This document shows, one piece after another, positions 1-64,000 of a stretch of 64,000 bases of DNA. Origin of the DNA: Escherichia coli. Lineage in GTDB: Bacteria; Pseudomonadota; Gammaproteobacteria; Enterobacterales; Enterobacteriaceae. The stretch lies in the NCBI RefSeq assembly GCF_003790525.1, contig NZ_CP033635.1; one strand, 5' to 3'. The notes beneath the pieces were generated by a model, which did no database searches, was not told where the DNA came from, and saw only the letters and a list, made by a program, of their open reading frames with translations. Both the position numbers and the translations under genes were made by a program. Numbering within the stretch: the stretch's first letter is position 1; every line of letters starts with the position of its first letter.

Positions 1-87
1 CCTACGCAACAATAATCCACTTAGCCATTTCATGTTGGAGAGTGTGCGATGCTGCGACCCGAACATGGCAGTCGCAGCAAAGGCCTC

Positions 88-1098
88 TTAGCGGCGGAAA
101 TCAATCACCATACGGCCACGGATTTTGCCTTCTTCCATCTCAGTAAAGATTGTGTTGATGTCCGCTAACGGACGCAGGGCGACCTTCGGTACCACTTTGC
201 CTTCGGCGGCAAACTGGAAGGCTTCAGTTAAATCCTGGCGCGTGCCGACCAGCGAACCGACCACTTCAATACCATCCAGCACAAGGCGTGGGATATCCAG
301 GCTCATAGACTCCGGCGGCAGACCGACTGCCACAACACGCCCGCCTGCACGGACAGCATCAACTGCCGAGTTAAACGCAGCTTTAGCTACCGCTGTCACC
401 ACCGCAGCGTGAGCGCCACCGGTTTTTTCCTGCACAATTTTGGCGGCGTCTTCGGTGCGTGAGTTAATCGCTAAATCAGCGCCCATTTCGGTTGCCAGTT
501 TTAACTGCTCATCATTGACATCAATGGCGATCACTTTGGCGTTAAAGACATTCTTCGCGTATTGCAGGGCGAGGTTACCCAGACCGCCAAGACCGTAGAT
601 AGCAATCCACTGCCCTGGACGAATTTTTGACAGCTTAACGGCTTTGTAGGTGGTGACCCCCGCACAGGTAATGCTGCTGGCCGCCGCCGAGTCCAGGCCA
701 TCCGGCACTTTAACCGCGTAATCGGCGACCACGATGCATTCTTCAGCCATCCCGCCATCAACGCTGTATCCGGCATTTTTTACTGAACGGCAGAGCGTTT
801 CGTTACCACTGTTACAGTATTCGCAATGACCGCATCCTTCATAGAACCACGCCACGCTGGCACGATCGCCTGGTTTTAATGAAGTGACACCTGGGCCAAC
901 TTCTGCCACCACACCAATACCTTCGTGTCCCAGAATCACGCCGGTTTTGTCACCAAAATCGCCATTCTTAACATGAAGATCGGTATGACATACACCACAA
1001 CACTCCATTTTCAGCAGGGCTTCGCCATGTTTCAGTGAGCGCAGTGTTTTATCCGTAACGTCAACATGATGATCCTTCGTAACAACTGCAGCCTTCAT
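88..1098 (-). CDS. adhP: Zn-dependent alcohol dehydrogenase (propanol-preferring), AdhP
   Basis: ORF 88..1128 trimmed to the internal ATG giving N-terminus [14 protein letters not shown] (336 aa); GGAGG-type RBS just upstream of 1098; GHEGIG and Cys/His zinc-ligand motifs present. Confidence 0.93.
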
Positions 1099-1231
1099 AG
1101 TTCCTCCTTTTCGGATGATGTTCTGCATAGCAGGTGAGGCAAATGAGATTTATTCGCCACTACCCAGTATGGATGAGATCTGAAAAAGGGAGAGGGAAAT
1201 TGCCCGGTAGCCTTCACTACCGGGCGCAGGC

Positions 1232-2929
1232 TTAGATGGAGGTACGGCGGTAGTCGCGGTATTCGGCTTGCCAGAAATTATCATCAATGGCCTGTTGCAG
1301 AGCTTCGGCGGAGGTTTTCACCGCCACGCCTTGCTGCTGCGCCATTTTGCCAACCGCAAACGCAATTGCGCGGGAGACTTTCTGTATATCTTTCAGTTCC
1401 GGTAGTACCAGACCTTCGCCGTTCAGGACCAGCGGCGAATACTGAGCAAGCGTTTCACTTGCCGACATCAGCATTTCATCGGTGATACGTGACGCGCCGG
1501 AAGCAATAACACCCAGCCCGATGCCCGGGAAAATAAAGGCGTTATTACACTGGGCGATAGGGTAGATTTTATCTTTCCATACCACTGGATTAAATGGACT
1601 GCCAGTGGCGACCAGCGCGTTACCTTCAGTCCAGGCGATAATGTCCTGCGGTGTTGCTTCGACGCGTGAAGTCGGGTTAGACAGCGGCATCACGATCGGA
1701 CGCGGACAGTGTTTATGCATCTCACGGATGATCTCTTCCGTAAACAGCCCGGTCTGTCCTGAGACGCCAATCAGAATATCTGGTTTTACATTGCGCACCA
1801 CATCCAGCAGTGACAGCACATCGCTGTCGGTATCCCAGTCACTGAGGTTTTCGCGTTTCTGCACCAGTTTGGTCTGGAAAGGCAGCAGGTTCGGCATCTT
1901 GTCGGTCAGCAGGCCAAAGCGATCGACCATAAAGACTTTCTGCCGCGCCGTTTCCTCGCTTAATCCTTCACGCTGAGTCTGGGCAATGATCATTTCGGCA
2001 ATCCCGCACCCCGCAGAGCCTGCGCCGAGGAAGACAATCTTTTTCTCGCTCAGTTGACCACCCGCCGCGCGGCTGGCTGCGATCAGTGTGCCGACCGTTA
2101 CCGCCGCGGTGCCCTGAATGTCATCGTTAAAAGAACAAATTTCATTGCGATAGCGGTTAAGTAACGGCATCGCATTTTTTTGTGCGAAGTCTTCAAACTG
2201 CAACAGTACGTCCGGCCAGCGTTGTTTCACAGCCTGGATAAATTCATCAACGAATTCATAGTATTCGTCGTCAGTGATACGCGGATTACGCCAGCCCATA
2301 TACAGCGGATCGTTAAGCAGCTGTTGGTTGTTCGTCCCGACATCCAGCACCACCGGAAGGGTATACGCCGGGCTGATGCCGCCACAGGCGGTATAGAGTG
2401 ACAGTTTACCGATCGGAATGCCCATCCCTCCGATGCCCTGGTCACCAAGCCCCAGAATACGTTCGCCGTCAGTCACCACAATCACTTTGATATTATGGTT
2501 TGGTACGTTTTGCAGAATATCGTCCATATTGTGGCGGTTCTGGTAAGAGATAAACACACCGCGTGAACGGCGGTAGATCTCAGAAAAACGCTCACAGGCT
2601 GCGCCGACGGTTGGGGTGTAAATGACTGGCATCATCTCATCAAGATGATTGTTTACCAGACGGTAGAAGAGGGTTTCGTTAGTGTCCTGGATGTTACGCA
2701 GGTAGATGTGTTTGTCGATTTCGGTTTTGAATCCCTGATACTGGATCCATGCTCGTTCCGCTTGTTCTTCGATGGTTTCGACCACTTCCGGCAGTAACCC
2801 CAGCAGGTTGAAGTTACGGCGTTCTTCCATGCTGAAGGCGCTGCCTTTATTCAACAACGGAAATTCCAGCAATACAGGGCCAGCGTAAGGGATATAAAGC
2901 GAACGCTGTTTTTTTGTTTTTGGTTCCAT
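1232..2929 (-). CDS. maeA: NAD-dependent malic enzyme
   Basis: ORF 1232..2965 trimmed to ATG at 2927-2929 giving [18 protein letters not shown] (565 aa); malic enzyme family sequence throughout. Confidence 0.92.
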
Positions 2930-3019
2930 GTCACTCACTCTTTTTTGAATATCCATCCCTGGCACGCTTTTATCGTCTTTGCTTTACCGCCAGGGCGTCG
3001 GCCCCAAGTATAAAGCAGA

Positions 3020-3055
3020 TAAAAACAAAAACACCATTGCGCAGGCAATGGTGTT
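3020..3055 (-). terminator. Intrinsic terminator downstream of sra
   Basis: Perfect 11-bp stem aacaccattgc / gcaatggtgtt with 4-nt loop (3030..3055); on the minus strand it is followed by a T-rich run (complement of aaaaacaaaa at 3020..3029); lies about 30 bp past the sra stop. Confidence 0.7.
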
Positions 3056-3085
3056 TAATCGTCATTGAGGACTGATGGTTATGAA

Positions 3086-3223
3086 TTACTTTTCAGCGGG
3101 GCGTTTTCTGCCGGTTGGGTTATTTACCACGCTGGATTTGTCACCTTCAGTAACTATTTTGCGCTGGTTAGATATTTTATGGTCCAGTCCAAGAATATGA
3201 CGTGCCTGACGGTTCGATTTCAT
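3086..3223 (-). CDS. sra: Stationary-phase-induced ribosome-associated protein (30S subunit protein S22)
   Basis: 45-codon minus-strand ORF, below the 60-aa cutoff of the ORF track; translation begins MKSNR and ends PAEK, matching the recalled Sra sequence. The overlapping plus-strand ORF 3065..3271 is rejected. Confidence 0.8.
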
Positions 3224-3324
3224 TTTAACTCCTCAATCCTGTTGCTAGTTTTAAGGACAACATCGCCGTAGCGAAGAAACACGTGCTAAACCCCTAAATT
3301 AGGTTGCCGATCAAGCATAGCACC

Positions 3325-3540
3325 TTAAAGTGTAGGGTGCTGGCCACTGACCACATAATTGATCGTTTGCTGGTAGATATCACTGAGGATGTCGTTATCA
3401 GAAGCTTCCACCCATTTGGTCAGCTCCATGAGAATGTCATCTTCAGTGACAACACCGTGCTCTGCCCGAAGGCCTTGCTCAATGGCATTAACCAGAGCGG
3501 GTTCTGCTGTTGAATTTTCTGCCTGATAATAAGTAAACAT
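3325..3540 (-). CDS. bdm: Biofilm-dependent modulation protein
   Basis: ORF 3325..3603 trimmed to the internal ATG giving MFTYYQAENSTAEPALVNAIEQGL (71 aa). Confidence 0.85.
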   Translation of the reverse strand: MFTYYQAENSTAEPALVNAIEQGLRAEHGVVTEDDILMELTKWVEASDNDILSDIYQQTINYVVSGQHPTL

Positions 3541-3819
3541 AGTGATTCTCCGTGTCTGTGTATTTATGGTGTCTGCTACGGATCGCAGATTTATAAAGCA
3601 CATTCAGCATGGCAAATATTTGCCGCTTCGTTGTTAAGATTAGTCCTGGTTGATAATTTTTATATTTTAACCCCATGATATTGATAGGTATTATTATTGT
3701 GGTGAGTTGAATGATATTGATGCAATATCTCTTGATATATATATTCCCGGTAATCTATTGTGGGAATTTAATTTAAGTGCAGAAGTAATATTTTCGCCGG
3801 ATTTTATTCGGAATAACCT

Positions 3820-3860
3820 GCTTATCCTCGTGCGGTTTCTCACGTAGTCTATAATTTCCT
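3820..3860 (+). promoter_or_regulatory. osmC promoter (-10 element CTATAAT with C at -13, sigma-S-like)
   Basis: tCTATAATt at 3849..3856, about 30 bp upstream of the osmC ATG, in an AT-rich divergent bdm/osmC intergenic region; the osmC promoter is known to be osmotically and RpoS-regulated. The exact transcription start is not determined here. Confidence 0.5.
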
Positions 3861-3884
3861 TTTTAAGCCCACAGGAGAGCAACA

Positions 3885-4316
3885 ATGACAATCCATAAGA
3901 AAGGTCAGGCACACTGGGAAGGCGATATCAAACGCGGGAAGGGAACTGTATCCACCGAGAGCGGCGTGCTGAACCAACAGCCGTATGGATTTAACACGCG
4001 TTTTGAAGGCGAAAAAGGAACCAACCCTGAAGAACTGATTGGCGCAGCGCATGCCGCATGTTTCTCAATGGCGCTTTCATTAATGCTGGGGGAAGCGGGA
4101 TTCACGCCAACATCGATTGATACCACCGCCGATGTGTCGCTGGATAAAGTGGATGCCGGTTTTGCGATTACTAAAATCGCACTGAAAAGCGAAGTTGCGG
4201 TGCCGGGTATTGATGCCTCTACTTTTGACGGCATTATCCAGAAAGCAAAAGCAGGATGCCCGGTTTCTCAGGTACTGAAAGCTGAAATTACGCTTGATTA
4301 CCAGTTGAAATCATAA
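3885..4316 (+). CDS. osmC: Osmotically inducible peroxiredoxin OsmC
   Basis: 143-aa ORF MTIHKKGQAHWEGDIKRGKG...; OsmC/Ohr family with conserved Cys pair (AACFSM ... AGCPVSQ); SD-like GGAGAG before the ATG. Confidence 0.95.
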   Translation: MTIHKKGQAHWEGDIKRGKGTVSTESGVLNQQPYGFNTRFEGEKGTNPEELIGAAHAACFSMALSLMLGEAGFTPTSIDTTADVSLDKVDAGFAITKIALKSEVAVPGIDASTFDGIIQKAKAGCPVSQVLKAEITLDYQLKS

Positions 4317-4371
4317 AGCGTTGCCGTATGACGCGTCAGGCGCGTGATTGCCTGATGCGTTGTTAGCGTCT

Positions 4372-5298
4372 CTACAGCGCCCGCCAGCACCGGATCTCAC
4401 GTCCGTCCTCCCTTATTGTTAATGATTGCCGGACTTCACACCCGTGGGTTGCCAGAGGGCAACGTTCGCAGAAAAAACAGCCTTGTGGCAACGTGCGGTT
4501 TCCTGGTAGATCCGTTTTACGTAATGCCCATTCTTCCTCCAGCGGTTTATCAATGGCGGGGAGGGAATCCAGCAATAATCGGGTGTATGGATGTGCCGGA
4601 GCTGTCAGCACCTGTTGCGCGTCTCCTAATTCCACAATCTGTCCGAGATACATCACCGCCACCCGATCGCTCATATGACGTATCACGGAGACATTGTGTG
4701 AAATCAGCACATAAGTCAGCTCGCGATTTTCCTGTAGCGTTACCAGTAAATTGAGGATCTGCGCCTGCACGGAGATATCCAGCGCCGAGGTTGGTTCATC
4801 AAGCACAATCACGTCAGGCTGCGAAGAGAGTGCTCTGGCAATGGCGATACGTTGCCGCTGCCCGCCTGAGAACGCATGAGGCAAGCGATCGAGATACTCC
4901 GGACGAATACCCACCTGCACAGCCAGCTCCTCTGCCAACGCTCGCCGCTGTTGTTCACTACTACGCTTAGCAATCCAGAGCGGTTCCGTGATGATGCGCC
5001 ACACCGGTAAGCGCGGATTAAGCGAAGAGAGCGGGTCCTGAAACACCATCTGCATAATGCGTTGTGATCCTGAACGGATGTACTGCCCGTGGCTCGGTTG
5101 CAGCATACCCATTAAAAGCTGTGCGAGGGTGCTTTTGCCGCAGCCTGACTCACCGACGATCCCTAAGGTTTCACCACGACGGATCTGTAAATCAATACCA
5201 TTGATGGCATGAACATGTTCCGTAGTTTTACCAAGCCAGTTTTTTCGGGCAGGGAAATTGATATGGACGTCGCGTAACGTTAATAACGTATCAGACAC
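4372..5298 (-). CDS. ddpF: D,D-dipeptide ABC transporter ATP-binding protein DdpF
   Basis: ORF 4372..5352 trimmed to GTG at 5296-5298 (308 aa, overlaps the ddpD stop by 8 nt); Walker A GESGCGKST, ABC signature FSGGQRQR, Walker B VIVLDEPTS. Confidence 0.85.
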   Translation of the reverse strand: MSDTLLTLRDVHINFPARKNWLGKTTEHVHAINGIDLQIRRGETLGIVGESGCGKSTLAQLLMGMLQPSHGQYIRSGSQRIMQMVFQDPLSSLNPRLPVWRIITEPLWIAKRSSEQQRRALAEELAVQVGIRPEYLDRLPHAFSGGQRQRIAIARALSSQPDVIVLDEPTSALDISVQAQILNLLVTLQENRELTYVLISHNVSVIRHMSDRVAVMYLGQIVELGDAQQVLTAPAHPYTRLLLDSLPAIDKPLEEEWALRKTDLPGNRTLPQGCFFCERCPLATHGCEVRQSLTIREDGREIRCWRAL

Positions 5299-6277
5299 TA
5301 ATGACCTCCTGCTGCGGATACCAACAGGCGCAGCGGTGGTTGTTGTCACCACACGCTGTCAGCGCCGGGACGTTTTCACACTGTGTACCTGCCGCATAGC
5401 AACGATCGCGAAAAGCGCAGCCGTCAGGCAAATGGGTGAGGTTTGGTACCGTCCCCGGAATAGCGGGTAATGGCTGGCGCGGTATTCCATGTTCCGGTGC
5501 GCATTGCAGCAAACCAATGGTATACGGATGCCGGGGATGATGGATAACGTCTGCCGTCACGCCGCTCTCAATCACGCTTCCGGCATACATCACGTAAACG
5601 CTATCGCACAGTTGCGACACCACGGCCATATCATGGCTGATGAACAGTACCGCAGTTCCACTGGCGCGGGCTTTATGTTTAAGCAGACGCAGTACCTGCA
5701 ACTGTACCGTGACGTCCAGCGCCGTAGTCGGTTCGTCGGCAATAATCAATTGCGGCTCGCAGGAGAATGCCAGCGCAATCATTACCCGCTGGCGCATACC
5801 ACCTGAAAGCTCAAACGGATAGCGCGACATAACTTCCACGGCATCCGGGATTTGCATCTCTTCCAGCAGGGCAATCGCTTTAGCTCTGGCTTCCCGACGA
5901 CTTATTGGTTGATGATGGCGGATCACGTCCATCATCTGAAGACCTATTCGACGTGTCGGATTGAGGGCGGTCATCGGTTCCTGAAAGATCATCGCCACTC
6001 GTGCGCCGCGCCACTGACGAAGCTGCTTTTCCCGAGCGTTAAGAACATCTTCTCCCAGCAGTGAAATATGTCCCCGATGTACGCAATAACTGCCCGTCGG
6101 TAGCAGACGCATAATCAACATTGCAGTGACTGATTTACCCGAGCCGGATTCTCCCACCAGACCGACAATTTCACCGCGGTTGATTTTCAATGACACATTG
6201 TTGAGCGCGTGAACGTCGCCGTTAAAACCGGGGAAACTCAAATGCAGTTGTTGAATGTCCAGAACGGGTTGAGTCAT
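5291..6277 (-). CDS. ddpD: D,D-dipeptide ABC transporter ATP-binding protein DdpD
   Basis: 328-aa ORF; Walker A GESGSGKS, signature LSGGMRQR; overlaps ddpC by 4 nt (translational coupling). Confidence 0.92.
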   Translation of the reverse strand: MTQPVLDIQQLHLSFPGFNGDVHALNNVSLKINRGEIVGLVGESGSGKSVTAMLIMRLLPTGSYCVHRGHISLLGEDVLNAREKQLRQWRGARVAMIFQEPMTALNPTRRIGLQMMDVIRHHQPISRREARAKAIALLEEMQIPDAVEVMSRYPFELSGGMRQRVMIALAFSCEPQLIIADEPTTALDVTVQLQVLRLLKHKARASGTAVLFISHDMAVVSQLCDSVYVMYAGSVIESGVTADVIHHPRHPYTIGLLQCAPEHGIPRQPLPAIPGTVPNLTHLPDGCAFRDRCYAAGTQCENVPALTACGDNNHRCACWYPQQEVISV

Positions 6278-7170
6278 GACTGCTTTCCTCCTGCTTTCGG
6301 GTCAAGCAGATCGCGAATACCATCGCCAAAGAGATTAAACCCGACGGCGGTAAGCAAAATCGCTGCCCCCGGAAATGCGCAATACCACCATTGATCGAGC
6401 ACATAGTTGCGACCATTCGCCACCATCGCCCCCCATTCAGCACTCGGTTGTTGAGCACCAAGGCCAATAAATCCCAACGTGGCGGCCATTAAAATCGCGC
6501 TACCGATATCCAGCGATGCCTGCACAATCAGCGGCGGCAGGGAGTTACGTAAAATATGCCAGTTGATCAGATGCCAACGCGACGCACCAAAGGTTTTCGC
6601 CGCCTGAACATAGGTATACTGGCGAACAACTAATGTTTGCCCCCGCGCCAGGCGCACATAAAAGGGAATTCGTACAATAGCAATCGCCAGCATGGCGTTA
6701 AACAAACTCGGCCCGAGAGCGGCTGCCAGTGCCATTGTCAGTACCAGCGAAGGAATCGACAGCATAATGTCCATGATGCGCATGATAATCGCGTCTGCGC
6801 GTCCGCCAAGCACACCGGATAGACACCCGAGTAGCGACCCCATCATACCTGCAATGGCGACCACCACTAATCCGGCGAGAATTGATTGCTGACTGCCGAC
6901 CAGTACGCGGCTGAACAGATCGCGTCCCACTTCATCGGTGCCAAACCAGTGCGCCGCAGAAGGCGGCAAAAGGCGGGCGGTTAAATCAATGGCGTTGGGA
7001 TCATGCGTCGCCAGCCACGGTGAAAAAATCATCATCAATAGCATTAATACAATGATGACTGCGCCGGTCACGGTGAGCGGGCTGCCTTTCAGCATCCATA
7101 CCAGTTTTGCACCGTTAAATCGCGTTTGTTTTGGTGGGCGCACGGCTGACGTTTCCTCGCTTAGCATCAT
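6274..7170 (-). CDS. ddpC: D,D-dipeptide ABC transporter permease DdpC
   Basis: 298-aa ORF, polytopic hydrophobic protein of the DppC/OppC permease family; 4-nt overlap with ddpB. Confidence 0.92.
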   Translation of the reverse strand: MMLSEETSAVRPPKQTRFNGAKLVWMLKGSPLTVTGAVIIVLMLLMMIFSPWLATHDPNAIDLTARLLPPSAAHWFGTDEVGRDLFSRVLVGSQQSILAGLVVVAIAGMMGSLLGCLSGVLGGRADAIIMRIMDIMLSIPSLVLTMALAAALGPSLFNAMLAIAIVRIPFYVRLARGQTLVVRQYTYVQAAKTFGASRWHLINWHILRNSLPPLIVQASLDIGSAILMAATLGFIGLGAQQPSAEWGAMVANGRNYVLDQWWYCAFPGAAILLTAVGFNLFGDGIRDLLDPKAGGKQS

Positions 7171-8189
7171 TCACCACCTCCACGTCCGATACGCGGATCA
7201 ATCCACAAATAGAGCAAATCCACCACCAGGTTCACCAGCACATAAGCAAACGAAACCACGACGGCAAAGCCCATCACTGCCGGGAAGTCGAGCGCCTGTA
7301 TTGATGTTACTACCCATGCACCCATTCCGGGCCAGGCAAAAACGGTTTCGGTGAGCACTGCGCCATACAACAAATCGCCCAGTGCCAGTCCCAATACGGT
7401 AATCGAGGGGATCAACGCATTGGGTAGCGCATAACATAAAACGATATACCAGCCGGGCAAGCCGCTGGCCCGGGCGGTACGAATGTAGTCTTCACTCAAT
7501 TGTTCCAGCATCGCTGAGCGGATCTGGCGGGCGACAATCCCCAGGTGAACGAACGCCAGCGTTAATGCCGGTAAGATAAGATGTTGCAACGCATTGAAGA
7601 AGACCTCACCGTTGCCTTCAAGCAGCGCATCGAGCAGATAAAAGCCGGTAACGTGCGTTGGTGGATCCAGCCAGTCATCAAGCCTTCCGCCGCCGGGAAG
7701 AATTTGCAGATGTCCATAAAACAGCACAATGACGCCCAGCCCAAGCCAGAACGCAGGTGTGGAGATTCCGGTAATGGCCATTATTCGCACCAGATGATCC
7801 AGCCAGCGATTTCGCCAGACTGCAGAGAGTATGCCCAGCGGGATGCCAATCAGAAGTGCCAGCAGCAGGGCACAAAAAGCCAGTTCCAGCGTCGCCGGGA
7901 AAAATATACGCAACTCTTCCAGCACCGGACGCCCGGTACGAATGGATGTTCCCAGATCACCCTGAAACAGATCGCTGACGTAGCGGTAAAACTGTACGTA
8001 CAGTGGCTGGTCCAGCCCCAGTTGCTGGCGAATATTTTCCACGATGGCATCGCTGGCGCGGTCGCCAGCCAGCAACCGCGCCGGATCGCCGGGGATAAGA
8101 TGCGAGATAATAAACGTAATTACGCAGACGCCCGCCACCACGAGCACCAGCCCCCAGCAGCGTTGGCGTAAAATGCTCCAGAAGGTCAC
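7167..8189 (-). CDS. ddpB: D,D-dipeptide ABC transporter permease DdpB
   Basis: 340-aa ORF, DppB/OppB-type permease; contiguous with ddpA and ddpC. Confidence 0.92.
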   Translation of the reverse strand: MTFWSILRQRCWGLVLVVAGVCVITFIISHLIPGDPARLLAGDRASDAIVENIRQQLGLDQPLYVQFYRYVSDLFQGDLGTSIRTGRPVLEELRIFFPATLELAFCALLLALLIGIPLGILSAVWRNRWLDHLVRIMAITGISTPAFWLGLGVIVLFYGHLQILPGGGRLDDWLDPPTHVTGFYLLDALLEGNGEVFFNALQHLILPALTLAFVHLGIVARQIRSAMLEQLSEDYIRTARASGLPGWYIVLCYALPNALIPSITVLGLALGDLLYGAVLTETVFAWPGMGAWVVTSIQALDFPAVMGFAVVVSFAYVLVNLVVDLLYLWIDPRIGRGGGE

Positions 8190-8190
8190 G

Positions 8191-9741
8191 TTATTTACTC
8201 ATGGTATTGATATTGAAGACCTGTTCCAGCATGGGATTGAACACAAAGCCTTTCACCTCTTTGTTCATCGCCAGTTGGTAGTTTTTCTGGAACAGATACA
8301 CATAAGCAGCGTCATCAATGACGATTTTCTGTGCCTGCTGGTAGTCCCGGGTACGCTGCGTCTGGTCGGTGGTCGCTAGCGCATTGCGCAGTAACTTATC
8401 GACCTCACTGTTTTCATAGAACGAGCGGTTACCCGGCAGACCTTTTTTGTCGGACTCAAACCAGTAATTCATAAACATATACGGGTCGGCAAAATCCGGA
8501 CTCCAGTTGCCAATCGCGATGTCGTAATCACCTTTACCCACTCTGTCGCGCATGGTGGCGTTCGCCAGCTTTTCCAGCTTCACATTGATGCCCAGCTTGT
8601 TGAGACTGGATTGTGTCGCCAGAGCAATAGGCTCCCAGTTCGGATCATTATCAGAATAGAGAAACGTCAGGCTGGTGGGTTTGCTCGTCACTTTATCCCA
8701 TTCGGCTTTGGCTTTCGTTTCGTCATGGTTGTATTGCATTGCCGTCGCATCGTATCCCCACATGCCTTCCGGAATCGGGCCGCGCATTTGTTTTCCGTTA
8801 CCACTCAGAATGCCGTTAACCATACCCTGATAATCGGTAGACCAGGAAATGGCCCGACGCAGATCCGCCTGATTAAGTGGCGCTTTGCTGTTATTCAGAT
8901 ACAGATAGGTGACGCGCAGTGACGGATACTCTGCCACATTGACTTTGTTTTCCTGCTTCAGTGCGTTGAGTTGATCCACCGGCAGCGCATCGGCAATGTC
9001 AATGTCGCCACGGGAGAGCTGCAGGCGACGGGAAGCACTTTCACCGATAATTTTTACCGATACCCGTTTGAAATTCGGTTTATTGCCGGGGTAATGCGGA
9101 TTTGGCACCAGAACTAATTGCTGACCTTTTTGCCAGCTTTTCAGCATAAACGGTCCGGAGCCAGCGGTATTTTGCGCGAGGAAACCACGGGCATCATCCG
9201 CCGCATGCTCCTTTAAGACCGCCGGATTGATAATGGATGCACCGTCATTCGCCAGCGTGTAGAGGAACGGTGCGAATGGCTGGCTAAGGGTAAACCTCAC
9301 TGTATGTTCGTCGGGAGCATCAATCTTTAAATCTTTGGGAAATGCTTCTGCTGGCCCCTGGCCGATTTTTAGTAACCGCTCAAAAGAGAGTTTTACTGCT
9401 TCGGCAGTGACAGGTGTGCCATCGGCAAATTTAGCGTCGTTTTTCAGGGTGAACGTCCACTCTTTTTGATCGTCAGACGCTTTCCAGCTACTTGCCAGAT
9501 CGCCTTCAACGTCGGTTGAGCCTTTATCACCGTCCGTTTTGTACTGAACCAGTCGCTGATAAGACGGGTAGGTCACTGTCCAGTCGTTATTATCAATTGT
9601 CACCGCTGGGTCGAGGGTTTGTGGGTCGGCAGCTTTACCGATCACCAGCATATCTTTCGGTACGGCGGCGTGCGCAACCGGCATTGTTGTGGCAAGGACG
9701 ATCGCGAGCAATGTAGGACGAAACAAAATCGATCTCTTCAT
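8191..9741 (-). CDS. ddpA: Periplasmic D,D-dipeptide-binding protein DdpA
   Basis: ORF 8191..9876 trimmed to ATG at 9739-9741 giving MKRSILFRPTLLAIVLATTMPVAHA (signal peptide, 516 aa); family 5 solute-binding protein. Confidence 0.9.
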   Translation of the reverse strand: MKRSILFRPTLLAIVLATTMPVAHAAVPKDMLVIGKAADPQTLDPAVTIDNNDWTVTYPSYQRLVQYKTDGDKGSTDVEGDLASSWKASDDQKEWTFTLKNDAKFADGTPVTAEAVKLSFERLLKIGQGPAEAFPKDLKIDAPDEHTVRFTLSQPFAPFLYTLANDGASIINPAVLKEHAADDARGFLAQNTAGSGPFMLKSWQKGQQLVLVPNPHYPGNKPNFKRVSVKIIGESASRRLQLSRGDIDIADALPVDQLNALKQENKVNVAEYPSLRVTYLYLNNSKAPLNQADLRRAISWSTDYQGMVNGILSGNGKQMRGPIPEGMWGYDATAMQYNHDETKAKAEWDKVTSKPTSLTFLYSDNDPNWEPIALATQSSLNKLGINVKLEKLANATMRDRVGKGDYDIAIGNWSPDFADPYMFMNYWFESDKKGLPGNRSFYENSEVDKLLRNALATTDQTQRTRDYQQAQKIVIDDAAYVYLFQKNYQLAMNKEVKGFVFNPMLEQVFNINTMSK

Positions 9742-9754
9742 GACAGTTTCCTGA

Positions 9755-10336
9755 TTAACTGGCGTGCTGTGTGCCAGGGGATATAAAACAGGTGAATTGA
9801 TCAGCGAGTAGTGGGTAACTCGCTGCCTGGGGTAATTCGAAGTGCCACCATTCGCTCGGGATACCGACAAAGCCACCGCCAGTCATAATCGCATTCAGCA
9901 ACAGCCGATTGCGCTGAGCGGCTGGCGGGACGGAAGGGTGATAAGCATGGGAACGTTCGTGCATTTCATCGAACTCTGCACCCATATCCAGTATGTTCCC
10001 GTGCTCATCACGAAGCGTCAGGTCGATCGCCGTGCCACGGCTGTGATTAGAACCGACCGCCACATCAACAACATATTGCGGGTCTGGGCAGGCTTGCCAC
10101 AACATCGCCTGTGCTTGTTGTGGGCGATACGCATCGTAAATCACCAGTTGTAAGCCTGACAGCTGGGCGATACTGATACTTTTCGCCAGCGCGGTAATCG
10201 CATCCTTGTGTAACAGACAACGCGCTTGCTGATAAATAGCTTTACCTGTGATGTTATCAGCGCAGGCGTATTTCAGTTCGATCTCCAGATCAGGGAAGGT
10301 CACGGCTAAATCAACCAGTTCGGTGGTATCCGACAT
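9755..10336 (-). CDS. ddpX: D-Ala-D-Ala dipeptidase (VanX homologue) DdpX
   Basis: 193-aa ORF MSDTTELVDLAVTFPDLEIELKYA...; zinc ligands of VanX-type peptidases (SNHSRG ... D ... H) recognisable. Confidence 0.93.
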   Translation of the reverse strand: MSDTTELVDLAVTFPDLEIELKYACADNITGKAIYQQARCLLHKDAITALAKSISIAQLSGLQLVIYDAYRPQQAQAMLWQACPDPQYVVDVAVGSNHSRGTAIDLTLRDEHGNILDMGAEFDEMHERSHAYHPSVPPAAQRNRLLLNAIMTGGGFVGIPSEWWHFELPQAASYPLLADQFTCFISPGTQHAS

Positions 10337-10593
10337 AAACGGTTCCTGTATAAGACAAAAATTGCTGCGCTTTCCGCTTATGCAGATCTCATGCCATGCC
10401 GGGATAAGCGCCAGAATGCTGGCTTAAAGTTATATTTTTTAACTTTTGATCAACATTTGTGCAGCGTAGTGCAGTTTTGGTGCAAGAGGGGAAGTTAAGG
10501 AAGGAATCTCCCGGAATCGTAGCTGAAATCACAGTATTTAAGTGACAGTGTCACGTTAAAAGAAAACCCGCGAGTGCGGGCGAGAGGAAAATG

Positions 10594-12993
10594 TCAGATT
10601 TTCAGCGGTAACACGCTGCTCATCCAGCCTGGAATTTCTTCGGCGGGTAGGGGGCGGGAAAAGAAATATCCCTGAATAACGCGACAGTGGATCTTGCGTA
10701 GCATCTCAAATTGCTCTTTGGTTTCGACGCCTTCCGCCACGACGGTTAAATTAAGGCTTTGCCCAATGCTGGTAATGGCTTCAAGTAAGGCAAGGATGCG
10801 TTTTTCGGTCAGACAACGATCGACAAAACTTTTGTCAATTTTGATTTCCGTTACTGGAAGACTGACTAAGCGGGATAATCCGGAAAAGCCCGTGCCAAAA
10901 TCATCTACCGATAAACCCACGCCCATATCGCGCAGGATCTGAATGCGCTTAAAGATTTCGGTATCGTGTTCCATCATCATGCTTTCCGTGATTTCTACCG
11001 TCAGCTGGTGGCCGTCAATACCCCAGGCTTGCATTGCATCAGACACCTGATTAGGCAGCTGATTACTGCGAAAGTGCAGCGCCGACAAGTTCACGGATAA
11101 CGCCGGGATATGAATATTCTGGCTACGCCATTCTGCTAACTGACGGCAAGCTTCCGCGATGACCCAGCGTCCAATATTTTCGATTTCACCGATCTCTTCT
11201 GCGAGAGGAATAAACCGTGAAGGGGGCACATGACCATGCAGGGGATCGTGCCAGCGAGCAAGGGCTTCGATGCCGTACAGTTCACCCGTTTCTGCGAAGA
11301 TTTGTGGCTGGTAAACCAGTTTCAGTTGGTTATTGCTAATTGCTTCTTTCAGCGCCGCGCCTAAAACCAAACGCTCTTTTACCATTTCGTTCATCGCCGG
11401 GCTGAAGAACTGCCAGCCGTTACCGCCATTTTTGCGAATAAAATCCATTGCATTGTGAGCAGTGGAGAGCAGGTAATCGCGGTTTTTACCCACGTCGTAG
11501 CTGATGCCAATGCTCAAGGTGAGCGGGAATGGTTTATCGTCAATCATTATCGGCTTGCTGACCACATTCCGTAGCTCATCGGCGATCTGCGTAATGTTAC
11601 TGACGTCGTTTTCGAGGCTCACGAGGACAAACTGCGTACCTTCGATACGACAGAGATATTGATCCGGTTTGAGTTTTTCACGAAAGCGATTGACCACTTC
11701 CAGCAATGCCTGATCGGCCCACGCATAGCCAAGGCTATCAATCACATCCTGAATATGGTCAACACCGATGAGATACACCACTGGAGAGACGGCTTTGTCG
11801 ACCAGGTCATCGAGGTAATTGTGCAGGTTATTGCGATTTGGCAGACCGGTCATCGGATCAAATTGGATGAGTTGTTCAATATGCTGACGGCTTTTTTCCT
11901 GTTCCAGCGCCAGCGCGGCCATATGCTGGCTGATATCTGCCACGCGTTCGATAAAGGCGCTGGTTTCTGCTCCTGACGAGGTTTTAATTTGCAGGATCCC
12001 CGCCGGCGCGCCATCACGCTGACGAATGGTCGCTGACCAGCTTTGCGCATTTTGAACTTCTGTACCGTGCGAAGATGACGCCCAGTGTATCGGCATCCCG
12101 TTGCGCAGCGCGTACAGCGAAACATGCGATTCGTTGAGTACAGATTCGATGTTACGACAAATGATTTCCCCCATTTCATGAAATGGCGGGCTGCTGCACA
12201 TGGCGGCGAGAATATTGCCTTCAAGCTGGCGGATTTGCCGTTCTTCGGTGATATCCGAGAAGGTCATTACCAGGTTCTGCAGATGCGCGAGCACGTCATA
12301 AACCGGGCTGATAGAGGCTTTAATCCAGATTTTTTCACCGGTGCGCGTCAACAGCAGAAATTCATCCTGATCGCGGGCGGTTTTCCATAGCAACTGTTGT
12401 AAACGAATGCGGTTATCGGCAGGGAATTCAGGAATGTTAAGGAGTGAATCGGGCTGCATACCGCTGGCTTCGCTAATGCAGTAACCAAACATTTCGGTAA
12501 ATGCGCGATTGCACTGCACAATATGGCGTTCCGGATCGAGGACAATCACCGGTCGGTCGAGATGGTCAACGGCAATAATCAATTGTCGGGTCTGTTCTTT
12601 TTGCGCCATTTCTACGCTGGCATCCCGTACCAGCGCCAGGTAATAAACTTTCCCCTCGGCGCTCACTTTCGATAGCGCAAAACGGGTCCAGATTTTACTG
12701 CCGTCTTTTTTCTCCAGCTGCAGCTCCCGACTCATCCCCTCGACGCGCGCTTTACCGCCTTCACGGTTATGACGAATGTATTCAGGATGCGCAGGACGCA
12801 AATCCCGCGGAATCAGCATATCAATGTTATTGCCAATGACTTCTTCACGTTTGTACCCCCAGAGCTTCTCTGCGGCGGGGTTGAAAAACATCACTTCATC
12901 ATTTTCGTTAATTAACACCGCACCCATCATATTTTGCTCAAGGGCGGGGAAAAAAATGCCATCGGCGGCATTATCCGCATCGGTTAGCTTCAT
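10594..12993 (-). CDS. dosP: Heme-PAS oxygen-sensing c-di-GMP phosphodiesterase DosP
   Basis: ORF 10594..13017 trimmed to ATG at 12991-12993 giving MKLTDADNAADGIFFPALE (799 aa); PAS, degenerate GGDEF and EAL domains (YGIEALARW). Confidence 0.93.
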   Translation of the reverse strand: MKLTDADNAADGIFFPALEQNMMGAVLINENDEVMFFNPAAEKLWGYKREEVIGNNIDMLIPRDLRPAHPEYIRHNREGGKARVEGMSRELQLEKKDGSKIWTRFALSKVSAEGKVYYLALVRDASVEMAQKEQTRQLIIAVDHLDRPVIVLDPERHIVQCNRAFTEMFGYCISEASGMQPDSLLNIPEFPADNRIRLQQLLWKTARDQDEFLLLTRTGEKIWIKASISPVYDVLAHLQNLVMTFSDITEERQIRQLEGNILAAMCSSPPFHEMGEIICRNIESVLNESHVSLYALRNGMPIHWASSSHGTEVQNAQSWSATIRQRDGAPAGILQIKTSSGAETSAFIERVADISQHMAALALEQEKSRQHIEQLIQFDPMTGLPNRNNLHNYLDDLVDKAVSPVVYLIGVDHIQDVIDSLGYAWADQALLEVVNRFREKLKPDQYLCRIEGTQFVLVSLENDVSNITQIADELRNVVSKPIMIDDKPFPLTLSIGISYDVGKNRDYLLSTAHNAMDFIRKNGGNGWQFFSPAMNEMVKERLVLGAALKEAISNNQLKLVYQPQIFAETGELYGIEALARWHDPLHGHVPPSRFIPLAEEIGEIENIGRWVIAEACRQLAEWRSQNIHIPALSVNLSALHFRSNQLPNQVSDAMQAWGIDGHQLTVEITESMMMEHDTEIFKRIQILRDMGVGLSVDDFGTGFSGLSRLVSLPVTEIKIDKSFVDRCLTEKRILALLEAITSIGQSLNLTVVAEGVETKEQFEMLRKIHCRVIQGYFFSRPLPAEEIPGWMSSVLPLKI

Positions 12994-13017
12994 AATTACC
13001 TCTGCATCCTGACGCAT

Positions 13018-14400
13018 CTAAAGACTGGCTTTCCAGAGTTCAACACGGTTTCTACCTCGTCTTTTGGCGATATACAGAGCTTCATCGGCTATTTGAATGA
13101 GGCGCTCATAGTCAGGATGACCATTAAACATGGCGGCACCGATGGAAAGTGAGAGGGCAATATCCTCGCCGTTTGCGGCTTTCAGTTTGGTTTTCTCCAC
13201 CCGACTGCGAATACGTTCTGCGGTACGTAACGTTTCGTTTTCCGAAGCTTCAGTCAAAACAATGATAAATTCATCGCCCCCGTAGCGGAAAACATAATCA
13301 CTACTGCGGACGTTGTCATAAAAGGCCTGAGAGACTTTACGCAGAATTTCATCGCCAGTGTTATGGCCCCACGTATCGTTAATCTCTTTGAATTTATCAA
13401 CGTCAATAATCAGCACTGACAGCGGTGTACCGGTCCGGTTGGCATGGGCAATTTCGCGTTTGAAGATCGTCGGCAGGAAACGGCGGTTAAGTAATTTCGT
13501 CAGTACATCCATACCGACTTCGTGGCGCGATACTTCTTCAAACAATTCACGCAACAAGGTAATAATTTGCGATACGGTATTTCTTATCTGTAATAAAAAT
13601 TTCACCCGTAAACTTCTGTTATTCAAATTCCTGGTGTTACGCATGGTTTGATTGAAAATACCGTCGAAATCCTGAATCAGACGGGAGATATGGCCCACTT
13701 CGGCTATGCCGCTAAAATAATGTCGACCTTTATGGTTAAACCACAGGCCAAAATCAGCCTGGCTTAAAGGCAAACTACTGCCTAAATCAGAATCCAGCAG
13801 GACTTTATAGATAATATCTATTTCCCATGAAAGTATTGAGGCTATTTGCCGTTCTTTTTCTTCTTCGGCATTTTCCAGTAACGAGAAGATACGATAGTTT
13901 TCATCTTCCTTTGAGGCACTACTGTCACTAAAGGTAAACGCGCGGGTCATCACTTCCATAGCGATATCAATACTGTTAATCGAGAAATGGTAGACCTGAA
14001 GTTTTTCCGCGGCGGAATAATCCGAAGAGAAGATGACCGGATAGAGGATTTTTTTCAGCACCCGAAACCCCATCTCGACAATTTCTACCGGAATTCCTAT
14101 GCGGGCATGCACTTCCGCGACGGTATGCTGGATTTGTATTAGCCTTTCGACATCGTCAACCTGGGCAGAAAGCACGTTAATAATCCAGCGTTCCATCGCA
14201 CTTTTCAACTGCCGCTCAACTTGTTCATTACTCAAGAATTCTTCGGCATGCGGGTCGATACGGACAATTCGGTAAAACTCAATACTCAGATAATGGGCAT
14301 GCGCAACGGCAATTTCCGCGGCTTTAGCACGAATGAGCGGATCTGCTTGTTCGACAAGCCCGGTCCACTCATCTTTCATTCTTTTAAAATACATCTCCAT
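13018..14400 (-). CDS. dosC: Globin-coupled diguanylate cyclase DosC
   Basis: 460-aa ORF MEMYFKRMKDEWTG...; C-terminal GGDEF domain with RYGGDEF active-site motif; immediately upstream of dosP in an operon arrangement. Confidence 0.95.
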   Translation of the reverse strand: MEMYFKRMKDEWTGLVEQADPLIRAKAAEIAVAHAHYLSIEFYRIVRIDPHAEEFLSNEQVERQLKSAMERWIINVLSAQVDDVERLIQIQHTVAEVHARIGIPVEIVEMGFRVLKKILYPVIFSSDYSAAEKLQVYHFSINSIDIAMEVMTRAFTFSDSSASKEDENYRIFSLLENAEEEKERQIASILSWEIDIIYKVLLDSDLGSSLPLSQADFGLWFNHKGRHYFSGIAEVGHISRLIQDFDGIFNQTMRNTRNLNNRSLRVKFLLQIRNTVSQIITLLRELFEEVSRHEVGMDVLTKLLNRRFLPTIFKREIAHANRTGTPLSVLIIDVDKFKEINDTWGHNTGDEILRKVSQAFYDNVRSSDYVFRYGGDEFIIVLTEASENETLRTAERIRSRVEKTKLKAANGEDIALSLSIGAAMFNGHPDYERLIQIADEALYIAKRRGRNRVELWKASL

Positions 14401-14724
14401 AATTCACACCCTTATAAGGCTGGGAAAGCAGACGGAATCAAAACGAAACGCAACGTGCGAGATCGACTAACTGCACCATACTCTCCTGAAATATGAAGAT
14501 ATACTGAAAACAAATAAGCGACTTAGGACAGTTTCAATCTACGCTACTGTTCTTCAGAAGAGTATAGCCCATCGTAATTATTTTTCGGTGACAGCGAATA
14601 TCGTATGTTTTTTCATGTTCATACATTTTTATTAGGGGATTTATGACTGTTTAACTAAGTGTGGTTAATTGCGTAGTTAATTTGACTTAAGTAAGCATGA
14701 TTACTAGTGGGATATTTCAAGAGG

Positions 14725-14758
14725 GTAACAAGCCGGGGGGAAAGCACCGGCTTGTTAC
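14725..14758. repeat. Perfect 12-bp stem-loop downstream of yddW
   Basis: gtaacaagccgg (14725..14736) / ccggcttgttac (14747..14758) around a 10-nt loop; no clear U-tract on either side; 18 nt past the yddW stop. Confidence 0.5.
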
Positions 14759-14775
14759 AAAGTAAGAATGGGAGT

Positions 14776-16095
14776 TTAACTGCCCCAACGACTTTGCAGA
14801 TAGCTGACCGCTTGTTGAGTCTGTGGCTTATTCAGATAGTCCTCACGGAACAAGATTGTGCCGCTAATTTCTGGCACGGCATCGTTAAGATCGAGCTGCT
14901 TTTTCAGTTCCGGTACGCCGCCGTTAATTATCCAGTCTGGCTCTATCTTTGAAGGTTCACCCACTTTATAGAAGGCGATACCGATATACAGGCGGGTCCT
15001 GGTCGGTTTAACGACATCCGCCCACCATTTTGCCAACACGTCATAACGCGCGGCACTCCGTGAGAATGGCCAGTAAATTTGGGGAGCAATGTAATCCAGC
15101 AACCCTTGTTCCACCCATCGACGGGTATCAGCGTAGGATTCGTCATAGGCTGCCGCGCCTCGGGTATCGGAACCGAGCGGATCGTGTGATCGGTTACGCC
15201 ACACGCCTGCCGGGCTAACGCCAAATTCGACTTCCGGCTTAATGCTTTTAATGGTGTGCGATACCTTCGCAATTAACTGCTGAGTATTGTTGCGCCGCCA
15301 GTCTGCTTTTGACGCAAATGCGCCGCCGTATTTGCGGTACGTTTCATTATCATTTAGCCGTGAACCTGGCGACTCAGTATAGAAATAGTCGTCAAACTGC
15401 ACGCCATCTACCGGATAGCGGGAAACCACTTCTGCAACTATTGATGTGATCCAGTCCTGAACCTCAGGTATGCCCGGGTCGAGGACAAAGCGATCGCCGG
15501 ACGTTCTGATCCAGTCGCGGTGTTGCACATAGACGCTCGCCGGTTGTTGAGACAGGGTGCTATTCAGTTCCCTGATAGTACCGGGCTTCGTATTAACCGA
15601 TACGCGATAGGGGTTAAACCAGACGTGTACTTTCATCCCACGCTTGTGGGCTTCGTCGAGCATGAATTGCAGCGGATCGTAACCCGGATTTTCACCAATC
15701 TTACCGGTCATAAGATCGGACCACGGCAAAATTTTCGATGGCCACAGGGCGGTACCGTCTGGCTTGACCTGGAAAAAGACCGTGTTTATGCCGAGACGTT
15801 GCAGATGATCCAGTTTGTCGATCATCGCCTGTTGTTGTACACGGGCCCGGCTGGTGGGGTTACTAATGTTAACCGAGGAAACCGGTGGCCAGTCGAGGCG
15901 AGACACCGTGGCCAGCCAGATGCCACGCATCGGTTGTGACGATTGTTGCGTCGTGGCTGGTGGCTTTGAACCCGCTGGTGGTGTCACCATGGACTCTGGA
16001 GGCGTGCTTTTACAACTACACAGTAAAAGTGCCAGTGCAACCAGTATCGCTGGTCTTCTAATCGCTAATTTCTCGTTTCGGGAGCAGATATCCAT
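14776..16095 (-). CDS. yddW: Outer-membrane lipoprotein, family 10 glycosyl-hydrolase-like (YddW)
   Basis: 439-aa ORF; lipoprotein signal with lipobox LLLCSC; length and sequence match recalled YddW. Confidence 0.9.
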   Translation of the reverse strand: MDICSRNEKLAIRRPAILVALALLLCSCKSTPPESMVTPPAGSKPPATTQQSSQPMRGIWLATVSRLDWPPVSSVNISNPTSRARVQQQAMIDKLDHLQRLGINTVFFQVKPDGTALWPSKILPWSDLMTGKIGENPGYDPLQFMLDEAHKRGMKVHVWFNPYRVSVNTKPGTIRELNSTLSQQPASVYVQHRDWIRTSGDRFVLDPGIPEVQDWITSIVAEVVSRYPVDGVQFDDYFYTESPGSRLNDNETYRKYGGAFASKADWRRNNTQQLIAKVSHTIKSIKPEVEFGVSPAGVWRNRSHDPLGSDTRGAAAYDESYADTRRWVEQGLLDYIAPQIYWPFSRSAARYDVLAKWWADVVKPTRTRLYIGIAFYKVGEPSKIEPDWIINGGVPELKKQLDLNDAVPEISGTILFREDYLNKPQTQQAVSYLQSRWGS

Positions 16096-16170
16096 ATGTG
16101 CTGGTTTCCGGTAAACAGATGTGCGCTCATTCTCGTACTTATCCCGGTTAAGTCAATACGACAGCAAGCA

Positions 16171-16200
16171 CGAAAAAGGGAGCGATGAATTATCGCTCCC
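16171..16200 (-). terminator. Intrinsic terminator downstream of gadC
   Basis: Stem gggagcgat / atcgctccc (16178..16200) with 5-nt loop; on the minus strand followed by a U-tract (complement of aaaaa at 16173..16177); about 25 bp past the gadC stop. Confidence 0.7.
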
Positions 16201-16225
16201 TTGTCTTATAACCATTCAGACATGG

Positions 16226-17761
16226 TTAGTGTTTCTTGTCATTCATCACAATATAGTGTGGTGAACGTGCACGCGGGTGCAGGAAGAAGTGACCTTTTGG
16301 TGCGTTCTGACTGTTGATTGGCTCCAGAGTAACGCCGGTATTCCCTTTGCCTTTACGATCATGAACAGCATAGAGAATAAAGGGCAGGGCAAGTACCACC
16401 AGGAAACTCACGACCAGTAATTCAACATACATATCGGTAGAGTCACCCTGGATGTTATCCGGCGGCAGGAAGGAAACAATAAACGCCATAATTGAAGTCA
16501 GCAGACCGACAATAGCCACGACCAGTTTCACCCCTTTACCACCAGGGATATTAAATGTGCGTTTTAAGTCAGGATGTTTAAGAACCAACACAATGTAGCC
16601 AATAAACAGCATGAAATAAGCACACAGATAAATCACCACCGTCAGTGCCAGTGCGATCAGGAAGGACATGTTGTTACCGCCACCGGTATTGGTGAGGATG
16701 ATCAACGCGATAGAAGTAATCACCAGCTGCGAAATGACCAGCGTTACCGGTACGCCATTTTTGTTCATTTTAGCGAATGCTGCTGGCAGCAGGTTTTTCT
16801 GCGCTGTGACATACATCCCGCGAGAAGGACCAACAATCCAGGAAGCGATTTCCGCCAGAACACCCAGCAACAGCAGTGCGGAGATCACGCGAACCGTCCA
16901 CTCAATTTCCGGTGCCACATGTGACATCAGAACGGTAAAGGTTTGCATTACCCCTGCGGAGAGGTTGATTTCATTACCCGGAATGACCATCGCAATAGAC
17001 AAACCGCCAACAGAGCTTAAGCAGATTGCCGCTACCATCAGCAGTAACATAGCCAGTGGATAGTCGCGCCCGGGGTTGCTCATTTCATTGACGTGGGTTG
17101 CGGAAGCTTCAACGCCCATATAACTCAAAATGAAGGCAACAAATACAACCAGGGTGCCCACTTTAGAGAAGTCAGGGAAGAAGGTCTTCGCATCCATTTC
17201 GATAGCAACGGGGGCACCGGAGTGCAGATAAATAGCCGCTAATGCGATCAAAATAAATGCAGGTAACAGGATACCGGCGAAGAAGCCAACTTTAGCAATG
17301 CGCGCCGTGTATTTCGTGCCACCAAACTGCGTTAATGCCAGCGCCCAAAGAATGATGAGTGCTGCAATAGTTTTGGTAATGGGGTCTTCATTCAGCGCTG
17401 GCCATTTCAGGATGTAGGAGAGTGCCCCTAACACGAAATAGAGCATCGGAATAAAACCAATGGCGATTTGCAGATAACCAAATGAGATCGCTGCAAATCC
17501 CCATCTCGGCCCCAAAGTATTTGATACCCAGGCGAAGACGCCACCTTCTTCCCAGCCGTCGACGGTAGCCATTTCCGCAGCACAAAGTCCCACGGGAATA
17601 AACCATAAAATCCCGCCTAATAGCAGGAAGAAGACTAATGAAAAGCCCGATGTTGCGAAGGTAGGGTATTCATAAACAGCCATTACCATCGATGCCGTTA
17701 TGGCAAAGAATCCGAGTAATGTGAGCTGCTTAGCTTTACCTGTCTGTACTGATGTAGCCAT
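16226..17761 (-). CDS. gadC: Glutamate:GABA antiporter GadC
   Basis: 511-aa [32 protein letters not shown]...; APC-family transporter; start at ATG 17759-17761. Confidence 0.95.
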
Positions 17762-17870
17762 ATTATCCCCCTAAAACGGTATTCCTGTCGGAACCGCACC
17801 TGTTTTGTTCTGAAGCGTATTCAGAACAATATTTTCCGTTGCTAATGCCAGTGAACAGACTTTGGAAATT

Positions 17871-17896
17871 GTCCCGAAACGGGTGTGTTTCGGGAC
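17871..17896 (-). terminator. Stem-loop in the gadB-gadC intergenic region (possible attenuator or 3' stabiliser)
   Basis: Perfect 10-bp stem gtcccgaaac / gtttcgggac with 6-nt loop; weak U-tract, so more likely partial termination or a processing/stability element than a strong terminator. Confidence 0.4.
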
Positions 17897-17916
17897 ACCG
17901 TTACCGTTAAACGTTA

Positions 17917-19317
17917 TCAGGTATGTTTAAAGCTGTTCTGCTGGGCAATACCCTGCAGTTTCGGGTGATCGCTGAGATATTTCAGGGAGGCTTTGTAGTC
18001 TTCCAGCAACAGTTCAGCAAAGTCCATTTCGAAGCCGCGACGACACATAATGCGCATCACCACGATGTCAGTGGCTTCACCGCCGAGAGTGAAGGCCGGA
18101 ACCTGCCAGCCGCGCAGACGCAGACGTTCAGAGAGGTCGTAGAGGGTGTATCCCGGATCTTCACCATCTTTCAGTTTGAAGCAAACCGCCGGGATGCCTT
18201 CGTCCGGGCGACCGGTACAGATAAACTCATACGGTCCCAGTTTGGCGATTTCATCCGCCAGATAAGCGGCAACCTGGTAGGAAGCGTTCTGTACTTTGGT
18301 ATAGCCTTCACGACCGAGGCGCAGGAATTCATAGTACTGTGCAATCACCTGACCCGCCGGGCGGGAGAAGTTGATGGCGAAAGTCCCAATCTGACCGCCG
18401 AGGTAGTCAACGTTGAACACCAGTTCCTGCGGCAGCGCTTCTTCATCACGCCAGATAACCCAGCCGCAGCCCAGCGGAGCCAGACCGAATTTATGGCCTG
18501 AAGCACTGATCGATTTCACACGCGGCAGGCGGAAGTCCCAGACGATATCCGGGGCGACGAACGGTGCCAGGAAGCCACCGCTGGCGGCGTCGATGTGCAT
18601 GTCGATGTCGATACCGGTGTCGGCCTGGAATTTATCCAGCGCATCGTGCAGCGGCTGCGGGAACTCATAGTTACCGGTGTAGGTCACGCCGAAAGTCGGC
18701 ACCACGCCGATGGTATTTTCGTCGCAGGCTTCAATCATGCGTTTCGGGTCCATAAACAACTGACCGGGGCGCATAGGGATCTCACGCAACTCCACATCCC
18801 AGTAGCGGGCGAATTTATGCCAGCAGATTTGCACCGGACCGCACACCAGGTTTGGTTTATCCGTTGGTTTGCCTGCAGCTTCCATACGCTTGCGCCAACG
18901 CCATTTCATCGCCATCCCGCCAAGCATACAGGCCTCGGAAGAACCAATGGTGTTGGTGCCAACGGCCTGACCATTTTTCGGCGCAGGCGCATGCCACAGA
19001 TCGGCAACCATGTTTACGCAACGCAGGTCGATGGCTGCGGATTGCGGATATTCTTCTTTGTCGATCCAGTTTTTGTTAATGGATAAATCCATCAACTTGT
19101 GGACGTTTTCGTCGTCCCAGGTCTGGCAGAAAGTGGCCAGGTTCTGACGAGCGTTGCCATCAAGATATAATTCGTCATTGATAATCTGAAATGCGACATC
19201 GTCGCGCATTTCGTGCAGCGGAAAACGTTTTGATTCTGCGATAGTGGAAATAGACTTTGCACCAAAACGTGAATCGAGTAGTTCCGACCTTAAATCCGTT
19301 ACTTGCTTCTTATCCAT
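17917..19317 (-). CDS. gadB: Glutamate decarboxylase beta
   Basis: ORF 17917..19386 trimmed to ATG at 19315-19317 giving [25 protein letters not shown] (466 aa); PLP-dependent decarboxylase ([10 protein letters not shown] lysine motif). Confidence 0.95.
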
Positions 19318-19396
19318 TTTAAACTCCTTAAAATGATTGGATCGCATTAAAAAAGTAGGATTTATCGATAAAGTAAGCAAGTGCAAAGGACTCGTG

Positions 19397-19416
19397 TTTA
19401 AATAACAAAATCCTAA
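19397..19416 (-). promoter_or_regulatory. gad box (GadE/GadX/GadW-responsive element) upstream of gadB
   Basis: Plus strand reads tttaaataacaaaatcctaa, the reverse complement of the recalled 20-bp gad box TTAGGATTTTGTTATTTAAA; sits about 80-100 bp upstream of the gadB ATG in an AT-rich region. Confidence 0.65.
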
Positions 19417-19678
19417 TGTTATTTATCGCGAGATATTATGCGAATTATATTTTATCATTGAAAATCAATATATTATTGAATTCTTGGGTGGTGGCAAGGT
19501 GTTTTATGCTGTTATTTTTATGCACTTTCTACGCCTCCTGAATTATCACGTAAAAATCAGACCTTAAAATATCACTATTAGCACTCGGCTATTATTTTGA
19601 ACGCATTTATAAAATTATTACATAAAAATGGCGAATATTGCTAAAATCCCCGCCAACGAGGTGTTGACGGGGCTGTTA

Positions 19679-22474
19679 TTATTTTGGCAATAATACTCCG
19701 GTATAGGTATTCACCGGATGAGAAAGATATTGTTTAACGGCAGTGTTAACATTCTCTACCGTCATTTGTTTCAATAATTGCTCCTGCTCAGTCCATGCTG
19801 CAGGATCGTCATATTGAATAAGACTATTTACAATGGTGTTCGCTAATTGTTGAACGCTACGCTGTTGGATATCGAGGCTGCGCTGAACGTTTTGCTGGTA
19901 TTCATTCAGTTCTTGCTCACTGATCCCTTTAGCCAGGCGCTTAACCATCACTTCATTCGCTAACGTTAACAGTTCATCATGTCGTTCTGGTTGACAAGTA
20001 AAAGCCAGCAAATGACTGATATCTTTGGCCTGAGGATCAACCGAGAGGCGAGAAGAAACGCTGTATGCTCCAGATGCCTGTTCACGAATATTAACGCGTA
20101 GATCTTTTGCCAGTGCGACGTTAAAAGCATCGAGCGCCATACGCGTCTCCAGATTTACAGGTGTCCGGGAATCATAACGCTTCCACTGTGAAACCTGTGC
20201 CACAGGTTCATTTTGTTCTTTTACAGTAACCGATGCGTTGTCCGTCGCGCGAGTTAATGGTTTACCTGCGGCTAATGGCGAATCAGAGTGTTTGATTGAT
20301 CCTAAGTAACGCGTAATTAACGCCACGAGTTTGTCTTCTGCGACATTACCGACAATGACAAAGGTGATATCCGCTGGAGATGAAAACAACTGGCGATCGG
20401 CAGCCAGCGCATCTGCGGCAGTAAACTGTGCAATCTGATTTTCTTGCAGTAATTTCGTGCGGTCATCAGCATAGCGCGTCTCATACATCTGCTGGGCGAA
20501 TTTCTCCGCTGGACGCTGGTCGAGCGTTTTCAACGCCTGAATTTGAGCATTTTGTAGCGATGCCCAAATATTATCGTTAATCGTGCTGTGGGTGATTCGC
20601 TGGTTAATCAACTGGAAACCAGGTTCAGGGTTATTAGTCCGCGCGCTAACAGAGAGCAATGTATTCATGCCACTGACTTTACTGCTCATGGTTACCGAGT
20701 TTTCCGCACTCCAGCGTTTCAGGCTGGAAGAGGAGAGTTCACCAACGCCGCTTCCGCTTACTGCTTTATTTGCCAGCGCGATAAGTGATTTTTGCTGCGC
20801 AGGGAAACTTAAATCGCCTTTATTAGATACGGCAGTAATTTGTAGCTTTTGCTCTTCACCCGCGGATTTTGCCAGAATAACCCTGGCACCATTGGAAAGT
20901 GTTAATGATGTCAGATTCTCAGCCAGCGTTTCTTTGCTGCTAATTTCCGCCTGTGGGTCAGCGTCTACTGTTAACGATAAATTTCTGCCTGGGAAGATGT
21001 AAGCCGCCAGCTTTTTGTTGGCGTACTCTTTTTCCAGCGCCAGGATAGCCGCAGGAGACAATGCTTTTTTGGCGGCAACCTCATTGTTTACCATTTGCTC
21101 CCAAAATGCGTCCTGGTTCTTTCTTAACTGCTGCCATTTTTCCGCCAGACTTTGCACGGTAATTTGCTGCCACAGACGTTTCGAAAGTTGATATGTCTCT
21201 TCCGGCGACAAGAACGGCGTATTATTTAATGAGCTGGATGCCAGGCGACTGGTCAGCATACGTAAATCACGCTCAGCTTGCTGATCAACCGCATTTTTCA
21301 GCCAGGTAAGGCGGGTAGATTTAACATCATCGAGTTCTTCAGCAGAAAAGCCATGCTGATCAATGGTTGCCAACTCTGCCATTAATGCATTCGCAGCATC
21401 CTGCATATTATCGTCTTGTGCATTTACACGGAAAAACAGCGACTGATAATCGGGTGCAATTTTGACGCTGCGCGCAGTGCCGCCAGAAATAGTCTTCAAC
21501 TCGCCCGACTGTATGCGTTCTTGCAGACGTTGGTTGAACAGCTGAACTAACATGCTCCATTCAGCTTGTTCGATAAAGCTTTGCTCATCGCTCACTTGCA
21601 CCATTGGCAGGCGATAATAGAGTGCGATGCCGTTCACCCGGTTTTCTTTATCATTGATGATATTAAAGCGCAGGTGGTTTTCGGCTTTTGTCGGCCAGAC
21701 GCGATTTTCAGCTGCTTTGTTAGCCGGAAGCTTACTTAAATTATCCTTTATCAGCGCCAGCGCTTCTTTACTGTCGATATCGCCGACCACAATAAAGGTC
21801 ATATTATTTGGTTGATACCAGCGTTGATAAAATTGGCGCAATTGTGCCGGTGTGACCGTGGCGACGGTATCCATCAGGCCGATAGGTTCACGGTCTAAAT
21901 TACGGGTATTTGCCAGCAGGAAAGGGCGGCGCGCCTGAGAGGTGCGCCATTTTGCATCCTGATGGGCACGCCATTCCTCAGTAATTACGCCACGTTCAGC
22001 GTCTACTTCGAGTTTTTCAAAGGTTGCGGCATTACTCCATTCACTGAAGATTGCCATCACTTGTTGCAGATTTTGTTTCTGCGTAGTCGGCAAACTCACC
22101 TGATACACTGTTTCGTCATAGCTGGTATAGGCATTAACATCGCGACCAAAACGAAGGCCCATTGACTCAAATGTTTCGATGACTTTATTACCCGGCCATG
22201 TTTTTGTGCCGTTAAACATCATATGTTCTACAAAATGAGCCACGCCGCGCTCATTGTCCTCTTCCTGCAATGAACCGGTATGAATTTGCAGCCATAAATT
22301 TACCTGATCCTTTGGTTGAGCATGCGGATAAATCAGATATCGCAAGCCATTGTCCAGTTGCCCGGTAATTAACTTTTCATCCTGCGGTAAGGCGGCGGCA
22401 ATCAGTCGCCCGGGGAGCAACAGAGTTGCCACTAACGTCAGTAAGAAACAGAGGTTTCTCATAATTATCTCCAT
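19679..22474 (-). CDS. pqqL: Periplasmic M16-family zinc metalloprotease PqqL
   Basis: 931-aa ORF with signal peptide; HFVEH inverted zinc-binding motif (HxxEH) near the N-terminus; tandem M16 peptidase domains. Confidence 0.9.
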   Translation of the reverse strand: MEIIMRNLCFLLTLVATLLLPGRLIAAALPQDEKLITGQLDNGLRYLIYPHAQPKDQVNLWLQIHTGSLQEEDNERGVAHFVEHMMFNGTKTWPGNKVIETFESMGLRFGRDVNAYTSYDETVYQVSLPTTQKQNLQQVMAIFSEWSNAATFEKLEVDAERGVITEEWRAHQDAKWRTSQARRPFLLANTRNLDREPIGLMDTVATVTPAQLRQFYQRWYQPNNMTFIVVGDIDSKEALALIKDNLSKLPANKAAENRVWPTKAENHLRFNIINDKENRVNGIALYYRLPMVQVSDEQSFIEQAEWSMLVQLFNQRLQERIQSGELKTISGGTARSVKIAPDYQSLFFRVNAQDDNMQDAANALMAELATIDQHGFSAEELDDVKSTRLTWLKNAVDQQAERDLRMLTSRLASSSLNNTPFLSPEETYQLSKRLWQQITVQSLAEKWQQLRKNQDAFWEQMVNNEVAAKKALSPAAILALEKEYANKKLAAYIFPGRNLSLTVDADPQAEISSKETLAENLTSLTLSNGARVILAKSAGEEQKLQITAVSNKGDLSFPAQQKSLIALANKAVSGSGVGELSSSSLKRWSAENSVTMSSKVSGMNTLLSVSARTNNPEPGFQLINQRITHSTINDNIWASLQNAQIQALKTLDQRPAEKFAQQMYETRYADDRTKLLQENQIAQFTAADALAADRQLFSSPADITFVIVGNVAEDKLVALITRYLGSIKHSDSPLAAGKPLTRATDNASVTVKEQNEPVAQVSQWKRYDSRTPVNLETRMALDAFNVALAKDLRVNIREQASGAYSVSSRLSVDPQAKDISHLLAFTCQPERHDELLTLANEVMVKRLAKGISEQELNEYQQNVQRSLDIQQRSVQQLANTIVNSLIQYDDPAAWTEQEQLLKQMTVENVNTAVKQYLSHPVNTYTGVLLPK

Positions 22475-22518
22475 GCGAAAACCGGGCGAATTTACCCGGT
22501 TAAGTAAAATCCGAACTA

Positions 22519-24891
22519 TTAAAATTTCATGCTGACATCAAGCCAGAAAGTACGGCCACTGGCGTAGGTCGCCACACCGGTATTCGTTGTATCAACAGCG
22601 GTTTTGCTATCCAGTACATTGAGAATATCGGCACTGAACGTCAGGTTTTGTTGTTTCAGAAATTGTGGCGTCCAGGACAAGCGGGTGTCCCAGGTCAGGC
22701 TGCTATCCAGTTTTTCGTCAACATACTGCTTGTAATCTGAATATTCGCTGATGTATTGCGCATTCGTCTTACCCAGGATAATGCGAGCTTTACGCGCTTC
22801 TTGCCAGGTCAGCGTATTCGCCCACACCAACCCGCTCGGTTGATGCGTGAAATCCATGTTTAAGGAGATCTTTAATGGATTATTAAAATCCGCCACTGGA
22901 ACGCTATCGTAAGAGACCAGATTACCGTTATAAACCACCTGGTTATCACCGGTATTGCTCTCCTCATAACCATTGTTTAACGACAAGTTGCCCTTGCTCT
23001 TGATATAGCTAAAGACAATTTGCGGGTTAATATCTACCTGGCTGATATGCAGGGGTTCGGCCAGTTCAAAACTGAGGTTGAACGAATGCGTTTTGGTTTT
23101 ACCGTCGTTGTTATATTCAGTAATGGTGGTTTTAGTCGCGCTGTCGGTACGACTGCTTTTACTGATTTGATCATGCGCTTCACGGTAAACATAGTTTGCA
23201 CGCGCAATAACGTTCTTACCGATTTTCTGCTGCAACCCCATTGCCAGTTCATCGTTATAAGGCGTTTTCAAATCCTGATAACGCGTCAGGGTTTTATTGC
23301 CTGATACCGATTCCGTCCAGCTATTGCGGATATCACGTAATCCCATATCAAGAATATTCCCGCCATAGTAACGGTTATAACCTGCGGTAATCATTGAGGT
23401 TTGATCAGCAAAAATATCCCATTCCGTCATAAAGCGCGGGGAGATATTGTGGTTTGACAGATAGTTGTCATAGTCATACCGCACGCCGGGCATTAATGAC
23501 ACATTACGCCAGCTAATGCGATCCGCCATATACAGCGTGTAGTTGTCAATTCCCAGGCTGCCTTTACCTTTATGGTAAATGGTATGGTTAGTTTTCTTTC
23601 CGGCAGCATTAATCACATAGGATTCAGACTGGTTATGGCGTTCAGTCCATGCATCGGAATAGATGTATTCCGCGCCGAAGTAGGGTTGATGCGAAACATT
23701 ACCCACGGTGAATTTTTGCCAGTCCAGGCGTGTTTTGAAGGTGTAATTATCTACAGCCTGGGAAATGTGTCCTAATCCGCCACGGGTGCAACGCCCTGTA
23801 ATATCACCATATGTACATGAAAGTTCGGTGTACCAGATGTCATGATCGTGACGGGTATAATCACTAATATGATCCCAACCAACGGTGGTACGCAGTTTGG
23901 CCCATGCGAGCTGGGTATCCATATCCCATGCCAGACCATAGGATTTATTACCCATTTCGCGATCAGACTCCGGGAAGGTGCTGGTATTATAATCACGGCT
24001 GGAGCCGGTATATTTTAAGGTTAAATCGTGGGTAAAGCGGTCGCTGGCAAACCAGGTAAATTTGCTCAATGCAGTATCGATAACGTTTTTATACTGTGCC
24101 CGGCCGGCGACAATGCCGTCATTCGAAACATAATCCGCGCGGGTGATATCAGACTGGCGGCGCGATAAACCGGCGGTAACGCCAAAGTTATCAGCGAGTT
24201 CCTGATTAAACGACAAGGTATAAAAGTTCTTTTTAAAATCTGGAGAGTAATAAGTACTTCCTGAAGAACCTTGATTAAATGCGCTCTTGTTATTCTCATC
24301 GATATGCGATGTTAACCAGTCCGAACGCGTAGTGCGATAACCCAGTTTCACGCTGCTATCATCAGCGTTGAAGCGTTTGATCTTTGCATCAATTACCCCG
24401 CCATTGAAGCGACCGAATTCAACCGGCACAAAACTGTCATAAAGCGTCACATTGTCCAGTAAGCTGACATCAAGATAATACCCCTGTGACATCCCGCTAA
24501 TATTGGTTGCACTACTGGCATCGGACTCATTCGCTGGGTTCAGGTTATTCGTTGCACTAATACCGTCAATCAAATAGGCATTCTGGTAGGGCGACGCACC
24601 GTGAATAGAGATTTTCTCCGGGCGAATATCTCCCTGGTTCAATGAGGTACTTTGCGTTGAATCCATGCGTACCGCAGGGTTGGTTCTCAGCAGATCGCTG
24701 ATATTGCCATTCCCGGTCGGTAAACGCTCGATGCTTTCACTGGTGTAATGCGTGTTGCCGTTTACGGGTACAGGGACAGGAGCATAGACCGTCATCTCTT
24801 CAAAAACATGCATGTACATATTTTTGTCATCGACGGCCTGCGCTACATCAGCGCCACATAAAATGACGCCAGGAATAAGAACTCGCTTCAT
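22519..24891 (-). CDS. yddB: TonB-dependent outer-membrane receptor YddB
   Basis: 790-aa ORF; signal peptide, plug-like N-terminal region, and C-terminal aromatic residue (WLDVSMKF) typical of TonB-dependent barrels. Confidence 0.88.
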   Translation of the reverse strand: MKRVLIPGVILCGADVAQAVDDKNMYMHVFEEMTVYAPVPVPVNGNTHYTSESIERLPTGNGNISDLLRTNPAVRMDSTQSTSLNQGDIRPEKISIHGASPYQNAYLIDGISATNNLNPANESDASSATNISGMSQGYYLDVSLLDNVTLYDSFVPVEFGRFNGGVIDAKIKRFNADDSSVKLGYRTTRSDWLTSHIDENNKSAFNQGSSGSTYYSPDFKKNFYTLSFNQELADNFGVTAGLSRRQSDITRADYVSNDGIVAGRAQYKNVIDTALSKFTWFASDRFTHDLTLKYTGSSRDYNTSTFPESDREMGNKSYGLAWDMDTQLAWAKLRTTVGWDHISDYTRHDHDIWYTELSCTYGDITGRCTRGGLGHISQAVDNYTFKTRLDWQKFTVGNVSHQPYFGAEYIYSDAWTERHNQSESYVINAAGKKTNHTIYHKGKGSLGIDNYTLYMADRISWRNVSLMPGVRYDYDNYLSNHNISPRFMTEWDIFADQTSMITAGYNRYYGGNILDMGLRDIRNSWTESVSGNKTLTRYQDLKTPYNDELAMGLQQKIGKNVIARANYVYREAHDQISKSSRTDSATKTTITEYNNDGKTKTHSFNLSFELAEPLHISQVDINPQIVFSYIKSKGNLSLNNGYEESNTGDNQVVYNGNLVSYDSVPVADFNNPLKISLNMDFTHQPSGLVWANTLTWQEARKARIILGKTNAQYISEYSDYKQYVDEKLDSSLTWDTRLSWTPQFLKQQNLTFSADILNVLDSKTAVDTTNTGVATYASGRTFWLDVSMKF

Positions 24892-24928
24892 TTATTTATA
24901 TCTCCGTACAGCAGGGCTTTTATTGTTT

Positions 24929-26614
24929 TTATAAAACCGCGCTAATGTCACAAATATCATCGGCCAGGTTCCAGACACCGGGTTGATGTGTAACCATAAT
25001 GACGCCGCTTGTGGGGAGTTTTTCTCGCACTAAACGCAGTAAGCGGATTGCCTCTTGTTCCTCAAGATGAGAGGTAGTTTCGTCAAGAAATATCCATTTC
25101 GGACGTCGTAAAATTAATCGAGCCAGGGCGATACGTTGTTTTTCGCCGCTGGAAAGAATATCTCCCCAGCGATCGTGGTCATGAATACGCGTAGCCAATT
25201 TCCCCAGCCCAACCTGATGCAGTACTTCACTCAACGATTTATCGTCTACGGACAGGGGAAGTGCTTTACAAATAATCTCTTTCAGTAAGCCGGTTTTGAT
25301 TAACGGTGTTTGTGACACATACCAACTGTCAGCAGGAGAAGAAATATCACCTTTAAACCACGGCCAGCAGTGGGATAATGTTTTAAGCAGTGTGGTTTTT
25401 CCCGTACCAGAGTAACCTTTCAGCAATAGCCATTTGCCTGGCAAAACATGAAAGTTCAGGTTCTCTAATATGATCTTATTATCAGGAGTACGAATACTCG
25501 CGTCAGCCACTTGTACCGCATGTTGGCAATTTTTAGGCTTATTCGTAGGGCGCTGTTCGGTGAGTTGATGGAACTCAGACAAGCGATCGATAACCGCAGC
25601 CAGTACAGCAAGTTCATCATATTTATAAATAAACCAGCTTAAATTGTTCGATACCAGCATAAATGCCTGGCGCGATTTCATCAGTCCGCCCAGATTGATC
25701 TGTCCGCTAATAAACTGCGGCAATAACAGAAAGTAGGGAAGAACGCTAAGCGAGCGCGAATAAATATTCTGCCAGTAATCAAGCCACCGCTGACGATTCA
25801 TTAAACGATGCCAGTTCTCTTTAATGGTATGAAAATTTTCGCTCAACTCCTGGCGTTGTAGAGACTCAGCATTGCTTAGCGCAATCAGTTCTGCCTGCTT
25901 ATTATGCTGCACAAGATTAGTTCGAAATGTCGCTTCGCTACGTTGTTTTTCCACATTAAGCGGACGAATACGTTTACCAACCTTATGGGTAAATAAAGTT
26001 CCACCGATCACAATGAGCACGACGGTATAGACCATATACCCCTGGATATTCCATTCAGTTCCACCAACAGTGAATGAGAGCGTACCCGCGCTTTGCCAAA
26101 GAATAACGGTAAAGGTGATCAGCATGCTAAGTGACTGGATGAAGCCAAATGAAAGACTGAGCGTTTTGCTGATCAGTAAGAGAATGTCTTCAGCGATACG
26201 TTGGTCAGGGTTATCTGTATTTTTATGCTCGCCGTAGATCTGCGTGAAGTAGTAGTTTTTATCTGCAAACCAGCGATTAAGGTAGTAATCTGTTAACCAT
26301 TCGCGCCAGCGAATAGTCAGTAGTTTAATTAACCATGTTTTGTTTACGGATATTAATACAAAGATCCCCAGCAGGGCAGGGAACCAAAGGACAAGCTGCC
26401 AAAGCTTATCAGTTTCTTTCTGGCTTAGCGCATTGAAAAAATCATTATTCCAGTCGTTTAACCAGACCTGAATTTTAACCACGCCAAGGATCATGGCGAG
26501 GATAATAATGATTAACAACACTGAAGTTTTATTATTCTTACGCAGCCAAAAGGGCTTCAGCAGACAGAGATACTTTGCTATCAACATACAAAACGTAATG
26601 GGAATGGTTATCAT
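24929..26614 (-). CDS. yddA: ABC transporter (fused permease/ATPase) YddA
   Basis: 561-aa ORF; N-terminal transmembrane domain; C-terminal NBD with Walker A GYSGTGKTT, signature SSGEKQR, Walker B IFLDETTS. Confidence 0.88.
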   Translation of the reverse strand: MITIPITFCMLIAKYLCLLKPFWLRKNNKTSVLLIIIILAMILGVVKIQVWLNDWNNDFFNALSQKETDKLWQLVLWFPALLGIFVLISVNKTWLIKLLTIRWREWLTDYYLNRWFADKNYYFTQIYGEHKNTDNPDQRIAEDILLLISKTLSLSFGFIQSLSMLITFTVILWQSAGTLSFTVGGTEWNIQGYMVYTVVLIVIGGTLFTHKVGKRIRPLNVEKQRSEATFRTNLVQHNKQAELIALSNAESLQRQELSENFHTIKENWHRLMNRQRWLDYWQNIYSRSLSVLPYFLLLPQFISGQINLGGLMKSRQAFMLVSNNLSWFIYKYDELAVLAAVIDRLSEFHQLTEQRPTNKPKNCQHAVQVADASIRTPDNKIILENLNFHVLPGKWLLLKGYSGTGKTTLLKTLSHCWPWFKGDISSPADSWYVSQTPLIKTGLLKEIICKALPLSVDDKSLSEVLHQVGLGKLATRIHDHDRWGDILSSGEKQRIALARLILRRPKWIFLDETTSHLEEQEAIRLLRLVREKLPTSGVIMVTHQPGVWNLADDICDISAVL

Positions 26615-26904
26615 TAGCGAAAATTTATTGTGCCATCCAATGATTATCTATGGCAATGATATACTGATGAAATTTATTTAAGTATCATTTAACAATATGA
26701 AATATAAAGAAATATTTTATTTTCAGTGGTTATGGTTATGCTATTGATAATCAAGGGTATTGCTAATGCCCTGACGCATACCTCGTAAGCCAGGATTTTC
26801 GCAAAGGAAGATGATGAAGACGAAACACCCGACAGGAATTTATGTCGGGTGCCTTGTTAAGGTCATAAGAAGGAGGCTAAGAATGGAGCTAAGGGGGAGC
26901 GTTA

Positions 26905-28062
26905 TTAATTATTCTCCATTTGTTTTGCAACATCCATAATGTGGTAAAGCGGTACTCTGTTCTTAGCTAACTCCACCATGGCGTTCATATAAGGTACCAT
27001 GGTTGAAAAAAGGATTTTATAACCTTCGCAAAAATAGGAAACAGTCTCATTGTTTACTTTAGTAATACGATGCTTAGGGCAACCACCATTGCAGATAGGT
27101 TTATATGCACATTGCTGACATTTCGCTGAAATCCGTTTTTTTTGCGCTGTCAGTTGAACACTGTTCATCGTTTTGAGTTCAGATTTATTAATGTTTCCAA
27201 TTTTGTACTGTGGATAGACAAAATGGTCGCATTCGTAAATGTCTCCATTACTTTCAACAACCAGATTATCCTTGCAGGACGCCTGGAAAATACAACTGGT
27301 ATGCCCATTCCCCAAAAAACGGCTGACAAAGCTTTCAAACTGACGGATGAAAATTTCACCCACATCGTTTTTAACCCATTGCATAAAAATGGTTGACATA
27401 AACTTGCCATAAGCCGTAGGAGGCACAGAAAAATCAATGATACGGAATGTGTTCTCACTATGACCACTGAAATCAATATTCGGCGTCCCGGTTTCGAGCA
27501 ATTCGATAAATTGCATATGTTTACTGCCGATAGATTTTAAAAAATGATAAACCTCAAGAGGGTAATGGACATTAACGTTATTAATGACGGTTAACGTATT
27601 AAACTCTACTTGATATGATTTCAGACGCTCGATGGCTGCTATCACTTTTGCAAAAGTACCGTTACCTGAATTACTGCGTCTGTAACGGTCATGTAGCTCC
27701 TGGGGTCCATCGATCGAGATACCAACCAGAAACTCATGTTCTTTGAGAAAGGCACACCATTCATTATTCAATAAAATGCCATTCGTTTGTAATGCATTAA
27801 AAATACGTTTTTGGCCTGCATAGCGTTGTTGATAGTGAATAACTTTACGGAAAAAATCCAGGCCAGCCAGAGTGGGTTCACCGCCTTGCCAGGTAAAATA
27901 GACCTGATTGCCAGACGCTGCGATATATTGTTTGATGAACTCTTTCAGAGTGCTGTCATCCATCCATTTTTCATGAGTAAACTGCGACTCTTTTTCAAGG
28001 TAAAAACAGTAATCACATTTGAGATTACATTGAAAACTGGAGGGCTTGGCTGTAACGTGCAT
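26905..28062 (-). CDS. ydeM: Radical-SAM anaerobic sulfatase-maturating-enzyme homologue YdeM
   Basis: ORF trimmed to ATG at 28060-28062 giving [21 protein letters not shown] (CxxxCxxC radical-SAM cluster motif); C-terminal Cys-rich SPASM-like region [18 protein letters not shown]. Confidence 0.85.
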
Positions 28063-28113
28063 CGCTATCTCGCTCAATAAGGCGGCGGAAAAATCCGCCG
28101 CATGAAGGTTTAG

Positions 28114-29796
28114 TTATTTCGCTTCGCTTAGTGCTTTCTTGATATTGTTAAACTTCTCCTGATTTACCTCGCTAAGTGGTGGTTGGCTGCTGTCGATAAA
28201 CTCTCTTACCACGCCTTGCATCTCTTTAACGACCTGCGGATTGGCGGCGGCAAGGTTATCTTTTTGCTGTAGATCCGTCAGTTTGTATAGACCTAACTGA
28301 TTGTTTTCTACTGTATAGACAAGCGAATAATCGTTATTTCTTACCGTATAAGAGAATTGGCTTAAATCCTCGGTGTTGGGGTTATGCGGGTAATCGTCTG
28401 ACTGATGGCGGACAAATTTGTGGTAATTATCCCAGAATGGAATATTTTCCTCGTCAAACCAGTGAGAATAAGAGGTTATCCAGGTCAGATTTTTATGTGG
28501 CTCGCCTTGTTTCTTATCTTGCAACCACGGCAGCAAGGAAACGCCATCCAGCTTAAGGTCTTTTGGAATGCTGATATCGGCTGCATCAAGAGCTGTCGGG
28601 TAGAAATCCATTGCGGAAATCAGCTTGTCATAATTACCGGGTTGAAGTTTTCCTTTCCACCACATAAACATTGGGGTGTGAGTACCGCCAGGATAGGTCT
28701 GACTCTTATAGCCTTTTTGCGCCCCGTTCAGCGGCAGAGGACCATCGATAACCGCACCATTATCGGAGGTAAAGAGAATAATAGTATTGTCATACTGTCC
28801 GTTTTTCTTCAGTTGTTCGAGAATGCGTTTTACACCCTGATCAACAGAATAAACGGAAGCGTAGTAGTTATCTGCTGTTTGACTACCGGTATTAAATTGC
28901 TTCTGATATTGCTCCGGTGCAGGATTATCATTTGGCAGGTGCGGAGCATTATAAGCCAGGTAAAGCATAAAAGGCTGGTCAAGTGTTTTGGCACGATCAA
29001 CAACGCCAATTGCCTCATCGGTTAACTGATCGCTGATATAACCTTTTGCGGGGACGCGTTCACGGTTTTTGAACAGTGAAGGGGAGTTGTAATATGCCGT
29101 TCCTGCAGCGTGGAATCCCATAAAGTAATCAAAGCCACGGTTTTGAGGTTGCCATTCTTCCGCAGAAAATGTGGTGAAGTTGTCATGATAGTCACGCGTT
29201 TGTTTATCTTCCGGTACCGGCACATTACTGATTTTTGACAAGTGCCATTTACCTACTGCTGCAGTGTAATAACCATGATTCTGGAATAATTCAGGCAAGA
29301 AAGTTTCTGTTAGCGGAATACCATCCTGAGCATCGGTATTGGAATAGACACCAAAGCGGGCGGGCGCTCGACCGGTCATTATTGCAGCGCGGGAGGGGCC
29401 GGAAACACCGTGCGCCACATAGCCGTTAGTAAAACGCACGCCTTCATCCATTAATGAAAGGAGCGTCGGCGTTGATTTTTGCGCAGCTTCAATGGCTTTA
29501 TCTATCCCTATTTTGTAGGTATCGACAACTTCACGATTTTCCATTGTTTTTGGGTCAAAAGATCCCTTATCAAAAGGAAGTTGTCCATAACCAAGATCAT
29601 CCATGGTCAGTACGATAATATTTGGCTTTCCTTTGGTACTGTATTCAGTCGGCGTAAAGTCTGAGAAAGCAACGTTTGTTTTGGTTGCTTTCAGCTTTAC
29701 ATCATCTGCCGCATGAGCAGCAAATGCAGCCATACCAGATGCCAGTATCAAAGATATCGAGGTACTTACGACACTTTTCTTTAATGCAGACTTCAT
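28114..29796 (-). CDS. ydeN: Ser-type sulfatase YdeN (secreted)
   Basis: ORF 28114..29922 trimmed to ATG at 29794-29796 giving MKSALKKSVVSTSISLILASGMAAFAAHA (signal peptide, 560 aa); sulfatase signature with Ser at the formylglycine position: SGPSRAAIMTGR. Confidence 0.85.
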   Translation of the reverse strand: MKSALKKSVVSTSISLILASGMAAFAAHAADDVKLKATKTNVAFSDFTPTEYSTKGKPNIIVLTMDDLGYGQLPFDKGSFDPKTMENREVVDTYKIGIDKAIEAAQKSTPTLLSLMDEGVRFTNGYVAHGVSGPSRAAIMTGRAPARFGVYSNTDAQDGIPLTETFLPELFQNHGYYTAAVGKWHLSKISNVPVPEDKQTRDYHDNFTTFSAEEWQPQNRGFDYFMGFHAAGTAYYNSPSLFKNRERVPAKGYISDQLTDEAIGVVDRAKTLDQPFMLYLAYNAPHLPNDNPAPEQYQKQFNTGSQTADNYYASVYSVDQGVKRILEQLKKNGQYDNTIILFTSDNGAVIDGPLPLNGAQKGYKSQTYPGGTHTPMFMWWKGKLQPGNYDKLISAMDFYPTALDAADISIPKDLKLDGVSLLPWLQDKKQGEPHKNLTWITSYSHWFDEENIPFWDNYHKFVRHQSDDYPHNPNTEDLSQFSYTVRNNDYSLVYTVENNQLGLYKLTDLQQKDNLAAANPQVVKEMQGVVREFIDSSQPPLSEVNQEKFNNIKKALSEAK

Positions 29797-30112
29797 AAAT
29801 GTTCCTCTTCTTATTGTACTTAATTCCAAAGTAATTTTACGAAGAGAAATAAGTGGATGTAAGTGAAGTGAGTCACATAAAGAGATAGCAGATTTAGCTA
29901 AAAAAGGGAAATAACAGTCCATAAAGCGTTGACATTACTTTCTGTTCTACTAAGTAATTTCTCGCCGATAAACAACTAATCTATTGATATTTAATAAATT
30001 ATTGCATTTTAATGACAAAATGCCGAATTGAGATCATAAATAATCATGCAACAGGTTATGCAAATGCATAAATATGTGATGAATGTCACTTATTTATTTC
30101 AAGAAATATATC

Positions 30113-30148
30113 GCCTAAAAACAACGCGGGGCAGGAAATGGCTGCCCC
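30113..30148 (-). terminator. Bidirectional-looking intrinsic terminator downstream of ydeO
   Basis: Stem ggggcag / ctgcccc (30128..30148), 7-nt loop; T-rich flank on both strands (minus-strand U-tract from the complement of gcctaaaaacaacg). Confidence 0.6.
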
Positions 30149-30196
30149 ATTTAATTCTTACGTAGCGTGTGTGGTTGACTACTCGTTAGCAAATAA

Positions 30197-30958
30197 TCAA
30201 ATAGCTAAAGCACTCATCGTGTTGTCCGTGTTCATACCGGTGTGCCTTTGACAACGGTACTCCTTCGAAACTCTCTTCGGACTGTTGCCGAAATGTTTGC
30301 GGAACGCATAAATAAAATAAGATGTACTCGCATAACCACATTGTTCGGCAATTTTATTGACTGAACCTTCTACGCGTATCAAATTTTTTGCGTGCTGCAT
30401 TCTGGCATCTAAAAGAATCTGTGAGAATGTCGTTTGCTCTTGCTTTAGTTTTTTCTTCAACAGGCTTTCACTGATGTACAGGCAGTCACAAATATCTTTC
30501 AGCTTCCATGGGTGCGCCAGCTTCATGTTGACAATATTTCTCACTTTCCCGGAAACGGATAGCACACCGTTAGTTAATAGTGTAATGAAACCTTTGCATG
30601 CGGCAAAAATAGACAGGCAAGAAAAAAGCAAAAGTTCTGAAAAGTTATGATGATTGCGTTCTTCCGAGTTGAGATAAGCAATCATTTCATTAAGCAATCC
30701 CGTCGGTACATTTGAAGCACGTAAAAACTTCGCAGGAACAGGCACCGTCACTGTCTGGATGTTAGTGCATTGTAGATATTTTTTAATGGTGTTTTCATTA
30801 AATCCGATTTCTTTGAAATGCCGCTCATAAGGTTCAAAATGCGTACGAACAGCGTTATCTACCATCAGGATCTCGCCGTCAGAGAAGGCGTAATCTTTAT
30901 CTAAAATGTTAGCGTTGAAGGCATGATGAATAAATATAACAGAACAAACGAGCGACAT
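30197..30958 (-). CDS. ydeO: AraC-family acid-resistance regulator YdeO
   Basis: 253-aa ORF MSLVCSVIFIHHAFNANILDKDYAFSDGEILMVD...; C-terminal AraC-type HTH (AEQCGYASTSYFIYAFRKHFGNSPK). Confidence 0.93.
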   Translation of the reverse strand: MSLVCSVIFIHHAFNANILDKDYAFSDGEILMVDNAVRTHFEPYERHFKEIGFNENTIKKYLQCTNIQTVTVPVPAKFLRASNVPTGLLNEMIAYLNSEERNHHNFSELLLFSCLSIFAACKGFITLLTNGVLSVSGKVRNIVNMKLAHPWKLKDICDCLYISESLLKKKLKQEQTTFSQILLDARMQHAKNLIRVEGSVNKIAEQCGYASTSYFIYAFRKHFGNSPKRVSKEYRCQRHTGMNTDNTMSALAI

Positions 30959-31032
30959 TTTATCTCCTTAAAACAATAAAGTTTTTATCGATACTTTTTT
31001 AACATTTCACATTTATAATTTGCTGTTTATTT

Positions 31033-31230
31033 TCAGTCTTGCAAACTATTGATAATGAAATGTGTAAGATCTCTTGCCATGCGACCCATTTCTGAAATGC
31101 CCTGCTGATCAATTGCCGAAAAAATGGCTATCAACGTAAGTGTCAGCAACAAGACAACCACAATTACAGACATGATTTCTTTATAGTTGTCTCTTTGCAT
31201 GATTTTGTTTTTCACTGTGGTCGCATGCAT
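31033..31230 (-). CDS. safA: Small membrane connector protein SafA (EvgS-to-PhoQ)
   Basis: 65-aa ORF MHATTVKNKIMQRDNYKEIMSVIVVVLLLTLTLIAIFSAI... with a single transmembrane segment; 74 bp upstream of ydeO (safA-ydeO operon arrangement). Confidence 0.88.
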   Translation of the reverse strand: MHATTVKNKIMQRDNYKEIMSVIVVVLLLTLTLIAIFSAIDQQGISEMGRMARDLTHFIINSLQD

Positions 31231-31341
31231 TTCAAATGTGTTTATTTAGCGGATAACGTTAAAAATCGTTAATCAGTATGATTAATATAACAGGCTGGAT
31301 AAAAGAGGAAATAGGACTGGCACTTCAGTACTGAGCGGAGT

Positions 31342-31359
31342 TTCTTACAACTGTAGGCA
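31342..31359. promoter_or_regulatory. EvgA-box-like 18-bp palindrome upstream of safA-ydeO
   Basis: TTCTTACA-AC-TGTAGGCA: left half matches the recalled EvgA consensus TTCPyTACA exactly, right half TGTAGG matches the inverted half for 6 bases; 112 bp upstream of the safA ATG. Confidence 0.55.
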
Positions 31360-31477
31360 GAGGTTTATATCTTATAGTGTGTAGTTTAATTTAATCCATG
31401 TGAGCAAATTGCGCGATAATAGTCAATGAGGAATTCTTCTGCTGTGCGGATGACAGCAGAAGAAATGAGGAGGCGAA

Positions 31478-33757
31478 TTAATTTGATGGCTCTAATTCAA
31501 CAGGAATACTTTTATAGCCAGGAATGCCACTTAATGGATCGTGGTTATCAAGTGTTAGCATGTGATTCGATTCTGGAAAATAGGTCACCAGTGAGCGGTC
31601 AGCCATAGGGTAAATGACCACTTTTAATCTATCCATGCGTCGTGAGCTACGTTTACCGTCTGGCGTGAGTGCAATAAGATTAACTCTTTCGCCGTTTTTT
31701 ACACGGCAAATTTTAGCTTGTTTAGCACTCATAAAGACCACATCTCGTTGACCGAATACACCTCGATAGCGATCATCCATACCATAAATCGTCGTGTTGT
31801 ACTGATCGTGGCTGCGTACTGTCGCCATGACCAGTTTACTGTTAAACGCTGAAGAGGGATCTTCTAACAGCCCTTTGCTGGTAATGAAATTAGCCTTACC
31901 TGACGGCGTCATCCAGCGCCTTTCAGCAGCTGCGTTTATCAGGTGAAAACCACCAGGATGACGGATGCGCTGGTTATAGTCGGCAAACTCTGGCAGCACA
32001 GCTTCAATGTCATTGCGAATGCGATCATAATCTTCCACCAGATACTCCCAGGCTACCACGCTCTGGGGTAGTGCTGCCTGCGCGATTCCCGCGACCACTG
32101 CACACTCTGATTTCAGCATTACACCGGCGGGTTTTAACACACCACGCGAGGCATGAATCATCGACATTGAATCTTCAACGGTTACCGCCTGCGCACCGCT
32201 TTTTTGCATGTCAATCTCGCTACGTCCCAGAACCGGCAGAATATAGCTATGCCGTGCGGTCAGCAGATGAGAGCGGTTAAGCTTAGTGGCTACGTGTACC
32301 GCCAAATCTAATTGCGTTAACGGTACAGCGCTCGCTTCCCGATCTGGCATTGCCAGCGCAAAGTTGCCCCCCATGCAGATCAATGCTCGAGCTTGCCCCG
32401 TACATATTGCTTGCATGCTGGCAATTGCAGCATGTCCAGGTGCATGAGGTGGGGTGAAGCCATAGCGCTCACCCAGGCGATCCAGAAACTCTGCAGACGG
32501 TTTCTCGGTGATACCGACGGTTCGGTCGCCCTGTACATTAGAGTGACCTCGTAGTGGGCAGATACCCGCACCAGGCTTGCCAATGTTACCTTTCATCAAC
32601 AGCAGATTGACCAGTTGCTGTACGTTCTGGGTACCATGTTCGTGCTGAGTGATCCCCATTCCGTAACAGATAATGGTTCGTTCGGCAGCGGCATATGCAT
32701 CAGCAAGTTCGGCGATTTGTGTCTGACTTAGTCCAGATATACGTTCGATATCTTTCCACTCGGAATTGAGCACGTCACGGCGTAGCTCGTCAAAGCCGAC
32801 GGTATGCGTTTGAATAAATTCATCATCCAGCAATGAGGGCCGACCTGCGGCGCTTGCAGCATCATCGCGCTCAATTAACAGGCGCATCATTCCCTTGAGC
32901 AACGCCATATCACCACCAATGCGCACGTTGTAGTAGGCACTGGCCAACTGAGTCTCAGAGTTCGTCAGCATTTCAAACGGGTTTTGCGGTGCGGTAAATC
33001 GCTCCAGGCCACGTTCCTGTAGAGGATTGATGGCGATCATTTTCGCTCCCCGTTTCACTAAAGCGCGCAACGAAGTCAACATGCGAGGGTGGTTTGTACC
33101 AGGGTTATGCCCAATGCAAATGACTAAATCGCATTTCTCAAAGTCTTCCAGCAACACGGTCCCTTTACCTACACCGATACTCGCTGCCAAACCCACACTG
33201 GTCGGTTCATGGCACATGTTGGAGCAGTCGGGGAAGTTATTGCTCCCGTATTCACGGGCAAAAAGCTGATAAAGAAAGGCAGCTTCATTGGAAGTGCGGC
33301 CCGAAGTATAGAATTCAACCTGATTGGGATCACTATAGCTTTGAAGGCGTTCGCCAATTTCGTCGAAAGCTTGTTGCCAGCTTAATGGCTTGTAACAGTC
33401 GCTGACGGCATCATATTTCAAAGGCTGGGTGAGACGCCCCGCAGCCTCAAGCTCGTGATCTCCCCAGGTAAGTAATGATTGAACCGTATTCTCAGCAAAG
33501 AAAGAGGCATTTACCTGCTTATCCGTGACTTCCCAGGCGATTGCTTTTGCGCCGTTTTCACAAATGTCGAATGACGCACTGTGCTTAGGATCTGGCCATG
33601 CACAACCCGGACAGTCAAAGCCCTCTGGCTTATTCATGTCAAACATGGCAATAACATCCTGGCGTATATCCATCTGCTTACGTACTGCATTCGCTACGGA
33701 TTTAACAGCACCCCAACCACCGGCAGCCCCCTGGTAGGATTCAATTTTTTTCTTCAT
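31478..33757 (-). CDS. ydeP: Molybdopterin oxidoreductase (formate-dehydrogenase-like) YdeP, acid resistance
   Basis: 759-aa ORF; N-terminal Cys cluster (CPGCAWPDP ... C), molybdopterin oxidoreductase family. Confidence 0.9.
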
Positions 33758-34005
33758 CTACTTATCCTGTGTCGAAATGAATTATTAGGATTTGAAATAG
33801 CGATGATGCACAGTATATACAAAGGGATTATCGTCAATATGGATATATAAGAGTAGGGGACTACTCTCTTTCTATTTTTAATCTATTATCGTTAAATAAT
33901 AGAATGGTATAAATACGATAAGTTAAGCATCATCTCTCATAGTGTTTAAATTAACATGTTTTTCAATATAAAAAATAAGACTCTGGCGTTAATTGTGCGC
34001 GGATT

Positions 34006-34023
34006 TTCTTACAGGTGTAGGAT
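34006..34023. promoter_or_regulatory. EvgA-box-like 18-bp palindrome upstream of ydeP
   Basis: TTCTTACA-GG-TGTAGGAT, the same half-site arrangement as the safA copy; about 250 bp upstream of the ydeP ATG. Confidence 0.5.
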
Positions 34024-34095
34024 AATAGCCTTCACAAAATAATTATCCGCGCAATTTTCGCGAATGGAGCGCATAGACTAAGGTCAAAATCACAA

Positions 34096-35010
34096 TTATT
34101 CATAGATAAAAGTGACACCAATGACTGACTGGACGGTTCCGGCTGCAACCTTGTTTCCTGTTTGTCCATAGGTTGCGCTTAAACCCAGAGGTACTTTGCT
34201 TTTATTTACTGTCCCCAGGGAGACGTTTTCTCCCGTAGCCAGTATTTTTCCATTACGCATCAGAGAGACACCCACTCCCGATGCTTTTGTTGCATCTGGT
34301 GCTGTGTTAGCAAACACTTGTCTGGCACTGTCAGTGGTAGCACCCGAAAGATAAAATGAGAGCTTTTGTTCACTTGAGCAATATACGCCAAGGGGGATTT
34401 CTGCGCTTCCAGGAAAGTCCGGGAGATTCACATTGACATTACGACTATCAACGGTGCAGCCGCCTGTTGGCATAACAACACTGTTATTTGAAATAATATT
34501 CCACGTAAAATTACGCGGATTTCCGCTTCCTAACGTGGCAATTTTATACATATGAATACGGGCAATAACTTCCCCGGCTTTTATGACAACTCCACCGGCC
34601 GCACCGACTGGGGTAATATAGAGTTTTAACGGTAATGGCATCGGTGTCTTATCACCAATATCTAATACATTAGTATTTGTCGTCAACGGGAAGGGGTAGG
34701 TCACATTATTCCAGTACAGCGATCCTTTATATGACTGTAGAGAGCCTGCGAAAGCTGATCCTTGTACCAGGTTTATATGATCAGTGTCGTACCAGCCGCC
34801 GTAATCATTCCAGCAACTTATATGCTGAGACAAGTCTACAACCAGATTCTGGCCCGGTTGTATTACAGGGTCGAGATTAACATAAACAGAGGTTGTACCT
34901 GCTCCAATACTTGACCCGCCATCGACATTACAACTGAAGGCAAAAACTTTGCCTGCCATTAATAGAAGATAAATACCGAACAGAAGCTTCATACTTATTG
35001 TTTTACCCAT
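34096..35010 (-). CDS. ydeQ: FimH-like two-domain fimbrial tip adhesin (F9/Fml-type), YdeQ
   Basis: 304-aa ORF with signal peptide; strongly FimH-like by recalled motifs ([24 protein letters not shown] ... NLVVDLS ... [13 protein letters not shown] ... C-terminal VIGVTFIYE donor-strand-complemented pilin domain). Confidence 0.9.
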
Positions 35011-35069
35011 GATATATCCTAAGATTAAAAAATTGATTTAAAAAGGAGGCTAAGAAAATCGAATCGACG

Positions 35070-35573
35070 TTATTGCCAGGTGTAGATCACATTGATTAGC
35101 GCCTCGATCGTTCCCTGGCTTGCGTTTCCATTCACCGTGATAGCTCTTGCCTTAAGTGGAAACTGTGCATTACGAGTGATCTCATCAACAATAACCGTTT
35201 TGCTATCACCATTTTTTAACGTCGCATCCTGGTCATCCCTTAGCTCTATCTGAATATTTTCGGCAGTACCTTCATTTTTGTAATAACCCGTATTGTCAGT
35301 TGAACCTGTCACGATTGCCGTCACTGCACTTGTTTCAACCGGACAATCGGTTAATGACAAAGTAATATTGTGCCAGCCTGATGCAGAACCAGGTTGTTGC
35401 AGATTGCGCGTATAAAGATCCCCGAGATTAACGTTAGCTTCTTTGGTTTGAATAGTGCAGGGTTTAGCGACTACCCGACCAATAACAGTGATAGTGACAT
35501 CGGCGGCCTGGAGAGTTGCTGTGAATAACGCGCAAAACGTAGCTAACAGGAACCTCTTGTGAAGTCTTTTCAT
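35070..35573 (-). CDS. ydeR: Fimbrial minor subunit (FimG-like), YdeR
   Basis: 167-aa ORF with signal peptide and pilin-like C-terminus; position between adhesin and ydeS as in type 1 pili. Confidence 0.85.
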   Translation of the reverse strand: MKRLHKRFLLATFCALFTATLQAADVTITVIGRVVAKPCTIQTKEANVNLGDLYTRNLQQPGSASGWHNITLSLTDCPVETSAVTAIVTGSTDNTGYYKNEGTAENIQIELRDDQDATLKNGDSKTVIVDEITRNAQFPLKARAITVNGNASQGTIEALINVIYTWQ

Positions 35574-35585
35574 ATCTGACTCTGA

Positions 35586-36116
35586 TTATTGAAATTCAAG
35601 GGTAAAGGTTGCCGAAGCGCTCACCAGTCCAGGATTGACGGACTTCTGAGTTGACTTCAAACGAGCGGAGTAAGGCAAAATATTGTTCTGTTCTGGTACC
35701 AATGGGATCCACTGCATCCCGGCATGAAGGTCATTCAATTTCACCGGACGCATATTTCCGTCCAGTATTTCTATACCCAAACCGGAGGCCGTATTGCTTC
35801 CTTCATCCAGTTTCAACAGAGTATTATTTTCTGCATCCTCAATACCGTTAAATGCAACCCGAACTCCCGTTGTCCCTTTGCTGCATTCACTTAATGTAAT
35901 CTGAAAAGGGACGGCTGGACTTGTGCTACCGGTCGTTGGAAATTGTCTGGCACTGTTTTTTTGGAGATCTACGGTAAAATTAAGCGAATCCGATGAGACT
36001 GTGCAGCCATAATCGAGAACGCGCCCGCTAATTTTAATAACGCTATCTGCGGATAAAGCAGAATAGGTGGTTAACCCCAGACATAAACCGAGGAAAATAA
36101 CGTTATTGTATTTCAT
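35586..36116 (-). CDS. ydeS: Fimbrial minor subunit (FimF-like), YdeS
   Basis: 176-aa ORF with signal peptide; pilin fold motifs; 12-bp spacing to ydeR. Confidence 0.85.
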   Translation of the reverse strand: MKYNNVIFLGLCLGLTTYSALSADSVIKISGRVLDYGCTVSSDSLNFTVDLQKNSARQFPTTGSTSPAVPFQITLSECSKGTTGVRVAFNGIEDAENNTLLKLDEGSNTASGLGIEILDGNMRPVKLNDLHAGMQWIPLVPEQNNILPYSARLKSTQKSVNPGLVSASATFTLEFQ

Positions 36117-36129
36117 AATCTATTGTTCC

Positions 36130-38781
36130 TTAGCGACAGATTGCTGTCTGCTGGTTCAGCAAGGTTCCAGGAGAGACTGCAGGAAGCTTGTAATCGACAA
36201 TACAGTTTGAGTTTTTATCATTGCCCCATGAAACCTGTAATTTCCCTGACTGTGGAAGTCCAGTCAGATAAACCTGACCATTTTCCGCGACAATGCTGCC
36301 ATTTTTATTCTCTCCGTGAGTGACAATTGCACCGAATGGAACGCTTTTATTACCGTACTTCAACGTCATTAATACTTTCCCGCCGATTTGTGCATTAAAT
36401 GTTGCTCTGGCAATAGCACCGTGAGTTGGGATGACAGTGACTACGGTTTCATCCAGTTCAACATTATCTGCAAGGGAATTCGCGTTAAGAGCGACACGAT
36501 TTTCTCTATATTCTGTCGCAAATGGTAATATGGCATAGCCACGCCAGTCGGTATGAATTCCGGTCTGGTTCTCTATTTTGACATTATCAGCGCCAGGAGC
36601 CTTAACCAGAACCATTGTGTCGCCCAGTGGCTGTCCAAAGGTGATGCCATCAGCATGAGCAATAATGCCACCACTCATTCCGTAATAAATCTGGCTGCTG
36701 TCACCACTCCGACTGTAACCGATATTCGTATTACCGTAAGCTCCACGATAATTAAGAGAACTGTAACCACTGGTGCCAGACGATGTATTACCCCCGTGGG
36801 TGTTACCGACCTGAACACTATAATTCAGGTTATTATCCGGCAGCAGAGTGCCATAAACCCCTGATAGGTTGGTCATGCCGCCTTTCAAATCGTTTGACAT
36901 ACTGTAACTGGCGTTTGAGTTACGAAATGCCGACTGACTGTCTGTACGCATCCAATGACTGAAGGGAACATTAAGCGTAAAAGCAAGTAAATGATCCCGA
37001 TCGTTTTGCCATATATTATTGGAATAGCTGTAATTCAGCGAAGTCGTAATATCACTAAACGGCACATTTAATCCAAATGATATTTGCTGGTCGCTGCGTG
37101 ACGTGTTCCAGTAACTTTGGCGACTGGCACTGAAAAATGTCGTACCGTAATTTCCAAGCTGCTGAGAGATGCTTATTTGTTCCTGACCACGCTTACTGTA
37201 GAACAGATTAAAATAATCAATAAATTGTGTCTGCTCATTGCTGTCTCCGGTAGGAGGCTTGACGGTGTAACCACTCATTCGACTGTAGGCACTGTCGGAT
37301 AAGTTATAAAAACCTTGCGTAGAATAGCGATATCCTGCGACCTGGATATTGGTTCCCGTCTGGTAGAAGGATTTGCTGTAGACGGATTTAATCGATTGCC
37401 CGCTGTGACGGGTGCCATCTGCAAGTGTCGTATTGGCCTGCGTGATATCGAAAGAAAAGGCACCAAAAAGTCCTAAATCTTTACCAATACCAAGGTTGAA
37501 GGCCTGATAATCTTCTGCAATTTGCATTCCGCCATAAGGTGTCCAGTTTCCTTCCAGTCCATGCATCAAGCTACCTTGTATGAACTTGGGGGAGCTTTGC
37601 AGGTTATTTCCACTACGATATTCCCCCATGGCAAGCGCATAACGCGTATATCCAGCACGTTGGAGAACCGGAACAGACGAATAAGGAACATATAATGTCT
37701 GAATACTGCCGTCTGCCTCTTTTATGGTTACTTGCAGATCACCACCATTGGCCGCAGAGTTGATATCATCAATAGTAAAAGGGCCGGGTGGGACAGTAGT
37801 CTGATAAACATCGTATCCATTCTGTTTTACACTCACTTGTGCGGTGCTGCGGGCAATACCATGAATCACCGGAGCGAAACCATGTTGGCTATCGGGCAAC
37901 ATCGCTTCTGTTGAATTTATTTTGAGGCCACGAAAGTTCACACTATCAAAAATATCGCCATCGGTATAACTATCACCTACCGTTAAGCGTGAGCGTAAGG
38001 GAATAATGTCACGTTCAGCCGACGTATTGATATGCTGCCATTTATTGCTGTCAGATGAATTGCTACTCCCACTGTTATAACTCCACGTTGAGTTATCGCG
38101 CAGTCGCCAACTACCAATGTTGATGCCACTCTGTAAATTCAAATATGCATAGTTGGATTTTCCTGCATTATGGTTGCCACGATTATTAATAGAATTACCA
38201 TTAAAACTATAGTTTAGTAGCCCAGCATTTATTCCTTCTTCCCACAGATCCGGAGAAACATAGCCGCGAGCCATTCTGCCAACATAAATTTGCGGAACGG
38301 AGAGTGATAGATGTTGCTGACCAACATTAAACTCAGATGATGCGTCAGCCAAACGATCCCGAAGTGGTGTGCATGCGCTGTTGTCCGACACATGTTTTTC
38401 TGCCGAATGTTCCTTATTGTCTAATAATGCTGATTTTTTTATGCCAAGACTGACAAGAAGGTCTGTACTCAGGCATGGGATGAGATCTGCATTATTATCA
38501 TCTGCAATAAAAGTAATATCCCGACTAGTCATAAATTCGTCGTTCAAATAAATGTCGACCCGATATGTACCAGGTGGTGCCTCGCGTCCCTTAGTAAAGG
38601 CGGATAAATCGACAGATTCAGCAAGATCATTGCTTAAAAACCGTGGATTAAAATAAAACTCTGCGTCAACGGGAAATACCGCAGTTGCTAAGCCAAGGGC
38701 AATGGTAAGCCGTGCAAAGCGAGGCAGTAGTAACACCTGATGCATACGATATGCCTTAAATGCGGCACGAAAGGCTGTCAT
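36130..38781 (-). CDS. ydeT: Outer-membrane fimbrial usher (FimD family), apparently full length
   Basis: 883-aa uninterrupted ORF; FimD-like motifs (FYFNPRFL, GTYRVDIYLN, LLNYSFNGN, C-terminal Cys pair). Start may be the first ATG (38781) or the in-frame ATG 12 codons downstream. In K-12 I recall ydeT as a truncated fragment. Confidence 0.85.
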   Translation of the reverse strand: MTAFRAAFKAYRMHQVLLLPRFARLTIALGLATAVFPVDAEFYFNPRFLSNDLAESVDLSAFTKGREAPPGTYRVDIYLNDEFMTSRDITFIADDNNADLIPCLSTDLLVSLGIKKSALLDNKEHSAEKHVSDNSACTPLRDRLADASSEFNVGQQHLSLSVPQIYVGRMARGYVSPDLWEEGINAGLLNYSFNGNSINNRGNHNAGKSNYAYLNLQSGINIGSWRLRDNSTWSYNSGSSNSSDSNKWQHINTSAERDIIPLRSRLTVGDSYTDGDIFDSVNFRGLKINSTEAMLPDSQHGFAPVIHGIARSTAQVSVKQNGYDVYQTTVPPGPFTIDDINSAANGGDLQVTIKEADGSIQTLYVPYSSVPVLQRAGYTRYALAMGEYRSGNNLQSSPKFIQGSLMHGLEGNWTPYGGMQIAEDYQAFNLGIGKDLGLFGAFSFDITQANTTLADGTRHSGQSIKSVYSKSFYQTGTNIQVAGYRYSTQGFYNLSDSAYSRMSGYTVKPPTGDSNEQTQFIDYFNLFYSKRGQEQISISQQLGNYGTTFFSASRQSYWNTSRSDQQISFGLNVPFSDITTSLNYSYSNNIWQNDRDHLLAFTLNVPFSHWMRTDSQSAFRNSNASYSMSNDLKGGMTNLSGVYGTLLPDNNLNYSVQVGNTHGGNTSSGTSGYSSLNYRGAYGNTNIGYSRSGDSSQIYYGMSGGIIAHADGITFGQPLGDTMVLVKAPGADNVKIENQTGIHTDWRGYAILPFATEYRENRVALNANSLADNVELDETVVTVIPTHGAIARATFNAQIGGKVLMTLKYGNKSVPFGAIVTHGENKNGSIVAENGQVYLTGLPQSGKLQVSWGNDKNSNCIVDYKLPAVSPGTLLNQQTAICR

Positions 38782-38822
38782 TATTAATTCCGATTGAGTT
38801 TATTATTAATTAGGTCACTGGC

Positions 38823-39542
38823 TTACTGCATGGTTGCCTTAATACGCGGAGTTAATGCACCGTAATCATTGATCGTCTGAAAACTGATATCCCCGGTTGC
38901 AGCATGCGGGATATCCACCGATACTTCACCTTTTGGCGGCACCATGGTGTTTGGGAGATTGCTATTTCCTGCTTTCATATTTGTTACGGTAATGAAGTAG
39001 GGCGTTGGATTAATAAGAGTGAGTTTGCTACCGCTGCGACGAAACCGAAGCATTGCTGGCGCTTCTTCAGGTGCCATTGCCAGGTTCGTCGGGCGATAAA
39101 ACATTTTTATGCGGCTAATAATTGCCAGCTGTAATGTATTCTCATTCTTCTGGTCTTTTTCCATAGCAGGAATAGCTTTAACATTAACCCAAAACAGGCT
39201 TTCACGGTCGCCTGGTAACTGATGATTAGTGGCGTTGATTATCCGAAGCGTATTCTCTTTTTTACCTTGCATGGAAAAAAGCGGTGGGGTAATGACAAAC
39301 TGGGTGTCTTTTTGGTCACCTGCATTTTCTATCCATGACTGAATGAGATAGACACTGGCAGGATCATTATTCGTGACAGGCAATAAAACCTGTTTCTGGT
39401 TTGCCGGATAAATTACCCGCGTCGCACCAAGTGCGACAGCTGCGTTGGCAATGGTGCTATGGCAAGCAAAGAGCAATAAAAGTAACACTGTCGCCATAAA
39501 GGAAATAGAGTAGGGGATACGCGTAGTTTGCATCTGATGCAT
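38823..39542 (-). CDS. Periplasmic fimbrial chaperone (FimC/PapD family)
   Basis: 239-aa ORF; FimC-like core (GATRVIYPANQKQ ... TNNDPASVYLIQSWIEN ... ENTLQLAIISRIKMFYRP ... LTLINPTPYFITVT). Start among the first three in-frame ATGs is uncertain. Confidence 0.85.
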   Translation of the reverse strand: MHQMQTTRIPYSISFMATVLLLLLFACHSTIANAAVALGATRVIYPANQKQVLLPVTNNDPASVYLIQSWIENAGDQKDTQFVITPPLFSMQGKKENTLRIINATNHQLPGDRESLFWVNVKAIPAMEKDQKNENTLQLAIISRIKMFYRPTNLAMAPEEAPAMLRFRRSGSKLTLINPTPYFITVTNMKAGNSNLPNTMVPPKGEVSVDIPHAATGDISFQTINDYGALTPRIKATMQ

Positions 39543-39895
39543 TCTCCATGTGTTAAGAGGATAAGCGGGAAAACCGTTACATCAGACAATCAGTAAATGT
39601 TGCTAATACATTGGCGACTCGCCGGGTTTCCAGACTTAATGCGTTTGTAATAAATGTTGGTTCTCTTTTAATAGGAAAACCTTGCTACAAAGTAAATATT
39701 TTAAATAACAGTAAGTTTAACTACTGTTGTTTATTGATCGTTTAGATATTATGTGATTTTTTCATACCGCTCCAAAACACAAACTATTCCTCATTAATAA
39801 TGAGATGAGCATTGGTGAATTGCTCGGGTGTGCGTAGCCATGCCACACACACCCTGTTTCAATTTCAGATGACGTATAGCCACCTTAAGATTGAA

Positions 39896-40459
39896 TTATA
39901 GATATTGAACTTTGAACGTCGCATCAGCGTTTGCAGTACCAGCTACTGACTGCCCGAGAGCAATATAACGAGCCTGGAATGGCAGTATATTCGTGCCATC
40001 AATCAAGTCGGTTTTAGCGCTAAAAGTGGCACCATCAAGTATTAATACCTCCCCCGTACGGTCCAAAATTTGAATACCGACATTTTGGGCAGAGCCTGCC
40101 GCTGAACTCTGCAGCGCTAAGGTATCGTCATTACTGGTGACAGTAGTACCCAGGAATGCAACAGCTGCATTACTGGAAACATTGGTATCACAATCATTCA
40201 GCTTGATATTGAAGCCAACGGCGGAGCTGAGGTCACCTGCTTTAGCCAGGCGAGAAGAACGGACCTGACCCAGCTCAACCGTTTGGTTCATTGATTCTGA
40301 ATCAATCGCACAAGCGGCATTTACCACTTCACCTTTAAAATGAATAACACCGCCATTAACAGTGGTCGTTACTGATTCATCACCCTCGGCTGCGCTTACC
40401 GCAGCAGACGACATCGCCAACACAGAAACGACAATCATACCGACATGTTTGAGTTTCAT
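39896..40459 (-). CDS. Major fimbrial subunit (FimA-like, F9/Fml-type)
   Basis: ORF 39896..40507 trimmed to ATG at 40457-40459 ([23 protein letters not shown] signal peptide, 187 aa) preceded by a GGAGA RBS; pilin Cys pair and C-terminal donor-strand motif ATFKVQYL. Confidence 0.8.
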
Positions 40460-40892
40460 AATTCTCCAAAATTTATATTTAAGTAGCTGAATAAAGAAAG
40501 TTAACAATCAAGTCATTCTGTTATTGCTTATAAAACAAGAATCATTCTTGATGGGATATTGCCCTGAGAATATAGTTTCCAGGGTTATTACATTTCACGA
40601 AGAACGATAATATCTTTAAATTACAAGGACACCTAATCACAACAAGTTTATTGCAGCACTTGTTGTAGAGAGTATTTGCAAAGACATTTTATGTCGCTAA
40701 ATAACATGACGATTTCATTATGCATGTTATTTATAAACCGTGACTAAACAGAATATTATTGCGGACAAGGGAAGTGTCAGGAAAGGTCAAGAGCGACCAA
40801 TGGTTTATATGGCTATAAATAATTAGCTATAGTTAATGTTTGCCTGGTGTAACTAACACGGAATTGCTCTAAACAGATAAGTGCACGGTTTA

Positions 40893-41147
40893 TTAAAGCT
40901 GACCGACAGACTTTCTTAACCTGGTAATATCTCTCTTAGGTGACTCTCCAAACATCCGCGAATATTCCCGACAGAAATGGGATAAGCTTTCGTAACCGAC
41001 AGCATAGGCTGCAGTGGTGACATCGTAATGTTCATTCAGCATCAGTCGCCTGGCTTCATTGAGGCGTAGCCATTTCTGATACCGGAGTGGACTCATTCCC
41101 GCAAGCTGTCTGAAGTGTTGATGGAAAGAGGGGGTGTTCATTTGCAC
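40893..41147 (-). pseudogene. yneL: AraC-family regulator remnant (C-terminal HTH domain only)
   Basis: 84-codon ORF (GTG start in the ORF track) that is AraC-type HTH only (MSPLRYQKWLRLNEARRLML ... GYESLSHFCREYSRMFGESPKR); an in-frame TGA lies 8 codons upstream, so the ligand-binding N-terminal domain is absent. Confidence 0.6.

Positions 41148-64000: not shown

Follow-up and report, generated by a model that had tools for sequence, protein, structure and literature searches.

A conserved stem-loop without a U-tract downstream of digH in Escherichia: a candidate protective 3' end of the digH mRNA

The region between digH and dosC of Escherichia coli raises the question of what a strong, perfectly paired hairpin does directly behind a stop codon when no U-tract follows it. 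The window, that is, the whole 64-kb stretch of DNA analysed here, carries digH (formerly yddW) at positions 14776-16095 of the minus strand, where both the list of open reading frames and the RefSeq annotation (FDAARGOS_497, K-12) place a protein of 439 aa. In the RefSeq annotation this product is a family 10 glycosyl hydrolase localised to the divisome. The neighbouring genes are gadC (16226-17761) on one side and dosC (13018-14400) and dosP (10594-13017) on the other, and all of them lie on the minus strand. The spacer between digH and dosC spans positions 14401-14775 (375 bp) and is 100% identical to that of E. coli strain FDAARGOS_497.

The hairpin is found at 14725-14758 and is assigned to the minus strand as a stem-loop of the digH 3' UTR on the basis of its sequence, folding, excess over shuffled DNA, conservation in Escherichia and G·U bias. 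Its arms, 14725-14736 (GTAACAAGCCGG) and 14747-14758 (CCGGCTTGTTAC), form 12 bp of perfect complementarity around a loop that is 10 nt long in the window strain (GGGGAAAGCA). The counterpart in MG1655 lies at 1,567,452-1,567,486 (minus strand). The sequence-only reading had described a perfect 12-bp hairpin located 18 nt past the yddW stop and within the 375-bp spacer, and the sequence bears this out, as the first stem nucleotide is the 18th after the digH TAA. The 17 nt that intervene (14759-14775, minus strand, AACTCCCATTCTTACTT-T) keep their length and most of their sequence in Escherichia and, together with the 5' arm, are almost invariant within E. coli. This spacer is pyrimidine-rich and poor in A, so an upstream A-tract is absent; the 10 nt before the stem (TTCTTACTTT) contain a single A. 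Neither FDAARGOS_497 nor MG1655 carries a RefSeq annotation at the position of the hairpin. A mechanically called GTG open reading frame of 81 aa (14707-14952, plus strand), antisense to the 3' end of digH, begins just upstream of the hairpin and spans it, and no evidence was seen for its being a gene.

Folded in isolation, the hairpin has an energy of -18.8 kcal/mol as digH-sense RNA and -20.4 kcal/mol as plus-strand RNA. When placed in a 91-nt context, it yields z-scores of -3.1 (digH-sense) and -2.8 (plus strand) relative to shuffled sequences. The window contains three perfect stems that reach 12 bp or more around loops of 3-12 nt, compared with a mean of 0.08 in dinucleotide shuffles of the 64-kb window, which served as the chance model; thus, the hairpin is not explained by chance. 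Nor does it stand out in its surroundings: the same 64 kb contain six further perfect stems of 10 bp or more, and it is one of several strong extragenic hairpins there. With these, the window holds seven distinct hairpins of this kind, or 15 nested counts compared with 0.89 in the shuffles. The earlier description of the hairpin as unusually stable therefore applies in a relative sense only. Two of the other hairpins resemble terminators in their tails, one after gadC (16176-16202, tail score 3.86) and one with a T-rich tail on the minus strand (3029-3056, tail score 4.60). Two more are located in the gadB-gadC spacer (17805-17829 and 17870-17897, the latter with no T-run), and the remaining pair lies at 31434-31464 and at 41565-41595, the last again with no T-run.

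The tail of the digH hairpin differs from that of a terminator. No T-run follows the stem on either strand, and a terminator consensus scan of positions 13900-15300 found no terminator-like site. The d'Aubenton-Carafa-type tail score, which has a ceiling of 7.15 for a pure run of 15 T, reaches 2.07 on the minus strand and 1.60 on the plus strand. The sense tail is CCTCTTGAAATATCC, with CCUCUUGA directly after the stem. Specifically, its first two residues are C, and there are three U among its first 7-8 nt. These values agree with the initial impression that a T-run is lacking on both strands.

The hairpin is also not a member of a repeat family. Within the window, the stem 12-mer matches only its own two arms. 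With a 53-nt query, 5,412 of 5,426 complete E. coli genomes each gave a single place (5,413 places in 5,413 records, median 1), so that other genomic copies of the stem, a prospect that had been raised for this sequence, were searched for and none was found. The single copy rules out a REP element, a BIME or another dispersed repeat, and no REP consensus is present. A search of Rfam 15 at a permissive E-value returned matches at chance level only, the best one over the hairpin being rli61 (18.4 bits compared with a gathering threshold of 50, E = 2.2). Likewise, full-text literature searches on yddW, alone or with 'terminator', returned nothing about the end of the yddW transcript, and one on the transcription starts of dosC yielded mainly papers on other subjects. 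Several sites of known RNA-binding factors were set aside on anatomy alone. A stem of 12-14 bp is short for RNase III, a CsrA site is disfavoured because the sense-strand loop has no GGA, and an Hfq or ProQ site because there is no 3' U-tail. The proposals that the hairpin might be an RNase processing site or a protein-binding element received no specific support.

Within E. coli, the spacer between digH and dosC is polymorphic, with 93% identity to K-12 as well as indels. K-12 and most of the sampled E. coli strains possess a 14-bp stem (GTAACAAGCCGGTG/CACCGGCTTGTTAC) with a 7-nt loop, which folds at -23.9 kcal/mol in a 75-nt context and at -23.1 kcal/mol alone. In the window strain, a deletion in the loop and an A>C change have removed the top two pairs, and its hairpin with 12 bp and a 10-nt loop is a strain-specific derivative of the commoner form with 14 bp and 7 nt. 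Exact 55-nt matches to the K-12 type were found in 1,095 genomes, while the window-type allele is represented in 365 genomes at an identity of at least 99%. A third and common type, with 336 genomes at exact 55-nt matches, has an A·G mismatch at stem pair 7 and includes the alleles of s4314, 2015C-3163 and GF3-3. Other alleles alter the pairing in different ways. In Ecol745 and GF4-3, a C>U change produces a G·U pair, which is possible on the digH-sense RNA only. The allele of F5505-C1 has an additional U-A pair at the base of the stem (-26.9 kcal/mol in a 75-nt context), and that of strain 1190 gains one pair through a change in the loop.

A few strains have undergone larger rearrangements in this region. 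In MS20673 (L003, 2242-3039), an IS1 is inserted within the 3' arm of the hairpin, the dosC-dosP region is gone, and the IS1 adjoins sra, maeA and adhP instead. The first 41 bp of the spacer and the N-terminal part of dosC are both missing from Ecol_745 (L007) and the hits H25-H29; dosC is annotated as a pseudogene in this group, and the hairpin is retained with the C>T change that gives the G·U pair. P276M (L094, about 1480-1533) carries a divergent allele (GTAACAAGCCGGTGCTACCGGCATTTTTAC) in which a shorter, imperfect hairpin is followed by five T. This arrangement is nearer to a canonical terminator, and dosC is annotated as frameshifted in this genome, whose assembly quality is uncertain. 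The spacer further contains a 12-bp tandem duplication polymorphism at 14671-14682 (within 14660-14684), where AATTAACTACGC adjoins AATTAACCACAC on the minus strand. Two copies are present in the window strain, AR_0369, 19SZHZ803Rt, Ecol_745 and 2015C-3163, and one copy is present in K-12 and strain 4314.

Conservation beyond E. coli was examined in a species scan that took one DigH-bearing genome per species and returned 80 loci. Among these, the DNA downstream of digH is common to Escherichia only. Four other Escherichia lineages (L011-L014) keep the gene order gadC-digH-dosC and possess a hairpin 15-17 nt past the digH stop, with energies of -18 to -22 kcal/mol. The structure is thus conserved in related genomes, as conservation had been named in the sequence-only reading as a test of it. 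None of the Escherichia lineages examined has a U-tract after the hairpin, and the tails include, for example, CAACGAAAC and CCTGCAAAA. The view that the hairpin is not a simple intrinsic terminator is strengthened by this result.

Maintenance of the structure itself is most strongly supported by the whittamii clade and strain E69. Their hairpins contain 7-9 changes per 35 nt and yet fold at -18.2 to -21.7 kcal/mol. When the observed numbers of transitions, transversions and indels were placed at random in the K-12 hairpin, the mean energy was only -7 to -8 kcal/mol, and the fraction of simulated sequences that were as stable was 0.001-0.013. By the same simulation, the hairpin of Escherichia sp. 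MOD1-EC7003 (L010) has decayed to -12.8 kcal/mol (p = 0.24), which is compatible with neutrality. This genome is without dosC, and a REP-like palindrome (GCTGACGCATCAGGCC...GCCTGACGCGTCATCCGGCA) follows its digH (3820-3940).

A structure alignment of 11 sequences (A3) provides further evidence of maintained pairing. Standard pairs make up 94.2% of the pair cells in this alignment, compared with 33-50% in slid registers in which the 3' partners were shifted. Alignment pair 15-46 is A-U in five sequences, G-C in four and G-U in one. The covariation score was matched by 38 of 500 shuffles, and this support is modest because the lineages are few, with perhaps three independent ones outside E. coli. 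The alignment also distinguishes between the two strands. Pairing amounts to 94.2% on the digH-sense strand and 87.7% on the opposite strand, and G·U outnumbers A·C by 12 cells to 2, which favours the digH-sense transcript as the functional RNA. Overall, selection on the RNA has preserved the hairpin structure in Escherichia.

Outside Escherichia, the DNA 3' of digH is non-homologous, so those loci cannot test the conservation of this particular hairpin. A textbook hairpin with a T-run follows the digH orthologue in Enterobacter (L030, L069, L075), Lelliottia, Buttiauxella (L056), Pectobacterium (L054) and Rahnella, and U-less hairpins lie downstream of other orthologues. These observations come from an automatic survey of the best hairpin at the 80 DigH loci, a crude one that was used qualitatively only, because some of the hairpins chosen lie inside convergent genes and U-tracts are counted as part of stems extended by A:U pairs (L037, L084).

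The RNA that follows the hairpin also has an uncommon composition. A candidate Rho loading (rut-like) stretch was delimited at 14619-14724 on the minus strand from its composition, in 60- and 78-nt windows, and from its folding. In the sense RNA from 14724 to 14619, there are 6-7 G per 78 nt and the C/G ratio is 2.7-3.2, a ratio reached by only 0.1-0.3% of the 78-nt windows when both strands of the 64 kb are taken together. The 120 nt past the hairpin fold at only -5.1 kcal/mol (z +0.86) and are essentially unstructured. The poverty in G past the hairpin is also seen in Escherichia L011-L014. The stretch is A/T-rich, with C at only about 24% and an average number of YC dimers, and is a plausible rather than a compelling Rho site.

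Further downstream, the motif CTATACT (14562-14568, minus strand) resembles an extended -10 element of the sigma-S type. It is located about 155-160 nt past the hairpin, with the dosC ATG about 155 nt further downstream, and the seven aligned E. coli strains that retain the stretch show no variation in it. Judged by its sequence, CTATACT is probably a promoter element of dosC or dosCP. No good -35 element is visible with it, and a promoter scan of 13900-15300 made no call there, returning a single weak promoter-like site inside dosC. Binding of the RpoS holoenzyme in SELEX has been reported in this neighbourhood (PMC5493296). After CTATACT, the dosC leader of the window strain contains an intact yddY, a small open reading frame of 13 aa (14438-14479, minus strand) that is annotated as b4746 and has been detected experimentally in K-12 (PMC6001520).

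A setting of this kind has been described for E. coli 3' ends that depend on Rho. Such ends carry a stable stem-loop whose energy is comparable to that of a terminator, but U is reduced after the stem and the A-tract before it is missing; C is enriched over G downstream, and the transcript, which is terminated at a more distal point, is shortened to the stem by PNPase and RNase II (Dar and Sorek, 2018; PMC6061677). On balance, and with some reserve, the digH hairpin is likely to be a structure of the same type, that is, a cap that protects the 3' end of the digH mRNA and precedes a zone of Rho termination, which may also shield the dosC promoter. The ribosome would be released at the digH TAA, 17 nt before the stem, and RNA polymerase would then pass the hairpin without an efficient stop because CCUCUUGA takes the place of a U-tract after the stem. 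Rho could load on the approximately 100 nt of G-poor, unstructured RNA with C in excess of G, and termination would be diffuse, before or around the dosC promoter. In this way, dosCP would continue to be driven by a sigma-S-type promoter of its own. PNPase and RNase II, which are 3'-5' exonucleases, would shorten the remaining tail to the base of the stem, which would halt them and stabilise the digH message. From the sequence and by analogy with the described class, we infer termination by Rho at this locus, a steady-state 3' end at the stem base and a more stable digH mRNA owing to the hairpin. Among the functions that the sequence-only reading had offered, a structure stabilising the 3' end is accordingly the one best supported, owing to the structural conservation on the digH-sense strand, the rut-like stretch downstream and the match to this class.

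As the main alternative, the hairpin could act as a weak, non-canonical intrinsic terminator, perhaps aided by NusA or NusG, in which case a fraction of the polymerases would be released at CCUCUU and the 3' end would be made by termination and not by trimming. The strong stem, with its GC-rich top and energies of -19 to -24 kcal/mol, is suited to this role, as are the position right past the stop codon, which is the usual site of a terminator, and the three U in the first 7 nt of the tail. Canonical terminators also occupy the same position after the digH orthologues of Enterobacter, Buttiauxella and Pectobacterium. However, the tail score of 2.07 is well under the 3.86 and 4.60 of the terminator-like hairpins in the window, the consensus scan fails, the C-C start of the tail would give a strong rC:dG hybrid, and no A-tract lies upstream. 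Nor is the hairpin a recently decayed terminator, since all Escherichia lineages lack a U-tract to the same or an even greater degree. Intrinsic termination is therefore unlikely, and to whatever extent it takes place it could coexist with Rho-dependent termination. A palindrome that works in the DNA, either as the site of a dimeric DNA-binding protein or as a cruciform-prone sequence upstream of dosC, appears very improbable. The inverted repeat is perfect and lies about 160 nt upstream of the presumed -10 element of dosC, and where both arms change in concert, as from A-T to G-C at pair 3, the symmetry of the DNA would be kept too. In contrast, the asymmetric changes that preserve pairing in the RNA of one strand dominate, as seen from the G·U and A·C counts, and the position of the hairpin is fixed to the digH stop, at a constant 15-17 nt, and not to dosC. 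Arms of 12-14 bp with a GC-rich centre, set 5-10 nt apart, are typical of an RNA hairpin and not of an operator, and their length and spacing vary among lineages as the stem repeatedly grows into the loop or retreats from it, unlike a fixed protein footprint.

The same conservation at the RNA level that underlies the protective cap would also be expected of some other RNA-level regulator, such as the site of an RNA-binding protein or a processing determinant that governs read-through from digH into dosCP or a conditional decay of digH. The near invariance of the 17-nt spacer and the 5' arm in E. coli fits such a role, as does the decay of the hairpin in L010, which has lost dosC downstream. 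The absence of an Rfam match weighs against it. Furthermore, the loop varies (CTTTACC, CTTTCCCC, TTTAA, ATGCAAG) and has repeatedly been turned into stem pairs, and this want of conservation argues against a sequence-specific recognition of the loop. We regard a regulator of this kind as a slim possibility. It is likewise doubtful to a high degree that the hairpin is without function, as a palindrome that arose by chance or hitch-hiked in a variable spacer. Mismatches in common E. coli alleles, the IS1 in the 3' arm in MS20673, which is without obvious harm, and the neutral-looking decay in MOD1-EC7003 are what such a palindrome might display. The excess of stems over shuffles argues against it, as does a stability far past the neutral expectation in two independent divergent lineages.

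If the protective cap is correct, the point at which the mRNA of DigH, a glycosyl hydrolase of cell division, ends would be defined. This arrangement would also account for the insulation of the sigma-S-dependent dosCP operon, which lies 375 bp downstream in the same orientation, from transcription that begins upstream of it. A more elaborate version can be imagined in which the hairpin is a conditional insulator between digH and the oxygen-sensing dosCP operon, with oxygen and c-di-GMP signals acting back on how the digH 3' end is trimmed or on transcription that continues into dosCP. There are reports that DosC and DosP associate with PNPase and modulate its activity through c-di-GMP. The only hint of such an insulator is the decay of the hairpin in L010, the sole Escherichia lineage without dosC downstream, and we consider it a remote prospect. 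The arrangement is otherwise an ordinary one that has already been described, and the hairpin would be a so far unannotated instance of it. While its importance beyond annotation is little, it adds a comparatively well-supported example to the U-less protective stem-loops before Rho zones, given its genus-wide conservation and its compensatory and G·U changes.

In comparison with known systems, the hairpin shares with canonical intrinsic terminators a GC-rich stem soon after the stop codon and a free energy in or above the usual range. It differs from them in having neither a U-tract nor an A-tract. The loop, for which 3-8 nt is the canonical length, is 10 nt in the window strain and 7 nt in K-12-type alleles. 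With REP elements and BIMEs, it has in common that it is an extragenic palindrome in a 3' UTR able to block exonucleases; however, it is single-copy and has no REP consensus. The class of Dar and Sorek was set by experiment, through a precise 3' end, sensitivity to bicyclomycin and extension in pnp and rnb mutants, and the digH hairpin is likened to it by its sequence and predicted folding; its downstream C content is only moderate. The features shared with this class are a stable stem-loop just past the gene, the absence of a U-rich tail and of an upstream A-tract, and a G-poor sequence with C in excess of G directly downstream. Finally, the hairpin is not a REP element, as is also true of 76% of the protective 3' stem-loops in that class (Dar and Sorek, 2018; PMC6061677).

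Follow-up and report, generated by a model that had tools for sequence, protein, structure and literature searches.

A hairpin without a U-tract between gadB and gadC of Escherichia coli: a probable target of selection and possible 3′ decay barrier

In the stretch of E. coli DNA analyzed here (64,000 nucleotides, hereafter the window), the gadBC operon carries its known control elements, and the 155-nt spacer between its two genes contains a hairpin (hairpin 1) that is real and nonrandom. This acid-resistance operon, together with the GAD box and the regulators, belongs to textbook E. coli biology and is already known. We give about a 50% probability to the reading that gadBC is governed by these elements and that hairpin 1 serves mainly as a malE-malF-like barrier to 3′ decay, perhaps alongside weak termination. 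The mechanism by which hairpin 1 acts is one that we infer.

The window contains the E. coli genes pqqL, gadB, and gadC, all on the minus strand, as judged from the positions of the open reading frames and from the identity and annotation of matching E. coli chromosomes; positions 17600-19800 match several E. coli chromosomes at 100% identity, with the annotation pqqL / gadB / gadC. The genes and their boundaries are as follows (the pqqL hairpin and the gadC translation start were assigned by sequence).

19679..22474, minus strand: pqqL, from its open reading frame and the annotation of identical chromosomes.
19648..19672, minus strand: terminator-like hairpin of pqqL, CCCCGUCAAC-ACCUC-GUUGGCGGGG, then AUUUUAG.
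17917..19317, minus strand: gadB, glutamate decarboxylase B, 466 aa.
17759..17771, minus strand: gadC translation start, with Shine-Dalgarno GGGGGA at 17766..17771 and ATG at 17759..17761.
16226..17761, minus strand: gadC, glutamate/GABA antiporter, 511 aa.
16171..16202, minus strand: canonical intrinsic terminator after gadC (operon end), GGGAGCGAU-AAUUC-AUCGCUCCC, then UUUUUCGU.

The terminator-like hairpin that begins 6 nt past the pqqL stop codon (dG −18.6 kcal/mol, z −4.4) separates pqqL from the gadB promoter. At the other end, the gadC terminator (dG −18.1, z −5.2) has a score of +19, above threshold, by a d'Aubenton-Carafa-type formula. gadC is translated from a start of its own, uncoupled from gadB across the 155 nt, and its Shine-Dalgarno/ATG region is predicted by folding to be mostly unpaired in the E. 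coli alleles.

Three features lie upstream of the gadB coding sequence.

19545..19564, minus strand: candidate GadX/GadW site, AGGTCTGATTTTTACGTGAT, matching the published motif at 16/20 positions, the best match in the spacer.
19397..19416, minus strand: GAD box, TTAGGATTTTGTTATTTAAA, a 20/20 match, the main activator site of gadBC and, per the literature, a GadE/RcsB heterodimer site.
19318..19356, minus strand: end of the core promoter and short gadB leader, with a −10-like TACTTT at 19351..19356, Shine-Dalgarno AAGGAG, and GGA motifs.

An earlier note on this DNA had placed a 20-bp gad box 80-100 bp upstream of gadB, and we found exactly this element, identical to the published GadE/RcsB site in its 20-bp sequence (PMC4918353, PMC2887963), 80-99 bp upstream of the gadB ATG (19317). 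GadE together with RcsB has been demonstrated to bind and activate at the GAD box of gadA (PMC2887963). The box was the sole match in 64 kb even with three mismatches allowed, and 0/100 shuffles matched. Reportedly, it is the GadE/RcsB activator site of both gadA and gadBC (Castanie-Cornet & Foster 2001; Ma et al. 2003). The same sequence occurs in K-12 at gadB and gadA, and from the GAD box through the gadB ATG there are no differences from K-12, spacing included; it is the same element as the published gadA/gadBC box, in another E. coli strain, with nothing different about it. In published work on gadA and gadBC, the center of the box lies about 63 bp before the site where transcription begins (PMC2887963; Castanie-Cornet et al. 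2010). Applied to the center here (19406.5), this published spacing (PMC2887963) would put the gadB start near 19344, just downstream of TACTTT, and would give an mRNA leader of ~27 nt. The spacer between pqqL and gadB had been described in the earlier note as a 360-bp AT-rich leader; its length (361 bp) and composition (GC 31.9% vs 47.9% for the window) agree with this description, but the name does not, since these 361 bp comprise the promoter, regulatory DNA, and the terminator of pqqL and are not mRNA leader. The candidate GadX/GadW site, found by comparison with a binding motif quoted from PMC4918353, lies about 200-220 bp upstream of the predicted start. CsrA binds the gadB leader at its GGA motifs and represses it (PMC11210196). 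In the picture established by the literature, the GadE/RcsB heterodimer bound at the GAD box activates transcription, which would start ~27 nt ahead of the gadB start codon; GadX/GadW and H-NS act further upstream, in the AT-rich spacer; and translation from the short leader is repressed by CsrA. To these promoter and leader steps, the present analysis contributes sequence identity only.

The hairpin of interest lies directly downstream of gadB.

17870..17897, minus strand: hairpin 1, an 11-bp stem with a 6-nt loop and no U-tract, proposed as the 3′ end-forming, stabilizing structure of a gadB-only mRNA.

The perfect 10-bp hairpin without a strong U-tract that had been noticed at 17871..17896 was recovered as the core of this structure, GUCCCGAAAC-ACACCC-GUUUCGGGAC, and a flanking U:A pair extends it to 11 pairs, 6 of them G:C. 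Hairpin 1 starts 20 nt past the gadB stop codon; its K-12 counterpart occupies 1,570,598-1,570,625 on the minus strand. Its predicted free energy is −17.7 kcal/mol by itself and −20.2 when folded within 44 nt of sequence (z = −4.2; 0/200 shuffles folded as well). Its tail, AUUUCCAA, has 3 U in the next 8 nt; it is absent from the calls of a consensus terminator scan, and its d'Aubenton-Carafa-type score is −28.6, below threshold. Only five distinct hairpins with a perfect stem of 10 bp or more and a loop of 3-8 nt occur in the whole window, compared with a shuffle mean of 0.5, and two of the five fall within the 155-nt gadB-gadC spacer. We found no match to Rfam 15 covariance models up to E = 1 on either strand of 15900-20000, which rules out a known RNA family. 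The spacer occupies a median of one place per genome (5407/5426 E. coli genomes), and this single copy rules out a repeated or mobile element, including a REP/BIME or other repeated palindrome, which would be present in many copies per genome. In the full-text and supplement literature searched, we met no description of hairpin 1 and no report of 3′-end data for gadB versus gadC. Both genes are missing from the supplementary tables of two E. coli 3′-end or decay studies, whose cultures may not express the operon and whose tables are possibly incomplete.

Hairpin 1 looks selected as a stem, whereas its sequence does not: variation within E. coli is confined to the loop, and the stem in Escherichia albertii carries compensatory changes. 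All E. coli polymorphisms sampled in the 155-nt spacer fall in the loop of hairpin 1, with four alleles that differ solely at loop positions 31, 32, and 34, and the stem is identical in 9/9 E. coli genome sequences read; these nine represent the four spacer-identity classes among the matches listed in a search of 5,426 genomes. Conservation within E. coli is by itself uninformative as evidence of constraint, given a third-position divergence between the window and K-12 of only ~2% near the spacer. E69-type sequences replace an A:U pair in the stem by G:U. In E. albertii, 15/30 positions of hairpin 1 are changed, compared with 12/134 in the remaining spacer (P = 1e-6), and 9/11 stem pairs are nonetheless kept, three of them via compensatory changes. 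Hairpin 1 is the sole helix of the spacer with such changes. Across seven haplotypes, 97% of hairpin 1 cells are paired, with three compensatory pairs and two G.U changes; in shuffles of the seven sequences, 26/500 reached the observed count of compensatory pairs and 6/500 the covariation score, all three pairs coming from a single lineage (E. albertii), in which they may represent few events. Further afield, unrelated but significantly stable hairpins without a U-tract lie 3′ of gadB in Hafnia, Yersinia ruckeri, Serratia sp. Ag1, and Mesopusillimonas (z −2.1 to −6.1). It is not the case that every gadB-antiporter operon has such a hairpin: in most Yersinia and in GC-rich genomes, the spacer structure is at shuffle level, and such operons can therefore do without one.

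In E. coli operons with a selectively stabilized 5′ gene, 76% of stable 3′ ends lie just past a strong hairpin without a U-tract, and such hairpins after the 5′ gene act as 3′ decay barriers and not as terminators (PMC5927463). By the features used there to recognize a protective 3′ hairpin, hairpin 1 is stable, lacks a U-tract, sits at the 3′ boundary of gadB outside the range of a terminating ribosome, and is conserved in structure across species, the compensatory changes coming from one lineage. With malE-malF and the other protective intercistronic hairpins (Dar & Sorek 2018, PMC5927463), it shares a stable, U-tract-less hairpin after a first gene encoding an abundant soluble protein and before a gene encoding a membrane protein, as well as structure conserved between species. 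It differs from the cases in that survey in being single copy per genome and no REP element, and it lies in the spacer, whereas most of the surveyed cases lie inside the downstream coding region.

A single transcript carries gadB and gadC and ends at the U-tract terminator 3′ of gadC. On the decay-barrier model, hairpin 1, 20 nt past the gadB stop codon and outside the reach of a terminating ribosome, would act mainly to block 3′-to-5′ exonucleases; once the poorly protected gadC portion had been cut, degradation would halt at hairpin 1 and leave a stable gadB-only message, while a small share of RNA polymerases may likewise halt at this point. The decarboxylase, which is soluble and abundant, would thus be served by more mRNA than the membrane antiporter, with both genes still answering to the same promoter. 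That hairpin 1 causes gadB mRNA to exceed gadBC mRNA is plausible, and the preservation of its stem in evolution, described above, lends the idea support. Fold induction is equal for gadB and gadC (2.23 vs 2.18; in a second data set, 3.1 vs 3.4), as expected if the ratio between them is constant and set after initiation. RNase E consensus motifs (RNWUU) are not enriched downstream of hairpin 1 (P = 0.59). Substrates of RNase III need a longer stem, and at 11-12 bp, that of hairpin 1 is too short to be an RNase III site. Rho loading on the spacer was likewise rejected, the spacer being highly structured and not rut-like (33 C vs 36 G). The paralogue gadA, about 98% identical to gadB and located in the acid fitness island with its gadA and gadAX transcripts, also precedes a strong hairpin without a U-tract (15 bp, dG −28 kcal/mol), followed by the partly cotranscribed gadX. 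The two hairpins are unrelated in sequence, homology between gadA and gadB ending 4 nt past the stop codon, and gadX is induced more weakly than gadA (1.03 vs 2.03), unlike the equal induction of gadB and gadC.

Partial Rho-independent termination, in which some polymerases are released at hairpin 1 despite its weak AUUUCC tail while the rest read into gadC, was the mechanism put forward in the earlier note, and we consider it unlikely, although a serious candidate. With its 11-12 bp, the GC-rich stem (dG −17.7 to −20 kcal/mol) equals the gadC and pqqL terminators in stability, three U follow it directly, and, like the gadC terminator (16171-16202), it stands soon after a stop codon; moreover, termination would yield gadB in excess over gadC just as a decay barrier would, and the two models are not exclusive. 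The sequence does not favor it, however. Hairpin 1 is followed by no U run, with merely 3 U in 8 nt, it drew no call from the consensus scan, its score is far below that of the gadC terminator (−28.6 vs +19), and the gene downstream of it is known to be cotranscribed. U-less hairpins internal to operons are reported not to be terminators in E. coli (PMC5927463), and the tail is weaker still in E. albertii and E69 (AAACUCC and AAAUUCC, respectively). It is distinctly improbable that hairpin 1 is instead a functionless relic, such as what is left of the terminator of a once monocistronic gadB, its U-tract having gone when gadC was added. The closest relatives of the two genes do differ: in Hafnia and Yersinia, identity is 81-89% for GadB and about 33% between GadC and the antiporter encoded downstream, while in Mesopusillimonas GadC is 71% and GadB 60% identical; such differing relatives are compatible with an assembled operon, and gadA also has its own hairpin past the stop codon. 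A relic would decay, however, and the stem is unchanged in all nine E. coli sequences while the loop varies, and in E. albertii the stem was rebuilt by compensatory changes with half of the positions changed; this maintenance counts against a relic.

The remainder of the spacer has features of its own, of which the first two had been overlooked in the earlier note.

17839..17862, minus strand: spacer stretch of 24 nt, AAGUCUGUUCACUGGCAUUAGCAA, invariant from E. coli to E. albertii.
17805..17829, minus strand: hairpin 2, UUGUUCUGAA-UACGC-UUCAGAACAA, a perfect 10-bp AU-rich stem (dG −10.9, z −3.75).
17776..17797, minus strand: hairpin 3, GCGGUUCC-GACA-GGA..ACCGU, predicted, just upstream of the gadC ribosome-binding site.

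A search with the exact 24-mer retrieved 14 metagenome contigs. Hairpin 2 is conserved in sequence and shows no covariation, and the pairs of hairpin 3 are invariant across the seven haplotypes, save one pair broken in one haplotype. Hairpin 2 was rejected as an antisense terminator: it is terminator-like on the plus strand, yet the scan lists no plus-strand promoter-like site in the ~1.8 kb upstream (16000-17805). That the whole 155-nt spacer is an undescribed cis-regulatory RNA, setting gadC translation or bound by a factor and with hairpin 1 as one module, seems to us improbable; it might work through pairing of the 24-nt stretch with gadC codons 2-7 or through the binding of a small RNA or protein. 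Outside hairpin 1, the spacer is about three times more conserved than neighboring 4-fold degenerate sites (divergence of 9% vs 26% in E. albertii and 6% vs 23% in E69; P = 0.002-0.02), although conservation of 5′ untranslated regions is common and unspecific. The spacer also holds the invariant stretch and folds better than shuffles (z = −3.8), but it has no Rfam match. The predicted probabilities of base pairing between the invariant stretch and codons 2-7 of gadC are 0.7-0.99, and the single synonymous change seen in these codons retains a U.G pair; against this, the duplex (−16.9 kcal/mol) barely beats shuffles (P of about 0.03-0.09), stronger partners exist elsewhere in the mRNA, and both sides are invariant and hence show no covariation. 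Sequestration of the Shine-Dalgarno sequence, by pairing of AUUUCC with the gadC GGGGGA in the 155-nt fold, was rejected and also counts against this explanation: it falls to a probability of about 0.2-0.3 once 45 nt of gadC are included, and the partner varies by species. Were the spacer cis-regulatory, GadC synthesis would be tuned independently of GadB, and hairpin 1 would insulate a stable gadB message from a regulated gadC message.

Hairpin 1 would be at most another intercistronic stabilizer or attenuator, and these results matter little beyond confirmation, their modest addition being that the gadB-gadC hairpin behaves as a selected RNA structure. If hairpin 1 acts mainly as a decay barrier, gadBC would be a reasonable extra example of an enzyme-over-transporter stoichiometry set after transcription initiation, which may be of use in engineering gadBC for GABA production and in modeling the dosage of acid resistance.

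The minus strand of 14.7-22.5 kb carries pqqL, gadB, gadC and an ORF of digH/yddW size, and the gene arrangement is the same in K-12 MG1655. The 2.2 kb around gadB match several E. coli chromosomes at 100% identity, and this region was found in 5425 of the 5426 complete E. coli genomes, where the annotation reads gadB, gadC and pqqL. De Biase et al. reportedly found in 1999 that gadB and gadC are co-transcribed. The features of the locus are as follows.

19679..22474, minus strand: pqqL ORF
19648..19672, pqqL-gadB spacer: terminator-like hairpin followed by AUUUUAG, beginning 6 nt past the pqqL stop codon
19545..19564, pqqL-gadB spacer: GadX/GadW motif by sequence match (16/20 to the published motif)
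17917..19317, minus strand: gadB ORF
17871..17896 (17870..17897 with a flanking U:A pair), minus strand: hairpin 1, GUCCCGAAAC-ACACCC-GUUUCGGGAC
gadB-gadC spacer, predicted fold: single-stranded stretch
17805..17829, minus strand: hairpin 2, perfect 10 bp, UUGUUCUGAA-UACGC-UUCAGAACAA (dG -10.9, z = -3.75)
17776..17797, minus strand: hairpin 3, small
3' part of the gadB-gadC spacer: gadC ribosome-binding site, GGGGGA-N4-AUG
16226..17761, minus strand: gadC ORF

The 20-mer TTAGGATTTTGTTATTTAAA, the GadE site as published (PMC4918353), has a single match in the window, at 19397..19416 on the minus strand and 80-99 bp before the gadB ATG, in agreement with the earlier note, which had placed a gad box 80-100 bp upstream; no further match was found in the window even at three mismatches, and none in 100 shuffles. 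From this GAD box to the gadB ATG the window is identical to K-12, in which gadA is preceded by an identical box. With its distance unchanged, the box is retained at 20/20 or 19/20 upstream of both E. albertii gad genes and in a divergent E. coli lineage; in Hafnia, Yersinia, Serratia, Edwardsiella and Mesopusillimonas, matches do not exceed chance (<=14/20). The AT-rich region of about 360 bp described upstream of gadB was borne out (361 bp between pqqL and gadB, at 31.9% GC vs 47.9% in the window), but its designation as a leader was not. Placed from the GAD box centre (19406.5), the gadB start site probably lies near 19344, directly past a -10-like TACTTT; the mRNA leader would then be ~27 nt, and the 361 bp would therefore be regulatory DNA. 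CsrA binds the gadB leader and represses gadB translation (PMC11210196). The operon and its GAD box are already known, and nothing in the upstream control region is new.

The 155-nt gadB-gadC spacer folds at -48.6 kcal/mol, better than shuffled sequences (z = -3.8). The 64 kb hold only five distinct perfect hairpins with a stem of 10 bp or more (shuffle mean count, 0.5), two of them in this spacer and a third being the gadC terminator. Hairpin 1 starts 20 nt past the gadB stop codon and folds at -17.7 kcal/mol by itself and at -20.2 kcal/mol within 44 nt of context (z = -4.2). It had been correctly described as a perfect 10-bp hairpin at 17871..17896 without a strong U-tract: its tail is AUUUCCAA, and it went uncalled in a terminator scan requiring 5 T in 8. 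Hairpin 2, the second perfect hairpin of the spacer, had been missed; on the plus strand, with TATTTTCC after it, it was flagged as terminator-like. The remaining two perfect hairpins are both intergenic. On the minus strand, the one at 3029-3056 ends in a U-rich tail and is likely a terminator; the one at 31434-31464 lies 14 nt past the stop of a 759-aa ORF (YdeP size), with a 253-aa ORF (YdeO size) farther on, and by the size of these ORFs more acid-resistance genes seem to lie ~12 kb from gadBC.

Of 5426 E. coli genomes, 5407 have just one copy of the spacer, which rules it out as a repeated element, and Rfam returned no match to it. The gadA-gadB homology ends four bases past the stop codon, so the spacer hairpins are gadB-specific. 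Of the 5408 spacer matches, 5 were on plasmid-typed records of complete E. coli assemblies.

The earlier note had read hairpin 1 as a site of partial termination, giving more gadB than gadBC transcript. That outcome is plausible, but a decay barrier is a likelier cause than an intrinsic terminator: by a d'Aubenton-Carafa-type formula, whose values here are rough, hairpin 1 scored -28.6 and hairpin 2 -76.5, and the core of the gadC U-tract terminator scored +19. In composition (33 C vs 36 G) and in its strong structure, the spacer is not rut-like. Among E. coli operons with a selectively stabilized 5' gene, of which malE-malF is the classic case, 76% have a stable 3' end directly after an energetically stable hairpin, and these hairpins have no U-tract behind them, are not Rho sites and are mostly conserved between species (Dar and Sorek; PMC5927463). 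Hairpin 1 matches this description, and at 20 nt past the stop codon it should not be melted by the terminating ribosome. Its fit to those hairpins, its distance past the stop and the non-rut-like spacer lead us to prefer hairpin 1 as a putative barrier to 3' exonucleases, with weak termination a possible minor contributor; either mechanism would leave gadB above gadC. In published arrays and RNA-seq, the fold induction of gadB and gadC was equal (2.23 vs 2.18; 3.1 vs 3.4), which fits a single promoter with a fixed post-initiation ratio and is uninformative on the value of that ratio. The literature searched yielded neither 3'-end nor half-life data for gadBC. Northern probes for gadA and gadB cross-hybridize, making a short band hard to read.

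We assembled seven distinct spacer haplotypes; the sources were K-12, ST131, E69 (a divergent E. coli), E. albertii, Escherichia sp. E1V33 and a metagenome contig. The sample from E. coli proper includes six genomes spaced evenly along the ranking of the 5408 matches; all spacer differences in this sample lie in the hairpin 1 loop (spacer positions 31, 32 and 34), and the loop alleles at window 17881-17886 form a stepwise series, ACACCC, GCACCC, GAACCC and GAAGCC. The window allele alone cannot close an extra G:C pair and so has a 6-nt loop, the others having a tetraloop. Since the window and K-12 differ by only ~2% at synonymous sites near the spacer, this loop-only variation is weak evidence by itself, and the deeper comparisons weigh more. 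In E69-type sequences one hairpin 1 pair changes from A:U to G:U. In E. albertii, 15 of 30 hairpin positions differ from the window vs 12 of 134 in the remaining spacer (p = 1e-6); the hairpin still forms, as GCCCCGGG...CCCGGGGC, and in three pairs both bases have been replaced (U:A by C:G once, A:U by G:C twice). Compensatory changes occur only in the hairpin 1 helix and all come from one lineage; among shuffle controls on the seven sequences, 26/500 reached the observed compensatory pairs and 6/500 the covariation score, which is only moderately convincing. Hairpin 2 is conserved in sequence, without covariation, and in three haplotypes it lacks outer pairs; there is essentially no variation in hairpin 3.

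The spacer outside hairpin 1 is itself about three times more conserved than adjacent four-fold degenerate sites, with differences from the window of 12/134 vs 12/47 in E. albertii (p 0.01), 8/134 vs 11/48 in E69 (p 0.002) and 10/134 vs 7/30 in E1V33 (p 0.02). A 24-nt stretch, AAGTCTGTTCACTGGCATTAGCAA (17839..17862, minus strand), is unchanged all the way from E. coli to E. albertii, where adjacent synonymous sites differ by ~25%. It is predicted to pair with gadC codons 2-7, an attractive idea whose statistical support is weak. Neither Shine-Dalgarno sequestration by the spacer nor enrichment of RNase E motifs in it was supported.

In a comparison of 26 gadB-antiporter loci whose spacers reach 60 nt or more, spacer-fold z was -3.2 to -3.5 in three of four Escherichia sequences and -1.8 in E. 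albertii, -3.0 in Hafnia paralvei, -4.5 in Yersinia ruckeri, -6.1 in Mesopusillimonas and -2.1 in Serratia sp. Ag1; among these loci, structure was not beyond chance in most other Yersinia species and in GC-rich genomes. Several lineages have a gadB-antiporter spacer of just 15-40 nt. The nearest relatives of gadB and gadC differ: GadB of Hafnia and Yersinia is 81-89% identical to that of E. coli and their downstream antiporter ~33% identical to E. coli GadC, and in Mesopusillimonas GadC is 71% and GadB 60% identical. By these identities, the two genes of the E. coli operon may have been brought together from two sources. Where spacer structure is significant, the decarboxylase gene is followed by an unrelated, strong hairpin without a U-tract, and K-12 gadA has its own 15-bp hairpin (dG -28 kcal/mol, z = -7.1), unrelated to that of gadB, before the partly co-transcribed gadX. 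Structured spacers being present in some lineages and absent in others, the design is recurrent, not obligatory, and hairpin 1 would at most add a further case to a known class of elements.

What the first reader, a model, noticed from the sequence alone, without database searches (positions are those of the whole stretch)
19679..26614. pqqL-yddB-yddA: protease, TonB-dependent receptor and ABC exporter as one co-oriented module
Three tightly spaced minus-strand genes (gaps of 44 and 37 bp): a periplasmic M16 zinc protease with an intact HxxEH motif, a TonB-dependent outer-membrane receptor and a fused ABC transporter. The arrangement suggests a coupled uptake-and-degrade system for a peptide or protein substrate, possibly linked to iron acquisition. 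It remains poorly characterised compared with its neighbours.
Basis: inference. Interest (0 to 1): 0.3.

Follow-up and report, generated by a model that had tools for sequence, protein, structure and literature searches.

The report
Known iron-regulated E. coli yddA-yddB-pqqL operon

Summary
Three intact minus-strand genes lie at 19679-26614 with gaps of 44 and 37 bp. They are pqqL (M16 protease, HFVEH at residues 80-84), yddB (TonB-dependent transporter) and yddA (fused ABC transporter). The DNA is 100% identical to E. coli SMS-3-5.

The interpretation matches published work. Grinter 2016 and 2019 describe a Fus-like "protease-associated import system" and solved the structures 6OFR and 6OFS. 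Subashchandrabose 2013 showed co-transcription, derepression in a fur mutant and a fitness role in mice.

Three points needed correcting or adding:
- **Fur box.** At 15/19 it is the best match in the whole window.
- **"ABC exporter".** This label is doubtful. YddA has an SbmA/BacA-type membrane domain, and its closest solved relative is the importer Rv1819c. One paper does report drug efflux.
- **Linkage elsewhere.** The ABC, receptor and protease genes stay together in distant bacteria despite rearrangement. The two closest modules also have Fur boxes upstream.

About 13% of complete E. coli genomes have deleted the operon, through two different junctions. The substrate is still unknown. Verdict: real, ordinary, already known, low interest.

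The parts
24929..26614 (-). yddA: fused ABC transporter (membrane domain plus ATPase domain, 561 aa) with an SbmA/BacA-type membrane domain. First gene of the operon.
   Evidence: ORF. Pfam PF06472, PF05992 and PF00005. Best solved relative is 6TQE (Rv1819c), E 2.8e-66. Intact Walker A, signature and Walker B motifs. Annotated yddA.
22519..24891 (-). yddB: TonB-dependent outer-membrane transporter of the FusA family (790 aa). It has a TonB-box-like EEMTVYA at residues 31-37 and a C-terminal Phe.
   Evidence: ORF. Pfam Plug. PDB 6OFR is this protein; the next hit is the ferredoxin receptor FusA 4ZGV, E 5e-80. N- and C-terminal sequence.
19679..22474 (-). pqqL: periplasmic M16 zinc protease of the FusC family (931 aa, or 927 aa from the ATG at 22462). 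HFVEH lies at residues 80-84.
   Evidence: ORF. Pfam M16 and M16_C. PDB 6OFS/6OFT are this protein; FusC 6B03 follows at E 6.7e-59. Motif and start context.
26600..26618 (-). Fur box GCTAATGATAACCATTCCC, matching 15 of 19 consensus positions and overlapping the yddA ATG (26614-26612).
   Evidence: Best match to the Fur consensus in the whole 64 kb window. A match this good occurs in 1.2% of shuffles of the local AT-rich region and in 17% of whole-window shuffles. It contains the complement of the putative box published for CFT073 (PMC3855560).
26627..26656 (-). Promoter-like site TTGCCA-18 nt-CACAAT with an extended TG. A perfect GATAAT hexamer (26648-26643) lies inside the spacer.
   Evidence: Consensus scan; hexamer scan. 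This is a prediction only; the transcription start site has not been mapped here.
19648..19672 (-). Terminator-like hairpin 7 nt after the pqqL stop codon (10-bp stem, then AUUUU). Probable 3' end of the operon.
   Evidence: Fold: -18.6 kcal/mol, z = -3.7. Coordinates.
26824..26853 (-). Terminator-like hairpin after ydeM. It insulates the yddA promoter from upstream ydeNM transcription.
   Evidence: Fold: -21.1 kcal/mol, z = -5.9, 0 of 200 shuffles fold as well. Coordinates.
22480..22501 (-). Weak hairpin in the yddB-pqqL gap. Its significance is uncertain.
   Evidence: Fold: -12.8 kcal/mol, z = -1.0, which is not distinguishable from shuffles.

Best explanation
The interval is the E. coli yddA-yddB-pqqL operon. 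It is transcribed from one Fur-repressed promoter upstream of yddA and ends at a hairpin just after pqqL.

It most likely works as a Fus-like 'protease-associated import system'. When iron is low, Fur leaves the box that overlaps the yddA start and the operon is expressed. YddB, powered by the housekeeping TonB, takes a small folded protein, probably one carrying iron or a cofactor, across the outer membrane. PqqL, a periplasmic M16 clamshell protease, encloses and cleaves it. YddA, an ABC transporter with an SbmA/BacA-type membrane domain, then carries the released cofactor or peptides into the cytoplasm.

Shown here or in the literature: gene identities, co-transcription, Fur control, periplasmic location and protease activity of PqqL, the FusA-like structure of YddB, and the fitness role in mouse infection.

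Inferred: that a protein is imported, what that protein is, and that YddA works inward.
For: Identity.

Regulation: the best Fur-consensus match in the window lies at the yddA start, beside a promoter-like site. Published support includes derepression in a fur mutant and more than 30-fold induction in urine (PMC3855560), Fur binding upstream with a possible RyhB effect (PMC4676285), and PqqL protein induced by bipyridyl (PMC6793856).

Operon boundaries: hairpins after ydeM and after pqqL, and no structure in the yddA-yddB gap. RT-PCR shows co-transcription.

Functional linkage: the ABC, receptor and protease genes occur together in four other loci. L004 has YddB/YddA/PqqL identities of 61/53/46% in the same order. 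L005 (Orbaceae) has 45/50/40% in the same order. L007 ([Actinobacillus] muris) has 28/33/25% with the ABC gene inverted. L008 has 30/36/27% in the order receptor-ABC-protease. All have different flanking genes and all keep HxxEH. Fur boxes matching 16/19 lie 55-90 nt upstream of the first gene in L004 and L005.

Import direction for YddA: the best solved relative is the importer Rv1819c. A Burkholderia YddA homologue is required for lasso-peptide entry. The YddA clade contains the BclA peptide importers and is ancestral to SbmA. Grinter 2016 calls yddA a FusD homologue.
Against: No substrate is known. PqqL did not cleave human or plant ferredoxins or globins. Deleting yddB or pqqL gave no growth defect in iron-limited LB, even in a strain lacking all other iron TonB-dependent transporters (PMC6793856).

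In CFT073, transcript levels did not respond to dipyridyl alone (PMC3855560).

One study reports that YddA exports norfloxacin, ethidium and other drugs (PMC9728188).

There is no FusB-like dedicated TonB in or beside the operon.

About 13% of complete E. coli genomes have deleted the operon, so it is dispensable in many lineages.
Confidence: 0.6

Rival explanations
1. YddA is a stand-alone ATP-driven multidrug exporter. Its position next to yddB-pqqL reflects shared regulation rather than a shared pathway.
For: Feng 2020 (PMC9728188) found that yddA knockouts are more sensitive to norfloxacin, tetracyclines, rifampicin and ethidium. They also accumulate more dye, and the effect is vanadate-sensitive. 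YddA has the type IV ('exporter') ABC fold, and NCBIfam gives weak matches to CydCD and type I secretion ATPases.
Against: YddA homologues stay adjacent to the receptor and protease through rearrangements in distant taxa, with identities that fall in step. A general drug pump would not be expected to do this. The closest characterised relatives import rather than export. The efflux data are whole-cell knockout phenotypes without reconstitution. The operon is Fur-repressed, so it is barely expressed in the rich medium used for such tests.
Confidence: 0.15
2. The system imports and degrades a protein or peptide for a purpose other than iron, for example amino-acid or cofactor scavenging or sensing a host or microbiota signal. 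Fur would be only one of several inputs.
For: There is no growth phenotype under iron limitation. Dipyridyl alone did not induce transcripts in CFT073, whereas urine did so more than 30-fold. yddB is also induced at 37 C (PMC12890032). YddA's relatives carry peptides and cobalamin.
Against: Fur boxes are conserved upstream of orthologous modules in L004 and L005. Fur binding and fur-mutant derepression are published. PqqL protein rises with bipyridyl in two strains. The founding relative, Fus, is an iron-piracy system.
Confidence: 0.15
3. YddB is an ordinary siderophore receptor, as some automatic annotations state, and PqqL is an unrelated periplasmic housekeeping peptidase.
For: Some RefSeq records name yddB 'TonB-dependent siderophore receptor' (H27 and H30). 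The operon is Fur-regulated.
Against: Apart from YddB itself, the only solved homologue found is the ferredoxin receptor FusA, not a siderophore receptor. The crystal structure shows a cavity of about 28 A sized for a small protein, and yddB gave no benefit in a strain lacking the other TonB-dependent transporters. The protease co-occurs with the receptor across taxa.
Confidence: 0.05
4. PqqL is a PQQ-biosynthesis protease (a PqqF equivalent), as the gene name implies.
For: The name comes from complementation of Methylobacterium pqqE/F mutants (cited in PMC3855560). There is a weak match to TIGR02110 PqqF.
Against: The PqqF model scores 48 bits against a cut-off of 320. E. coli does not make PQQ. 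No other pqq genes are nearby. PqqL is periplasmic.
Confidence: 0.02

Closest known systems
Pectobacterium ferredoxin uptake system Fus (FusA receptor, FusB TonB-like protein, FusC M16 protease, FusD ABC transporter)
   Same: Both have a FusA-family TonB-dependent transporter (4ZGV, E 5e-80). Both have a FusC-family two-clamshell M16 protease with a signal peptide and HxxEH (6B03, E 6.7e-59). Both have a fused ABC transporter, stated to be a FusD homologue in PMC5095587. Both are expressed in response to low iron.
   Different: This operon has no FusB-like TonB gene. The gene order differs (ABC-receptor-protease). YddB is only about 24% identical to FusA (PMC6793856). PqqL does not cleave plant or human ferredoxin, so the substrate is different and unknown.
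SbmA/BacA-BclA-Rv1819c group of inner-membrane importers
   Same: YddA matches Pfam SbmA_BacA and ABC_membrane_2. Its best solved relative is Rv1819c (E 2.8e-66). The YddA clade contains BclA and is inferred to be ancestral to SbmA.
   Different: YddA keeps a complete ATPase domain, unlike SbmA and BacA. Its physiological substrate and direction have not been shown, and one report assigns it drug efflux.
Classical Fur-regulated siderophore receptors with their own ABC importers (for example FepA/FepBCDG)
   Same: Both have a TonB-dependent outer-membrane step, Fur repression and an ABC transporter at the inner membrane.
   Different: This operon has no periplasmic binding protein and no type I/II importer permease. 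It has a dedicated protease. The receptor's binding cavity is sized for a protein.
Pitrilysin (PtrA) and PqqF M16 peptidases
   Same: All share the M16 inverzincin fold and the HxxEH motif.
   Different: PqqL scores far below the equivalog cut-offs: pitrilysin 35 bits against 765, PqqF 48 bits against 320. It groups with FusC instead.

Membership tests
E. coli yddA-yddB-pqqL operon (orthology) | Near-identical sequence, and the same neighbours (gadBC on one side, ydeMN on the other) | tested here: met
   100% identity to SMS-3-5 across 8.5 kb, and 95-99% identity to most of the 5425 matching genomes. The flanks are gadB and ydeM.
Fus-like protease-associated import system | FusA-family TonB-dependent transporter | tested here: met
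   The only PDB hits are YddB itself (6OFR) and FusA (4ZGV, E 5e-80). Plug domain. TonB-box-like EEMTVYA.
Fus-like protease-associated import system | Adjacent FusC-family periplasmic M16 protease with an intact HxxEH motif | tested here: met
   HFVEH at residues 80-84. The solved PqqL chains begin at residue 27, after a hydrophobic N-terminal leader. FusC entries 6B03, 6B05 and 6BRS match at E around 1e-58. Periplasmic location and activity are published.
Fus-like protease-associated import system | Linked FusD-type fused ABC transporter | tested here: inconclusive
   A YddA-type ABC gene is linked to the receptor and protease in 4 of 5 homologous loci examined. I did not compare YddA directly with Pectobacterium FusD; that homology is taken from PMC5095587.
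Fus-like protease-associated import system | Dedicated TonB-like protein (FusB) in the cluster | tested here: not met
   No TonB-like gene lies in the operon or its annotated flanks. One distant homologous cluster (L008) does have a TonB gene plus FecI/FecR-like regulators. Grinter 2019 does not treat FusB as universal in these clusters.
Fus-like protease-associated import system | Iron-responsive (Fur) control | tested here: met
   A 15/19 Fur box lies at 26600-26618. Boxes matching 16/19 lie upstream of the modules in L004 and L005.
Fus-like protease-associated import system | Demonstrated import and periplasmic cleavage of a protein substrate | not testable with these tools
   No substrate is known, and the candidates tested were not cleaved (PMC6793856).
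SbmA/BacA-like (YddA/BclA) type IV ABC transporters | SbmA_BacA or ABC_membrane_2 membrane domain fused to a complete ATPase domain | tested here: met
   PF05992 at 116 bits, PF06472 at 150 bits, PF00005 at 65 bits. Motifs intact.
SbmA/BacA-like (YddA/BclA) type IV ABC transporters | Inward transport of peptides or hydrophilic cofactors | not testable with these tools
   Inferred from relatives only, and contradicted by one efflux report.
PqqF (PQQ biosynthesis protease) | Score above the TIGR02110 cut-off, and a pqq gene neighbourhood | tested here: not met
   48 bits against a cut-off of 320. No pqq genes are nearby.

The most novel reading that the evidence does not exclude
The most novel reading not excluded by the evidence is a complete three-step, trans-envelope protein-piracy route. 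In it, an 'exporter-fold' ABC transporter (YddA) runs inward to take up the peptide or cofactor products that PqqL releases from a host or microbiota protein imported by YddB. A related idea is that the repeated, independent whole-operon deletions, seen in about 13% of E. coli genomes through two junctions, reflect counter-selection. A toxin such as a bacteriocin or lasso peptide might hijack YddB/YddA for entry, as pectocins hijack FusA and ubonodin uses a Burkholderia YddA homologue.
Probability: 0.3. Interest if true: 0.5.

Novelty: already known. Interest (0 to 1): 0.12.

Why it matters
The operon contributes to the fitness of uropathogenic E. coli in bloodstream infection. It is also the E. 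coli example of a widespread but still substrate-less class of protein-importing outer-membrane systems. Finding its substrate, and settling which way YddA pumps, would be real advances, but these are open questions already recognised in the literature. Nothing in this window changes that picture. The sequence analysis here contributes four things:
- the Fur box is present;
- the three-gene linkage and the upstream Fur boxes extend to distant relatives;
- the 'exporter' label is unsafe;
- a sizeable minority of E. coli genomes have lost the operon.

Tried and rejected
- **Rfam.** A permissive search (E up to 0.1) of 19000-27500 on both strands found no RNA family.
- **Promoter and terminator scan.** It gave no more hits than shuffles did (19 against 15.4; 10 against 7.6) and missed both flanking hairpins because their T-runs are short. 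I folded those hairpins directly instead.
- **yddB-pqqL gap hairpin.** It is not better than shuffles (z = -1.0), so I do not claim attenuation.
- **P0039 (Corticibacter).** Its genomic context could not be retrieved.
- **Fur scan of L006, L007 and L008.** It gave nothing in L006, only a 14/19 match inside an ATP-synthase gene far from the module in L007, and only 14/19 matches in L008. Fur-box conservation is therefore shown only for the two closest modules.
- **Junction count for deletion allele A.** The count of 726 is inflated because the tool joins pieces up to 600 bp apart, so allele-B genomes are included. Only the allele-B count of 160 is clean.
- **Literature search for 'YneP'.** It returned only unrelated Bacillus papers.
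- **PQQ-biosynthesis reading.** Rejected on model scores and gene context.
- **Structure prediction.** I did not run prediction of a YddB-PqqL complex. Both crystal structures exist, the model does not require a stable complex, and PqqL does not co-fractionate with the outer membrane.


Full report
**Observation**

The ORF list shows three minus-strand reading frames at the stated coordinates: 19679-22474 (931 aa), 22519-24891 (790 aa) and 24929-26614 (561 aa). The gaps are 44 and 37 bp.

Pfam assigns the following domains:
- the first protein has Peptidase_M16 plus two Peptidase_M16_C stretches;
- the second has a TonB-dependent receptor Plug domain;
- the third has ABC_membrane_2, SbmA_BacA and ABC_tran.

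Other sequence features:
- HFVEH is at PqqL residues 80-84.
- YddA has intact Walker A, signature and Walker B motifs.
- YddB has a TonB-box-like EEMTVYA near its N-terminus and ends in Phe, as outer-membrane barrels do.

Megablast places the region in 5425 of 5426 complete E. coli genomes. It is 100% identical to strain SMS-3-5, where it is annotated pqqL, yddB and yddA between gadB and ydeM.

One detail differs. NCBI starts pqqL four codons further in, at an ATG preceded by GGAG. That would make the yddB-pqqL gap 56 bp rather than 44 bp.

**What it is**

All three proteins are well known.
- The PDB holds YddB itself (6OFR). The only other hit is the Pectobacterium ferredoxin receptor FusA (4ZGV, E 5e-80).
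- The PDB holds PqqL itself (6OFS, 6OFT). FusC entries (6B03, 6B05, 6BRS) are among the next hits.
- YddA has no structure of its own. Its best solved relative is Rv1819c of M. tuberculosis (6TQE, E 2.8e-66), followed by ABCD-family transporters.

**Operon anatomy and regulation**

Scanning the whole 64 kb window with the 19-bp Fur consensus gives a single best match of 15/19 at 26600-26618. This box overlaps the yddA ATG at 26614-26612. It contains the complement of the putative box published for strain CFT073 (PMC3855560).

A match this good appears in 17% of whole-window shuffles but in only 1.2% of shuffles of the local AT-rich region. A promoter-like site, TTGCCA-18-CACAAT with an extended TG, lies at 26656-26627. 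A perfect GATAAT hexamer sits in its spacer. Fur bound at these positions would cover both the promoter and the start of the gene.

Strong hairpins flank the operon. One follows ydeM (26824-26853, -21.1 kcal/mol, z = -5.9). The other follows pqqL (19648-19672, -18.6 kcal/mol, z = -3.7). The yddA-yddB gap is unstructured, and the hairpin in the yddB-pqqL gap is no better than shuffles. This fits a single transcription unit.

Published experiments agree:
- RT-PCR across both junctions shows one mRNA. Expression rises more than 30-fold in urine and is derepressed in a fur mutant (PMC3855560).
- Fur binds upstream, and RyhB may raise transcript levels (PMC4676285).
- yddA belongs to a Fur iModulon (PMC10164565).
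- PqqL protein rises with the chelator bipyridyl (PMC6793856).

**Comparative evidence gathered here**

A search with YddB finds a narrow family: E. coli, E. fergusonii at 87% identity, then scattered relatives at 70% down to 25%. I retrieved the genomic context of five relatives.

| Locus | Source | YddB / YddA / PqqL identity | Arrangement |
|---|---|---|---|
| L004 | sequencing-run assembly (Logan SRR14710919), organism not named | 61 / 53 / 46% | same order, ABC-receptor-protease |
| L005 | Orbaceae | 45 / 50 / 40% | same order, ABC-receptor-protease |
| L007 | [Actinobacillus] muris | 28 / 33 / 25% | receptor-protease, ABC gene adjacent but inverted |
| L008 | unnamed assembly | 30 / 36 / 27% | receptor-ABC-protease, preceded by FecI/FecR-like regulators and a TonB gene |
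| L006 | Oryzisolibacter | 30% (YddB only) | receptor with a cytochrome c peroxidase instead |

The flanking genes differ in every case, and every protease keeps HxxEH. The L006 arrangement matches what Grinter 2019 reported for a neighbouring clade.

Identities of the three proteins fall in step across the loci. L004 and L005 each have a 16/19 Fur box 55-90 nt upstream of the first gene. So the three genes persist together through rearrangement, and iron control is conserved in the two closest modules. This independently supports the 'one module' reading, and it agrees with the remark in Grinter 2016 that yddA is a FusD homologue kept in the cluster despite reshuffling.

**How it most likely works**

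Under iron limitation Fur releases the promoter. YddB, energised by the cell's general TonB, imports a small folded protein. No dedicated TonB gene is present. PqqL captures and cleaves that protein in the periplasm. YddA then moves the released cofactor or peptides across the inner membrane.

Shown by experiment:
- the fold of YddB, including its cavity of about 28 A;
- the periplasmic location, signal-peptide cleavage and narrow peptidase specificity of PqqL;
- regulation of the operon;
- the fitness defect of mutants in mice.

Inferred:
- that a protein is imported at all;
- what that protein is;
- which way YddA pumps.

Evidence against the model:
- PqqL did not cleave the ferredoxins and globins tested.
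- Mutants grow normally in iron-limited LB.
- CFT073 transcripts did not respond to dipyridyl alone.

**The 'exporter' label**

YddA has the type IV ABC fold, often called the exporter fold. One study reports multidrug efflux phenotypes for yddA knockouts (PMC9728188).

Against that, its membrane domain is of the SbmA/BacA type. Its closest solved relative, Rv1819c, is described as a cobalamin transporter. A Burkholderia YddA homologue is needed for entry of the lasso peptide ubonodin. A 2026 study places the BclA peptide importers inside the YddA clade and derives SbmA from a YddA-like ancestor, while calling the family's function unknown (PMC13316013).

Given the conserved linkage to an uptake receptor, import is the better-supported inference. 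The question remains unsettled.

**Comparison with known systems, and novelty**

The closest system is Pectobacterium Fus. This operon meets the receptor, protease and iron-regulation criteria. It lacks FusB. Its FusD homology rests on the literature rather than a test here, and its substrate is different and unknown.

The whole interpretation, down to the Fur box and co-transcription, has been in print since 2013-2019. The finding is therefore real but already known.

**Other things seen**

About 15% of complete E. coli genomes lack most of the operon. Two distinct deletion junctions exist:
- window 20593-26892 is removed in strain AGR6128, with 3 bp of microhomology at the junction;
- window 20842-26794 is removed in WP3-W18-CRE-03 and in LF82, with 5 bp of microhomology.

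Each deletion removes yddA, yddB, the promoter and the 5' two-thirds of pqqL. Together the two junctions account for 726 genomes, of which 160 carry the second allele. Two strains otherwise identical to the window carry an IS1 inside yddA. Loss of all three genes together is consistent with their forming one functional unit that is dispensable in many niches.

Noticed in passing
window 20593-26892 and 20842-26794 (loci L002 and L003): Two different deletions each remove yddA, yddB, the promoter and the 5' two-thirds of pqqL, leaving a pqqL 3' remnant next to ydeM. The junctions have 3-bp and 5-bp microhomology. Together they are found in 726 of 5426 complete E. coli genomes; 160 carry the second allele, including LF82 and NRG 857C. 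I did not map the lineage distribution or investigate the cause.
   Followed up: partly
window 24929-26614 (hits H1 and H2, strains XH992 and 23CRST013): Two genomes that are otherwise 100% identical to the window carry an IS1 inside yddA, splitting it into separately annotated 'ATP-binding cassette domain' and 'SbmA/BacA-like' fragments.
   Followed up: no
window 26498-26522: A second cluster of overlapping Fur-like matches (14/19 and several 13/19, GATAATAATGATTAAC) lies about 100 nt inside yddA. The DNA here encodes a run of Ile and Leu in the first membrane helix. It may be a secondary Fur site or simply AT-rich codons.
   Followed up: no
window 26560-26620: The annotated yddA ATG (26614) has no Shine-Dalgarno sequence. 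The first 11-17 residues do not align with homologues; the Orbaceae protein begins at YddA residue 18. A second in-frame ATG at codon 10 is a possible true start, in which case the Fur box would lie just upstream of the gene rather than over its start.
   Followed up: partly
window 22460-22474: The pqqL start is ambiguous. The longest ORF gives 931 aa (UniProt/PDB numbering), but NCBI annotation uses the ATG four codons later (927 aa), which has GGAG 6 nt upstream.
   Followed up: partly
window 26811-26939 (+ strand): A small ORF of 41-42 codons lies on the + strand, opposite to yddA and ydeM. It is annotated 'protein YneP' or 'hypothetical protein' in many E. coli records. It overlaps the 3' end of ydeM and the ydeM terminator hairpin. 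Deletion allele B retains it and allele A removes most of it.
   Followed up: no
window 26824-26853 and 22480-22501: The ydeM terminator hairpin and the weak hairpin in the yddB-pqqL gap share the loop sequence UAAAUUC, followed by UUUCG after the stem. This is probably coincidence.
   Followed up: no
window 19397-19416: The 20-bp sequence TTAGGATTTTGTTATTTAAA lies in the pqqL-gadB intergenic region, just upstream of gadB. From my own knowledge this is the 'gad box' bound by GadE. The pqqL terminator therefore sits about 230 bp upstream of the acid-resistance promoter on the same strand.
   Followed up: no
window 19000-32000: The operon has 43-47% G+C and its ydeMN-side neighbours 38-44%. Both are below gadB (54%), and the operon is also below the window mean (48%). 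Together with its absence from Salmonella and Citrobacter (PMC6793856), this fits acquisition by an Escherichia ancestor.
   Followed up: partly
L008 5465-15306; L006 8001-11652: A distant module (L008) adds an N-terminal signalling (STN) domain on the receptor, FecI/FecR-like sigma and anti-sigma genes, and a divergently transcribed TonB gene. This makes it closer to the full four-gene Fus layout. Another relative (L006, Oryzisolibacter) pairs the receptor with a di-haem cytochrome c peroxidase and has no protease or ABC gene.
   Followed up: partly

Follow-up and report, generated by a model that had tools for sequence, protein, structure and literature searches.

ydeN-ydeM of Escherichia coli, a predicted Ser-type sulfatase and anaerobic maturase pair

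Does ydeN, a sulfatase gene of E. coli, form a working unit with the radical-SAM gene beside it, ydeM, and on what might the sulfatase act? We addressed these questions in a stretch of 64,000 nucleotides (the window), which matches the chromosome of E. coli SMS-3-5 at 100% identity. Published work already covers the pair itself and its regulation by AraC and GadX and includes a ydeM deletion study, and as a textbook annotation the locus is ordinary and changes no picture. New here are the recurrence of the cassette, the spacer hairpins of differing sequence, and substrate hints drawn from the nearest sulfatases and an outgroup locus. The importance of the pair is modest: E. coli has sulfatases with no known substrates, and host glycans bearing sulfate are an important nutrient source in the gut. 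Judged from the sequence comparisons described below, ydeN-ydeM very probably constitutes a two-gene operon for a periplasmic Ser-type sulfatase and a cytoplasmic enzyme dedicated to activating it.

Gene layout and recurrence of the cassette

The two genes lie on the same strand, with ydeM directly downstream of ydeN, as the first-pass annotation had placed it, across a spacer of 51 nt (Table 1). RefSeq names the products a sulfatase-like hydrolase/transferase (ydeN) and an anaerobic sulfatase maturase (ydeM); these names, and homology, agree with the gene names and functional reading given in that annotation. Because RefSeq places the ydeM start at ATG 28062 and all orthologues keep the N-terminus MH[V/I/F]T[A/I]KP, this start was adopted and the ORF-finder start, TTG 28077, was dropped. 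Plus-strand ORFs within the two genes, for example 28405..29025 (206 aa) and 27142..27396, were taken as mechanical antisense ORFs because strongly conserved genes overlap them.

Table 1. Features of the ydeN-ydeM locus, in window coordinates
Feature	Position	Strand	Description and basis
Intrinsic terminator of upstream gene ydeO	30127..30149	minus	Scan: 8-bp stem, 6 GC pairs, tail CGTTGTTTTT
Promoter-like site 5' of ydeN (candidate)	29834..29863	minus	CTTACA, 18 nt, TAAAAT; consensus scan, inference
ydeN CDS	28114..29796	minus	560 aa; Ser-type S1 formylglycine-dependent sulfatase precursor; ORF and RefSeq WP_001303114.1
Predicted Sec-type signal peptide	29710..29796	minus	Residues 1-29, MKSALKKSVVSTSISLILASGMAAFAAHA, cut after AHA; read from sequence, inference
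Sulfatase signature	29368..29403	minus	SGPSRAAIMTGR, S132-G-P-S-R-A-A-I-M-T-G-R, residues 132-143; Ser132 is the predicted formylglycine residue
GC-rich hairpin in ydeN-ydeM spacer	28082..28101	minus	GCGGCGGA-UUUU-UCCGCCGC; fold
ydeM CDS	26905..28062	minus	385 aa; radical-SAM/SPASM anaerobic sulfatase-maturing enzyme homologue, without signal peptide; RefSeq WP_012311810.1
Radical-SAM cluster motif	28006..28029	minus	C12-x3-C16-x2-C19 (C12-NLK-C16-DY-C19); invariant in 7 orthologues
SPASM region	27028..27294	minus	C257, C263, C278, C315, C318, C324, C328, C345 and Asp279; Pfam SPASM, anSMEcpe alignment
Terminator-like hairpin 3' of ydeM	26816..26854	minus	Core stem CACCCGACA / UGUCGGGUG, 8-nt loop, then UUUCGUCUUC

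In other bacteria, a sulfatase gene was followed by the maturase gene in all 10 orthologous loci (Yersinia, Aeromonas, Iodobacter, Salmonella, Leminorella, Proteus, Shewanella, Dryocola, another Enterobacterales genome, and a metagenome). At every one of these loci, the flanks of the cassette were unrelated, and they often held mobile-element genes. It is this strict linkage across the 10 loci that supports the predicted conversion of the partner's Ser or Cys to formylglycine by YdeM.

These observations bear on the alternative of a mostly silent or redundant pair in E. coli, with YdeN matured by AslB or a third system and YdeM dispensable. A third E. coli maturation system is argued for by Benjdia et al. 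2007, to judge by its title, on the evidence of mutants deleted for aslB and ydeM; so far as that title goes, YdeM is therefore not the sole E. coli route to formylglycine, and AslB could stand in for it. The systems for maturation in E. coli are incompletely understood (PMC8379841), some strains (H5 and H12) carry a ydeM broken by IS5 or IS2, and a tblastn search beside a plasmid-borne YdeN paralogue (77.5% identity) found no adjacent maturase. The ydeN-ydeM region is also low in GC (0.39-0.44 versus 0.48 for the whole window), as expected of silenced acquired DNA. However, ydeM turns up in in vivo expression and fitness screens, being induced in gut-adapted strains and scoring as a transposon fitness hit in mouse cystitis (PMC10878103, PMC8767336). 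The maturase has also stayed adjacent in every orthologous locus although the flanks have wholly turned over, all of the YdeM cluster ligands are invariant, and 98% of complete E. coli genomes (5323 of 5426) carry at least 80% of the region. The deletion study, moreover, reportedly dealt with Cys-type heterologous sulfatases and not with YdeN, which also counts against redundancy. We regard a silent or redundant pair as decidedly unlikely and favor a functional two-gene operon.

YdeN and its possible substrate

YdeN matched Pfam Sulfatase (PF00884) over residues 58-408 and the whole of the profile (positions 1-301 of 301), at 1.3e-70 and 238.6 bits versus a cutoff of 25. The sulfatase signature that the first-pass annotation had described, with Ser at the position converted to formylglycine, is present. 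It follows the pattern (C/S)-x-P-x-R then xxx-(L/M)-T-G-R at the nucleophile position of S1 sulfatases, is invariant in 8 members of the clade, where it reads SGPSRAAI[M/L]T[G/A]R, and aligns with CGPSR and SGPSR of the S1_19 sulfatase structures 9HH3 and 9HH2, respectively. The S1 catalytic and metal set is complete, comprising the DDxG Asp pair, GKWH Lys/His, NAPH His, SDNG Asp/Asn, and a distal Lys. Across 30 YdeN relatives (27-74% identity), D66, D67, P134, R136, H185, H286, D345, and K364 were invariant, with K183 and N346 at least 90% conserved. The AlphaFold model of YdeN has a mean pLDDT of 90.3, and its nearest solved structures in a Foldseek search were S1 sulfatases; from this model, we predict with confidence that YdeN has the S1 sulfatase fold. 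The N-terminus combines a Lys-rich N-region, a hydrophobic core, and an AxA site, and a reading of it for a twin-arginine motif and a lipobox Cys found neither. In the model, a solitary helix spans residues 12-29, and pLDDT is <50 across most of residues 1-49. Residues 1-29 are thus a predicted Sec-type signal peptide.

By both sequence and fold search, the nearest solved relatives of YdeN were carbohydrate sulfatases of S1_19 and S1_16: ZgCgsA (9HH2/9HH3), Ps iota-CgsB (6B0J), PsS1_19B (6PSM), and BT3796 (7OZA), at 3.3e-52 by phmmer and a Foldseek E of 3e-35, with a TM of about 0.8 on the target. The catalytic core is shared with these structures. However, overall identity is 26-28%, and a segment of ∼27 residues after DDxG (about residues 82-108), common to YdeN and its 28 nearest relatives, is absent from the S1_19 structures. 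Membership of YdeN in the SulfAtlas subfamily S1_19 (4S-carrageenan sulfatases) is unsupported, given this low identity and extra segment. The formylglycine position differs as well, being Cys in wild-type ZgCgsA (9HH3) and Ps iota-CgsB (6BIA) but Ser in YdeN.

Alternatively, YdeN might be another hydrolase of the alkaline phosphatase superfamily, for instance a phosphodiesterase or phosphonate monoester hydrolase, and would then use Ser132 directly or a formylglycine on phosphorus esters. The RefSeq name of YdeN is generic enough to accommodate this reading, weak matches to the Phosphodiest (PF01663) and PehA models were obtained, and no equivalog sulfatase model was passed (arylsulfatase NF010322, 124 bits versus a cutoff of 481). 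Against it, conservation covers both the complete (C/S)xPxR...TGR signature and the sulfatase catalytic set, the nearest solved relatives are all carbohydrate sulfatases, and ydeN is strictly linked to a gene for a formylglycine-forming enzyme. A non-sulfatase YdeN therefore appears highly improbable, and we continue with YdeN as a sulfatase.

What sugar might this sulfatase desulfate? No YdeN substrate has been published (PMC10878103). S1_19 and S1_16 enzymes strip 4-O-sulfate from Gal or GalNAc (PMC5066984, PMC10154612). P0122 (43% identity), the closest outgroup to YdeN, adjoins a chondroitin/dermatan 4-O-endosulfatase (2e-289 to PDB 6J66) in a Vibrio-type chondroitin sulfate locus, which also carries AgaS, KbaZ, a PTS, a KdgM-type porin, and another maturase. 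Our best guess is that the substrate would be a host- or diet-derived galactose-configuration sugar, sulfated on GalNAc or Gal, possibly at O4, that other gut bacteria could release from chondroitin/dermatan sulfate or mucin. The comparative results point to GalNAc and Gal sulfates as the first to consider. Behind this guess stand the overall identity of 26-28% to S1_19 and the locus context of the 43%-identical outgroup, and sulfatase specificity often shifts at such identity distances.

YdeM as a predicted sulfatase maturase

YdeM scored 504.3 bits against the equivalog model TIGR03942 (cutoff, 349.45), over profile positions 1-362 of 363. The first-pass annotation had noted a CxxxCxxC motif and a C-terminal Cys-rich, SPASM-like region in this protein, and both were borne out. 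C12, C16, and C19 align with C15, C19, and C22 of Clostridium perfringens anSMEcpe (PDB 4K36), and the C-terminal region matched Pfam SPASM at 27.8 bits (cutoff, 21.5; 3.2e-06). The eight SPASM Cys correspond one to one to the auxiliary-cluster residues C255, C261, C276, C317, C320, C326, C330, and C348 of anSMEcpe, D279 aligns with D277, and all of these YdeM residues are invariant in orthologues. We take the assignment of the SPASM Cys and Asp residues to individual auxiliary [4Fe-4S] clusters to be that of the anSMEcpe structure. Over residues 4-359, YdeM matched anSMEcpe (PDB 4K36-4K39) at 2.1e-63, sharing CX3CX2C, all eight auxiliary-cluster Cys, and the Asp277 position; relative to anSMEcpe, Cys103 is an extra Cys, invariant in the YdeM clade. 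The natural substrate of anSMEcpe is a Cys-type sulfatase, whereas the partner of YdeM is Ser-type. YdeM is accordingly best described as an anaerobic sulfatase maturase homologue that is predicted to act on YdeN.

Klebsiella pneumoniae AtsA/AtsB, of which AtsA is the periplasmic sulfatase, resembles YdeN/YdeM in its Ser-type (S)xPxR signature, Sec export, and adjacent radical-SAM/SPASM maturase, and the AtsB family is the one defined by TIGR03942. By analogy with this established system, the two pairs would share a mechanism, in which Ser is converted to formylglycine in the cytoplasm before export. Gene order differs: atsB precedes atsA in Klebsiella, whereas in ydeN-ydeM the sulfatase comes first and a hairpin precedes the maturase. 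AtsA is also an arylsulfatase, whereas YdeN lies nearer the S1_19/S1_16 carbohydrate sulfatases than the arylsulfatase models. The other pair of the same genome, AslA/AslB, at a separate locus outside the window, follows the same two-gene logic of S1 sulfatase and anSME homologue. Recombinant human sulfatases produced in E. coli were reported to be more active with AslB (PMC11215262), and the literature we searched reported no AslB-like activity for YdeM.

Sub-threshold matches to the DynA (219.7 bits versus a cutoff of 450), DarW, DarE, YhhB, and PapB maturase models would allow YdeM to be a radical-SAM/SPASM enzyme that modifies a peptide and has some target besides YdeN (a cyclophane or thioether maturase, for instance), but we find this scarcely credible: every peptide-maturase model fell under its cutoff and the anaerobic sulfatase maturase model was the sole one passed, the cassette has no precursor-peptide gene (the orthologous spacers, of 42-222 nt, hold a hairpin alone), and across genera the sulfatase is the maturase's only constant neighbor.

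Transcription signals and proposed working of the pair

Upstream of ydeN, the gene ydeO ends in an intrinsic terminator (Table 1), and ydeN-ydeM is therefore a separate transcription unit. The promoter-like site 5' of ydeN has 9 of 12 consensus matches, a score that alone is not above chance. Its cgTAAAAT element aligns in the upstream regions of Yersinia and Salmonella, and the others show similar A-rich boxes; alignment of the orthologue upstream regions gave just one short common -10-like box and no conserved operator. This site is a candidate ydeN promoter. At the other end, the fold of 26800..26910 reached -23 kcal/mol (z = -4.5), with 0 of 200 shuffles equally stable, and the hairpin 3' of ydeM is the probable end of the operon. 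A simple terminator scan missed it, likely because G-U pairing carries the stem into the U-run.

The GC hairpin that had been placed between the genes at 28081..28100 is real, though one base from that position. Its stem has 8 perfect pairs (7 GC) and its loop 4 nt; folding of the spacer gave -18.7 kcal/mol (z = -3.1), with 1 of 200 shuffles equally stable. The tail that follows, CUUAUUGA, has 4 U in 8 positions and is terminator-like without a proper U-tract, and the terminator scan, in which at least 5 T in 8 were required, did not call the hairpin. It may be weak-terminator-like and is not a canonical rho-independent terminator. The single match in an Rfam scan of 26000..31500, isrK on this hairpin, was sub-threshold (20 bits versus 50) and was rejected as chance.

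A hairpin was also found in the spacer of all 10 orthologous loci, different in sequence each time (z from -1.4 to -5.1). Of the 11 loci tested (E. coli among them), 8 reached z ≤ -3, and the Salmonella hairpin was weak (z = -1.4); a hairpin in a 222-nt spacer was seen by fold, without a shuffle test. True U-runs followed the hairpin in Leminorella (UUUUU) and in the metagenome copy (UUUUUCUU). Because a hairpin is conserved across the loci while its sequence is not, the comparison suggests a leaky terminator that would set the sulfatase-to-maturase ratio.

Co-transcription of ydeN-ydeM and its regulation have been described (PMC3738151, PMC4918353, PMC10878103). AraC requires arabinose for binding upstream of ydeN (PMC3738151), ydeMN is highly expressed in an araC deletion strain (PMC10878103), and GadX binding lowers the ydeN transcript (PMC4918353). 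The first-pass annotation had called the physiological conditions of the pair unclear; given this published regulation by AraC with arabinose and by GadX, that statement holds only in part. A window-wide search for the AraC half-site TAGCN7TCCATA, with at most 2 mismatches, found none in the ydeN promoter region (37 in total versus 49 by chance), and the AraC link therefore comes from published ChIP data only.

Together, these elements suggest how the pair could work. Transcription would start within the 400-bp ydeO-ydeN spacer, under the published repression by AraC (with arabinose) and GadX. Pre-YdeN would be synthesized with its Sec signal peptide, and before export its unfolded S132-GPSR motif would be acted on by YdeM, for which three [4Fe-4S] clusters and S-adenosylmethionine as cofactor are predicted. 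By homology to AtsB and anSMEcpe, YdeM would convert Ser132 to C-alpha-formylglycine. YdeN would then be exported, cut after Ala29, and fold in the periplasm about its metal site (Asp66, Asp67, Asp345, and Asn346), where it would hydrolyze a sulfate ester. The intergenic hairpin would most likely serve as a leaky terminator or a 3'-end stabilizer, yielding more sulfatase than maturase message. The pair as a whole would be a self-contained cassette that moved horizontally among Proteobacteria.

A broader joint reading is tentative and, taken whole, rather doubtful. It supposes a self-sufficient mobile desulfation cassette (promoter, Ser-type sulfatase, leaky intercistronic terminator, its own maturase, and terminator) spread among gut and aquatic Proteobacteria, including on small mobilizable plasmids. 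YdeN would be specific for 4-O- (or otherwise) sulfated GalNAc or Gal that other microbes free from chondroitin/dermatan sulfate or mucin; once desulfated, the sugar would enter GalNAc catabolism in the absence of plant sugars like arabinose.

The hairpin would offer a testable control on the sulfatase-to-maturase ratio. Between the Aeromonas and Iodobacter hairpin stems, we observed one compensatory change, C-G to U-A.

Identity of the sulfatase-maturase pair

The ydeN-ydeM observation is confirmed and its interpretation supported; the pair itself was known before. The first-pass annotation had described a Ser-type sulfatase gene paired with a radical-SAM maturase gene, and every membership test possible from sequence backed this reading. 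The two genes lie on the same strand, 51 nt apart. The surrounding 3.3-kb region is 100% identical to the E. coli SMS-3-5 chromosome (NC_010498.1), and at least 80% of the query was found in 5,323 of 5,426 complete E. coli genomes, in nearly all cases with 95-99% identity. Given this near-universal presence and the RefSeq annotation, a known, annotated core gene pair had been recognized. Our additions are incremental, prompting experiments and overturning nothing: a mobile cassette architecture, a positionally conserved intercistronic hairpin, a corrected ydeM start codon, and a shift of the nearest characterized YdeN relatives from a GlcNAc-6-sulfatase to 4S-Gal/GalNAc sulfatases.

Features of the ydeN-ydeM locus (window positions)
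Feature	Position	Strand	Remarks
ydeN	28114..29796	minus	RefSeq "sulfatase-like hydrolase/transferase"
Sulfatase signature	29368..29403		S132-GPSRAAIMTGR
ydeM	26905..28062	minus	RefSeq "anaerobic sulfatase maturase"
Radical-SAM motif	28006..28029		C12-x3-C16-x2-C19
Spacer hairpin	28082..28101		perfect 8-bp GC-rich stem, GCGGCGGA-UUUU-UCCGCCGC
Terminator-like hairpin 3' of ydeM	26826..26851 (core)		then UUUCGUCUUC; z = -4.5; stronger than spacer hairpin
ydeO terminator	30127..30149		closes upstream unit
-10-like TAAAAT	29834..29839		common to several orthologous upstream regions
41-aa ORF	26814..26939	plus	convergent to ydeM; covers its last 35 nt and the terminator hairpin
ydeM-ydeN-ydeO-safA stretch	26000..32000		GC 0.38-0.44 (window, 0.48)
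pqqL-yddB-yddA			downstream neighbors
ydeO-safA-ydeP			upstream neighbors

The 560-aa YdeN carries the previously noted signature with Ser132 and a full-length Pfam Sulfatase domain (238.6 bits, 1.3e-70). In an alignment with 29 relatives (27-74% identity), selected by searching 1.84 billion representative proteins, the catalytic residues D66, D67, P134, R136, H185, H286, D345, and K364 were invariant, and K183 and N346 were at least 90% conserved. The AlphaFold model built on this alignment was confident (mean pLDDT, 90.3; pTM, 0.89), and its closest solved structures were all S1 sulfatases. The N terminus (MKSALKKSVVSTSISLILASGMAAFAAHA/A), without a twin-arginine motif or lipobox, reads as a putative Sec signal peptide; in the model, this stretch is an isolated helix leading into a disordered linker. 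YdeN passed none of the curated equivalog models for specific sulfatases, and the annotation therefore names no substrate class.

YdeM, which lacks a signal peptide, contains both the radical-SAM motif and the Cys-rich C terminus noted previously, the latter with eight more cysteines between residues 257 and 345. It passed the curated equivalog TIGR03942 (504.3 bits; cutoff, 349.45) and scored well below every cutoff of the peptide-maturase models (DynA, DarE, YhhB, PapB, and others). Residues 4-359 matched anSMEcpe of Clostridium perfringens, an anaerobic maturase of solved structure (PDB 4K36), at 2.1e-63, with all cluster ligands aligned: C12/C16/C19 with C15/C19/C22, C257/C263/C278/C328 with C255/C261/C276/C330, and C315/C318/C324/C345 with C317/C320/C326/C348. 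D279 aligned with anSMEcpe D277, and the cluster cysteines and D279 were invariant in seven orthologs. By the precedent of AtsB and anSME, YdeM-type chemistry would convert Ser132 to formylglycine. A 2007 FEBS Letters paper reportedly argues for a third E. coli maturation system from aslB and ydeM deletion mutants. With the paralogous maturase AslB, recombinant human sulfatases become more active (PMC11215262).

A TTG start for ydeM at 28077, taken from the ORF list, was rejected in favor of ATG at 28062, following RefSeq and the conserved N terminus MH[V/I/F]T[A/I]KP. The SMS-3-5 annotation lists the small ORF convergent to ydeM as "hypothetical protein", and that of O157:H7 as "protein YneP". 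An IS5 or IS2 insertion splits ydeM but leaves ydeN intact in some E. coli strains (NZ_CP042892.1 and NZ_CP189514.1).

Intercistronic hairpin and expression

A GC hairpin between the genes had been placed at 28081..28100; the hairpin is present, one base away from that position. Folding of the E. coli spacer gives -18.7 kcal/mol (z = -3.1), a value reached by 1 of 200 dinucleotide shuffles. Hairpins of differing sequence also occupy the spacer in all 10 other loci. Including E. coli, z-scores were -3.1, -3.1, -5.1, -4.2, -1.4, -3.0, -3.8, -4.1, -5.1, and -2.3; the 222-nt metagenome spacer, with a hairpin at its end, was folded without the shuffle test. The Leminorella (…UCCUCCUGCC-UUUUU) and metagenome (…CCUUGCC-UUUUUCUU) hairpins resemble genuine intrinsic terminators. 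In E. coli, the tail (CUUAUUGA) is not rich in U, and this hairpin was not called by the terminator scan. Aeromonas and Iodobacter have homologous stems that differ at two pairs, one by a compensatory change from C-G to U-A and one by a change from G-U to G-C. A hairpin is also kept directly 3' of a plasmid-borne E. coli ydeN paralog that no maturase gene follows (z = -4.7).

The simplest reading of this kept position and structure is that the stem-loop ends or stabilizes the sulfatase message. Only a fraction of transcription would then reach the maturase gene, and the abundant exported sulfatase would thereby be in excess over its iron-sulfur activator.

Previous work describes ydeN as a direct AraC target that shares a transcript with ydeM and reaches high expression when araC is deleted; in mice fed a fiber-rich diet, a gut-adapted araC mutant showed induction of ydeM (PMC10878103). 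AraC binds upstream of ydeN only in the presence of arabinose (PMC3738151), GadX binding lowers the ydeN transcript (PMC4918353), and an FlhDC SELEX table gives ydeNM as an operon (PMC9962212). In mouse cystitis with UTI89, ydeM was a transposon fitness hit (PMC8767336).

Linkage and mobility

YdeN orthologs are unusually conserved (70-84% identity) across Yersinia, Salmonella, Citrobacter, Leminorella, Proteus, Dryocola, Aeromonas, Shewanella, the betaproteobacterium Iodobacter, and gut metagenome bins named Anaerobiospirillum. The next relatives in a 50%-clustered library have at most 45% identity, and by these comparisons the orthologs form a tight, isolated clade. In all 10 orthologous loci examined, the sulfatase gene precedes the maturase gene by 42-222 nt, and the flanking genes are unrelated in each: for example, IS elements in Aeromonas, an integrase and TraI in Salmonella, an integrase and phage-like genes in locus L010, and a small Rep3/MobA plasmid in Proteus. 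The GC content of the cassette is below that of the flanks in seven of nine loci; in E. coli, it is 0.44 for ydeN, 0.39 for ydeM, and 0.48 for the window. A total of 33 plasmid records carry YdeN-type genes. Taken together, clade conservation, constant linkage within unrelated flanks, lower GC, and plasmid carriage describe what is probably a horizontally mobile, self-contained cassette of two genes.

The low GC of the whole ydeM-ydeN-ydeO-safA stretch is consistent with acquired DNA. In Proteus mirabilis (L012, 159..7844), the cassette lies on an 8.4-kb contig with Rep3, RelB/YafQ toxin-antitoxin, and MobA/MobL genes, which looks like a small mobilizable plasmid. In Dryocola clanedunensis (L014, 4341..9522), it is inserted between thiI, which it directly follows, and a DJ-1/PfpI gene, and carries no further cargo; these clean boundaries can be used to define the cassette ends. 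The plasmid-borne E. coli paralog (565 aa, 77.5% identity, Ser-type; L005, 3847..5544, and L006, 2729..4426; plasmid matches H26-H38) lies directly downstream of a porin gene and close to IS110. No maturase gene was found downstream of it by tblastn, so it would need a maturase in trans.

Nearest characterized relatives

No YdeN substrate has been published, and a link to the GlcNAc-6-sulfatase BT4656 was suggested at 33% similarity (PMC10878103). BT4656 (PDB 5G2V) matched YdeN at 3e-30, more weakly than the S1_19 carrageenan sulfatases (9HH2/9HH3, 6B0J, 6BIA, and 6PSM; 3e-52 to 1e-42) and the S1_16 enzymes 9FO1 and 7OZA (BT3796). S1_19 enzymes remove the galactose 4-sulfate of carrageenan (PMC5066984), and Bacteroides thetaiotaomicron S1_16 enzymes desulfate 4S-Gal and 4S-GalNAc (PMC10154612). 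These matches do not establish YdeN as a member of S1_19: its overall identity to these structures is 26-28%, and a segment of ~27 residues after DDxG, common to YdeN and its 28 nearest relatives, is skipped in the S1_19 alignments. Most of these 28 relatives are Cys-type, and the YdeN clade is therefore a Ser-type offshoot.

A substrate guess for YdeN built on these relatives and on the locus of the closest outgroup, P0122 (43% identity), is of low confidence. That locus (L015, 1..13348) encodes AgaS, KbaZ, mannose-family (GalNAc-type) PTS components, a DeoR regulator, a KdgM-type porin, its own anaerobic maturase, a PF10022 protein, an aldolase, a PfkB kinase, and a sulfatase almost the same as PDB 6J66, a chondroitin/dermatan sulfate 4-O-endosulfatase (2e-289). 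It is probably a Vibrio-type chondroitin/dermatan sulfate utilization locus, and its content points, for the outgroup only, to sulfated GalNAc from glycosaminoglycans.

What the first reader, a model, noticed from the sequence alone, without database searches (positions are those of the whole stretch)
31342..31359. EvgA-box-like palindrome upstream of safA-ydeO
TTCTTACAACTGTAGGCA carries a perfect TTCPyTACA half-site and an inverted TGTAGG half, 112 bp upstream of safA. A near-identical site lies upstream of ydeP at 34006..34023. Together they give a sequence-level explanation for co-regulation of the safA-ydeO and ydeP acid-resistance genes by the EvgS/EvgA two-component system.
Basis: partly seen in the sequence, partly recalled or inferred. 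Interest (0 to 1): 0.3.

Follow-up and report, generated by a model that had tools for sequence, protein, structure and literature searches.

The report
Known EvgA boxes at safA, ydeP
The two 18-base palindromes are real, conserved docking sites for the acid-sensing regulator EvgA in front of the E. coli acid-resistance genes safA-ydeO and ydeP, and this regulatory link is already established, so the finding is correct but ordinary.

Summary
The window is E. coli chromosome. ydeO, safA and ydeP all lie on the minus strand.

They are the only matches in 64 kb to TTCYTACA-N2-TGTARGAA with at most one mismatch; no shuffle gave any. A weight matrix built only from boxes at other EvgA targets (emrK/evgA, frc, yfdX, yegR) ranks them first and second (22.3 and 21.2 bits; next best 9.6).

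Across nine divergent strains, 1 of 28 core positions varies against 192 of 549 other intergenic positions. The 2-bp spacer and the outer bases vary freely.

Published work states that EvgA binds the safA-ydeO promoter directly and that ydeP is the standard EvgA reporter.

I add three points. The perfect half-site is the promoter-proximal one. The box centre lies near -74.5 at ydeP, and by alignment probably at safA too. The two promoters match at 43 of 75 positions (57%) from the box to the transcription start, including an extended -10. Six EvgA promoters also share a second conserved element about 26-32 bp downstream of the box.

The parts
31342..31359 (-). EvgA box of the safA-ydeO promoter. 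In the gene direction it reads TGCCTACA-GT-TGTAAGAA.
   Evidence: Sequence. 1 mismatch to TTCYTACANNTGTARGAA, 0/100 shuffles. PWM score 21.2 bits, rank 2 of the window. 0 of 14 core positions variable in 9 strains.
34006..34023 (-). EvgA box of the ydeP promoter. In the gene direction it reads ATCCTACA-CC-TGTAAGAA.
   Evidence: Sequence. 1 mismatch. PWM score 22.3 bits, rank 1. 1 of 14 core positions variable: TACA to TACG in L011, the same variant as the K-12 emrK/evgA box.
31284..31292 (-). Predicted extended -10 of the safA promoter, TGtTATATT. The TG starts 50 nt from the proximal box edge.
   Evidence: Read. TG and TATATT are invariant in 9 strains while the N base varies (T to C in L011). 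No -35 match. Position inferred; the TSS is not mapped here.
33948..33956 (-). Predicted extended -10 of the ydeP promoter, TGtTAATTT. It has the same 50-nt spacing from the box as at safA.
   Evidence: It lies 7 nt upstream of position 33940. That position corresponds to the 5' end of the 178-nt K-12 ydeP leader used in PMC11210196.
33940..33940 (-). Probable ydeP transcription start. It puts the box centre at -74.5.
   Evidence: K-12 leader given as -178 relative to the ATG (PMC11210196), mapped through alignment A2. That this 5' end is the TSS is an inference.
31310..31316 (-). Second conserved element TCCTATT, 26-32 nt downstream of the safA box (about -40 to -34).
   Evidence: Block GTCCTATTTC is invariant in 9 strains with variable flanks. 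Same offset as TCTTATT at ydeP, and TCY..T is shared by six EvgA promoters.
33974..33980 (-). Second conserved element TCTTATT, 26-32 nt downstream of the ydeP box (about -40 to -34).
   Evidence: Block CAGAGTCTTATTTT is invariant in 9 strains. Six-promoter window information content 10.8 bits vs null 6.4 +/- 0.66, 0/5000.
31033..31230 (-). safA (65 aa, connector that activates PhoQ), first gene of the safA-ydeO operon.
   Evidence: ORF. RefSeq annotation. Literature.
30197..30958 (-). ydeO (253 aa, AraC-family acid-stress regulator), second gene of the operon.
31478..33757 (-). ydeP (759 aa, acid-resistance putative oxidoreductase).
31434..31464 (-). Stable hairpin just after the ydeP stop codon, upstream of the safA box. 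It has no T-run. It may be a 3' stabiliser or a partial barrier between the ydeP and safA-ydeO transcription units.
   Evidence: dG -17.5 kcal/mol, z -5.1, 0/200 shuffles. Stem invariant in all strains; only the loop differs in L011. Not called as a terminator.

Best explanation
The two 18-bp inverted repeats are the primary binding sites for a dimer of phosphorylated EvgA. EvgA is the NarL/FixJ-type response regulator of the EvgS/EvgA mild-acid-sensing two-component system. Each helix-turn-helix reads one TTCYTACA half-site; the halves are separated by 2 unspecified bases. Each site sits upstream of its own sigma-70 promoter, one for safA-ydeO and one for ydeP. These promoters have an extended -10 (TGnTATATT, TGnTAATTT) and no recognisable -35, so they depend on the activator. 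The box centre is about 74.5 bp upstream of the ydeP transcription start, and by alignment at the same distance at safA. When EvgS is activated at about pH 5.5, EvgA~P occupies both boxes and switches on three products together: YdeP (acid resistance), SafA (which activates PhoQ/PhoP) and YdeO (which activates gadE). Basis of each step. Shown here: the sites exist, are non-random, match boxes at the other regulon members, are conserved in their core, and share a fixed spacing to a conserved -10. Taken from the literature: EvgA binds the safA-ydeO promoter, and both promoters are induced through EvgA. Inferred: the exact TSS, the dimer-per-palindrome stoichiometry, and the way RNA polymerase is contacted from -74.5. 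That contact could be the alpha C-terminal domain, or further low-affinity EvgA protomers reaching the conserved element at about -40, as described for the homologue BvgA.
For: Sequence and coordinates. Non-randomness: 2 hits at <=1 mismatch, 0/100 shuffles. Independent PWM from the emrK/evgA, frc, yfdX and yegR boxes ranks the two sites 1st and 2nd (22.3 and 21.2 bits; next best 9.6). The same motif lies upstream of all other known direct targets tested in K-12. Phylogenetic footprint: 1/28 core positions variable vs 192/549 elsewhere in the two intergenic regions, Fisher p = 1.3e-4; 5/8 spacer and outer positions variable. Shared geometry: the TG of the extended -10 starts exactly 50 nt from the box at both promoters, and 43/75 positions are identical downstream of the box against 19.9 +/- 3.7 expected. 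A -10-like hexamer starts at offset 52-54 in all six EvgA promoters examined. Literature: EvgA binds the safA-ydeO promoter directly (PMC9496106 citing Itou 2009); an EvgA binding site is found in all directly regulated genes (PMC4283999); safA is expressed from an EvgS/EvgA-regulated promoter (bioRxiv 10.64898/2026.05.06.723403); ydeP is activated by EvgA and has a 178-nt leader (PMC11210196).
Against: No binding or mutational experiment can be run here. The primary papers that defined the motif and footprinted these promoters (Masuda & Church 2002; Itou et al. 2009) are not in the held library, so the match between these exact 18 bp and the footprint rests on secondary citation and on my memory of the consensus. 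The safA TSS is predicted only. At ydeP the consensus scan also found an alternative sigma-70-like pair, TTAACG-16-TATATT at 33992-33965. That pair would place the box centre nearer -57. It is less conserved (TATATT becomes TTTATT in L011) and does not fit the 178-nt leader. No EvgA box was found upstream of gadE, so the motif does not explain every reported EvgA effect.
Confidence: 0.93

Rival explanations
1. The boxes are recognised mainly by another LuxR/GerE-type regulator of the acid or envelope stress networks, such as RcsB, GadE or NarL/NarP. EvgA dependence of the genes would then arise elsewhere.
For: The half-site contains TAAGAA / TCTTA, which resembles half of the RcsB box as I recall it (from memory, not tested). 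The 7-2-7-like geometry is common to the NarL family.
Against: The full 18-bp motif recurs upstream of exactly the operons known as direct EvgA targets (emrK/evgA, frc, yfdX, yegR, ydeP, safA) and nowhere else in the 64-kb window. The half-site orientation (TCTTA...TAAGA) is opposite to the RcsB box as I recall it. The literature reports direct EvgA binding at safA-ydeO.
Confidence: 0.03
2. ydeP, safA and ydeO form a single operon driven from the ydeP box. The safA-proximal box would then be redundant or vestigial.
For: One paper refers to a 'ydeP-safA-ydeO operon' (PMC11052181). All three genes are co-oriented. The structure after ydeP is a hairpin without a T-run, not a canonical terminator, so read-through is plausible.
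Against: The safA box and its whole promoter module (extended -10 and -40 element) are as conserved as those of ydeP, including in the divergent L011. Other papers describe safA-ydeO as an operon with its own EvgA-bound promoter and use a PsafA reporter.
Confidence: 0.05
3. The palindromes are chance matches in AT-rich intergenic DNA and have no function.
For: The single half-site occurs at the chance rate in the window.
Against: About 0.005 sites are expected at <=1 mismatch and 0/100 shuffles gave any. Both sites lie upstream of known EvgA targets. The core is invariant while the spacer varies. There is a 12-bit gap to the next PWM hit.
Confidence: 0.01

Closest known systems
EvgA binding site (18-bp inverted repeat TTCPyTACA-N2-TGTAPuGAA) of the E. 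coli EvgS/EvgA regulon. As I recall, it was defined by Masuda & Church 2002 and footprinted at ydeP and b1500 (safA) by Itou, Eguchi & Utsumi 2009.
   Same: Same organism, same genes, same motif. These are the strain's copies of the described sites. K-12 carries TGCCTACAGCTGTAAGAA at safA and AGCCTACACCTGTAAGAA at ydeP.
   Different: Only strain-level substitutions, in the spacer and the outer distal bases. At ydeP the window strain is closer to consensus than K-12 (ATCC vs AGCC).
EvgA boxes at emrK/evgA, frc (yfdW), yfdX and yegR in E. coli K-12.
   Same: Same 18-bp palindrome (0-3 mismatches), intergenic, upstream of EvgA-activated genes. A -10-like hexamer lies 52-54 nt from the box, and CA at offset 9-10 and TC at offset 26-27 are shared.
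   Different: Flanking promoter sequence is otherwise unrelated (23-31 of 75 identical), whereas safA and ydeP share 43-45 of 75. yfdX has two tandem boxes.
BvgA-activated promoters of Bordetella (fhaB, ptx). BvgA is the closest characterised homologue of EvgA (from memory).
   Same: A NarL-family activator binds an inverted repeat of TTTCCTA-like heptads far upstream of the start site. Further lower-affinity dimers extend toward -35. That would fit the second conserved element seen here at about -40.
   Different: Different organism and regulon. The multi-dimer model is not shown for EvgA and the secondary element here is only a sequence observation.
NarL '7-2-7' sites (from memory).
   Same: Two inverted heptamers separated by 2 bp, bound by a dimer of GerE/LuxR-type HTH domains.
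   Different: Different half-site sequence (TACYYMT) and regulon.

Membership tests
EvgA box (EvgA regulon operator) | 18-bp inverted repeat matching TTCYTACA-N2-TGTARGAA | tested here: met
   One mismatch at each site. They are the only two such sites in 64 kb, with 0/100 shuffles.
EvgA box (EvgA regulon operator) | Scores as a site under a matrix built from independent regulon members | tested here: met
   A PWM from the emrK/evgA, frc, yfdX (two boxes) and yegR sites gives 22.3 and 21.2 bits, ranks 1 and 2, next best 9.6. The training sites themselves score 18.3-25.2.
EvgA box (EvgA regulon operator) | Located in the non-coding region upstream of an EvgA-activated transcription unit | tested here: met
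   Both sites are intergenic: 112 bp before safA and 249 bp before ydeP. EvgA dependence of both units comes from the literature.
EvgA box (EvgA regulon operator) | Core bases conserved relative to flanking non-coding DNA | tested here: met
   1/28 core vs 192/549 other positions variable, p = 1.3e-4. Spacer and outer bases 5/8 variable.
EvgA box (EvgA regulon operator) | Physical binding by phosphorylated EvgA to these bases | not testable with these tools
EvgA box (EvgA regulon operator) | Loss of EvgA-dependent induction when the box is mutated | not testable with these tools
   Requires reporter assays.
EvgA box (EvgA regulon operator) | Co-occurrence with the evgAS genes in the same taxon | tested here: inconclusive
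   The box occurs only at E. coli-type ydeP loci (L010, L011, L049). It is absent upstream of the ydeP homologues of Edwardsiella, Yersinia rohdei and the other hits. This agrees with the statement that EvgS/EvgA and SafA are confined to E. coli and Shigella. I did not check for evgAS in those genomes.

The most novel reading that the evidence does not exclude
EvgA-dependent promoters may be a rigid module rather than a box plus any promoter. The module has four parts: the 18-bp palindrome centred near -74.5; an invariant CA 9-10 nt after it; a conserved TCYnnT(T) element 26-32 nt after it (about -40 to -34), which lies 42 bp (four helical turns) from the like-oriented distal half-site and resembles its TCYTA core; and a -10 hexamer 52-54 nt after the box. 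The safA and ydeP promoters are paralogous copies of this module, 57-60% identical from the box to the start site. This would imply further EvgA protomers or RNA polymerase contacts between the palindrome and -35, as for BvgA. I do not know whether this has been described for EvgA.
Probability: 0.3. Interest if true: 0.35.

Novelty: already known. Interest (0 to 1): 0.12.

Why it matters
The sites connect mild-acid sensing by EvgS to three outputs at once: YdeP, the SafA link to PhoQ/PhoP, and the YdeO-GadE glutamate-dependent acid resistance cascade. That wiring is already part of the established model for E. coli K-12, so confirming it in another strain adds little. What this analysis does contribute:

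- It shows that a reader without tools can recover a real operator from sequence alone.
- It shows which bases of the box are under selection across E. coli.
- It shows that the whole promoter, not only the box, is shared between safA and ydeP, with a fixed spacing and a second conserved element. Together these give a concrete, testable architecture for how EvgA activates transcription.

Tried and rejected
- **Primary papers.** I could not retrieve Masuda & Church 2002 (DOI and PMC151933), a guessed PMC id (PMC135377), Eguchi 2007 (PMC2141842) or Eguchi 2011 (PMC3067605). None is held.
- **Literature searches.** Full-text searches for 'TTCPyTACA', for 'EvgA' with '18-bp' and 'inverted repeat', and for 'EvgA box/consensus/binding motif' returned nothing useful beyond PMC4283999. 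The consensus itself therefore rests on my memory, plus my own test on other regulon promoters.
- **Sigma-70 scan.** The consensus scan found no promoter at safA. This is expected for a -35-less, activator-dependent promoter, and I located the extended -10 by conservation instead. At ydeP it found TTAACG-16-TATATT and TTTATA-17-GATAAT. I rejected both as the main promoter: they do not fit the 178-nt leader, are not conserved in L011, and have no counterpart at safA.
- **Rfam.** No RNA family was found in 30900-34200 at E <= 1.
- **Other species.** A search for ydeP loci returned none labelled as another Escherichia species (the only divergent copy, L011, is itself labelled E. coli), so no deeper footprint was possible. 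Edwardsiella and Yersinia rohdei homologues have no box.
- **gadE.** No EvgA box upstream of gadE in K-12 at up to 3 mismatches.
- **Secondary full sites.** I tried to read the CA and TCY elements as parts of full secondary palindromes 20-22 bp downstream of the box. The half-site matches were only 4-5 of 8 and the partner halves were poor, so I do not claim full secondary sites.

Full report
**Locus identity.** The window region 30900-34400 is 100% identical to E. coli SMS-3-5, and 5,311 of 5,426 complete E. coli genomes carry a match covering at least 80% of it. RefSeq annotates the genes there, all on the window's minus strand. They are ydeO (acid stress response regulator), safA (two-component system connector), ydeP (acid resistance putative oxidoreductase) and ydeQ. 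Window coordinates are ydeO 30197-30958, safA 31033-31230 and ydeP 31478-33757.

**The observation.** One search shows TTCTTACAACTGTAGGCA at 31342-31359 and TTCTTACAGGTGTAGGAT at 34006-34023, as reported. The first box is 112 bp from the safA ATG and the second is 249 bp from the ydeP ATG. The sites agree at 14 of 18 positions. They differ only in the 2-bp centre and the last two bases. Because the genes are on the minus strand, the boxes read TGCCTACA-GT-TGTAAGAA and ATCCTACA-CC-TGTAAGAA in the direction of transcription. The perfect half-site is therefore the promoter-proximal one.

**Is it more than chance?** The pattern TTCYTACANNTGTARGAA with at most one mismatch hits only these two places in 64 kb, and none of 100 dinucleotide-preserving shuffles gave a hit. 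Allowing three mismatches adds nothing. The half-site alone occurs at the chance rate, 4 found against 3.3 expected. The inverted pair is what is special.

**Is it the EvgA motif?** I could not retrieve the papers that defined the consensus, so I tested it directly on K-12 DNA around other known EvgA targets.

- In the 20-kb emrY-emrK-evgA-evgS-yfdE-yfdV-oxc-frc-yfdX region the pattern hits four times against 0.39 expected. All four hits are intergenic: one between emrK and evgA, a perfect palindrome before frc, and two before yfdX.
- yegR has a 1-mismatch site 107 bp upstream of its start codon.
- A log-odds matrix built only from those five boxes, symmetrised and excluding ydeP and safA, was run over the whole window on both strands. 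The two reported sites rank first and second at 22.3 and 21.2 bits. The next best position scores 9.6 bits.

**Conservation.** I fetched the locus from seven further E. coli genomes spanning 90.7-97.2% identity in the safA upstream region: K-12, O157:H7, Nissle 1917, MS1050, KTa008, CRE287 and PM4-5. I added a more divergent copy, L011, found by a scan of species-representative genomes. Its YdeP is 96% identical, and alignments of these intergenic regions that include it average about 88% column identity.

- Of the 28 core positions (CCTACA and TGTAAGAA at two sites), one varies. That is TACA to TACG at ydeP in L011, the same variant that the K-12 emrK/evgA box carries.
- Of the 8 spacer and outermost distal positions, five vary.
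- Of the remaining 549 intergenic positions, 192 vary (Fisher one-sided p = 1.3e-4).

This is the pattern expected of a protein-contacted palindrome with an uncontacted centre.

**Taxonomic range.** ydeP homologues in Edwardsiella (84-85% amino-acid identity), Yersinia rohdei (67%) and more distant bacteria have no such box upstream. This fits the published statement that EvgS/EvgA and SafA are confined to E. coli and Shigella (PMC9496106).

**What the literature held here says.**

[quoted passage not shown] - A 2026 preprint uses a PsafA reporter and describes safA-ydeO as expressed from an EvgS/EvgA-regulated promoter that PhoP and YdeO feed back on.
- PMC11210196 states that EvgA activates ydeP transcription and uses a ydeP leader running from -178 relative to the start codon.
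- PMC5573083 uses ydeP-lacZ as the standard EvgS activity reporter.

**Promoter anatomy and mechanism.** I mapped the 178-nt K-12 leader through alignment A2, where K-12 lacks 5 bp that the window has in the leader. The ydeP 5' end falls at window 33940. Seven bases upstream lies TGtTAATTT (33956-33948), an extended -10. There is no -35 match at the proper spacing.

At safA the conserved TGtTATATT (31292-31284) has the same form. In the divergent L011 the TG and the hexamer are kept at both promoters while the intervening base changes from T to C. In both promoters the TG begins exactly 50 nt after the proximal edge of the box.

When the two promoters are laid side by side anchored on the box, without gaps, 43 of the 75 positions downstream of the box are identical. 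Composition predicts 19.9 +/- 3.7, and 0 of 5,000 shuffles reached 43. In K-12 the figure is 45 of 75. Upstream of the box the similarity vanishes.

The box centre is thus at about -74.5 at ydeP and, by alignment, at safA. The most likely mechanism is that an EvgA~P dimer on the palindrome activates a -35-less, extended -10 sigma-70 promoter from an upstream position. The TSS assignment, the stoichiometry and the contact with RNA polymerase are inferences.

The consensus scanner proposed an alternative pair at ydeP (TTAACG-16-TATATT). It fits neither the leader length, nor conservation in L011, nor the safA alignment, so I consider it less likely.

**A wider pattern, seen in passing.** I anchored six K-12 EvgA-activated promoters on their boxes: ydeP, safA, emrK, frc, the proximal yfdX box and yegR.

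- Invariant columns appear at offsets 9-10 (CA), 26-27 (TC) and 31 (T).
- The best 7-column window, offsets 26-32 (TCTTATT, TCCTATT, TCCTCTG, TCTGATT, TCTGATT, TCCTATT), carries 10.8 bits. The null of random circular shifts gives 6.4 +/- 0.66, and 0 of 5,000 trials reached 10.8. In that null, ydeP/safA and frc/yfdX were each shifted as one lineage.
- Each promoter has a -10-like hexamer starting at offset 52-54.
- At safA and ydeP this second element sits inside the longest invariant blocks outside the box (GTCCTATTTC and CAGAGTCTTATTTT).
- It lies at about -40 to -34. It is 42 bp from the like-oriented distal half-site and resembles its TCYTA core.

This suggests a further EvgA or polymerase contact, as described for the homologue BvgA (from memory), but it is only a sequence observation. 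I could not check whether Itou et al. 2009 already reported it.

**Rivals.** Chance is excluded. A different LuxR-type regulator is unlikely, because the full motif tracks the EvgA regulon specifically. A single ydeP-safA-ydeO operon, as worded in PMC11052181, remains partly possible. The structure after ydeP is a strong hairpin (31434-31464, -17.5 kcal/mol, z -5.1) without a T-run, so read-through may occur. Even so, the safA promoter module is as conserved as that of ydeP, which argues that it works in its own right.

**Verdict.** The feature is already known: these are the strain's copies of the described EvgA sites at safA (b1500) and ydeP. Interest is low. The only angle that may be new is the rigid, partly duplicated promoter architecture.

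Noticed in passing
window 31276-31359 vs 33940-34023 (minus strand): The safA and ydeP promoters are homologous well beyond the 18-bp box. 43/75 positions are identical downstream of the box in one ungapped register (expected 19.9 +/- 3.7). They share TCCGCnCA right after the box and have the same 50-nt spacing to a TGn extended -10. This suggests a duplicated promoter module.
   Followed up: yes
window 31310-31316 and 33974-33980; K-12 loci L002, L003, L060: Six EvgA-activated promoters share invariant CA at offset 9-10 and TC at offset 26-27 from the box, plus a -10-like hexamer at offset 52-54. The 26-32 window carries 10.8 bits vs 6.4 +/- 0.66 in the null. It may be a secondary EvgA or RNA polymerase contact near -40.
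   Followed up: partly
window 31434-31464 (minus strand): A perfect 12-bp stem hairpin (TTCTTCTGCTGT...ACAGCAGAAGAA) lies just after the ydeP stop codon: dG -17.5 kcal/mol, z -5.1, no T-run. In the divergent locus L011 the stem is kept but the loop is roughly its reverse complement, as if the palindrome had flipped.
   Followed up: partly
window 31257-31272: A direct repeat TTAACG-N4-TTAACG (gene strand, period 10) lies in the first ~20 nt of the predicted safA transcript. The repeat units are conserved while the spacer varies between strains. It is a candidate operator for the reported PhoP or YdeO repression of PsafA.
   Followed up: no
window 33758-33940, especially 33850-33867 and 33906-33910: ydeP has a long (~180 nt), well conserved 5' leader containing a hairpin (AGAGTAG-TCCC-CTACTCT). 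A 5-bp indel (ATACC) distinguishes the window, Nissle and CRE287 from K-12, O157, MS1050, KTa008 and PM4-5. No Rfam family matches.
   Followed up: no
loci L012-L015, L054 (Edwardsiella), L014 (Yersinia rohdei): The closest YdeP relatives outside E. coli are in Edwardsiella (84-85% amino-acid identity). No other Escherichia species representative was hit. This patchy distribution suggests horizontal transfer of ydeP. None of these loci carries an EvgA box.
   Followed up: partly
locus L010 (JARKOR010000108.1, 'Candidatus Nanosynbacter' MAG) and L049 (uncultured bacterium UMGS1713): A contig filed under a Nanosynbacter metagenome bin encodes a YdeP 100% identical in amino-acid sequence to the window's, with K-12-type EvgA boxes. 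This is almost certainly E. coli contamination of the bin.
   Followed up: no
window 35070-35573 vs SMS-3-5 (L001 7295-9010): SMS-3-5, otherwise identical over 30900-34400, has an IS3-family element interrupting ydeR. The window has an intact 167-aa ydeR, so the window is not from SMS-3-5 itself.
   Followed up: no
K-12 locus L061 (hdeD-gadE intergenic): No EvgA box at up to 3 mismatches upstream of gadE, although EvgA is reported to activate gadE. Any direct action there must use a much weaker or different site, or be indirect through YdeO.
   Followed up: partly
K-12 locus L002 17480-17500 and 18470-18490: The frc and yfdX promoters share CTCTCTGATT at the same offset (about 21-32) from their EvgA boxes. 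This suggests a second pair of related EvgA promoters, analogous to safA and ydeP.
   Followed up: no

Follow-up and report, generated by a model that had tools for sequence, protein, structure and literature searches.

EvgA is a response regulator of the NarL/FixJ family, and its closest characterised homologue is BvgA. In 2003, Masuda and Church reportedly used AlignACE to find an 18-bp repeat in six upstream regions; they are also said to have gel-shifted it with EvgA and to have observed that mutating the ydeP and b1500 repeats lowered both induction and acid resistance. Itou et al. reportedly mapped the transcription starts and the EvgA footprints in 2009. Direct regulation of ydeP by EvgA is reported in three papers (PMC8174306; PMC4283999; PMC11210196), one of which rests on Itou 2009 for this point. 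Expression of the gene, very low at the basal level, rises strongly when the pH is mildly acidic, and its promoter has become a standard reporter of EvgS/EvgA activity (PMC8174306; PMC4283999). In the cell, ydeP is required for exponential-phase acid resistance without added glutamate (PMC11210196). For the homologous regulator, the Pfha promoter of Bordetella has been described: BvgA dimers are loaded along one face of the helix at 22-bp intervals, starting from a high-affinity upstream inverted repeat, until the last dimer abuts a non-consensus -35, and this poor -35 is needed for regulation (PMC7250471).

Here we analysed a stretch of 64,000 nucleotides of E. coli DNA (hereafter, the window), in which ydeO, safA and ydeP lie downstream of the F9/yde fimbrial operon. 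Gene names were transferred from the RefSeq annotation of a 100% identical stretch, and the features discussed below are collected in Table 1. Judging from its sequence, the inverted repeat at 34006-34023 is very probably the known, already described EvgA operator of the ydeP promoter. We take it to be the K-12 repeat that Masuda and Church are said to have gel-shifted and mutated. Our analysis would thus confirm the site in a strain other than K-12, and adds little that is new to a site already known.

Table 1. Features of the ydeO-safA-ydeP locus and of the ydeQ-ydeP spacer in the window.
Feature	Position	Strand	Remarks
ydeO	30197-30958	-	ORF; RefSeq annotation of identical region
safA	31033-31230	-	ORF; RefSeq annotation of identical region
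Sister EvgA box, safA-ydeO promoter	31342-31359	.	TGCCTACAGTTGTAAGAA on coding strand; 23.45 bits
ydeP CDS, regulated gene	31478-33757	-	759 aa; ORF list and RefSeq naming
ydeP 5' leader	33758-33940	-	183 nt; AT-rich, ~30-35% GC vs ~50% in coding region
Putative ydeP transcription start (A)	33940	-	K-12 -178; NC_000913.3 1586664
Extended -10 TGtTAATTT, putative EvgA-dependent core promoter	33948-33956	-	Offsets 50-58 after box
Alternative sigma-70 core promoter TTAACG-16-TATATT	33965-33992	-	Consensus scan
Weak forward half-site-like element GTCTTATT	33974-33981	-	Offsets 25-32; ~-41 to -34
Weak forward half-site-like element TCCGCGCA	33996-34003	-	Offsets 3-10; suggestive only
EvgA box, ydeP	34006-34023	.	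-83 to -66 vs putative start; 22.75 bits
Terminator-like hairpin and T-rich tail, ydeQ stop to box	34045-34065	-	Scan-flagged; weak
ydeQ, adhesin, last gene of F9/yde fimbrial operon	34096-35010	-	Upstream of ydeP, same strand

The box and the significance of its motif

The + strand of the window reads exactly TTCTTACAGGTGTAGGAT at the box, corresponding to ATCCTACA-CC-TGTAAGAA on the coding strand of ydeP. It is an imperfect inverted repeat of 18 bp with an 8-2-8 layout, whose arms are complementary at 6/8 positions. The earlier note had placed a palindrome about 250 bp upstream of ydeP and about 70 bp past the ydeQ stop; it is indeed present, 248 nt from the ydeP ATG in the window (243 nt for its K-12 equivalent) and 72 nt from the ydeQ stop codon. 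The note had also ascribed to it the architecture of the safA site, and this holds as well: the safA site (TTCTTACAACTGTAGGCA, 111 nt ahead of the safA ATG) likewise matches an 8-2-8 repeat of the TTCYTACANNTGTARGAA type.

We searched the window with the pattern TTCYTACANNTGTARGAA, allowing up to three mismatches; the underlying consensus is TTCYTACA-NN-TGTARGAA. Only two matches were obtained in the 64 kb, namely the safA site and the ydeP site, the latter with a single mismatch and two TTCYTACA-type half-sites separated by a 2-bp gap. Additionally, a symmetrised weight matrix was trained on six other K-12 EvgA boxes, the ydeP box being left out. With this matrix, which is partly circular in that its training boxes were found with the consensus just given, the ydeP site scores 22.75 bits (safA site, 23.45 bits), whereas the best non-target in the window reaches 11.0 bits. 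None of 300 first-order Markov sequences of 64 kb attained 22.75 bits, the maximum being 21.2. K-12 carries boxes of this form ahead of safA, ydeP, the emrK/evgA divergent region, frc (yfdW), yfdX, whose upstream region carries two, and yegR; across the EvgA-target loci of this strain (~54 kb), boxes occur only upstream of the classic EvgA targets.

Could the repeat be a chance palindrome without a regulatory role? Palindromy alone is uninformative, given that a binomial estimate yields about 270 arms with 6/8 complementarity per 64 kb, and 8-2-8 repeats of this quality are thus expected hundreds of times. Within E. coli proper, moreover, the box shows no extra conservation, with 3/18 variable columns against 6/65 downstream. 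Nonetheless, the motif score is out of reach of random sequences, and the variation that does exist touches only the spacer, a single outer base and the innermost base of one half-site. The promoter architecture described below is common to five other EvgA targets, and direct control of ydeP by EvgA is reported in the literature. We therefore regard a chance origin as extremely improbable, and consider this explanation already effectively refuted. The EvgA box proposed in the earlier note fits by motif score, position and conservation.

Promoter geometry, transcription start and leader

Each of the six EvgA-target promoters has a -10-like hexamer whose first base lies 52-54 nt beyond the box (ydeP TAATTT; safA TATATT; emrK TAAATT; frc CATATT; yfdX TATGAT; yegR TATTAT), and the summed -10 score at this fixed offset was matched by only 3/2000 random-shift controls. 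The ydeP offset of 53 sits within the 52-54 of the five other targets, which is the outcome of the spacing comparison that the earlier note had proposed. At the positions given by a 17-bp spacer, the '-35' is poor in all six promoters and reads ATTTTT at ydeP. The ydeP hexamer itself agrees with the consensus at 3/6 positions only; at ydeP and safA alone, it is preceded by TGt, forming an extended -10, which at ydeP is identical in all 11 aligned sequences (see below) apart from the middle n. When the six promoters are aligned on the box, 12 columns are identical in at least five of them against 2.8 expected (0/2000 controls), bearing in mind that the six are not independent, with ydeP/safA and frc/yfdX being pairwise related. 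The conserved columns include offsets 9, 10, 12, 13, 19, 26, 27 and 30-32.

Given this fixed distance between box and -10, transcription of ydeP should begin some 65-66 nt beyond the box, corresponding in K-12 to a leader of about 179 nt. The ydeP 5' leader probe used in PMC11210196 is defined as -178 to +10 (K-12), and since the gadA and evgA probes of the same study begin at known starts, we infer that -178 represents the mapped ydeP start. The spacing-predicted leader of ~179 nt and the 178-nt leader used in PMC11210196 agree. A search of the start-site tables in the Cappable-seq and SMRT-Cappable-seq supplements returned no ydeP entry and no nearby coordinate. In the window the leader measures 183 nt instead of the 178 nt of K-12, owing to a 5-bp insertion, ATACC (33906-33910, - strand). 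This indel is shared with 7CC, reads ATACT in G749, 19AR1724 and 536, and is absent from K-12, O157, U1 and E1.

To account for the distance between box and start codon, the earlier note had offered either a long leader or an additional promoter element. The long leader is borne out, as far as a putative start allows, by the match between the spacing-based prediction and the -178 leader. Moreover, a long leader is not special to ydeP, because the box-to-ATG distance is similar at frc (251 nt); the other distances are 198 nt at evgL, 173 nt at emrK, 135/97 nt at yfdX, 111 nt at safA and 106 nt at yegR. The leader of ~180 nt is probably explained by a promoter geometry that all EvgA targets share, and not by a promoter hidden close to the ATG. 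As for the additional element, a candidate does exist between box and ATG, in the form of the alternative sigma-70 promoter of Table 1; only its position departs from what was suggested, as it adjoins the box and is not near the ATG. Two candidate core promoters lie downstream of the box.

The same EvgA box could drive this other core promoter, in which case transcription would start at ~33958, the leader would be ~200 nt long and the box would be centred at about -56.5. The pair was found by consensus scan (-35 at 33992-33987, -10 at 33970-33965), lies 18 nt further upstream and looks better than TAATTT with its 3/6 consensus positions. K-12 and most strains read TTGAAG-16-TATATT here, a sequence that genomic SELEX with the sigma-70 holoenzyme lists as a 'constitutive promoter' of the ydeQ-ydeP spacer (Shimada et al., 2014; PMC3946193) and that the same study flags as H-NS-associated/bound. 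However, the label 'constitutive' means activator-independent (PMC3946193), and the literature leader begins at -178 rather than at about -196. In the window, two substitutions have degraded the -35 to TTAACG, while the -10 is intact. Neither the paralogous safA promoter nor the remaining EvgA targets have this pair, although they keep the element at an offset of 52-54. On these grounds (absence from safA and the others, activator independence, a decayed -35 and no match to -178) we rank the alternative promoter second as an EvgA-dependent start, and consider it unlikely to fill that role. A third scan match, TTTATA-17-GATAAT at 33913-33885, falls within the leader itself and has no further support.

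We are thus highly confident, on sequence grounds, in a model that combines the box bound by a phosphorylated EvgA dimer, the extended -10 and a start near 33940. As part of the acid-sensing EvgS/EvgA system, EvgA would, once phosphorylated, bind as a dimer and with high affinity to the 18-bp repeat, which would sit upstream of an activator-dependent ydeP promoter and be centred at about -74.5 (class I activators, which bind on the RNA polymerase face one or more helical turns ahead of the -35, are centred near -61.5, -71.5 or -81.5). This promoter would consist of the extended -10 without a usable -35, so that bound EvgA might recruit or stabilise RNA polymerase through a contact whose mode we infer. 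Transcription from near 33940 would then yield a ydeP mRNA with an AT-rich, structured leader of 183 nt.

Structure in this leader is indicated by folding. The 186-nt RNA from 33940 folds at -35.4 kcal/mol (z = -2.77), and 1/200 shuffles was as stable. The consensus fold, drawn from eight variants, predicts a conserved structure in which GAUGAUGC (33934-33927) and GCAUCAUC (33809-33802) form an invariant long-range helix of 8 bp. Two hairpins lie at 33905-33880 and 33868-33849, the first of which contains one compensatory pair (A-U to C-G). It further predicts a hairpin in which UUCAUU pairs with the start-codon region and covers the ydeP start codon. An Rfam search of 33600-34200 (E <= 1) matched no family. 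Control of the leader by CsrA was considered and rejected, since CsrA did not bind it (PMC11210196). An upstream ORF of 27 codons in the leader (33837-33754, - strand) was likewise dismissed as a functional element: it starts with TTG, is not conserved in the divergent Escherichia sequence L006 and has no evident SD. This ORF ends in ATGA, overlapping the ydeP start codon, and K-12 has an ATG one codon earlier (ATG+TTG). Finally, an ACA is found at 33768-33770 (- strand), 13 nt before the ydeP AUG, and ydeP is listed among the MazF-processed, polysome-associated mRNAs cleaved at that ACA distance (Sauert et al., 2016). MazF cleavage at this ACA would remove the long ydeP leader.

Conservation and the fimbrial neighbourhood

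The spacer between ydeQ and ydeP was aligned for 11 sequences: besides the window and K-12, these were from seven further E. coli lineages, a contig resembling K-12 and L006, with a YdeP that is 96% identical. The 451 bases around the box are 100% identical to SMS-3-5-like genomes, and the stretch around the box was matched in 5326/5426 complete E. coli genomes. Variation within the box is limited among the 11 sequences to the spacer dinucleotide 34014/15 (CC, CT or TC), to 34022 and, in L006 only, to 34016. Position 34022, the second base of the distal half-site, is the one outer base at which the boxes of the window (T) and K-12 (G) differ. Position 34016 is the innermost base of the same half-site and changes from A to G in L006, a variant that is also found in the emrK box. 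The half-site cores CCTAC and TGTAAGAA are invariant throughout the 11 Escherichia sequences. With L006 included, the proportion of variable columns is 22% in the box, 23% from box to start, 31% in the leader and 47% in the ydeQ-proximal segment, so that the box and the box-to-start segment are better conserved than the rest of the spacer. Among E. coli proper, the sequences differ too little to set the box apart.

Outside Escherichia, no site above ~7 bits was found within 800 nt upstream of the YdeP homologues covered, namely those of Edwardsiella (84-85% identity), Yersinia rohdei (67%), Raoultella and Tatumella (~56%) and many Burkholderiaceae (~47%). EvgS/EvgA is reported as essentially restricted to E. 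coli and Shigella, and the absence of the box beyond Escherichia fits this distribution. The similarity between the YdeP of E. coli and that of three Edwardsiella sequences (84-85%) compares with 56-67% for other homologues in the Enterobacterales, and it hints at horizontal transfer, as judged from the sequences. The ydeP gene has a GC content of 60-65% in Edwardsiella and 51% in E. coli; the Edwardsiella upstream region has neither an EvgA box nor an AT-rich leader. A 13-kb contig (JARKOR010000108.1) from a bin labelled 'Candidatus Nanosynbacter' encodes a YdeP that is 100% identical to that of the window and carries K-12-type ydeP and safA boxes. In all likelihood the contig stems from E. 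coli and contaminates the MAG.

Another question regards the relation of the promoter to the fimbrial genes upstream. The F9 (yde/Fml) operon is described as H-NS-silenced at 37 °C and often disrupted. In the window, its genes appear as intact ORFs (34096-39542: ydeQ, ydeR, ydeS, an 883-aa usher and a 239-aa chaperone); the usher is truncated in K-12, and an IS3 interrupts ydeR in SMS-3-5, which otherwise matches the window around the box. Scanning and folding revealed no convincing intrinsic terminator (a stable GC-rich hairpin with a U-tract) in the interval from ydeQ to the box. The one terminator-like hairpin flagged there (34045-34065) folds at -7.7 kcal/mol, a stability that shuffled sequences equal (z = +0.25), and a G to A change abolishes it in K-12. 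Being unstable and absent in K-12, it was rejected as an insulator or intrinsic terminator. ydeP is therefore left without an obvious insulator from the F9 operon. Transcripts might read through from ydeQ into the ydeP promoter when F9 is expressed, and might then interfere with ydeP activation as the earlier note had suggested; the silencing and frequent disruption of F9 weigh on the other side.

The stretch could, alternatively, act mainly as RNA, as a ydeQ 3'-UTR or read-through structure that steers the end of F9 transcripts or their continuation into ydeP. Indeed, nested perfect inverted repeats of 9 and 8 nt place the box in a loop, with 33990-34004 pairing with 34045-34053 and 34091-34098 at 100% complementarity; the arm furthest out overlaps the stop codon of ydeQ. 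The 111-nt minus-strand RNA folds at -26.5 kcal/mol (z = -2.66), and two natural C to U substitutions in the 9-nt arms retain G.U pairing on the minus strand only. The lack of a convincing intrinsic terminator ahead of the box would also suit such a role. However, a U-tract adjoining the structure is absent, and the two wobble-compatible changes carry little weight, as they would arise by chance about once in four cases. In strain 536, a fimbrial gene is cut short and other sequence has taken the place of everything upstream of ~34052 (a GCGCGG motif, 29 bp before the box), and yet box, promoter and leader are all kept intact. This shows the control region of ydeP to be a module complete in itself. 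A main role as RNA thus seems very unlikely to us, and would in any case be compatible with EvgA acting on the DNA.

Likeness to other EvgA and NarL/FixJ-family promoters

The 8-2-8 layout recalls the 7-2-7 heptamer pairs of NarL, with which it shares an HTH dimer of the NarL/FixJ family, an inverted repeat and a 2-bp spacer. The NarL half-site, TACYYMT, is unlike that of EvgA. Closer likeness is found among the other EvgA operons (safA-ydeO, emrKY/evgAS, frc = yfdWUVE, yfdX and yegR), which have in common with ydeP the 18-bp 8-2-8 repeat of TTCYTACA half-sites, the distance from box to -10 and the poor -35. The ydeP promoter differs from them in that one of its half-sites begins with AT (AG in K-12) instead of TT, and in its leader, since the longest leaders in this group are those of ydeP and frc. 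At the safA-ydeO promoter, the similarity goes beyond the box. Downstream of the box, 41/70 positions are identical in register (0/2000 shuffles), including TGt and TAnnTT at offsets 50-58, whereas upstream of the box there is no similarity (10/40 positions); the safA leader, at ~47 nt, is also much shorter than the 183 nt of ydeP. Based on this comparison, the ydeP (33936-34023) and safA (31272-31359) promoters look like duplicated, paralogous modules.

Food for comparison with BvgA comes from two weak half-site-like elements between the box and the core promoter. Summed over the promoters, a half-site matrix gives its highest forward scores at offsets 3 and 25. None of 1000 controls reaches the level of the six promoters and 9-21/1000 reach that of the four non-paralogous ones, while the individual scores are around zero bits. 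These offsets are 22 bp apart, and such elements occur in the six EvgA-target promoters. At ydeP the second element, GTCTTATT, is invariant in the 11 aligned sequences and abuts the -35 region. Reverse-oriented secondary half-sites did not rise above controls at the EvgA promoters. Beyond the published 18-bp motif, EvgA promoters may share an arrangement in which the palindrome is followed by two degenerate half-sites, both forward and 22 bp from each other, and then by the -10 at offset 53/54, a possibility that we put forward tentatively and consider somewhat doubtful; the secondary half-site pattern is a lead and not a finding.

If such a multi-element architecture were true, several EvgA dimers could be loaded cooperatively down to RNA polymerase, in a manner resembling BvgA. 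The likeness to Pfha would lie in weak elements 22 bp apart, the last of them at about -41 to -34, and in a poor -35. There are differences as well. The EvgA half-site is 8 nt long with a 2-bp gap, and the step from the primary site to the first weak EvgA element is 20 bp instead of 22 bp. Unlike the dimer sites of Pfha, the weak half-sites at EvgA promoters are forward only, with no inverted partner, and are candidates for EvgA occupancy, whereas at Pfha the BvgA dimers extend from the upstream repeat to the -35.

Follow-up and report, generated by a model that had tools for sequence, protein, structure and literature searches.

Escherichia coli K-12 carries only the remnant of a chaperone-usher operon next to ydeP. 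The earlier note on the stretch analyzed here (the window, 64,000 nucleotides of E. coli contig NZ_CP033635.1) claimed that it encodes six consecutive intact minus-strand genes of the F9/Fml type. This raises the question of whether the locus is a complete pilus operon and how its K-12 counterpart relates to it. The region very probably represents the ancestral, intact state of the chromosomal F9 (Fml or yde) pilus operon of E. coli, a gamma-1, type 1-like chaperone-usher system. The features of the locus are listed in Table 1.

Table 1. Features of the F9 locus in window coordinates
Feature	Position	Strand	Size	Description
ydeP	31478-33757			Adjoins the F9 operon
Terminator-like hairpin and T-run	34045..34065	-		7-bp stem, 4 GC pairs, T-rich tail; consensus match only
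Six-gene operon	34096-40459	-		FimA-like major subunit, chaperone, usher, FimF-like and FimG-like minor subunits, two-domain adhesin
fmlH/ydeQ, tip adhesin	34096..35010	-	304 aa	Signal peptide 1-24, lectin domain 25-184, pilin domain
ydeR-type minor subunit, FimG-like	35070..35573	-	167 aa	Pfam Fimbrial
ydeS-type minor subunit, FimF-like	35586..36116	-	176 aa	Pfam Fimbrial, 3e-22
Outer-membrane usher	36130..38781	-	883 aa	PapC_N, Usher, PapC_C
Segment deleted in K-12	37357..40637		3,281 bp	BLAST junctions, alignment, junction sequence
Periplasmic chaperone	38823..39533	-	236 aa	PapD_N, PapD_C
AT-rich spacer, major subunit to chaperone	39534..39895	-	362 bp	
GC-rich hairpin in fmlA 3' UTR	39826..39854	-		13-bp stem, 3-nt loop, no U-tract
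fmlA, major pilin	39896..40459	-	187 aa	Pfam Fimbrial, 6e-31
5' UTR	40460..40710	-	251 nt	9-bp hairpin at 40639-40666 (inverted repeat I7)
Perfect 11-nt inverted repeat (I2)	40698..40733			TAAATAACATG-N14-CATGTTATTTA; brackets -10 hexamer and transcription start
F9 promoter	40717..40746	-		-35 TAGTCA (40746-40741), 18-bp spacer, -10 CATAAT (40722-40717)

None of the six open reading frames contains an internal stop codon. Their products show complete coverage of the respective Pfam profiles and are also full length by comparison with the solved structures of FimA, FimC, FimD, and FimH; the major pilin, chaperone, and usher align end to end with FimA, FimC, and FimD, respectively. Protein alignment of the kind proposed in the earlier note, against the F9 proteins of enterohemorrhagic E. 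coli (EHEC) O157:H7 and the Fml proteins of uropathogenic E. coli (UPEC), together with those of ST131, shows 97 to 100% identity without gaps, which bears out the six intact genes. The CFT073 operon in this comparison (c1931-c1936) is experimentally functional. The number of substitutions per protein relative to O157:H7 and CFT073 ranges from 0 to 26, the latter in the usher compared with that of CFT073. Intact reading frames of this kind are compatible with a deleterious missense change, for example, in the usher. PGAP calls all six genes intact on 100%-identical DNA.

The usher is indeed the full-length, 883-codon protein that had been described: all three of its domains show complete profile coverage, the Usher domain matches its Pfam profile from end to end (positions 1-549 of 549, 5e-200), and residues 42-883 align with residues 2-833 of mature FimD. 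Neither the usher nor the chaperone is truncated relative to FimD and FimC. The most likely start of the chaperone is at 39533; the alternative ATG at 39542 would yield a 239-aa protein. The chaperone retains the GATRVIYP and NVKAIP motifs of FimC, which contain Arg8 and Lys112, the residues that anchor the subunits. FmlA is 100% identical to O157:H7 WP_001296758.1. Its translation almost certainly starts at the ATG at 40459 and not at the TTG at 40507, because GGAG is found 7 nt upstream of this ATG and PGAP uses the same start on identical DNA. The non-coding region upstream of fmlA (40460-40892) is therefore 433 bp long and not the 385-bp leader (40508..40892) given earlier.

The adhesin combines a FimH_man-bind domain (Pfam, 6e-78) with a pilin domain. 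Its residues 25-184 are identical in 160 of 160 positions to the crystallized FmlH (PDB 6AOW), and all six ligand-contact residues of the pocket, F1, Y46, D53, K132, N140, and R142, as named in PMC5866590, are present. Thus, judged by its sequence, this is a galactoside-binding lectin domain of the FmlH type. The two minor subunits are 98 to 100% (ydeR type) and 98 to 99% (ydeS type) identical to their orthologues, those of the former being from O157, CFT073, and K-12. A terminator-like hairpin with a T-run 31 nt past the adhesin stop codon is a probable end of the operon, going by its match to the consensus. From the chaperone to the adhesin, the five genes are separated by gaps of only 12 to 59 nt.

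The gene order, major pilin, chaperone, usher, two minor pilins, and adhesin, without fimI, is the one described for F9 in PMC3966885. Like F9 of EHEC O157:H7 and Fml of UPEC strains CFT073 and UTI89, the operon is located between ydeP and a yneL remnant, downstream of the variable yneL/hipBA region. This is the site used throughout E. coli, with synteny at ydeP common to K-12, O157, ST131, CFT073, SMS-3-5, and KFu014. Orthology of the six proteins, the identical FmlH lectin domain, the promoter, the transcription start with its 251-nt leader, and the hairpin after fmlA are likewise shared with O157:H7, CFT073, and UTI89. Within the operon, only allelic differences from O157:H7 and CFT073 are found, such as the -35 hexamer TAGTCA in place of TAGTCG. 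In contrast, the DNA upstream of the operon differs from that of O157:H7 and CFT073: it contains an AraC-type remnant and a 3'-truncated autotransporter and lacks hipBA.

Type 1 pili (fimAICDFGH) have the same architecture and mechanism, with protein identities of 70% for FimA, 60% for FimC, 57% for FimD, 45% for FimF, 57% for FimG (that of K-12), and 47% for FimH. However, F9 has neither fimI nor a detectable remnant of it and lacks the fimB/fimE recombinases and the fimS switch, and its adhesin has a galactoside-binding pocket (K132 and R142) instead of the mannose pocket of type 1 pili.

The statement in the earlier note that K-12 has only ydeQ, ydeR, ydeS, and a truncated ydeT is confirmed by direct comparison, and the deletion could be mapped. 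It extends from the 5' UTR, most of which is lost, across the major subunit and the chaperone and takes in usher codons 1-475, leaving K-12 with ydeQ, ydeR (labelled fimG), ydeS (labelled fimF), and a 5'-truncated ydeT that matches only usher residues 476-883. Loss of this segment (37357-40637) therefore leaves K-12 without the major pilin, the chaperone, and the N-terminal half of the usher. What is left closely resembles the present strain: ydeQ, ydeR, and ydeS are 97 to 99% identical, the C-terminal 408 residues of the usher are 98% identical, and the promoter is kept together with 73 nt at the start of the 5' UTR. The exact junction, which may be new, has microhomology of at most 2 nt and is also present in non-laboratory strains.

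The promoter matches the published CFT073 promoter (TAGTCG/CATAAT, 18 bp), and conservation extends over five lineages, K-12 among them. In CFT073, 5' RACE placed the transcription start at a G 251 nt upstream of the ATG (PMC3966885), which, read off the sequence, corresponds to window position 40710; the 5' UTR folds with a z-score of -3.1. Transcription from this sigma-70 promoter would thus start at 40710 and yield a single polycistronic mRNA for six Sec-exported proteins. The CFT073 promoter is repressed by H-NS at 37 C and expressed at low temperature, with relief at about 20 C (PMC3966885), and promoter identity suggests the same silencing and relief here. By the type 1 paradigm, each pilin would be capped by the chaperone via donor-strand complementation and polymerized by the usher via donor-strand exchange, in the order FmlH tip, FimG-like adaptor, FimF-like adaptor, and many FmlA rod subunits. 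Since its lectin domain is identical to that of the crystallized, ligand-bound protein, FmlH is expected to bind terminal galactosides, namely, Gal(beta1-3)GalNAc (TF antigen) and Gal(beta1-3)GlcNAc. Glycan binding of F9 has been reported in PMC3966885, and TF-antigen binding and a role in urinary tract infection have been reported in PMC5866590.

The finding is correct but ordinary: a well-studied operon, complete here as in roughly two of every three E. coli sequenced (3,567 of the 5,426 complete genomes carry at least 80% of it). It adds little to general biology, because the operon, its distribution, promoter, H-NS control, receptor, and K-12 deletion have already been published. Identical intact copies are found elsewhere, for example, in KFu014. 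IS3 or IS2 insertions at several different sites are present in the operon in 13 of 24 near-identical (about 100%) genomes, with ydeS hit in M172-1, ydeR hit at its 3' end in SMS-3-5, and the usher hit in further strains. Because of these recurrent insertions, which may be a new observation, the operon looks dispensable in this lineage. Together with the absence of most of the operon from about one third of complete genomes, its disruption in all phylogroup A strains examined in PMC3966885, and the H-NS repression at 37 C, they fit an operon that is intact on paper but cryptic, decaying, silenced by H-NS in essentially all conditions, and contributing nothing, its intactness meaning merely that no insertion sequence has arrived yet. 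We consider this rather unlikely, as constraint on the proteins is visible (a distant UPEC strain has the identical lectin domain, and proteins from different phylogroups share 97 to 100% identity with zero indels) and near-identical operons function, producing pili at 20 C and acting in biofilm, calf colonization, and mouse urinary tract infection (PMC3966885 and PMC5866590). As an intact F9 operon, the locus, as far as the genes alone tell, equips the strain to make F9/Fml pili, which have been implicated in low-temperature biofilm, binding to plant and bovine gut surfaces, and chronic colonization of the urinary tract and kidney. The lectin domain of this FmlH is that of the protein targeted by galactoside inhibitors and vaccines.

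The spacer between fmlA and the chaperone gene measures 362 bp from the chaperone start at 39533 and 353 bp from the ATG at 39542; the 353-bp version served as the query in the genome-wide spacer and tblastn/blastn searches. It is 94 to 100% identical in 3,571 genomes, and the 362-bp spacer contains no open reading frames of 60 aa or more. A fimI remnant is rejected: the best E values from tblastn with the full set of Fim and F9 proteins were 0.4 to 2, no different from the unrelated control YdeP. The stem-loop noted earlier within this spacer is real and stronger than described. It begins 39 nt past the fmlA stop codon, and its 101-nt context folds at -40.6 kcal/mol (z = -6.6). All 29 positions are invariant in four lineages, and the hairpin with its 10-nt flanks is found in one copy in each of 3,590 genomes. 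The most divergent copy has one change, which disrupts a wobble pair; this sole variant is uncompensated, and sequences within E. coli vary too little to reveal covariation. Variable columns make up 1 of 29 in the hairpin versus 28 of 98 in the flanks (Fisher p = 0.0045). A search of genome contigs with FmlH for orthologues in other species that might show covariation yielded one locus, an E. coli-like contig binned in a Nanosynbacter MAG, which does not extend to the hairpin.

The stem is followed by GAGCAAUUCACC; lacking a U-tract directly after the stem, the hairpin is therefore not a canonical intrinsic terminator, and the terminator scan does not list it. It would most likely act as a barrier to 3'-5' decay or as a partial block to transcription, either of which might raise the ratio of the major pilin to the assembly machinery, making a role in subunit stoichiometry a reasonable idea.

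Alternatively, the hairpin might be the core of a 3' UTR-derived small RNA that corresponds in F9 to FimR2, an RNA released by RNase E from the fimA-fimI spacer of the type 1 operon (PMC9723502). The place is similar, immediately downstream of the major-pilin gene (the annotated FimR2 lies 11 nt past the fimA stop), and so is the hairpin core; an ACGTCAT heptamer is found at a similar offset in both (+20 in fim and +23 in F9), and the hairpin is better conserved than its flanks. An AU-rich single-stranded stretch, GAAAUUGAAA, just precedes the hairpin, and RNase E prefers AU-rich single-stranded RNA. FimR2-like elements are also widespread after fimA-type genes, including those in F9-like operons of other taxa. 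However, apart from the heptamer, the F9 spacer gives no blastn match to the fim locus, the F9 stem has 13 bp versus 5 bp in FimR2, and the literature searched holds no link of F9 to a stem-loop or small RNA. The interaction of FimR2 with CsrA is defined by two GGA motifs (PMC9723502), one in single-stranded RNA and the other in the loop of the hairpin, and no GGA occurs in the F9 3' UTR over its first 100 nt. Among the six available FimR2-like sequences, which align in two registers, two GGA motifs are present in each of K-12 fim, L012, L014, L017, and L019, and L010 has one in the hairpin loop and none in the preceding single-stranded stretch; both are kept in F9-like operons of Morganella and of unassigned metagenome contigs. 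This direct absence of GGA answers the question of FimR2 membership, and a FimR2 counterpart appears quite unlikely. A Rfam scan of positions 33700-41700, with no meaningful match (a chance OxyS hit at E = 0.38), says little on this point, since a control scan of the real FimR2 locus showed that Rfam lacks a FimR2 model. Descent from FimR2 by remodelling, with loss of both GGA motifs and gain of a much stronger stem, is similarly improbable; if true, it could have produced a CsrA-independent 3' UTR small RNA or a dedicated stabilizer of fmlA mRNA, and the hairpin might couple low-temperature F9 expression to other regulons. That the F9 hairpin differs in this way from FimR2-like elements may be a new observation.

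The earlier caution against a fimS-like invertible promoter switch is borne out, and such a switch can be dismissed as hardly credible: the paralogous fim operon uses one and the leader has short inverted repeats, such as the 13-nt pair 40730-40742/40884-40896 (12 of 13 positions, or 92%, complementary), but this pair encloses neither the -10 hexamer nor the transcription start, O157 has a weaker version of its outer arm and B2 strains, whose homology stops at 40857, lack that arm, comparison of leaders across lineages found no conserved inverted repeats flanking the promoter, no fimB/fimE-type or other tyrosine recombinase gene is found among the neighbours (the genes from ydeM to ydeP on one flank, and the yneL remnant, the autotransporter, and lsrK on the opposite flank), and in 3,426 genomes a single collinear same-strand match spans at least 80% of the promoter-leader query.

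The promoter itself is overlaid by the I2 palindrome. A Fur box in this palindrome seems unlikely, with agreement to the consensus, judged by eye, at only about 8 of 19 positions, and the effect of fur on fmlA that PMC7157518 reports may be indirect. Repeats of this length or longer occurred in 9 of 1,000 first-order Markov simulations of the leader, and I2 is kept across lineages, with one change in ST131. This palindrome, possibly a new observation, is a candidate operator.

The operon consists of six consecutive minus-strand reading frames, flanked by ydeP and an AraC-type HTH fragment (see the table below), with no internal stops in any of the six. Usher residues 42 to 883 align with residues 2 to 833 of mature FimD in its solved structure, and the chaperone matches solved FimC over its full length, with the GATRVIYP and NVKAIP motifs present, so neither protein is truncated. 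The major pilin aligns with solved FimA, including the N-terminal donor strand. All six proteins have N termini resembling Sec signal peptides, with predicted cleavage sites that match the positions in their Fim paralogues. The reading frames, Pfam matches, structure alignments, and N termini thus agree with the earlier note, which had described six genes with signal peptides and intact frames. The start of the major pilin, which that note had placed at TTG 40507, is almost certainly ATG 40459 (giving 187 aa), which has a GGAG 7 nt upstream and is the start called by the PGAP annotation pipeline on identical DNA. The most likely start of the chaperone, 39533, is also the PGAP choice.

Features of the F9/Fml region and of loci retrieved for comparison (window positions unless a locus, L0xx, is named)
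Feature	Coordinates	Strand	Details
Six consecutive reading frames	34096-40507	-	ORF listing
Major pilin		-	Pfam Fimbrial (6e-31)
Chaperone		-	Pfam PapD_N, PapD_C
Usher		-	Pfam PapC_N, Usher (5e-200, profile 1-549/549), PapC_C
Two minor pilins		-	Pfam Fimbrial
Adhesin		-	Pfam FimH_man-bind (6e-78), pilin domain
ydeP	31478-33757		Operon neighbour
AraC-type HTH fragment	40893-41147		Operon neighbour, 84 aa
Hairpin in fmlA 3' UTR	39826-39854	-	13-bp stem GGGUGUGUGUGGC / GCUACGCACACCC, 3-nt loop
Transcription start	40710	-	G, exactly 251 nt from ATG 40459
-10 hexamer	40722-40717	-	CATAAT, match to CFT073 promoter
-35 hexamer	40746-40741	-	TAGTCA (TAGTCG in CFT073)
11-nt inverted repeat	40698-40708 / 40723-40733		TAAATAACATG-N14-CATGTTATTTA
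hipBA junction	41474/41475		hipBA missing
Palindrome	41509-41526		18 bp, perfect, TATCCGCGATCGCGGATA
Spacer hairpin	41565-41595		11-bp stem, terminator-like on minus strand
Autotransporter ORF	41658-46538		ECSE_1600 family, 1,626 aa
Six-gene fimI-less operons	L012:2400-8918, L014:2513-8924, L017:1225-7714		Adhesins 57-62% identical to FmlH
FimR2-signature sites	L007:3675-3709, L012:2961-3010, L014:3077-3125, L017:1789-1835, L019:2835-2885, L010:5566-5596		

Alignment with known F9/Fml proteins, which the earlier note had proposed as a check, gives 97 to 100% identity without gaps (98 to 100% for O157:H7 and 97 to 99% for ST131 and CFT073). Adhesin residues 25 to 184 are identical, at 160/160 positions, to the crystallized lectin domain of FmlH (PDB 6AOW and ten further entries), and all six ligand-contact residues reported by Kalas et al. 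(F1, Y46, D53, K132, N140, and R142; PMC5866590) are retained. Judged by these protein identities, the lectin domain, and the contact residues, the operon can be identified as F9/Fml itself, not merely as F9-type, and its interpretation as a complete F9/Fml operon is supported. Production of F9 pili has been demonstrated in CFT073 (PMC3966885).

The annotated gene order ydeO-safA-ydeP-ydeQRS-usher-chaperone-“fimA” is common to O157:H7, ST131, CFT073, SMS-3-5, and other strains. Among the 5,426 complete genomes of E. coli, 5,396 have matches to the 7.4-kb region, and 3,567 carry 80% or more of it at a single location. Several complete genomes, such as KFu014, carry an uninterrupted, 100% identical copy in which PGAP calls six intact genes. 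Among the cryptic fimbrial operons of E. coli, F9 is one of the better characterized, and most strains have it intact; what remains of interest is the hairpin in the fmlA 3' UTR, with its putative role, and the promoter palindrome. Among the 24 complete genomes that are ~100% identical to the region (H86 to H109; loci L002 and L006), 13 have an IS3- or IS2-family insertion inside the operon; the insertion sites differ, lying in the usher, in ydeS, or at the 3' end of ydeR. Repeated knockout of the operon is under way in the SMS-3-5-like lineage.

The statement that K-12 holds only a remnant is borne out by BLAST and alignment: 3,281 bp, window positions 37357 to 40637, are missing. In K-12, the promoter and transcription start survive along with 73 nt of leader, joined to usher codon 476; microhomology at the junction is at most 2 nt. 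The same junction is present in many non-laboratory strains, indicating that the deletion is an old lineage event, in agreement with the report that every phylogroup A strain examined has a disrupted F9 locus (PMC3966885).

In CFT073, transcription starts at a G located 251 nt upstream of the ATG (Wurpel et al.), preceded by the hexamers CATAAT and TAGTCG, 18 bp apart; H-NS binding to this promoter has been demonstrated (PMC3966885). Its counterpart in the window is kept in all five lineages aligned, K-12 among them. A perfect 11-nt inverted repeat brackets both the start site and the -10 hexamer; it persists from one phylogroup to another, and the F9 promoter paper (PMC3966885) makes no mention of it. 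Repeats of at least 11 nt arose in 9 of 1,000 composition-matched simulations (~0.9%), and this one may represent an operator. The leader folds somewhat better than its shuffles (z = -3.1) and has no match in Rfam. A fimS-like invertible switch, which the earlier note had likewise found unsupportable, is rejected: no recombinase genes were found among the annotated neighbours, the sole longer repeat pair in the leader neither encloses the promoter nor is conserved, and in 3,426 genomes a single collinear match spans 80% or more of the promoter-leader query.

The stem-loop noted earlier after the major subunit gene is real, its 101-nt context folding at -40.6 kcal/mol versus -20.4 ± 3.1 for shuffles. 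The hairpin shows no differences among four phylogroups, whereas its flanking sequence does vary. Of its 29 columns, 1 is variable, compared with 28 of the 98 columns directly adjacent (Fisher p = 0.0045); over the whole spacer in four lineages, the counts are 0 of 29 versus 38 of 326 (p = 0.057). Among the copies found, the one departing furthest differs at one position, the U·G wobble. No fimI remnant is detectable in the spacer between the major pilin and chaperone genes. The most economical reading is that the hairpin would serve as a decay barrier or a partial transcription block favouring the major pilin. An arrangement of this kind is recognized in other fimbrial operons.

Another possibility is suggested by FimR2, a small RNA from the fimA 3' UTR of the paralogous type 1 pilus operon, which sits in the fimA-fimI spacer, 11 nt past the fimA stop codon (MG1655 annotation). 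It is excised by RNase E and binds CsrA via a pair of GGA motifs, of which one is single-stranded and the other lies in a hairpin loop (PMC9723502). The F9 hairpin occupies the FimR2 position, yet lacks the defining motifs, as no GGA is present in the first 100 nt of the E. coli F9 major-pilin 3' UTR. Where FimR2-like loci have a short GC hairpin, E. coli F9 has a far stronger stem; only an ACGTCAT heptamer, at a similar offset, is common to the fim and F9 3' UTRs, and the F9 spacer has no blastn similarity to the fim locus. A different 3' UTR-derived product from F9 is possible but unsupported, and a CsrA-sponge role is unlikely because the GGA motifs are missing. The F9 hairpin is not a canonical intrinsic terminator, as no U-tract follows it and it is missing from the output of the terminator scan; nor is it a dispersed repeat, since 3,590 genomes each have a single copy of it with its 10-nt flanks.

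In diverse taxa, fimA-type major-pilin genes are directly followed by the FimR2 signature, which combines a single-stranded GGA with another in the loop of a short GC hairpin. The stems differ in their bases between loci but keep the pairing, and Rfam 15 contains no model for the signature. Four major-pilin 3' UTRs, those of L012, L014, L017, and L019 (the fim locus of Samsonia), have the first GGA at about +15 and the second, in a short GC-hairpin loop, at about +31 to +37. L010 has the loop GGA, and the single-stranded stretch that precedes it contains none.

The retrieved FmlH-like adhesins are 57 to 63% identical to FmlH, closer to it than to FimH, and carry the FmlH-type K132 and R142. 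Those of L012, L014, and L017 belong to six-gene, fimI-less operons on metagenome contigs, and the L012 usher clusters with those of Morganella morganii; in L010, the adhesin gene is separate from a seven-gene fim-type cluster and points away from it. Such six-gene FmlH-type operons outside E. coli temper the claim made in 2014 that only E. coli and Shigella carry f9. A 13-kb contig (JARKOR010000108.1) that encodes a protein with 97% identity to YdeQ/FmlH was deposited under a “Candidatus Nanosynbacter” MAG, almost certainly because the bin was contaminated with E. coli.

Upstream of the operon, the hipBA toxin-antitoxin operon, found there in K-12, ST131, and CFT073, is cleanly missing, so that 1,610 bp of K-12 (hipB and all but ~61 nt of hipA) have no counterpart in the window. 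The autotransporter ORF is ~481 bp short at its 3' end compared with K-12 (junction near 41699) and is labelled “missing C-terminus” by PGAP in identical genomes; its translocator domain is therefore probably defective. The AraC-type fragment, a yneL-like pseudogene retaining only the C-terminal domain, sits immediately upstream of the F9 promoter region. B2 strains are homologous to the window only as far as ~40857, beyond which their DNA is different. Both the 18-bp palindrome and the terminator-like hairpin are located in the spacer that separates the remnants of the autotransporter and AraC-type genes.
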